Source: Asterionella formosa (Eukaryota). From it: a stretch of 33,078 bases of DNA. The notes under the pieces are model-generated. The model made no database searches, was not told the DNA's origin, and saw only the letters and a program-made list of their open reading frames with translations. The stretch lies in the NCBI GenBank assembly GCA_002256025.1, contig NKIB01000395.1, positions 1 through 33,078 on the forward strand. Direction: 5' to 3'. Within the stretch, counting starts at the first letter, position 1. Every line of letters starts with the position of its first letter. A program made the translations under genes and the position numbers. Positions 1 through 33,078 of the stretch are shown in pieces.

Positions 1-114
1 ACTAAATGTGTCAGAGTCCTTAGTGGACTGACGTTCACCTAGGATTACTCTGATCTGTGTTGACCATGCATATTTGACAACCAAACTGGGCTGTACTCCA
101 TGGGAACCTGTCTG

Positions 115-159
115 ATGATAATGGGCTCAAGTGAGTGAATGATAATGGGCTCAAGTGAG
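115..159. repeat. Direct duplication of 21-mer ATGATAATGGGCTCAAGTGAG (115-135, 139-159)
   Basis: Two identical 21-nt copies with a 24-nt period, read directly from the sequence. Confidence 0.85.
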
Positions 160-1378
160 ACTATATTTGTTCAGCCTTGACGACGTTTTCGTATTGCACT
201 CAGTTCTCGAATACATCCACACAGTAATATTACCTGGGAAGCATATATCCATGCGAAATTTTCGAATCGATCAATGCTCAAATAGTCGACCATGAGCGAT
301 CAATCACTGTCATTACGCATGGATCCGCCCTCAAGAACCAAAACTTTAGTGTGCGGGTAGTTCTTCTGAAAATAGTGACAAGTATTATTGCCTCAGTACC
401 TACAACGATATAACTTTGGAGTACAATTTTTACACTGTGTGCAAAGTGAAGCATTTACAATCTTGTTGGATCACACGCTGTCACTGTCTCCAAGATTTGC
501 TCGACGACGAGTTGTCACCAACTAAGCAGATACGCATGTGCATCTGAGTTGTTCAAACTACCAAGGATTATTACTGTCCAAAGAGCGACGCTCTCTATGA
601 GATGGAAATAGAAAAAGAAGCAACAAACCACATGACAAGCAAATTGTTCCTATCAACTGAATAATTCAAAGTAGATCAGGCATGCCCCTTGTTACATACA
701 CCAAACCAAATCGAACTGATACAAATCGAGACTTCTTCTCTCTCCACGTACTGTTGCAAGCTTTTGCTGGTATTGATCTAGATGATTGCAACCCCAATGG
801 AGGAACGACTCTTTCATCATAGATTGTTCTGATTTCCGGCCCTATCAAGAAGGATTGGTCCAACCATATTACTATTATTATCACTCACAATTTATTGTTG
901 GGTCATCCTTCAACCAATATATATTCCATTCTTTTGTGATAGGTATCAGAGCTCACGGACATGATTCAATGCACATTGTGTGAAATTGGCAGTCCTAAAA
1001 TAATGAGTGGGGAATTTCATCAGTTCACCTTTGTACATGCTGGCTATGATGTACGACAGCTACATCAAAATATAAATAAATGACAGAGCCTACCGGTACC
1101 GGTATTTCAGAACTGGTCTGCCAGTCTGCCTGAAGCCTACCAGTATATACATACCGGTACGTTAAATGTAAGATCTTAGTACGAGCAATGGATGTCGTAT
1201 TACTACCAGTACCAGTACAGGTATGAGTATTACCGTATACTAGCAGCTACAAGTGATATCCACCCTCCCCTCCCCAACACCCCCCCCCTTCTTTCCCTTC
1301 CCCTTCCTCTCTACTCTTCTTACATTCCACTTTCATATCATTTGTGCTCCCCACCCCACCCCCATCAATCAATCAATC

Positions 1379-2152
1379 ATGACCATCATCCCCACCACAA
1401 GTAGCGAAGCTCCTAACCTCAACGATCTTCCCCTCGATGCACCAAAGTACGAACGCGCCAGTAAAAGCTCGAGGCCGACAATGGCAACGTACTCGTACAC
1501 GGACGAGGATTTGCCGCCTCTTCGTATGGGTGCCACCACTCGACTTCCAGAGCGACTTAGCGCATCTACCTCTCGACTAATGACGATGATGGACTCGCCA
1601 TCATCTGGGACGACGACGACAATGACTACTACGATGAACAATACTACTGCTTCCTCTTCTGGTCACCGCCGCAAGAGCTTGCCGGAATTCCTCAAGGACC
1701 TTCGCGGAGCACATCGGTCCAAATCCCCATCGAGTCGAGGATTGCGAGACGACTCCTCCGTCAGCTCAAGAAGCTCCATGGACATGGTGGACAATGATAT
1801 CTTGACGGACCGGATGGGGATGGAAGATCTGAATTCAAGTGTGTGCTCGGCTACCAGGGAGCAATTGCACAACCCTGTTGCGGCTCTGCCGCCTGTCAAT
1901 GAACGCTTGTCAGAAGATACCTTGGAAGATGTCCACGCCTTTTCGGATATTAGCAGGAGTTCGAGAGGGAATTCGGTGGCGGCGCTCAGTGAGGTTGGGA
2001 GCTTGTATTTGGACACCCTGGAAGAAGAGGAAGAAGACGATAATGATGGAGGGGTCATGATCAGCAACATGGAGAATTTGACCATTTTGGAAGAATGCGA
2101 GAAAGAAGACCACGAGGCATTCGGGAATGATGCTAACCCGACATTGGAATGA
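1379..2152 (+). CDS. Hypothetical protein, ~257 aa, Ser/Thr-rich, probably disordered, acidic C-terminus
   Basis: Long ORF, GC-richer than its flanks. First in-frame ATG at 1379 follows a pyrimidine/C-rich 5' leader (the track's GTG start at 1253 is unlikely in a eukaryote). No recognisable domain; contains RRKSLP and RSKSP motifs. Confidence 0.65.
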   Translation: MTIIPTTSSEAPNLNDLPLDAPKYERASKSSRPTMATYSYTDEDLPPLRMGATTRLPERLSASTSRLMTMMDSPSSGTTTTMTTTMNNTTASSSGHRRKSLPEFLKDLRGAHRSKSPSSRGLRDDSSVSSRSSMDMVDNDILTDRMGMEDLNSSVCSATREQLHNPVAALPPVNERLSEDTLEDVHAFSDISRSSRGNSVAALSEVGSLYLDTLEEEEEDDNDGGVMISNMENLTILEECEKEDHEAFGNDANPTLE

Positions 2153-2565
2153 TGGTGTCCTATTATTGTACACGATGGTGCAATCATACATTGCCTCAGA
2201 ATGAGGTCAGTTTGAGGGTTGGAAACAGCGCAAGTACGTTCAACACCTTTCGTCAATACATTTATACATCGAAGAGACTACCTGGTACCAGTAAACAAGT
2301 GAAGGAATATTTCAATCAATTCACCATTGAAACATGACGTGAGATAAGTGACTACATTATAAATTGTTTACATGATGGATTTGTAGTAGTCAATACTGCA
2401 TGCTTGATGCTTGTACTTTGTCACTCTGTTCTGGTAACAACCCAATGGTAGGATATCTCTGTTACAAGGCTGAACCACCCTTCAAAAAATAATACCTGCA
2501 ACAATATTCTCGTTTCCAGGAGAAGTTTTTGTACTGTTTCATAGATCAGAACAACACTTTGTCAA

Positions 2566-4278
2566 CTATACCCCTCCTTGCTTCATCCAATTTGCATATG
2601 TCACACAGTCACTCCTTGCCGTCCATACAAACATAAATGAAGGTTTCATCAAATCGCTATTCAATTGTTCAATTGAAGCTGCCAAGTACTCAGTGCGAGC
2701 TGGCACCATGAGACAATGTTGATATGTCAATACAGACAAGGTGGTTTGATCATATCGATGGTTGCCTAGGTCACTCCCTTGTGGACTAATGCATTCCAGT
2801 TCCATGGCGCAAGCAGCATTAGGTTTGACAATAGTGTCAATGTAACGGGAGGGGTACAAATATGCCTGAGTATTTCCACTGTAATGAGGTCCACCTTGAA
2901 AGGTGGTTTTATTGTACCCCATGTACTCATAGGTGGATTGGTGAGACCAAGGTTCCATATTTTCATCTTGACCTCGAACTAAGAAAATCCCAGTCTTGTG
3001 TACGATATATTCTGCAGGCTCCATGGGCCCAGTTAATGTATTGCCTGCATCCAACCAAAATATATTTCCATATTCATGAACAGATTCATTCATGGCTATT
3101 GGTTTCCATGCATATACTTTGCCTATTCGTACATGATCTGGAAATGAATCAGGAAATCCATCTTTCCACTTGATGTCAATGACATTTGGCCATGATTGGG
3201 CTGTCAACAATTGCTCTTTGGTCAATCCTAGATTGTAAATCACCACTGAATGTTCTGGAGCCCAATATAGGCATGATGCAACTAAATTTTCTAGTCCAAG
3301 GAAAAATCCAAACGATGCCCCTGTGACAATGACCATATCATGTTTGGTGGCATTGGTTGGTGTCCAATATTCTGGTTCTGGCTCACATTGTCTAGATTGT
3401 TGGTTGCAGACAAAGTGATTGCCACAACTAGTAGTCGTTGTTGTACAAGGTGCATAACAAAAGGCCCTCCATGCTTGACGTTCATCATCATCCTTGACTG
3501 GATCAACTCGAAGCACATGATGATTTTGTACGGCTTGTTTCCAAGTGTCAATGGTAAATCCCTTCCATGGATTTTGGGGCGTCCTATGGTATTGGATGAT
3601 ACATCCATCTGGCCGCCGTTGTTGTGAGGACAATGTGTTCCACATGCTTTCAACATTAACTTTTGAGTCAAAATAGAATTGTTCATCCCATTTTAATTCC
3701 TCGAGACAAGATGCAATGCATGGATCTGATTCTGTGATGAGTTCTGCTGGAATGTAGTCTTCGCAACTACCAGGAGAAGTAGTAGTAGTAGTAGTTGTTG
3801 TTGTAGTTGTAGCAATGGCACAGGTAGTTCCAACAGGACAATGACCTTCATATCTACAGTTCTGTTCTATTTCTTGCTCTGTTGATCCTTTCTGATGGAT
3901 CATGGTTCGATCCTCCCCAGCGTCAATATCCAAGAACGATGCTTGCTGTCCTGGGAAGATTCTGATAGTCTCGTTGACAGTGAATTGATTTCTGCTTATT
4001 GCCTTGGATGCCAGCTGAGAGATTGCTCTCCATCGGAGGGAATTACTTTTGGCGGATTGTATCCATGATTCCTTGGTTGCTGCACTAGTCGTAGAAGAGG
4101 TAGTGGTAGTAGTAATTCTTGAGTGATGGTAGTGAGCCACGTAAAAGGAACTGAAAGAAACGGAAATAATGACTCCAATAATGAGCAATCTCATTCCATC
4201 ATGCAGCGGCTTTCTTTTCTTGTTTGATGTTTCTTGAACAGCTATAATAAGAGCTGAAGGTGATACTACTGATTGCAT
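2566..4278 (-). CDS. Type II membrane protein with Cys-rich modules and a C-terminal DUF1647-like (GT-A-like putative glycosyltransferase) domain
   Basis: 570-aa intronless ORF. N-terminal hydrophobic anchor (LLIIGVIISVSFSSFYVA). C-terminal motifs VIVTGAS, VVIYNLGL, YAWKP, FWLDAG and NHRYDQT match my recollection of DUF1647. Start could instead be MRLLIIG. Confidence 0.75.
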   Translation of the reverse strand: MQSVVSPSALIIAVQETSNKKRKPLHDGMRLLIIGVIISVSFSSFYVAHYHHSRITTTTTSSTTSAATKESWIQSAKSNSLRWRAISQLASKAISRNQFTVNETIRIFPGQQASFLDIDAGEDRTMIHQKGSTEQEIEQNCRYEGHCPVGTTCAIATTTTTTTTTTTSPGSCEDYIPAELITESDPCIASCLEELKWDEQFYFDSKVNVESMWNTLSSQQRRPDGCIIQYHRTPQNPWKGFTIDTWKQAVQNHHVLRVDPVKDDDERQAWRAFCYAPCTTTTTSCGNHFVCNQQSRQCEPEPEYWTPTNATKHDMVIVTGASFGFFLGLENLVASCLYWAPEHSVVIYNLGLTKEQLLTAQSWPNVIDIKWKDGFPDSFPDHVRIGKVYAWKPIAMNESVHEYGNIFWLDAGNTLTGPMEPAEYIVHKTGIFLVRGQDENMEPWSHQSTYEYMGYNKTTFQGGPHYSGNTQAYLYPSRYIDTIVKPNAACAMELECISPQGSDLGNHRYDQTTLSVLTYQHCLMVPARTEYLAASIEQLNSDLMKPSFMFVWTARSDCVTYANWMKQGGV

Positions 4279-5186
4279 AACAAGGGAAGGATCAGTACAA
4301 GCGTTTGTGGGGGGAAGGTTCCATGAAGAAGTTGTGGGGGGGGGGGAATTGTTGTTTTCGTCTTGTTCCTACGACACAACAAGCATCAGGAGGTAGTCTA
4401 CTGCGGTCGTACCGATTATGTAGAATCATGAATCTGTCCGCCCGCCCTGCTCCTGCATTTGTAAGATGGTACCTGGTACTGGTACACACATACATTGCGC
4501 TATATTTTTGGGAAGAATTTTCAATTATACATAGCTACAGGTATTTATTACCGTAATGATCAATTCAGTACGATTCTTACGGATACGCACTGTGGTACCA
4601 GGTACCGGTACTTACATAATATATGCCGCATCGTATGTATGTATGTCTGTATTACATACCTGTACATATGTGATACTACGGTACCTGGTACCTGGTATTT
4701 ATTAGTAAGTAATGGGCTGCTGCAGTAGATTTTATGGTGCGTGATGTTCCTGAATGCTTGTGTGTTGACGATGATGGTGATGACAGACAGGCGGGGGGTT
4801 GAAGGCATTTGATCCTGACATCATCACTGTGTGTGCGTACCTGGTACCAGGGGTATGGTACCAGGTACCATCATCAGTTGAATGATTTGTCATGAATTTA
4901 TTCAGCAGATTGGCCTTCACCTCTGTATCATTTGATATAAAACATCTATAAACACAAAACATATCATCGTTCACAAGAACGTCGTTCTTGTGTTGTTGTT
5001 GTTGTTGTTTGGACGATTCACAAGAGAAAATTGGTGTTGTGTGAGAAGTTCACAAAGCCAATCCAATATTATTTAATAGATCTTATTATTGTTTGTTAAC
5101 ACAATACTCAGTTATTGATCTGTCTGTCTCGTCAACCCCCACACGCTCACAAACAATTCAACCACACAACTGAATCAACATCAATT

Positions 5187-6194
5187 ATGCTGTCTTCGTT
5201 CCGCCTCCTCCAACAAGCCTCCCGCCTTACCGGACGGCGCCATGTGTCTCGATCCACTCCCTCCTCAGCCGTCTACAACAAGATTGCCTTTCTGGGCGTT
5301 GGGAAGATGGCACAGGCCATGATCCAGCCACTCATCAAAACTGGACTGCAACCAGCATCACAAATACATGTCTATGACGTATCCAAACCTGCCATGAAGG
5401 CAGTGGCTGCCAAGTATCCGGGCATTGTAACTAGCTTGTCGGCTGCCGAGGTGGTGCACGACGCAGATTTAGTGGTGTGTGCGGTCAAGCCACAAAATCT
5501 AACACCAGACTTTTTCCAGCAATTGGGGACCCCATCGCCTCAGACGACACTCCTTTCAGTCATTGCCGGAAAGCCAATGACAACATTCACACACGGGGGC
5601 TTTACCAAAGTAGCGCGCAGTATGCCCAACACTCCTGCGCAAATTGGACAGGGCATGACAGTTTGGTGCTGTACTGACAATGTGCTGCCAGATGAACGAG
5701 AAACCATCAAGCAAGTATTGTCATCCTTTGGCAAATCTGTATTTGTAGACGATGAAGACTTTATTGACATGTCCACTGCCATTAGTGGCAGTGGTCCTGC
5801 CTATATCTTTATGCTCATGGAGGCCATGACAGATGCTGGCGTGCACATGGGCTTTAGTCGGGAGACAGCCACCACGTTGGTGCATCATACCTTGCTGGGT
5901 AGTACATTGTATGCCATGGAAACAGGAGACCATCCTGTCATTTTGAGAAATAGTGTCACATCGCCTGCAGGAACAACAGCCAGTGCACTGTATGAATTGG
6001 AAAATGGAAATTTCCGTACTGTCATTATGAATGCCATTTGGGCTTGCTATCGCCGGTCGTTGGAAATGGGAAATAAGGCGTCCAATGTCGGACCTGGACG
6101 ATCAGGAACATCTGCTATTGTGCACTTGAATTTGCCGCCCCAGGGGGAAATGGAGTACAATCATGATGACAATGAGCCACGTCCAAAAGAGTAA
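5187..6194 (+). CDS. proC: Pyrroline-5-carboxylate reductase (~335 aa) with N-terminal mitochondrial-type presequence
   Basis: Rossmann motif FLGVGKMA, CAVKPQ, RSMPNTPA, TAISGSGPAY and VTSPAGTT are P5CR signatures. ATG at 5187 gives MLSSFRLLQQASRLTGRRHVSRS (Arg/Ser-rich, no acidic residues). Confidence 0.95.
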   Translation: MLSSFRLLQQASRLTGRRHVSRSTPSSAVYNKIAFLGVGKMAQAMIQPLIKTGLQPASQIHVYDVSKPAMKAVAAKYPGIVTSLSAAEVVHDADLVVCAVKPQNLTPDFFQQLGTPSPQTTLLSVIAGKPMTTFTHGGFTKVARSMPNTPAQIGQGMTVWCCTDNVLPDERETIKQVLSSFGKSVFVDDEDFIDMSTAISGSGPAYIFMLMEAMTDAGVHMGFSRETATTLVHHTLLGSTLYAMETGDHPVILRNSVTSPAGTTASALYELENGNFRTVIMNAIWACYRRSLEMGNKASNVGPGRSGTSAIVHLNLPPQGEMEYNHDDNEPRPKE

Positions 6195-7018
6195 TGACTT
6201 GCAGTCTTTTTTTCTTGTCCTTGAATGGACGGTATCATCATTTTATTTACTAGATATAGATAGGACCTTGTTGAAAAGTATGAATACTGTATAGTGAAAT
6301 ATAAACAATCTGAATCTATGAATATAATGTCCATCATCATTACTTCCACTGATTCATTTGGCATTTGCTGAATTTCGAGCAAGAGATGTTGTACTCTGAG
6401 CTCACTTTGACAACATACCAGTCTGACTTTGATATCCAAAACGTCTACCGGTACCTGACTCAACAACCTCACAGTCATTCAAGAAAAACATAAAAACAAG
6501 CTAGCACAAAGTACATAATATGAATGATGGCACGAAATAACCATACCAAGACGAATGAATGAATACACATGGTTTCTGCGGAGTATGCTACTTGTACCTG
6601 GTATGATTGTACCAGTAGCTGACTAAATGTATCACCTCAAAATAGTATATAACTGTCGAAGGTTCGATGTCCTTCGAATTTTTTTTAATATACATGCCGT
6701 ACCAGGTAATACCTTTGATATCAGGAATTTGTTGCATCTTCCGGTAGTCTTCTATATTTTAGCAAAAATACCGGTACTTGTACTTTAACAACTTTGTGTA
6801 TTCATATTGGTATTGCAGACTACTGCAATACAAATCGAAATCAGTATGTATTGTTATACTATACTACCAATACTACCGAATGCAAGCATGGTATGATGGA
6901 AATGAATGTTTTACGTATCATCATTTTATTTTTTATCGTACCCGGTACCATCAGGTATCGAAATCGCCGCCGTTGTCGATTTGTTCATTATCATCTATCA
7001 TTACTACTATTATTCATC

Positions 7019-8447
7019 ATGTACTCTGATCTACTTGATGTGTTGGGAAACCACTCGTCTGCTGGTGCTGGAGCTGGTGCATCATCCTCGCACAATCAAC
7101 CACTCGATGACACAAAGTATGTTGTTGCTTCGTTCCAGGCAGGGAAAATGGATTTGACGATGAAACCGGTACGTTTCCAAGAACACGGTTTCTAACATGA
7201 TTTTGATCCACTATCGATGACTGATACTGTATGTACTACGCTGTACATACATTGGGATTGGGTTTGACATTGCCTTGTCCCTGCATTCTCACACACTGCG
7301 ACTATCCTCACTATACTACTCCCTACACTTTGTACCACTACGTACTACTTTCAACTGCTACTGTTGCTATACTCCACTATCCTGACAACAGAGTGGCAGA
7401 TACTCTTGTACTCCAAATCCAACTCGTGGGACAGTGCAGTTGGTGTGGATAAGAGAAACATCTTGCTTGGAATGGGAATTCCTGGATCGTATCAATACTA
7501 CTACTGCTAGTACTACTACCACAACTCCTGCTCCTACTACACTAGAGACCATTTCAGCATTGCCTACCACCAGTACTATTGCTACTGCTACGATGAATGA
7601 CGAAGAAAAAGACGAAGAACATGGTGGTGCAACCTTTTTTGAACGGATTCATTTACCCAATCAACCAGAACAGCGCATCTATGTTTGGACCAACAACAAC
7701 AACAGCAATGCCAACACCAACAAACATCTCATGTTTTGGATGCAATCACAATCAGAAGATGGAGAAGCAGAACTTGTGGCAACGATTAATACATGTTTGG
7801 CAGCACGACCATATTGTCCCCCAGATGCAATGACGACGAATACTACTACATCAACATCGGAGCATCAAGTGGATGCCTTGTCAAATATTTTAGAACATTT
7901 AGGAATGCCAGCACAACCAACAACAGATGGAAATACTACTTCGAATAATACTTCCGGTGGGGGAACATTGACATTGGCTGATTTACAGGGTGCCATGGCT
8001 GGACTTGGTACTACTACTTCTGCTAGAGATGACGATATTGTGATTCCATTCAATGATATTGTAACACCATCTGCTACAACAACTACTACCATTATTCAGT
8101 CTTTGAACGAATCAGCCAAGGCTCGGTTGTTGGAATTGTTACCTGAAGAACAAAGGGATATTGCTTATTTGGAAGAAAATCTATTGTCTCCCCAAGTACA
8201 GCAAACACTCCGAGCATTGTCTCAAGCTGTATCGGATAGGGATGGATATCATTCCTTGATTGCCAATTTTCAACTCAATCATCATGTGGATGATGGAGAA
8301 CGTGCCTTGCAAAGTGGAAATCCTGTTCAAGCGTTTTTGGATTGCATTTTGGCAAGTGTCAAGAAGGAAGATGAGGATAATGAAAATGACACAAATGATG
8401 ACAATGATGGTATCGACGAAACGAAAGAGGAGGATATGCAAGGATAA
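7019..8447 (+). CDS. RPN13: Proteasomal ubiquitin receptor Rpn13/ADRM1 (~401 aa); exons 7019-7168, 7392-8447
   Basis: Splicing GTACGT(7169)...CAG(7391) joins SFQAGKMDLTMKP to SGRYSCTPNPTRGTVQL (Pru domain start); RIYVW...LMFWMQ closes the Pru domain. C-terminal LLELLPEE...LEENLLSPQVQQTLRALSQAV is a DEUBAD/UCH-binding domain. Confidence 0.88.
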
Positions 8448-9153
8448 GCCATGAGAGAGAGAGGAGAAGTGTGTCATTGGTAACTGGTAATCTCAGCCAT
8501 GACGGCACATACTTGGGTGCAAAGTCTTGGGGATGAAGAAGATGGATGGGAATACATTTAAATGAAAATAAGTTGAATTTGAGAATTTTGGCTTACCAAC
8601 AAGATGGAGTGTCCATCTATTTTTTGTCTGTAGAGTATTGTCCTAAAATTCTATATATTTATCAAGGAATGCCAATAATAGCAATACTGAAAAATTGCAG
8701 TGGTATACAAGTACACACGGAGGCAGTCATGATTATATGGTGTAACGCAGAAAACGGATCTCATGAAGTGGGTGTGCTGGATTGGATGAATTGGAACGAT
8801 TGCACACTGAATTTACATAGGAGCATTTGTCATCGAATTAGATGGGTGTTTATGAATCAAGCTACAATCCGTGTGACACGCACAGTGAATACATGAATAT
8901 ATATATACCGGTAGCCTCCTTGGTGAACTGCTGCGAAGTATGGTCGGCATGACATGACTGCTATGATATTATGACAGCTTGGTCTTCCTACTGCTGAAGG
9001 GATGAATGAAAATATGATTGTTGGAACCACATTGGAGGGCACTTGGATTTTTTAAAGCATTATTTATTCGCCTCTTTAGTATAATGATGGTAGTAGTACA
9101 AGTAGTACTACTGTTAGACTTGACTACCAGCCACACTGACTATTTCATTCTCG

Positions 9154-9687
9154 TTACATTTGCGTCTTGTAATATCCATAGACAATTGCCAAGATAAGAA
9201 CCAGTACAACAATCATCATACTTGATCCACCAGCACCAGCAGCCTCCTTCTTTTCCGCATCTTCTCGCATCTTTTTCAACGCAGCTTCATCCAATTTGTA
9301 GTCCCCCACCAAATACTTTTTCAATTCTTCCCTAGCATCCTTGGAATGACCAATGTCTTCAAAGAATTCATCCGCATCTTGACCTGCCACATCCAACATG
9401 ACTTCAGCTCCACCTGGATGGTCGTCCAAATACTTGGTAACATCGTAAACCTTTGGTCCACCTAGAGCAATGTAGTAGAGTAGGAGTAGTAAGTATAGAG
9501 TGTACAGTGGACTCCCTGGTCGTGGTCATCGACTGTCTGTCATCACACACGTGCGTAGTAAGTATCTCGTGTATGTAAAATACACGAACGTACCTGTTTT
9601 CACATTTCCAATAATCAACCAACAACTCTCTTGAGTGTTGTGTTTGGCGATTTCATCGAGAGTGTATTCCTTTGCAGATTCTGACAT
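9154..9687 (-). CDS. CYB5: Cytochrome b5, tail-anchored (~133 aa); exons 9687-9594, 9461-9154
   Basis: Spliced product [49 protein letters not shown]...FFEDIGHS has both heme-ligand His motifs and a C-terminal transmembrane anchor. Intron 9593-9462 is GTACGT...TAG, phase 1. Confidence 0.95.
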
Positions 9688-10104
9688 GATGGATGTTTCT
9701 ATGAAGAATACTTTGAAAGATAGGAATCAGCGAAACGGGATGCGAAGCACAAACAAATGTAGAAAATTAATGATGAATAATGATGAGGATCGGTTCGCGA
9801 AGGAAGTTAAATAAAAATGACGACAATGAGCCGAGAGAATGATGACAAGAAAGTGAACTAGCAGCGGCGTCGTAGATGTCACATACACCCGTATGAAGAT
9901 AGTATACCGGTCCTGGTACTTACATTGTTTTTTGAATGGCCACGTAGCGGCTTGTAATTGCTACAGGTATGCAAGTATTGCTGCTTTATATGTACGTACA
10001 TGTACTTACGGGTAGTTGTATTGGACTTGTCAACCAGTAGTGTACATTGCTAAATCAATGATGCTTGTAGCTTATTATAATTTTATTTTTCAAAGTAGGA
10101 TCTA

Positions 10105-11124
10105 TGTATCATAGACACTGCACGCATGTGGGAGGTGTCCCAAGCAACAAGCGACCCCAGGAGCTCCCCCCTGCTATATACATGGATGAAATTTCAAATC
10201 ATACTAGTGATGTATTTTGCAGCTATATGATAAGGATTGTTCTTATCATTTTGCATTGGGTATCACTTCATTTTAAAATGTATCAGCAATGGTAACTCGA
10301 TTTGAACTGAGAAAGCGAATTTCCTCCATTCTCTACATTAAATTGTATCACTAAACTTGTATCACAGTATATCATGGTGTAACACAGATCTTCAGAGGTG
10401 ACAGGCCAGCAATGGATATTTGAATATATGTGAGCAAAGAATATGCATCAATGTAACCTAATCGGAATACAATAACAAATGTATCATGTGACAGAGACTG
10501 CATGATATACATGCTACTGGTAGACTTGTCAACATCTTCATGTCAGTACTACATTGGCTATGTTGATACATGGCCATTTCTCCATCAAAATGGCAAATAA
10601 GTCACTGCACCTCTGAGGTCCAATGTATCATTGATGTATGAACAATGCAATAGAAAAATAAATATAGATGTACCTTTAAAATTGCGTAAGAAACTAAGAA
10701 TCTACGATGCAAGGGAATATTTGTCAATTTATAGGAATGCAAGAAATAGAACTATTGATTTGTTCCAGAAACGACTAAAGCTATGACTATTAATGCAACT
10801 ATAACGATGCTATCATATGACATAAGGGCTTGCAAAAGCCCTGAGAGGAGGGCAGAATTTCAATTGTAAACGCCATTGAACCCCCAATCAATTGCAGCTG
10901 TGGTGCTTTCAAGTTAAACTGTGATGCTGATGTTGATTTTCAAACACAAGCACGATAAATTATATAATATTTTACTGTGATGTTGGCGTGTTTACAATTC
11001 CTTTATCAGTGACAATAGAAGTGTTACACAGCGATCAATGGATGTATCACGACTGATACATTTTTTGAAAAATGTATCAGTGATACAGCCATGATCACAC
11101 CTATAAAAACCTGTTAGTGATACA
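10105..11124. repeat. Cluster of TGTATCA/TGATACA heptamers with a 14-bp inverted repeat (11052-11081); probable transposon remnant
   Basis: 12 exact copies counted at 10105, 10279, 10344, 10358, 10480, 10564, 10624, 11043, 11054, 11073, 11081, 11118 in an AT-rich tract lacking credible ORFs. TE origin is inference. Confidence 0.55.
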
Positions 11125-11541
11125 AACCACCATTTTCGTAACACTAATGATGATCATTAATGATAAAATGATGAGAATGGCTCCAAGATGTCCCACCACT
11201 GCTATCCATGTCTTTTTAAGAAGCCCTTTGTAGAAGCAAATGCATTTTCTATGTGCGACTATGAGGGTAATGGGTACTTCGGTTAGATTAATATGTGTCA
11301 GCAAGCATAACGTTAAATAGCAATACATGTGGGTCAATTAGGGCTATTGATTTGCGTTGGTCAGTGAACTGAACTGTATCCAGGTGTGTAATATTGGCTA
11401 TTACTATTACCGTGGAGATATAGCTAAATAAACTAATGAGCATGCATTTCTGGACAACAAATAACTCATTATACAGATGTTGAATAGCATAGCTAGCATT
11501 TTGAACATCCAGATTTATGATAAGCTGGCCATCCATGTTGA

Positions 11542-11568
11542 CAGTCTCAGTCTCAGTCTCAGTCTCAG
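11542..11568. repeat. (CAGTCT)4.5 hexanucleotide microsatellite
   Basis: Read directly from the sequence. Confidence 0.8.
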
Positions 11569-12428
11569 CCTCCCTTTTATGGTTATGAAGCAAGCAATTG
11601 ATGATGCATTGTTGCTGTTCTGTTGTCAAATCCTACAATGTATATTGGTTACTAGCAAAGGGTCAAGAGCAAACATGTGACCAAAAATCAAGGTCAGGTT
11701 AACATATTTCTAGAATACTTAAAACATATACCGGTATTTAACACCATTTGTTTCGAAATGATTATAAGGGGCTAGTAGCCGGAGAATTATCACAGAGGCA
11801 GTGACCTAAAGTTTGCAAGGGAGTACCTGTGTACATACCTGGTACCAGGGTACCCAAAATATATATATATGGCTGTTATACCAGTACTTGTAATGCTTAC
11901 ATACTGACCTGGTATCCTGATACGTAGATTACTTGAACTGCTCACAAGCTTACCGGTACCGGTATACAGAATATGTTTTTCCTCTGTTGTGATTGCTAGT
12001 CAGACGCTGCAAAGCGGGGGAACTCGATCGTTCAATGATACCGCCACACTAATAAGCACAACTAAATAACTACTGGTACCGGTATATATATACATACCGG
12101 TATATGATGTACCACGGGAACTGATTTGCTTCAACTGGTGTCGTGCATATCTTATGAACTGGATAGATAGAACCCGTTTAATTCGTGTCGCGTCGCGTCG
12201 CTTGCTGGCTGAGCGATGTACCCGTAGGAAGGTTACAACCGGTATTGTGTGTACATAGAGGCACACAAGAACACCACAAGTATACCGGTAATGGTGTCTG
12301 TGGTACTGTGGTACTGTGGTACGATATTTACACAAAGCGATGGATGCTGCATCTTTTCTTGCCTGTGGCCATAAAAACAAAACTTGAAAAAAACCGCAAT
12401 CTTCAACACCAACGCCATCACCATCACC

Positions 12429-13329
12429 ATGGGAGAGAAAATGGATCGCGGTACCGATGCACTCAAGAGTCATATCTCGAGCATCTCCAAAATGGATGTT
12501 CGCCAGGTAAGTGCGTGTGTGTGTGTGTGAGGAATCAAGTATTGCATTATAGCAACACAAGAGGCTCCACATACATCCGAGAAAGATGACACCTCGTATT
12601 CAAGCTAAGGATTTTCTCACATATTGTACTGCTTCCAACAATCACACCTAGACTCGTCGAGGTTTCTGTCAAGAAATCCTTGGATGTGAAGCTAGGACTG
12701 AATTCAAGTACTTTATCGAAGGGACGCAAGTGGCGCATTCCATTGAAGATTCAGATTGTTGCTGCCGTTTCTGGATCAGCCCTAACCACCCCTTTACTAT
12801 GGAAGTAAAGGAACTCAACACCGACGCTGAGATGATAACCATCGATCGGCCATGTCGTTGCTCCATCGGCTGCTGCAAGTGCTGCTGCTACCAAGAAATT
12901 TCCGTCAACTCAGGCGGTCAGGTCCTTGGAACACTCAAGGAAGATTGCTGGTATTGTGTCCCTGCCTTTACATCTCGTGATGAGGCTGGAAACCCAGTTT
13001 ACAAGATTCATCAACCCACGTGCTGTTGTGGAATTTGTGTCAATTGTTGCACTGAAGGCAACCCCTGCTGTGGCAGGGGCTGTTGCAAAGTACCATTCCG
13101 TGTCTATCCAGCCACACAGTCCGATACTGGAGGGGATGCTCCGTATGTGGGTAAGATTTTGAAACAGCCAAAGTCACTCATGACGGAAGCCTTCACAGAT
13201 GCCAATGCATTTGAATTGATTTTTCCAGATGGATCTACTGTGGCTCAAAAGGGAGTCATTCTTGGAACGTCCATCATGCTGAATGCTGTTTTCTTTGAAG
13301 ATACAGGTGGTGGAACTATATCAATTTAG
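12429..13329 (+). CDS. Phospholipid scramblase family protein, Cys-rich (~251 aa); exons 12429-12506, 12652-13329
   Basis: Intron GTAAGT(12507)...TAG(12651) yields MDVRQ-TRRGFCQEILGCEARTEFKY; followed by EDSDCCCRF, IDRPCRC, VGKILKQ, EAFTDANAFELIFP and QKGVILGTSIMLNAVFFE, the typical scramblase motif series. Confidence 0.88.
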
Positions 13330-13973
13330 GCAATGAATGCATCTGTACTACTTATGTTATATATACACTCTATATACGTATATATCCAGGGTTATATAAC
13401 ATGAGTGTTGTGTGCTTGTGGAGTGTGAGTAAAAAATTCAGGCAACGGCATTGCAAAGTGTGCATGCGAAGAATAATTTTGCTCCTCCCAATTACATTGA
13501 ATGTAAGATTCCAAATCGAAAAGGCAAAAGTTGGAGAGACAAGTAAGTGTAAGCCTTTCTTATAAAAGATTGGATAATGAGGATAACTACTATTTAGACC
13601 ATATTTGTGTTAGTTTATAAAGGTCCTCTCCTGAGTGTTGTTCTCAAGAATGATTTGCTGACAGAATTATGACTGCAGTTGCATCACACCTAAAAATGTG
13701 CTGATAAGTAATGATTGACTTCAATCGTCCACTTTGTCGAAGGTCCGGTGCAACACTTTTTTTACTTCAAATAATATTAAGCTAAATAACTCTTTTACCG
13801 GACGTTCCACAGGGACACAATTCTTGGGTACAATATGGTACCGGTACATACATTTTACTACGGGTTTAGAGACAGACTTACGGGCGGACAGTACCTGCTA
13901 CATCCAAATTCGTTGCGAGAATCAAAACAACATGAAGCCATGATTATCACAAGAACTGCATGATAGGAGCGTA

Positions 13974-14315
13974 ATGTCGTCGTCGTCCTCCTCCTCCTCG
14001 TCGTTGGTGTTGTCGTCTCATCAATTGATGATCCAACAAATCCATGAAACAATTCTTCAGGAGCTAGGCGCTATTCACGTCGAGGTATTGGACGAATCGT
14101 CCTCTAAAAGTCGATGTGAAGGCGGTGCAAAATTAAAAATTCTTGTCGTGTCGGAACAATTTACCAACGTGTCATTATTACAACGCCATCGAAAGGTCAA
14201 CACAGCAGTAAAGGAGTACATGAAGTACATTCATGCATTGACTATTCAAGCCTATACTCGAACTCAATATGATGCTATTTTGACTCAGCAACAAGAAAAC
14301 AATACTACATTGTAA
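13974..14315 (+). CDS. BolA-family protein (BOLA2-like)
   Basis: HVEVLDES...CEGGAKLKILVVSEQF..SLLQRHRKVN...IHALTIQA matches the BolA consensus, with the N-terminal Cys and conserved His. Start may be a downstream Met. Confidence 0.9.
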   Translation: MSSSSSSSSSLVLSSHQLMIQQIHETILQELGAIHVEVLDESSSKSRCEGGAKLKILVVSEQFTNVSLLQRHRKVNTAVKEYMKYIHALTIQAYTRTQYDAILTQQQENNTTL

Positions 14316-14661
14316 ATAATTTGTCATCCATTTCTGATGGGCCATTTTGCAACAATCTCTGGCAACATGATCAGCAATGAAAGGAAAGTAAGCAAGGAAA
14401 CTTGACTTGATGAGGATAGTCTTACAATAATTATCTCTCTTTCTCTATAAGCAAATAGATAAGTCGTTTCGGATCAACCCATTTGTTCCCACTCACATGA
14501 TGGTTGTCACAACTACAACTAATCAATTCGAATGCGCCTTTTCAGTGCAGAATATATTCCCAAAGCGATCATGTCAGTTATACATGTACTTATTAGAAGT
14601 GAACTCAATGAAACGTTATCGAATAGTAGTAGACGTAGTATCCAAAAGCCAAAGTACATTT

Positions 14662-15373
14662 TTATTTGAATATATTCATACAAACATGATCCACTTCTGG
14701 GCATGAACAATATGGTGGAATTCGCGTGAACCCCAATTGCTCGTACAATGATACTGCACCTTTCTGTAAAAACAGTGAACGAAGAAAGAAACATGACGAA
14801 TGAGATGAGGAAGGAGATGAAATAACGATGATACATAAAAATCAAAGAACAACTATATCATTTTATTGTACGTACCAATCGTTCGAGACTATCCAATTTC
14901 AATTCCGTATACCCATTTTCCCACGCATGATGAATAATAGTTGTAGCCAACCAATGTCCAATTCCATTTCGTCGTACAGAATTTCGTATATACATGCGTT
15001 TCACTTCTCCACAAGTATTTGTATGCTCCATGGGACGCAGAGCAATGCATCCCACCACGTCTTGAGTACTTGCGATGGTTGGTTCTTGTCCTTGTCCTTG
15101 AATGGCCACAAATAATCCGCCTCGTTGGTTAAAATCATATTTTCCAGGCAAGTTGGTCAATTCAGATTGAAAGCCTTGAAATCCTAAATCACAATTCATT
15201 GTATACAATTCATCAAAATATAATTGAAACAATTCCTTGACTCCCTGACGAAGGATTTGTTGTTGTTTTCGTGACAACATTACATCATCATCAGTCGTAG
15301 TAGTATTGTCATTATGCCATTCAACTCGAACAATGGAAATTTGGTTATTATTATTGTTGGTCGAAGCTGCCAT
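14662..15373 (-). CDS. GNAT-family N-acetyltransferase (~199 aa); exons 15373-14876, 14763-14662
   Basis: DLGFQGFQSELTNLPGKY, VGCIALRP, GEVKRMYIR..RRNGIG (acetyl-CoA motif A), GYTELKLDSLERL. Intron GTACGT(14875)...CAG(14764) restores KGAVSLYEQLGF (motif B) and a TAA stop at 14664-14662. Confidence 0.9.
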
Positions 15374-15760
15374 TGTTCTTGAATGGATAGAACGTAATGA
15401 TGAATAACTAATAATGTTGTTGTTGTTGTTGTTGTTTGCTGAGAACAAGACAAATAGAAAATCGATCATGACTAACAATGGTGGACGATGCATCCAGTGT
15501 AGTATATATTAGATTTCGGTAGACGACTACCGGTACCGTATACTGGGACGAGACAAGAGGAACAAGCGGTTCGTTTGTTTGGCTTTTGACAATATCACTC
15601 TCATGCTTCATCAGTACCGGTAATTCGTTTCCTCGCGTCGCTTCCAGGCGGAGGGAGCTACCAGTACCGTATGTAGGTTACCGGTATTATAAATTAGGTA
15701 TAGTATCTGTACTGTGTACCTGGTACCTGGTACTGTGAACTACTGTATAACTGGTACCAG

Positions 15761-15780
15761 GGTACCTGGTACCAGGTACC
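15761..15780. repeat. Perfect 20-bp palindrome GGTACCTGGTACCAGGTACC within a GGTACC-rich tract
   Basis: Self-complementary, read directly; the same sequence recurs at 19567-19586. Confidence 0.8.
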
Positions 15781-16099
15781 GGTACTGGATACCCAGTACA
15801 TGTACTCTACACTCTATACACTCTTTACAGCTTATTATAGAAGAACACACATTTACATACAAATTATGTTACCGGTAGATACCGTACTGTAAGCTATAAG
15901 TATATGGAAAGGGGGTGTACATTGGTGAAAGCTCCGTTCGTTTACCAGTAGTGATATACATTTACATTTTAATAGTTAGAAGTGTGTGTTTGACTACCGG
16001 TACTCTGACTTAATATTATATTTTAAACCCTACCTCTAATCTAGGGTTGAAATGCAGGAACCTGCCTTCCATGAAATTCAATTCAATTCATTTCTGTTA

Positions 16100-18547
16100 C
16101 TAATTCTCCATAAAATCCAACCGGACCACACGGTTGGCTTCCACCATGTTTTTCAAGGCACTCATCGTTTCTGTCCAGGTCCTAGTTTTAAGACCACAAT
16201 CAGGATTGACAACCAACTGCTCTGCTGGAGTTCCGCATTTCAGGAAGCTTCGCAACTTGCGTTCCATGAATGCAACAGTTGGGACAACGGGAGAATGAAT
16301 GTCGTACAGACCAGGCCCAAGTCCCTTGCTGTAGCCAATCTTGTTAAAAGCCACCAACGTGGCATCATCACTGCGGGCGTTTTCAATGGAGTTCACGTCC
16401 GTGTCCATGCGATCAATGGCATCCATGCAATCTCCGAACTCACAATAACACATGTGAGTATGGATCTGAGTCGAACCATTGGCGCCAGCTGTGGCAAGAC
16501 GGAAGGAATCGACAGTCCAAGTCAGATACTCGGCCTTTGCGGCAGAACGGAGAGGCATGGCCTCACGAAGAGCGGGCTCGTCGACTTGAATGACAAGGCA
16601 CCCAGCTGCTTCTAAATCAGAGATCTCATCGCGAACTGCAAGAGCAATCTGCATGGCTTGGTCCTCACGGGAAATGTCAACACGTGGGAACGACCAATTC
16701 AGTATTGTCACTGGACCAGTCAACATGCCCTTGACAGGTTTGCTAGTAAGCGATTGAGCGACGATGAACTCGCGAGTTGTCATGGCACCACCACCACGAC
16801 GAGAAATGTCGCTCCAGAAGATGGGGGGACGCACGCAACGGCTTCCAAAGGATTGGACCCACCCATTCAAACTAAAGAGCATACCATCCATTTGTTGAGC
16901 AAAGAATTCAACCATGTCCGTACGTTCTGCTTCGCCATGAACCAAAATGTCAAGACCAAGCGCCTCTTGCACACCAATGGCAAAGGCTATCTGAACATCA
17001 ATGGCAGCATTGTATTCAGCAACACTCATGGCACCACTCTTGAGCTTGGTACGAAGGTTGCGGACCTCCGCGGTCTGAGGGAACGAACCAATAGTAGTCG
17101 TTGGCAGTAATGGAAGGCCTAACAATTGCTTTGGACGGCGACTTTGGTATGGTTCAGAACGACAAAAGTCAGACTGCGTCAAGGCGGCAACTCGCTGTTG
17201 TACGTGAGCATCGCTACCAACAGCAGTGCGATAGATAGTCCAAGACTTGCTGTGCTCGATCAGTTCGAAACTGCCACTCTTTACAGCCGTTGCTACTGTT
17301 GTCAACTCTTGCAACTTTTCTTTGCCAAAGGCAAGGACCTCAATAGCTGGATGAGTAGCAATGTCAGTTTCGCAACTAAGATCCCATGGAACAAATTGAA
17401 GTGACGCAGAAGGCTGAATTCGGATATTCATAGTTCCAGCAATGGAGCATAGTTCCTTGAGAAGTGGCATGGTATTGGCAGGATCCACTTTCCACACACT
17501 TCTACCATCCACAACGCCAGCTCCAAGAGTTTTCGTACGAGGAAAGCCGAATTTGCGAACAATCGCAAGGTTGTCGCCACGCGTAAAGTCAAGAGAAATG
17601 ATGGAAACTTCCTTGATCCCAACCAGAAACTTGTAGTTCGCCTCACCAACATCTTGAAAGAAAGACACCATGTTAATGGATGGAAGCGTAGTAGTCACAT
17701 CCTTGGGGAAGATGGCTGGATACACTTGCTCAAATAGTGGCAGCAAGGTGGCATCATCAAAGATGAGAGCAGGCTCATGAATTTGCACTTCAGTCACTCC
17801 CATGACGGCAAGCTCGTGAATCAAGTTACGGTAAATGGGAATGAGGTCATCAAGTAGTGCCAAACGCTGAAGTCCGATAGCCACAGTATCCTGCTTGAAC
17901 TGGACAAGTTTGGCAATGGTCACTGGACCCATAATGACAGGGACAGCACGGTCCTTGCCCAAATAGGAGAGACCACGCTTGACATTAGCGAGATAGGAAC
18001 TGAAGTTGGCATTGACCAAAGTCGTCATATCGACTTCAGGGACCATGTAGTGGTAGTTGCTGGTAAACCACTTTTTCATGCCTGTTCAATGAAATGATAA
18101 ATAAGCCAGTAGGCCATAAGTGAGCTTCAAAAGAATGCGGAACAACGAAACACAATAGTTACAAATGAGGATGCCTGATATCTGACCGCATACAAATGTT
18201 TTGTACTTACTCAAAGCTGGGGCACCATCCACTCCACGGGCCATGGCAAACATGCGGTCGGCACCAGATTTCATCGTACCAAATCTAGTTGGCACAATAC
18301 CAAGCCACTCCGTCCAAGTCAACAATCCATCGTAAAGGTATTGATCTCCGACAGTAACACGATCCACTCCAGCCTGGACTGCCAAATCCCACGCCATTGT
18401 TTCAACGTTACTGGCCACAGCAAGAAGATCCGTGAGAGTCATTTGAGCTCTCCAGTACTTTTCAAGTGCGAACTTGAGTTCTCGACGTGGGCCCATACGG
18501 GCATACCCAAGAGTGGCAGTGCTGATACTGGCGTGGTGCACTGTCAT
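16100..18547 (-). CDS. metE: Cobalamin-independent methionine synthase (~772 aa); exons 18547-18211, 18081-16100
   Basis: LGYARMGPRRELKFALE, ALS-MKKWFTSNYHY (joined across intron GTAAGT 18210...CAG 18082), PTTTIGSFPQT, HGEAERTDMVEFF, WVQSFGSRCVRPP, KGMLTGPVTILNWSF, IQVDEPALRE, Zn-ligand HMCYCEF and NPDCGLKTR. No stops or frameshifts. Confidence 0.98.
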
Positions 18548-18781
18548 GATGATGATGGTTGAAAGTTGAGAGTGAGTTGTGAGTACAGTTAGTTCTGTTC
18601 GAGTAGGAGCTCGTTCAAAATTTGTGTGTTATTAGTGTTGAAAACCAAAAACGAGGCAGGCAAAATGTCAAGGAAACAATGGAACAGCGTCGACGTCTTC
18701 TTTTACTAGTTCTATGTATAGCACTAAGTATAGCATCGTACACACAGCTATACGATGCACAGTAATTCAATTCCTGTTTTT

Positions 18782-19440
18782 GTAGAACATGATTCATTCT
18801 CGCTTCAATAACATACCGGTAGTCTACTTACTGGTATCATAGCTAATACTAATAAAAATAGGTAAAGTAGCAAACTATAGTCTGCCAGTACTATACCGGT
18901 AGAAGTGTTAATGGTGAGGCAGAGGAGGAGCAAGTCGTCCATCCACACGAAGCATGTGCATCATGATGTTTCTAATGATCTGGTCGCTAATAACAAAAGC
19001 GCTAAATATGAATACGACTATCTCCATACTATCATACTGCTGTGCGTGGTTGGGATTTACGAACTATATTCCGATAGTTAGTTATACTATAACAACCTCC
19101 TACTATATAGGAACATTTGTACTGAGAATTGTGAAACACGTGCGTGCATCATGGCTGAGGACACGAAGCATGTGCAACATTGGTATGGGTCCAGTTTGAT
19201 GAACGTGTTTCGTTGCTCGTCGGGGGAGACATGACAAAATATATTAATATAGGATCACCTGCAAAAAGTGAGACGCCAGGATGATGATGATGCAAATGAT
19301 TCCTATTTGCTATTTATGCATTTTGTCAGACATACCGGTACATTTTATGTACCAGTAGAATACCGGTACCGATAATTTGCGGGCCTACCATTTCGATCGA
19401 CGATGCTTTGTGCTGGTGATGGTTCTGAAGAACGTGATTC
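18782..19440. promoter_or_regulatory. Array of 14-nt pseudo-palindromic motifs (GAADCAYGTKCWWC) upstream of METE; candidate B12-responsive elements
   Basis: Strong copies: 18782-18795 (rc GAATCATGTTCTAC), 18949-18962 GAAGCATGTGCATC, 19165-19178 GAAGCATGTGCAAC, 19198-19211 (rc GAAACACGTTCATC), 19427-19440 (rc GAATCACGTTCTTC). Weaker: 19133-19146, 19289-19302. Function inferred. Confidence 0.7.
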
Positions 19441-19565
19441 ATTACCGGTAACTAATCTACCGGTGTTAGTCACCAATAGTGTGTACCAGGTACCGTCTGT
19501 CATGCTTCAAGAATCACAATCGTTTCGTCAGCAGGAAATACCGGTACCTGGTAGCTCTTCCAGGG

Positions 19566-19587
19566 TGGTACCTGGTACCAGGTACCA
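19566..19587. repeat. Perfect 22-bp palindrome TGGTACCTGGTACCAGGTACCA
   Basis: Self-complementary, read directly. Confidence 0.8.
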
Positions 19588-19842
19588 GTACTACCTAATA
19601 GGAGTACCAGTACGGTGTATGTATTATTATGCAGTTATGATGCGATAGTTAGCAGGAGTACTAAATCTCATGGTATTCCGTACTGCATAATTCATGCGTA
19701 CATACTACCGGTATATGCACACCTGTTTACTCCCACTGCATCGCTCAGCCGGGTATTTAATGAACACGACGACGGAACAAACATTCCAACGTCTTCCTCT
19801 ATCATTGTGATATCTGTTTCTTCATTGTTATCCTGACTAATA

Positions 19843-21672
19843 ATGACCATGACGATGAAGAAGACGATGACAAAGAACATGTTGTTGGTTGTAATACTGC
19901 TGATGAATAAGAAGAGAGGAGTGGCCTTTACATTTTCTCCTCCCCTGATACTTCTACATGATCCATCGCACCATTATCGATTCCTACAACAACAAAATGG
20001 CTATAACTACAACAATTACTACAAAAATGAATACAACAACATTTTACAGGCCACTTCGTCTCGAGAATTACAAGAACGGAATCCAAATAAAATCCGTTTG
20101 GCTCGTGCTGTTGCTAGAATTAAAAAGCAACAACCACCACCACCAATTCCATCAGAATCAGCAGCAACAACAACAACAACATCTTCATTGAGAGTATTGA
20201 ATCAAGTCATTCTGGAAACAACATTGGAAAATAAAAAAAGATTTTTAACAGACAATAGTAAAATTGTACAAACCCAAGATAGTATGACCATGTTGTTGGG
20301 ATATCATCATCATCATCATCATTACAACAACAGCAACATACAACAAGTGATTGTGGTTTTCGGGAAAACATTGGGAGGTACAATAGAAGGACTTGTATCA
20401 GTGGAATATGCAAGTCGGATTCAGCAATTGGTTCAACTCCTTAATGAACAACAACTCTACTATGATTCAGCGTTGATATGTTTTTGTGCTCCAGATGAAG
20501 GCGAGGGAATAATTGGAGTACCGTTTCGCGGAATAACAAATAATGTACCATCCTTGGTACGAATTCAGAAATTATCTTCATCATCACCTACTACAACAAC
20601 GAAATCTTCTACATCATCACCTACTGCTGCTACTACAAGAAATCGAGGATCTACTATGGTGGATTCTGGATTTACCTATTTTCAACATTTGATGAAATCA
20701 CAAGGATTGGAAACATTATTATCCAACAACTCAATAAGGAGGGAATACTTTTTAGATAATGATGGGAATGACAATAGTGATATTGATGATGATACTGGTA
20801 TTGATGGACATCAAAATCATGCCTTGAGCAACATTGTGACACTTATTAAAAAGGAATTTTTGACAAAATGGTTGGCATCATCAGCTGTAGTGACTGCATC
20901 GTCAGATGCACAGCAACAACAACAATCTGTCAATAAGCCGCAAAAACGACTTCATATACACTTTACATTGATAAGTACAGATTATCATTTATGCAATTTA
21001 AATGACATTCATCGGCGATCACCGAATCAATCATTATTACGACCATTGGAACAATTGGAAGAGGAATATTATGATGATCATCATTCCATTGAAACATCAT
21101 GGAGTTTTAGATATGCAACTTATCCCTTCAAACAAACAAAATTGGATACTACGGCATTTTTGGGAAAATGTTTTGTATTGAATGAACAATTGTTACCATT
21201 GTTATTGAATCTACGGGGTGTCGTAAACGAAAAAGAATTCTTCCAACGAGAGAATTATATGGTTCTAGCAACAGTTCGGCGAGGGTTGGTGTCCTATATG
21301 GAAGACTTGTACAAGTCATCCCTTGTGCAGCTACGATCATCATTGCGCCAATGCAGCACAAATAATTCTGCAGATATAGCAATCGATGTCATCTTAGAAG
21401 GAGCAATCTTAAGCTTGGGTCGGTGCATGGATGTCGTCCGACCTGCAGGTCTGCATGTTGGCACTGTCAGTAAAGAAGATTATTACAAGGCCTTGAAATC
21501 ATTGGAACATTGCATGGGACAAATTCGAACCTATTGTGATCCGGATCAACCCTTGCCGCTCAATGAGTGGGGAAAGTTGGACTGTGATTGTTTAGATGGG
21601 GCCTTGATGATGTTGAACAATAGTGACGAGGAGATTACGGAAGACAATTATGTGGCTGCCTTGGAAAAATGA
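19843..21672 (+). CDS. Hypothetical protein (~609 aa) with a DUF218/YdcF-like Rossmannoid region and possible N-terminal targeting peptide
   Basis: Long intronless ORF. Motif order VIVVFGK...EYASRI..LV.LL...ICFC...FTLISTDYHL resembles DUF218 (IVVLG...R...IFSGG...LVTS.YH), interrupted by low-complexity inserts, followed by a helical C-terminal region. Domain call is by eye; exact start Met uncertain. Confidence 0.7.
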   Translation: MTMTMKKTMTKNMLLVVILLMNKKRGVAFTFSPPLILLHDPSHHYRFLQQQNGYNYNNYYKNEYNNILQATSSRELQERNPNKIRLARAVARIKKQQPPPPIPSESAATTTTTSSLRVLNQVILETTLENKKRFLTDNSKIVQTQDSMTMLLGYHHHHHHYNNSNIQQVIVVFGKTLGGTIEGLVSVEYASRIQQLVQLLNEQQLYYDSALICFCAPDEGEGIIGVPFRGITNNVPSLVRIQKLSSSSPTTTTKSSTSSPTAATTRNRGSTMVDSGFTYFQHLMKSQGLETLLSNNSIRREYFLDNDGNDNSDIDDDTGIDGHQNHALSNIVTLIKKEFLTKWLASSAVVTASSDAQQQQQSVNKPQKRLHIHFTLISTDYHLCNLNDIHRRSPNQSLLRPLEQLEEEYYDDHHSIETSWSFRYATYPFKQTKLDTTAFLGKCFVLNEQLLPLLLNLRGVVNEKEFFQRENYMVLATVRRGLVSYMEDLYKSSLVQLRSSLRQCSTNNSADIAIDVILEGAILSLGRCMDVVRPAGLHVGTVSKEDYYKALKSLEHCMGQIRTYCDPDQPLPLNEWGKLDCDCLDGALMMLNNSDEEITEDNYVAALEK

Positions 21673-22142
21673 TGGAACAGAGAGCTAAAAGTCAGAGAAT
21701 AAATTCTGATGCTCACAATTTCATCAAAATACTCAAATATGTCATTGACACTGTCTTTTGTAAAACTAGATTTTGGCATAAACTGAGAATGAATCATTCG
21801 AGTGACCAAGTTGAATGGCTGATTGACCTCATCAAGCTATAGATATAATAGGACAGACCTTTCCTACCTATTTCACCAGAATCAGAATCGAATTGTTGGT
21901 ATTATGGTGAAGTCAGATCTTGCGTCGACCTTATAGATTGCACAAACCAATTTGTTGCTATACCATGAGATGTTGCGTTTACTTCCGTTCTTGCTTCGAA
22001 CGCTTCATCATCATTCCATAAAAGACATACAGGCGTGGCTGAGTGAGAAGGTAGGTTAGCATTGAATCTTAAATGCAGTAATTTTCGTATATCTGTTGTG
22101 GGACACCAACTCCATGCTGAACGAAAACATTTAAACAAGCAT

Positions 22143-25100
22143 TCAATCAAAAGCAAGTACATCAGAATCATTTGACATTGGATCTTCTTCCACGACAGTA
22201 ATCATTCCATCGTCAGAACCAACAAAAAGAAACTGAGGAATGGGGTTCAAATCATCTGGTGTCAAGGCGATGCAGCGAATCGGACCATGTCTGGAGATAT
22301 CTAGTACAGAAAGAACCTCCAAGTTACGACATGCTCGAAAAACCAGTTGACAATGATCGCCTCCAGTAATGAGTATTTCACCATTGCTAGTCACTTTCAT
22401 ATCCTGCAACTTTTCACCAGCGTCCACAGAACAGAGATGGACTCCATTCACAGTCATGGCGTGCAACCAACAGTCTTCCATGTGAGCGATAAGCGTCCCA
22501 GAGCTATCGAGAACCAATTTCCTAACGGCATTTGGTCTATCGCCATCGTAATTGGGAGTTCTAATGGATCTCACGAATTTACCACGCCGAACTCTATGCA
22601 CACAGAGATTTCCTTCTAGAGACCCACTCACGACAACATCCAGGTCCGAAGATATGGCAATGCATGTCACAGGAGCAACATGGCCCCAGAGAACGTGGCA
22701 ACACGCTAGGATTCGTTCCCCGTCAGTATTTTTGCCCAGCGCTGTTTTAACGTATCCACCGGAAAGCGCTACTGCCATGTCTGGATGATCGACAACCCAA
22801 ACACGGCAAGTTGTATCTTGTCCACCCGTGACCATGAGGGCGCCATCGTCACCCAAAGCCAAACAACGGATAGGACCACGATGTCCACCATTGTCGCTGC
22901 ATTGTAGCCTTAGTCCATCCACAGAGTGAACCTTGATACAGTCGTCCCAATAGCCACAACTGACGAGGAGAGAGTTAACTTCAGCTGCTGATAGCACATC
23001 CTTGGCAGAACTTGTCAATCTTGAGGACTGCATTTGTGTCTTCCTTCGAAGGATTTCTTTCGCTTCCCCACCTAGTGTTAAGCAAATGGACCAATTGCCA
23101 ATTGAATGGCAAGAGTTAGAATCCTCCATACTTTGAGGCGCAGCAGAGCCTCTAATGATGGCGCTCCGAGATGTCGAAAGTTCTCGCCCCCCAATAACCT
23201 TGTGCTTGTCCATACGAATCATAAAAGGGTGCTTAGCGTTTCGTGATGGTCCCCACTTGTACGTTCCAACGCTCATGTCACTGTAAACTGCAAATACCGT
23301 ATCGCTCATAACTTGGATGCTAACTACGGCGCCTTTGGTTTGTCCGTTCTTACTTCCGCCAAATTGTTTCCTCGGGGTGTGACATCGTAAATGCCTTGGG
23401 ACCGCTTCGCTGTGAATCAAAAAATTCCAACGATCGCTTCGAGGATATCGAGGAGAATGTGCTTCCTTGATTAGGAGCTGAGATGGAGTTTGTCCAAAGT
23501 TTTGAATATGACTTTCTGAAAAGGAATAGGTGAGGTGAGTTGGATTTTAACAGATCTTAAAAATATTCGGATTGCAACATACCCGTAGCTGCTCGGTCGA
23601 TGTCATCAGTTATTTTATCGAGATCAACAGCACCTTCGTACGACAAGTAGTGGAACAAATTGTGTGCGGCTTCTGCTTCTGGTCCTCGTTGCTTACAACC
23701 GAAAATGAGATCAATCCAATGGTGAAGATTTTGTGAAACGTATTCAGACTCCAAAGCCAATCTATGAATTCTTACAAACTCGTAGGCAGAGCCGTTAGCC
23801 CAAGGTGGTAGTTTAACATTGTCGATGCTATGTGTTTCTTGGGTACGCCCCAATGGGTAGTTGTTGGTGTTCAAGAAAACTTCAGGACAAGTGAAGAGTT
23901 CAGGAACAAGTTCCTTTACATCTGATGTTGACGTGTTACAACTACGCCAACAACTTGCAATATCGAAGAACAATCGATCGGGACAATCGAACCGACCCGA
24001 TTGCAATTCGATTGCCATTGTTGTAAACGGTTCTTGACGAATCAAATAATGCAAGACTACACCGGGCGAGGAATAGTGACTACCATATAGGAAGCGCTCA
24101 TTTTCAGCAAACCCAAAGCTTTCCAACTCATTAAAGCGTTCGATTAACGCAGAAAGTCGATTCTCGTTTAGCGCACCAACGGGTTTCGAAAGGTCGCGGT
24201 AAACTCGAGTATCTTGAAGGTCGATGGTATCGCTTGTGAAGTCCGACAAGATCCATGGGAAAACTGGGTACTGAGTAATATCATTGAATGTGCGACCGGC
24301 CATTTTGTTGAGCTGCATTAGGTAACAAAAGTTCGAAATTTTGCCCATTCTCCAGAGCTGCGTTAAATTGGATTTCTTAAAGACGACTCTTGGATTTAGT
24401 GACTTCGGCGACCATAACATTGGTACTTTGCAACTATTGCGGAGCTTCGCGAAAAATCGATCTCTATCTTTTAGTCCATTAGTGAAATTGATGAACAGCT
24501 CATGACTATCAGAGAAGAAAAGTTCAATGGCTTGCGCTCGCAACATGAACCTGCGGCCATGTACTTCCGTCAGACGATTGAGTCGCCATCGAGTGTCTCG
24601 CTTTTCGAACTTTTCATTGTCGATCTTGGACCCGGATTCTTTTGTCACCACATTTGTTATGCTTCCGGATTGCCTGAAGTAGAGCCCGTGTGTTGTAAGC
24701 AGTAGATTTCCTTCGGTGATAGTTTGCAGAGTTACAATCATTACTCCATCAAATCGAGCAACAATTGACTCAGAGTCGGACCAAATGAATACCTTTGCCC
24801 AAGCATCAGAATCAACGATCTGAGCATCTTCATCTTCGACCATAACAACATCGCCGTCCACACCGAAGACGGACTCCGTGTTCGTCACTACCTTCAACTC
24901 CAAACCGTCGAGGAATGACGTTGTTTTCCGTTGAACAGAATCATTGTGTGCGAGCAAGAACACACTATCCTCAGTCTCGTTGTCATTTTCATCGTCCTCG
25001 CCATCCTCTCCGTTTCCATGAATGGCGTCATCAAATTCTCCAAAGCGAACCATTGCTCCGCTATTTCTTCTCACGACGTCTAAAACATCAGACATGTCCT

Positions 25101-28100
25101 CTTCCTGTTTCTTTCGAAGCCGTTCTTCCCTTAACTTCATTGCTTTGTCTCGCTCTATCCCTAGCATTAATTCATAAGATGCTTGCTGATGATCATCGAA
25201 GTCACGATTTCTCGTGAGGAGAATTCGGCGATTCAGCCTGTCAGCATGTCGAGCAAGCTGCCAGTGACTCGACTCGCAATTCCAAAGCTCAACAACAATA
25301 CGTTCGACAGCATACCAACGACTGGATGCGCTATTGGCTCGTTCGATAATCATTCTGCCAATTTCAGCTGATTCCATCTGGTGTTTGCTAGACAACTTCT
25401 TTGAAGTCGAATCTCCTTCGAATTCCAGTTCTCGTACAGCGCCGGTGTTGGCCCATTTACGCTGATCCTCACAGTACTTGTCGAACGAAGTATCAAGCAC
25501 TCGGTTAAAGTCCTGGACTATGTCACTAGACTCCAGTGCCATTTCCTCTATTGCAAGAACACCTCGATGTGACGATGTCCTGTGTTCAAGCACCTGCCCA
25601 TTTGCCACTTGCTCTGGAATAGCTAGAGTGTCATGCATGTCAACGTCGTGGAAACTCTTGACCCATGTACATGACAAGAACGTGCGGACCGTTGCCTCCT
25701 TGGAAACGGGAGGCCCAACATTTCTTGGGTATCTAGAACCATTACCGGATAAGGACTGTTCAAGACCGGATTGTAGCGCTTCGAATGCTTCATGGGATAG
25801 CGCTGCGCGAAGCACTTCGTTGCGACCTCGGTAAGCGGCAAGAAGAATCTCTCGGAGTTCAAATGAAACGCGAAGCAAACGGCGATAGTTCTTCTTCTTT
25901 GAGTCGTCGTTAGGGAAATAAATGTTTTTCGGTGATGATTCAATTTCCGTCAAGATTGTTGCACACTTTGCGAGGGATCTGTGACACTGAAGAACAGTTG
26001 CTAGGACAAGACGATCCAACGGAGCTGTGAGATCATGAAAAGCGGCCGAATATCCAGCCAGTCCAACTGATTCACGAATCAGTTCGAGTGACCAATGTAC
26101 AAAACACCTCAATCGACTGCAACATTGAAGAAATTTTACACTGCTTGGTTCTAAATGACACATAAGAGTCAATGAGAGTCTCATTAGAGAGGCAATTAGT
26201 GGCCCCTGTGACTTTCCAAGTCTGGCTTCGTTAGATCGCACAAGAGCAAGTCCGTGAAGCTGTGATGCTGGCAAAGATGCGTCCAGCGAATCAGGAAATA
26301 TGAAAGCGTCCAATAGCGTGAGTATTTGAGCAGCGACAGCCAATGAAACTCGTCGAGAACGTGCATGGCAATCAGCAGAGTAAGGCACATTCTGGATCAA
26401 TTTAACATATTCGGTAGAGTTTATGCCTGGAACGTTGTATTCTGGCAATCTGATACCGTATACACCCATTGAAAAGTTGTCGATCGCAGAACCAGACTGA
26501 GAGGAATAGTCGAATAACTCTCCCATTGTAAAACCACTTTTGGTCACGATAGCTGATGACGTAGCCGCAAGATGACGGAGAGATTGCCACTGTCTCACGG
26601 CGGAAGCTGCATCAACTAGGTTTGATCCATTAGCTAGTATTGCATTCGTAACAATCCTTGCACTTTCCCTTAGCAACTTATTTCGTTCCATTGTCTCTCT
26701 ATTAGGCGAAGTAACCGAAATCGCCTCGACAGTGCCATAATCCATAAGGTTTGCAAGGAGATGGTTCATGATCAAGCACACTACTTCCTGGCCATTGGCG
26801 CATACTCTTTCCAGTGATGCAGTATATTCAATACAGTGCAAAGCCTTCTCTCCTCCATGTCGGAAACAGTAACCCAGCAAGCAGGAATAGAGCTTGAGCG
26901 AAAGGTCAAATCTAGTTTCAACATGTGCCCTTTCTACAGATGAATGACACTCACTGGGGCTCCCTGTCTCGCTTGGAAAATCAATAGCATTGGTGCTAAC
27001 AGCGAGACGATTTGTTTCGCTGGTGGAAGCGATATCCTCAACGGAATCAGATATCAAATGGAATAGGGATGGTTGCCATTCTGAACATGCAACCAATACT
27101 GCAAGATTCCCAGGGCAGGTAGAAATGAGGTCCAACAAATCCAACAACCACTTTTCTTTCCATTCGTCAGACAAAAAACGAATTAGGCGAAGGACAATAT
27201 TTAACGCTGGCCCTTGTCTCAGTTTCTTCCCAGAAACAGATTCGCATTCAAGCAAAATAGTTTCTACGGCATTTATGCTGAGAGCATAGCCCACTCGAAG
27301 GACTTCGTCGCTGATGACACATTCTTGAACAAGGAAGCTTGGACTATAAATAACCCCTCTATCTTGAAGAAGCAAGTTGACCAATGATGAATGTGTTTTC
27401 GGGCCAATGCGGATCTTGTGACTCTTTAACAGGTGCCAGAGCAATTTGAAACAAACGCTCTTGTCGTCTGTCCCTGGCTGAATTATACTGGAAAGTAAAG
27501 GAGCTCCCCCGATTGAAGCAAGACCTTTTCCCATATTTGTAATAGTAATTGTCAATCGCTTGCCAACAGGCCTTGCACCGGTTTCTATAGTGGTTTGGCC
27601 TTGAGAGCCAATAAAATCTTTGGACTTTTGATCAATGCCCTGATTGCAAGCATGTTCGGCATCCATGTACTCGGCTAAGCATCGAATCCCCAGTGAACGC
27701 AATTCGTCATCGCACGAGTTAATGATGGCACAGACGATCCAGCTAGAAGTGGCATGTGGCCCACCGCAAATTTTTGTAAGGCTCGGAAGGATACCAGGAG
27801 CTGTAGGTCGACCTTTCAGCAAGAATAAAAGTACAGAAGTGGCCTTAACTGCAGCGAGGTGCATTTCTTGTCTTTCACCTTTCCGTATAAGTGGATCTTT
27901 CCCATTGACAACATCCTGTACAGCAAGATCATGCTCATGATCAACGCTATGTGCGATATAATTGATCAGCGGGCTGAGAAGTGTTGGATTTGTCCCAATA
28001 GCTAGGATATTGGCCACAATTCCGAGGATAATATCTACTGCATGCCTTCGTTCCATGATTGTTAATGGAGCTCGTGGGTCAAGACCGGACATAGAGCTGC

Positions 28101-31100
28101 GATCAAAGAGCTGTGTCCCTGCTTCATGGGAAATGTGCTTCAGGTGTTCCTTGTCAATCTGTATGTATAGCTTGAGTGCTTCTATCAAAGTCTTGGTTCC
28201 GACGCAGTCCCGAACTTTCATTGGGCTTGACTTTGCCACAGATGACAGAAGGGGTAGTAGCGTAACATGGTGACCAACACCATGTGACTCATCAAACCAT
28301 AATGGCATATTGAAGTAAAGGCGGGTGAAGACCGTGGTCTCTAGCACTTCATATTGGGAACATGATGCTCGCAGGTCGACTAGAGCGTCAAGAAGCCTGC
28401 TTGATAGTTTATAATGGAGTGCAAGTACTCCAAGCATTGTTTCACAGGGATTTGTACCGGAGTTTGATGAGCAACTTTGTTGAGTCTTGTTCAAGAGAAG
28501 AAAGTTTTCGATGATATCAATTCCACCACATCTGATAATTTCCCTTGCATTTTCAGCATTATCTTTGATAAATGCCGACAAAAGTGCAATTAAGTTTGGT
28601 ATCAAAGGATATGCGGTTTTGGGGTCAAAGTCATTTGAATCAGCTGATTGCATCATGTGCCATTCTCGCTCAACCTTGCCAGACAATAACGACTCAAACA
28701 CTGGCAACAATGCTTGTACTCCACCTAAACTCCCGATAACCTTTTGTGCCCCTTCTACAAACCAAGGCAGCACTTTATCTGTGTCCATAATTACATGTGC
28801 ACCGGAGTGAAGATCTAATGCCACGGATCCTTCTGTTCGCTTTGGGTCCCATACTAAAAAGATCCTGGCTGAGAGCGAGGCCTTACTCAATTCAATTGGA
28901 AAATCGCTTGACCCTTCTTCTTCCCCGAGATCTACTACTAAGGCGTTGGTGGGATTTAGAATCTCTTGCTTTCGGTCTCGACAACTACTTGTCATTGCAA
29001 TCTCTTCTGCATCAACGGTAGCGATTTCAACCACGCTAGCTAGTTTTCGCGTATTATCCCCTCGAACCGAGTTCCACTGATGATTGTCTTTCATCTGATC
29101 ATGCTTTGCTATGCCTCTGGTCCCAGCTGTAACTTCGTGAAGTGCGCGAAGGGTGGCATCAGAAATATTGTCATTGAATAAATACAAGGCTCCAGTTTGA
29201 CCTTCAAAATCAGCTCCAAATTGAACTGTCAAAGTTGTTGTGTTTGCAGATCTTCGTAGACCCAATAGATTCGATGGTGAAGGTACTTCTGCATCTGAGT
29301 ATGTAATGGATGGAAATTTTAATGGTTCTGTCAACAGCACTTTGCCATCTAGCATGATGGTTAAATTTTGACGTGCCCCCAAGGAAAAGACACCCTTGAG
29401 CCTTGACTGCGTATGCCTAATGGCAAGATGATACCATACTCGAGGCAGGATAAGACAGCAATTGAGCTTCACTTGCTGTACTCCATGATGACCATGATGG
29501 CTGACATTCGAGTCATATGTAGTTACAGTAATGACAGAGGCCTTGGAGTCGCCGTCCACCTGCTGAAGCGCCACTTCAATGCCACCCCCATCCGGTGCTC
29601 TGCAACTCAGCAATCTGGCATTATCCTTGCCATCAAAAGCTTCAACACGAAACCAGCATGCCATGCCAAAGTCATTCCGAAAGGGCCACGATGGAAGTGA
29701 TTTCATTGTCCTAGTTAGACCTGGACCCTTTCGAAAACTAAAGAAATAGCGGGGACTCGCCTTACATAACAATTGTGAGGACTTCGAGGCGCCTTCAGCT
29801 GCTGTAGCTAATGCACGAATGAGCAAGAGTCGGTCAAATGCACACCGTCGCAAGGGCGACCCTTCTGATGGTATCGTATCACCTGACATAGCGAGCATGC
29901 GTCGAAGCTCCTTGACAGCTATTCCAGCCGTACACAATAGTCCTAGTAGTCTTGAGACTGGTCCCAGCAAGTGATGTGAAGGTTCCTGATCCAAAATCGA
30001 CTCAAAAAGATTTAATATGCATGATACAGCATGGTTGTTGCCGTGATCACTCCCAATGCAACGATTCCAAACTTCCCCGGTTCGAAATCGCACAATAGCG
30101 TACACTTGATACGGACGCTGCGAGAAAAATTGTTGATGTAATTGACCCTTTGCTTCAAAAGTCATCGAATGGTGTTTCCTTTGTTGATCAAGGGTTTCTC
30201 TGGTTTTTCGCATGCGTTGAATTCGTTCATGGGTTCTGACTTGGAAGGATGATGTTGAATTTTCATCTAAAATTGATCCCAAAGTACTCCCCAGATGTTG
30301 TCGCTTTTGCATCCAAGTTTCGTTTGTATGATCTGATGTAGTTGAGTCGGTTTCATCATCCTGGTCCCAACTCTCACTCGTCAACAAGCATGCATCGTCG
30401 TATTCATCATCTGTTTCATTAGTCAAGAGTCGTATTAGAATTCGAAAGAAAGCCAATTGAAAGTACTTTGGTAATTTCAGTAAATGATCTTGAGATTGCA
30501 ACAATGACACAATTGATTTCTTTTGTGCTGCCGATGCTGAAATCAATGCATCGCAGGGCAACGGAATGTTGCTGTTGTCGCCATTGTTGGTTCGCTTCTT
30601 CATTCTCGGCCGCTTATGTCTCCCGCGTTCTTTCTCATTCAAGATTATTTGTTGAATCGAAGCTATTGTTGGTGATGGATGGGCCAATGGTCCAAAGAGT
30701 GCAAACAAAAGTAGAGCATCCGTATCTGGCAAAGTTCGGCCAATATGATAGGAAAAGCTGAGTGGTTCCAATGCTTTTCCCTCTTGACTATGAATAATAG
30801 CAGTGACCAATGCTGCTTCTGAATGCAACCAGTGCGTAGAAAGCTGCTCGATGGACAACGGCACACCCCCACAATCCCGCAAAAGATCTGGTATTGTACT
30901 AGAAGACATTAGCAGGACTGTGGATTTTGATTTTGATTGGCCATGCTCCGTGTTGGGAGATGCCGTTATTTTTGTAGTTGCCGATAATGGCACCGACGCC
31001 TGAATGGCATCATTTCGTTCTTGTTCTTCATCATAGCTATCATATCGAGTTATCGGATTTGAGGCCAAAAATGATCGCTTTCTCCTTGAATGATCTAAAA

Positions 31101-31440
31101 CCGTGACAGTTTCCATATCCTCCACGAGTGCTTCAATGGAGGCTGCTTCCATGTAGCGAGCCAATTGATAGGAACGGCTAAATTTACTATCTTCTTCTTC
31201 CTCGTCTGCTTCCAGGTGCTCTTCGTCAAACAAAATACTGTCGGACCGCTCATGCGGCATAAGAATATGCGCCCGTCCTCCAATGGCCCTTCCAGAACGA
31301 TCCAAATCATCAGGTTTCAGTTCCATGCTTGTAGATCGATGGTACGATGTCATAGTCATTGCATCATCATCGCCAGGTACCGATTCCAATTCCAACGAGG
31401 AATCCATGGTGTTTCTTTTGTCCGGTGTCAATGATGCCAT
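22143..31440 (-). CDS. BEACH domain-containing protein, neurobeachin/LRBA-like (ConA-like, PH, BEACH, WD40; ~3076 aa); exons 31440-23583, 23515-22143
   Basis: PH-BEACH: RRFMLRAQAIELFF, ISNFCYLMQLNKMAGRTFNDITQYPVFPWI, YGSHYSSPG, SDVKELVPELF, LHHWIDLIFG. A 67-nt intron GTATGT(23582)...CAG(23516) restores ATE-SHIQNFGQTPSQLL and fuses the WD40 ORF (SCGYWD, GHRGPIRC, LWGHVAPVTC). First ATG at 31440. Confidence 0.95.
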
Positions 31441-31722
31441 GTGTCGCGGCGTTTCGTAGAAAACAGAATCGCAGATGAACAAGATCAGATCAGATTCGCC
31501 TTCTACCAAACAAAAGGCAAAAAGGAAGTACTTTTGCAATCCTTTCTTGTATTATTCAAAGCAATATAGATGAGCAAAACAAGAGATAGTGGCTGAAAGG
31601 AATGTAGCAGTAAGTGTAATGATATTATGTAACACCGAGAAGAATTCCAGCACCATGGTGATGAAAAGCAATGTTGAGGACCATCGCATATTAAATATAG
31701 GTAAACATACATAAATAAATAC

Positions 31723-31750
31723 ATATATATATATATATTTATATATATAT
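31723..31750. repeat. Imperfect (TA)n microsatellite
   Basis: AT dinucleotide run with one interruption, upstream of the BEACH gene. Confidence 0.7.
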
Positions 31751-32950
31751 AAACATAAAGTTGCTTGTTTTCTGCTGTGTGCCGTGATATGATGAGATAA
31801 GAGTTTGGCTTGATAAAAACTACCGGAAAAAAGCAATAATAATCTCACTCCCACACCTACTTAGTGGAAGGGCGGTGTAATGAGAAATTTAGCAGTTCTT
31901 TATCCTAATAAATAGGAACCTCTTGAAAAAGACCTTTCGACAAAGAAGGGCGATACCAGGTACAGTGCACCGCTGTTTTAAGGTGCTTGCTTGCTTTGAA
32001 CCACAATTGATTTTGAAGAGCGTATAAGTAAAATTTTTAATTGTTTTACCTCCATCAATATGTCATTCCATGTGCTTTCAACGGTTGTTACATTTACATG
32101 GACCATACTGCCAGATATTCAACAGTTCCAATTCATCAAGATGGGTATCGATTTCTTCCTCCTATTCATCACCACTTTCTCGGTTGCGAATTATAATCAA
32201 CCGCAAGTTACCATTGTTCTACTAATATATCCTACTATTTATATATGTTGAGAAAAGATGGTTTGAAGAAAAATGGGTCCTCATGCATTTTGCTCAAGAT
32301 GGCCATAATTAAAAATCGAAAAAGCCCAAAACACTTTTTTAGGTATTACTTTCCAAATTTAAATTTACTTTACAAACTATATTTTATATAGAGAGATCTG
32401 TTGACCTGTATAAAGAAGAGGCTTACAGTAGTTGGTTGAGCACAATGCCTTTGATCTGAGGTTGTGAGGTTTGATTACAACAATTTTTCTGAGAAGCAAT
32501 TGTTGGGTTCGACTCCCCACACTCCTTATTGTCTCACATGGTCTTGCCTGGTGTGCACAAAATGTTGGATTTCCCCCAACAAACAGCTTGTGCCGCCATC
32601 CTGGGCGGTCGGAGTTTCCCCTAATGCTGTGGCTAAGATGAACTTTTTTCCGAAGGGTGGTTGGGGACTCACCTATGCTAACAAAACTAGGGAAGCACAT
32701 GTCTTGTTGGCAGGCAGCACAATGAATACTTGCCTTGAAAAAGGGGAGTAGGAATGGGCTATAAAGCAGATTATCATTTTTATATATAGATCTGTAGCTT
32801 ATGTGATTGTGCACATTAGGAACCAAGCCAGGGAAAATCAGATAAACTCTGATTGTCAAGAAATAATAATACGCACCTAACAATCACAAGAAAAATCTAC
32901 ATAAAAGTATTAACTATTTTGTCTGCCACTGACCATCCTTTTAAACTTTC

Positions 32951-33078
32951 TTAGACTGCCACAAGACTCTTGTTTGGCACAAGAGGTTCCTTGAAAGTTG
33001 AAGTGGAACCAATCTTGTTCGTGAAGGTCGCATAAAACACAAACACACCAGCACCCAAGAGGAAAAGGGAGAAAAAGA
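32951..33078 (-). CDS. Partial 3' end of a probable single-pass membrane protein (runs off the window)
   Basis: Minus-strand frame from 33076 reads FFSLFLLGAGVFVFYATFTNKIGSTSTFKEPLVPNKSLVAV* (TAA 32953-32951): hydrophobic segment followed by a short polar tail. Confidence 0.45.
   Translation of the reverse strand, partial: FFSLFLLGAGVFVFYATFTNKIGSTSTFKEPLVPNKSLVAV

Follow-up and report, generated by a model that had tools for sequence, protein, structure and literature searches.

We found that the spacer upstream of METE, the gene for cobalamin-independent methionine synthase, in a 33,078-nucleotide stretch of DNA from Asterionella formosa (contig NKIB01000395.1; "the window" hereinafter denotes this whole stretch) contains an array of six to seven putative sites, which probably, and in our judgment with good confidence, are bound by one dimeric activator responsible for the high "on" level of METE transcription. 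By its consensus, the candidate array is another example of a cis-element that has already been published as the motif GAAKYACGTKCWKC (Hickland et al. 2025, Plant J, PMC12538271), predicted here to act upstream of METE in either orientation, with each copy adding to the transcription output of the gene. Diatoms depend on METE expression for growth in the absence of bacterial vitamin B12, and METE transcripts are used in the field to mark B12 limitation. The published motif is based on experiments in a single species and on a statistically weak motif search (PMC12538271); the dense arrays at METE in four more lineages with otherwise unalignable promoters described below therefore provide an independent argument for the element being real and old, and one of these four lineages occurs in freshwater metagenomes. 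Sequence comparison newly contributes the predicted conservation of the array across lineages, natural variants of the site and a refinement of it to a 16-bp dyad whose core is CAYGTK; the array by itself does not reveal how B12 is sensed. The natural variants (the CAYGTK core, the 16-bp dyad and pairs spaced by 32 to 33 bp) narrow the search for the factor and provide better patterns for scanning diatom genomes.

METE in the window was read as two in-frame open reading frames (ORFs; 18086-18547 and 16100-18079), which match Pfam Meth_synt_1 and Meth_synt_2 and were joined across an intron (Table 1), in agreement with the initial annotation, which had named METE as the gene downstream of the array. 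Its named relatives are mostly from diatoms, with 58 to 65% identity (Epithemia, Mayamaea, Cylindrotheca, Phaeodactylum, Nitzschia and Fistulifera), and the ochrophyte Chrysoparadoxa has a version with 66% identity; the METE of P. tricornutum is 58% identical to the exon 2 ORF (659 aa) of the window. The gene transcribed divergently from METE, P0001, has 52 relatives, of which every named one comes from a diatom, the best being that of Fragilaria crotonensis (40% identity); searches of P0001 against Pfam and Atlas gave no match in either. We considered and rejected P0001 as a B12 gene in light of these searches, of its relatives being unnamed diatom proteins and of the unrelated neighbor that takes its place in a related locus (see below). 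The stretch itself is present in sequencing runs labeled as freshwater, lake-water and algal metagenomes.

Table 1. Coordinates of METE, its divergent neighbor and the motif copies in the window
Feature	Position	Strand	Remarks
METE (cobalamin-independent methionine synthase)	16100..18547	-	Pfam Meth_synt_1 and Meth_synt_2; from sequence and translation; RNA contigs cover the gene
METE exon 2	16100-18081	-	From sequence and translation
METE intron	18082-18210	-	129 nt, GT..AG; in-frame TGA at 18086-18088
METE exon 1	18211-18547	-	Start ATG at 18547
Divergent spacer	18548..19842	.	1295 bp, from METE ATG (18547, -) to neighbor ATG (19843, +); contains the entire array
Motif copy 1, GAATCATGTTCTAC	18782..18795	-	CATGTT core; exact match to GAADCAYGTKCWWC; 2 mismatches to published consensus; most proximal copy, ending 234 nt upstream of METE ATG
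Motif copy 2, GAAGCATGTGCATC	18949..18962	+	CATGTG core; -401 from ATG; exact match to GAADCAYGTKCWWC; 1 mismatch to published consensus
Weaker copy, GAAACACGTGCGTG (GAAACACGTGC...)	19133..19146	+	Perfect CACGTG core, poor right flank; 11-nt core exact; 3 mismatches to published 14-mer
Motif copy 4, GAAGCATGTGCAAC	19165..19178	+	-617; exact match to GAADCAYGTKCWWC; matches published consensus (≤2 mismatches)
Motif copy 5, GAAACACGTTCATC	19198..19211	-	CACGTT core; -650; exact match to GAADCAYGTKCWWC; 1 mismatch to published consensus
Weaker copy, GAATCATTTGCATC (GAATCATTTGC)	19289..19302	-	-741; 1 mismatch in core; 2 mismatches to published consensus
Motif copy 7, GAATCACGTTCTTC	19427..19440	-	-879; best copy; exact match to GAADCAYGTKCWWC; 0 mismatches to published consensus
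Divergent neighbor gene P0001	19843..21672	+	609 aa; family of unknown function, named members all from diatoms

RNA contigs on the METE side end at 18723, 18756, 18757 and 18784 (two of the runs, X14 and X17, come from one study), and all motif sites lie upstream of these ends or, in the case of the X9 contig ending at 18784 inside copy 1, at them; we take such ends as a weak hint of the METE 5' end only, and contigs cannot prove absence or transcript ends. On the other side of the spacer, the contigs of the neighbor gene begin at 19748, 19750 and 19849. Most of the spacer has no RNA contigs from X9, X14 and X17, which yield between the two sets only partial matches of repeat-bearing contigs at about 19432-19655, and a contig from a further run, X18, lies inside the spacer (18918-19272) with 13 differences and 4 gaps.

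The array spreads over about 650 bp, from -234 to -879 relative to the METE ATG, with copies in both orientations at variable spacing. The initial annotation had reported five close copies of the pattern GAADCAYGTKCWWC and had noticed the full motif nowhere else in the window, and a search of all 33078 bases indeed recovered exactly five exact matches, at 18782(-), 18949(+), 19165(+), 19198(-) and 19427(-), all of them within 18782-19440; the two weaker copies that it listed (19133, and 19289 on the reverse strand) are likewise present. So are the finer repeats that it pointed out: the exact 16-mer common to 18945-18960 and 19161-19176 is part of a 20-nt similarity of 95% between copies 2 and 4 (family D6), and GAAACACGT (19133-19141) recurs in reverse complement as ACGTGTTTC (19203-19211). 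Copies 1 and 7 are alike over 24 nt at 83% (family D5), and similarity between motif copies of the window stops within 20 to 24 nt.

For GAADCAYGTKCWWC shuffled sequences gave an expectation of 0.06 matches, and none of 100 shuffles reached five, a test that is circular because the pattern was derived from those same copies; the test was therefore redone with the consensus defined elsewhere, GAAKYACGTKCWKC (PMC12538271). When up to two mismatches are allowed, this consensus has 14 strand matches in the whole window against 4.02 expected (0/100 shuffles), and 8 of the 14 amount to six distinct sites within 18782-19440, one of them with no mismatch, two with one and three with two. Dinucleotide shuffles of the 1295-bp spacer have on average 0.118 sites, and none of 1000 attains the six distinct sites observed; by the same measure, three sites are found in the 10,819 bases of the window that lie outside both the spacer and the ORFs. 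With the copy at 19133 included, the count in the METE spacer is seven. When searched with at most one mismatch, the 16-nt pattern YGAANCAYGTNNWTCR has five sites in the window, for an expectation of 0.80, and each of them belongs to the array. Window-wide enrichment was absent for the 11-nt core at one mismatch (12 matches against 7.82 expected, with 12 reached in 13 of 100 shuffles), and no motif cluster was found at any of the genes for the P5C reductase, RPN13-like, scramblase, GNAT and BEACH proteins of the window.

Hickland et al. (PMC12538271) described the 14-nt motif GAAKYACGTKCWKC, with the consensus GAAGCACGTGCTTC, from a MEME search of six diatom THIC promoters, which returned it with an E value of 670. 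In PtMETE it is present in four copies, at -133, -262, -395 and -485, and the initial annotation was thus correct in recalling a multicopy 14-nt motif from the Phaeodactylum METE promoter. Motif instances are also described there upstream of FkMETE, PtCBA1, PtSHMT1 and Tp42612, and 11 genes down-regulated by B12 are given as having it upstream; the motif is given as absent from eight P. tricornutum genes unaffected by B12 and from Tp22483, which is one of six B12-regulated test genes. Outside PtMETE the paper reports one copy per gene, and several of the instances that it lists, such as those of ToTHIC and PtSHMT1, are weak or degenerate (PMC12538271, Table S4). The experiments concern PtMETE. 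Expression fell from 100% with four copies to about 25% with two and about 10% with one, and each of these promoters was still fully repressed by B12; a 359-bp promoter with both of its copies scrambled gave no detectable expression; and FCPA promoter constructs gained about 2.3-fold in expression from one copy placed in front and did not respond to B12 (PMC12538271). The authors regard the motif as an enhancer that is necessary for expression and insufficient for B12 regulation, place the B12-responsive part within 242 bp of the ATG, propose a bZIP/bHLH-type mode of binding and, in their discussion, liken the system to sulfur-repressible activators (PMC12538271). Earlier work established that B12 represses PtMETE (by 97%) and PtTHIC (Llavero-Pasquina et al. 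2022), and the motif is not mentioned in the available passages of that paper. A full-text literature search for both motif strings retrieved PMC12538271 alone, and a search of the same literature collection for a factor binding the motif retrieved none.

The array of the window resembles that of PtMETE in its consensus, its association with METE, its multiple copies, their presence within 1 kb of the ATG and their occurrence in both orientations. The core that predominates in the present collection, CACGTT, matches those of PtMETE1 to PtMETE3 and FkMETE, and copy 7 is one base off each of PtMETE3 and FkMETE as printed in Table S4 (PMC12538271). The two arrays differ in that the window has six or seven copies at -234 to -879, whereas PtMETE has four at -133 to -485 (PMC12538271), and in that the C of the ACGT core is replaced by T in four of the seven copies of the window (three with CATGT and one with CATTT).

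Scanning of metagenome contigs with METE exon 1 recovered four further METE loci (L001 to L004), which are 59 to 65% identical to the query and, with the exception of L003 and L004 (83%), 55 to 71% identical to one another; their start codons were placed in the present analysis. With up to two mismatches to the published consensus, L001 has two sites in 207 bp of upstream DNA (shuffle mean, 0.019; 0/1000), L002 has three in 805 bp (0.163; 1/1000), L003 has six in a 492-bp intergenic region (0.047; 0/1000) and L004, whose contig extends 39 bp upstream of the ATG, has none. All three loci for which 200 bp or more of upstream DNA is available carry arrays, and no site for GAAKYACGTKCWKC at the same threshold occurs elsewhere in the four loci (10.6 kb). 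The pattern of the initial annotation also has exact matches out of sample, one in L002 and two in L003. L003 possesses an 85-bp unit with a pair of sites, repeated in tandem in 2.2 copies with 91% matches, which points to a recent duplication, so that its six sites do not represent six independent events.

Apart from the sites, the upstream regions of the window and of L001 to L003 have little in common, and no alignment between them exceeds 21 nt. The top-scoring high-scoring segment pairs (HSPs) of the window with L003 and of L002 with L003 (17 to 21 nt) fall on motif sites; the best alignments of the three pairs that involve L001 reach only 9 to 11 nt, and the top 11-nt alignments of the window with L001 and with L002 lie off the motif. 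The gene beyond the array in L003 codes for a Beclin/APG6-like protein that is unrelated to P0001, and this difference in the neighboring gene between lineages indicates that the array travels with METE. On the basis of these comparisons, we regard the predicted multicopy array as a feature that the METE promoters of distant lineages have conserved, and the arrays beside METE in L001 to L003 go beyond the published picture, in which genes other than PtMETE have single copies (PMC12538271). Discovery of k-mers over the four METE upstream regions returned GAAGCA as the top 6-mer common to all four, with a count of 12 that is inside the shuffle null for these regions (mean, 8.14; maximum, 15). 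The motif fragments GAAGCAC, CACGTTC and CGAAGCA were also among the top k-mers, with counts not above those of simple shuffles, and the top 7-mer, CTGGTAC, is unrelated to the motif. A further 6-mer, TCACAA, is common to all four upstream regions, at a distance of 35 to 80 nt from the ATG; in these A/C-rich leaders it is too weak a signal to call.

For an analysis of site anatomy, we pooled 17 sites from the window and L001 to L003. Within the 14 columns, GAA, CA, GT and the final TC are almost invariant, in columns that were selected by the search pattern, and a sequence logo is biased there by selection on the consensus; the flanks were free of such selection. A pyrimidine occupies position -1 in 16 of the 17 sites and a purine position +15 in 16 of 17, and the flanks of the 14 published instances, as judged by eye from Table S4, have a pyrimidine at -1 in 10 and a purine at +15 in 12 (PMC12538271). 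This unselected bias is what a dyad would predict, and the site was therefore extended to a 16-bp dyad, which we infer to be YGAAnCAYGTKnWTCR. The proposal of the initial annotation that a dimeric factor binds these sites is a reasonable reading of such a dyad. The cores of the 17 sites are CACGTT (nine), CATGTT (three), CATGTG (two), CACGTG, CATTTG and CACAGG (one each), and thus the natural core is CAYGTK, mostly CACGTT, as opposed to the perfect CACGTG of the published consensus. The Y in the consensus of the initial annotation is accordingly real, since the CATGT variants recur in L003.

An ACGT at the dyad center, as expected for bZIP proteins, is found in only three of the seven copies of the window (19133, 19198 and 19427), which makes for a poor fit to the bZIP proposal, and in 10 of the 17 sites across four lineages. 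The CANNTG of bHLH proteins is found in four of the seven (CATGTG twice, CATTTG and CACGTG), the two CACGTT copies and the CATGTT copy lacking it, and E-boxes account for 4 of the 17 sites. As a set, the core variants of these putative sites fit neither the strict bZIP rule nor the strict bHLH rule. We also considered the GAA...TTC flanks as a heat-shock factor site and rejected this, as their spacing of 8 nt does not fit the canonical heat-shock element, in which the spacing is 2. Every locus has sites in both orientations relative to METE. Pairs of sites 31 to 33 bp apart are found in the trio 19133/19165/19198 of the window (spacings of 32 and 33 bp), twice in L003 and, as one weak pair, in L002; although independent cases are few, these candidate pairs hint at a factor that binds along a single helical face.

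The layout of many sites in mixed orientation and at variable spacing, taken together with the Phaeodactylum experiments (PMC12538271), argues for a cluster of activator sites, and an upstream activating cluster or enhancer is the most likely architecture for this candidate element. The role that has been shown for the motif in P. tricornutum only (PMC12538271) would hold in this organism too, with a dimeric factor reading the 16-bp dyad. Repression by B12 would then be read at least partly elsewhere than at the motif sites, be it at a proximal element, in the 5' untranslated region (5'UTR) or through a cofactor of the activator, and not by an operator-type repressor bound to the sites.

Another reading, which overlaps with the above, is that the sites themselves read B12 (or methionine/SAM) status as a B12-responsive upstream activating sequence, whose activator is switched off or removed when B12 is present; they would then define a regulon of METE, CBA1, SHMT and THIC. 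We consider this possible, if rather doubtful. The distribution of the published motif between B12-down-regulated and unaffected genes is in its favor, as are the retention of one copy in the B12-repressed 242-bp truncation of PtMETE and the fact that the scrambled promoter is silent and hence gives no readout of B12 dependence (PMC12538271). It would also accommodate the tie of the arrays to METE, the most strongly B12-repressed gene, in four further lineages, and the absence of a cluster from the other genes of the window listed above. Against it stands the FCPA construct, because a B12-dependent activator would lose the 2.3-fold gain upon addition of B12; moreover, the statistics that link motif and regulon are weak, in view of the MEME E value and the degenerate ToTHIC and PtSHMT1 instances (PMC12538271). 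A more encompassing joint reading, to which we attach only tentative credence and only as a whole, is that the 16-bp dyad might be a pan-diatom cis-code of the response to B12 and the methyl cycle, read by a dimeric activator that tolerates CACGTT, CATGTG and CATGTT, with copy number and pairs about 32 to 33 bp apart (three helical turns) setting the strength of induction of each gene of the regulon when B12 runs out. If this were true, the arrays of the window and of L001 to L003 would make up a natural variant series with which to fish out the factor, and responses to B12 limitation would be predictable from genome sequence in marine and freshwater diatoms.

Control by B12 might alternatively reside in a riboswitch-like RNA element of the 5'UTR or intron, leaving only a general role to the DNA motif. 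Such an arrangement, which we think unlikely, could draw on the 242 bp next to the ATG, 5'UTR included, to which the B12 response of P. tricornutum was mapped (PMC12538271), and on the METE intron with its in-frame stop, which is retained in the RNA contigs of three runs. However, no Rfam family, the cobalamin riboswitch included, was detected in 17900-19900 at E values of up to 1, and neither the putative 5'UTR (z = -0.57) nor the intron (z = +0.29) folds better than shuffled sequences do. The only Rfam signals in that interval are sub-threshold miRNA-like matches on a GGTACC inverted repeat.

The sites could also be taken literally as the candidate B12-responsive operators of the initial annotation, i.e., as targets of a B12-dependent repressor, and the overlap of copy 1 with the end of the longest METE-side RNA contig at 18784 provides a weak hint in this direction. 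We consider this very improbable. Scrambling of the motif in P. tricornutum abolished expression instead of derepressing it, and an added copy raised expression (PMC12538271), both of which are the behavior of an activator (enhancer) site; the B12 response was neither conferred on FCPA by one copy nor diminished in the 242-bp truncation that keeps one (PMC12538271), and most copies of the window lie 400 to 880 nt upstream in both orientations, which is not the layout of an operator. The identity of the motif and its link to METE stand, while the designation as an operator is not supported by the available experiments. Finally, that the copies are chance matches or functionless debris of repeats or mobile elements is hardly credible: although another short repeat, TACCGGTA, abounds in the spacer (seven copies), pairs of motif copies are alike over 20 to 24 nt and L003 has its tandem duplication, none of 1000 shuffles reached the count of the spacer, the similarity between copies is gone beyond 24 nt, arrays recur at METE in the unalignable promoters of distant lineages and TACCGGTA is missing from all four related loci, the repeat and the motif being therefore unrelated.

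Placed among known systems, the predicted activator cluster is closest in its logic to the MET regulon of yeast, where the bHLH-zipper protein Cbf1 on TCACGTG recruits the activator Met4 with Met28 at genes that include the METE orthologue MET6. The Cbf1-Met4 site is needed for activation and is insufficient for metabolite control, the signal acting on the activator complex. The likeness, a CACGTG-type dyad upstream of methionine synthesis genes, is an analogy of mechanism only: the diatom sites have GAA...TTC flanks and mostly CACGTT or CATGTK cores, the signal would be B12 or methyl-cycle status, and an exact TCACGTG is found in none of the seven copies of the window (that at 19427 reads TCACGTT). 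With the G-box/ACGT elements of plants and algae, which are bound by bZIP or bHLH dimers, the sites share a palindromic hexamer core, specificity set by the flanks and frequent occurrence in multiple copies; unlike them, only 1 of the 17 diatom sites has CACGTG, and neither class rule covers all of the sites. The cobalamin riboswitch upstream of bacterial metE is an RNA element through which B12 turns off the B12-independent methionine synthase. Its physiological logic is the same as that of the diatom system, whereas the array consists of DNA sites upstream of the RNA contig ends. In the green alga Chlamydomonas reinhardtii, the METE promoter is regulated by B12 at the level of transcription, and the B12 response is likewise carried by the promoter of METE (Helliwell et al. 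2014, as cited in PMC12538271).

The window contains 27 copies of the 8-nt palindrome TACCGGTA, against an expectation of 0.18, and 24 of them lie outside long ORFs, with the remaining three falling within an ORF that has no family match. Seven are found in the spacer separating METE, the gene for cobalamin-independent methionine synthase, from its divergent neighbor, and one of these immediately adjoins the best copy (19427-19440) of the published 14-nt enhancer motif that forms an array in this spacer. A search of L001 to L004, the four metagenome loci encoding METE relatives, recovered no copy of the palindrome. It is an intergenic, lineage-specific feature that is separate from the motif array. 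Further, its GGTACC-type relatives at 15716-15787 and 19565-19590 are partially matched by many RNA contigs of high depth, and on this basis we regard TACCGGTA as a dispersed short repeat. The inverted repeat built of such units gave miRNA-like Rfam matches, which at 24 bits are sub-threshold (gathering score, 100).

Coordinates of the features (window positions unless a locus is named)
Feature	Position	Strand	Description
TACCGGTA, example copies	1091, 11951, 15528-15995, 18814, 18894, 19333, 19361, 19443, 19539, 19706		
Imperfect inverted repeat of GGTACC-type units (pair I2)	19525-19603		21-nt arms, 86% complementary, 22 nt apart
Divergent neighbor of METE	19843-21672	+	609-aa protein; Asn, His and Thr runs abundant
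TCACAA	18582-18587	-	35 nt upstream of METE ATG
TCACAA, other loci	L001 154-159; L002 727-732; L003 1542-1547		
METE intron (single)	18082-18210	-	129 nt, GT..AG; in-frame TGA at 18086-18088
BEACH-domain gene	22143-31539	-	Large, neurobeachin-like

In each of the four upstream regions compared (the window and L001 to L003), the hexamer TCACAA, occurring as CTCACAA or TCACAATT, precedes the METE start codon by 35 to 80 nt. It may serve as a leader element or in the manner of an initiator, its length being too small for a call. At L003, where the divergent gene is Beclin/APG6-like, positions 1161-1352 hold 2.2 copies of an 85-bp tandem unit (91% matches) bearing a pair of motif sites at a 32- to 33-bp spacing, which shows that local duplication is a way in which the arrays grow.

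Within the array of the window, a 359-nt contig from the X18 metatranscriptome covers 18918-19272 with 13 differences and 4 gaps at a depth of 4.8; the other three RNA runs contributed no contig to this stretch. Carry-over of DNA could account for this contig, as could an upstream transcript made by a related strain. The METE intron is spanned without gaps by RNA contigs from three runs belonging to three studies (X9, 17314-18784; X14, 16028-18368; X18, 17701-18307), and there is no spliced joint among the matches listed. This may reflect intron retention with a truncated product, unspliced RNA, or DNA carry-over. The intron position seems to be common to L001 and L002, and the intron is missing in L003 and L004.

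RNA contigs over the divergent neighbor begin at 19748. Its product has neither a Pfam family nor an Atlas match; it has 52 relatives, the named ones all being from diatoms, and one distant relative contains PF02698. In the BEACH-domain gene, the ORF at 23557-31539 encodes the DUF4704, PH_BEACH, and Beach domains, and the WD40 propeller is encoded in 22143-23420. As these two parts flank it, the gap at 23421-23556 is probably an intron, and a lone motif-like match (23452-23465) falls within it.
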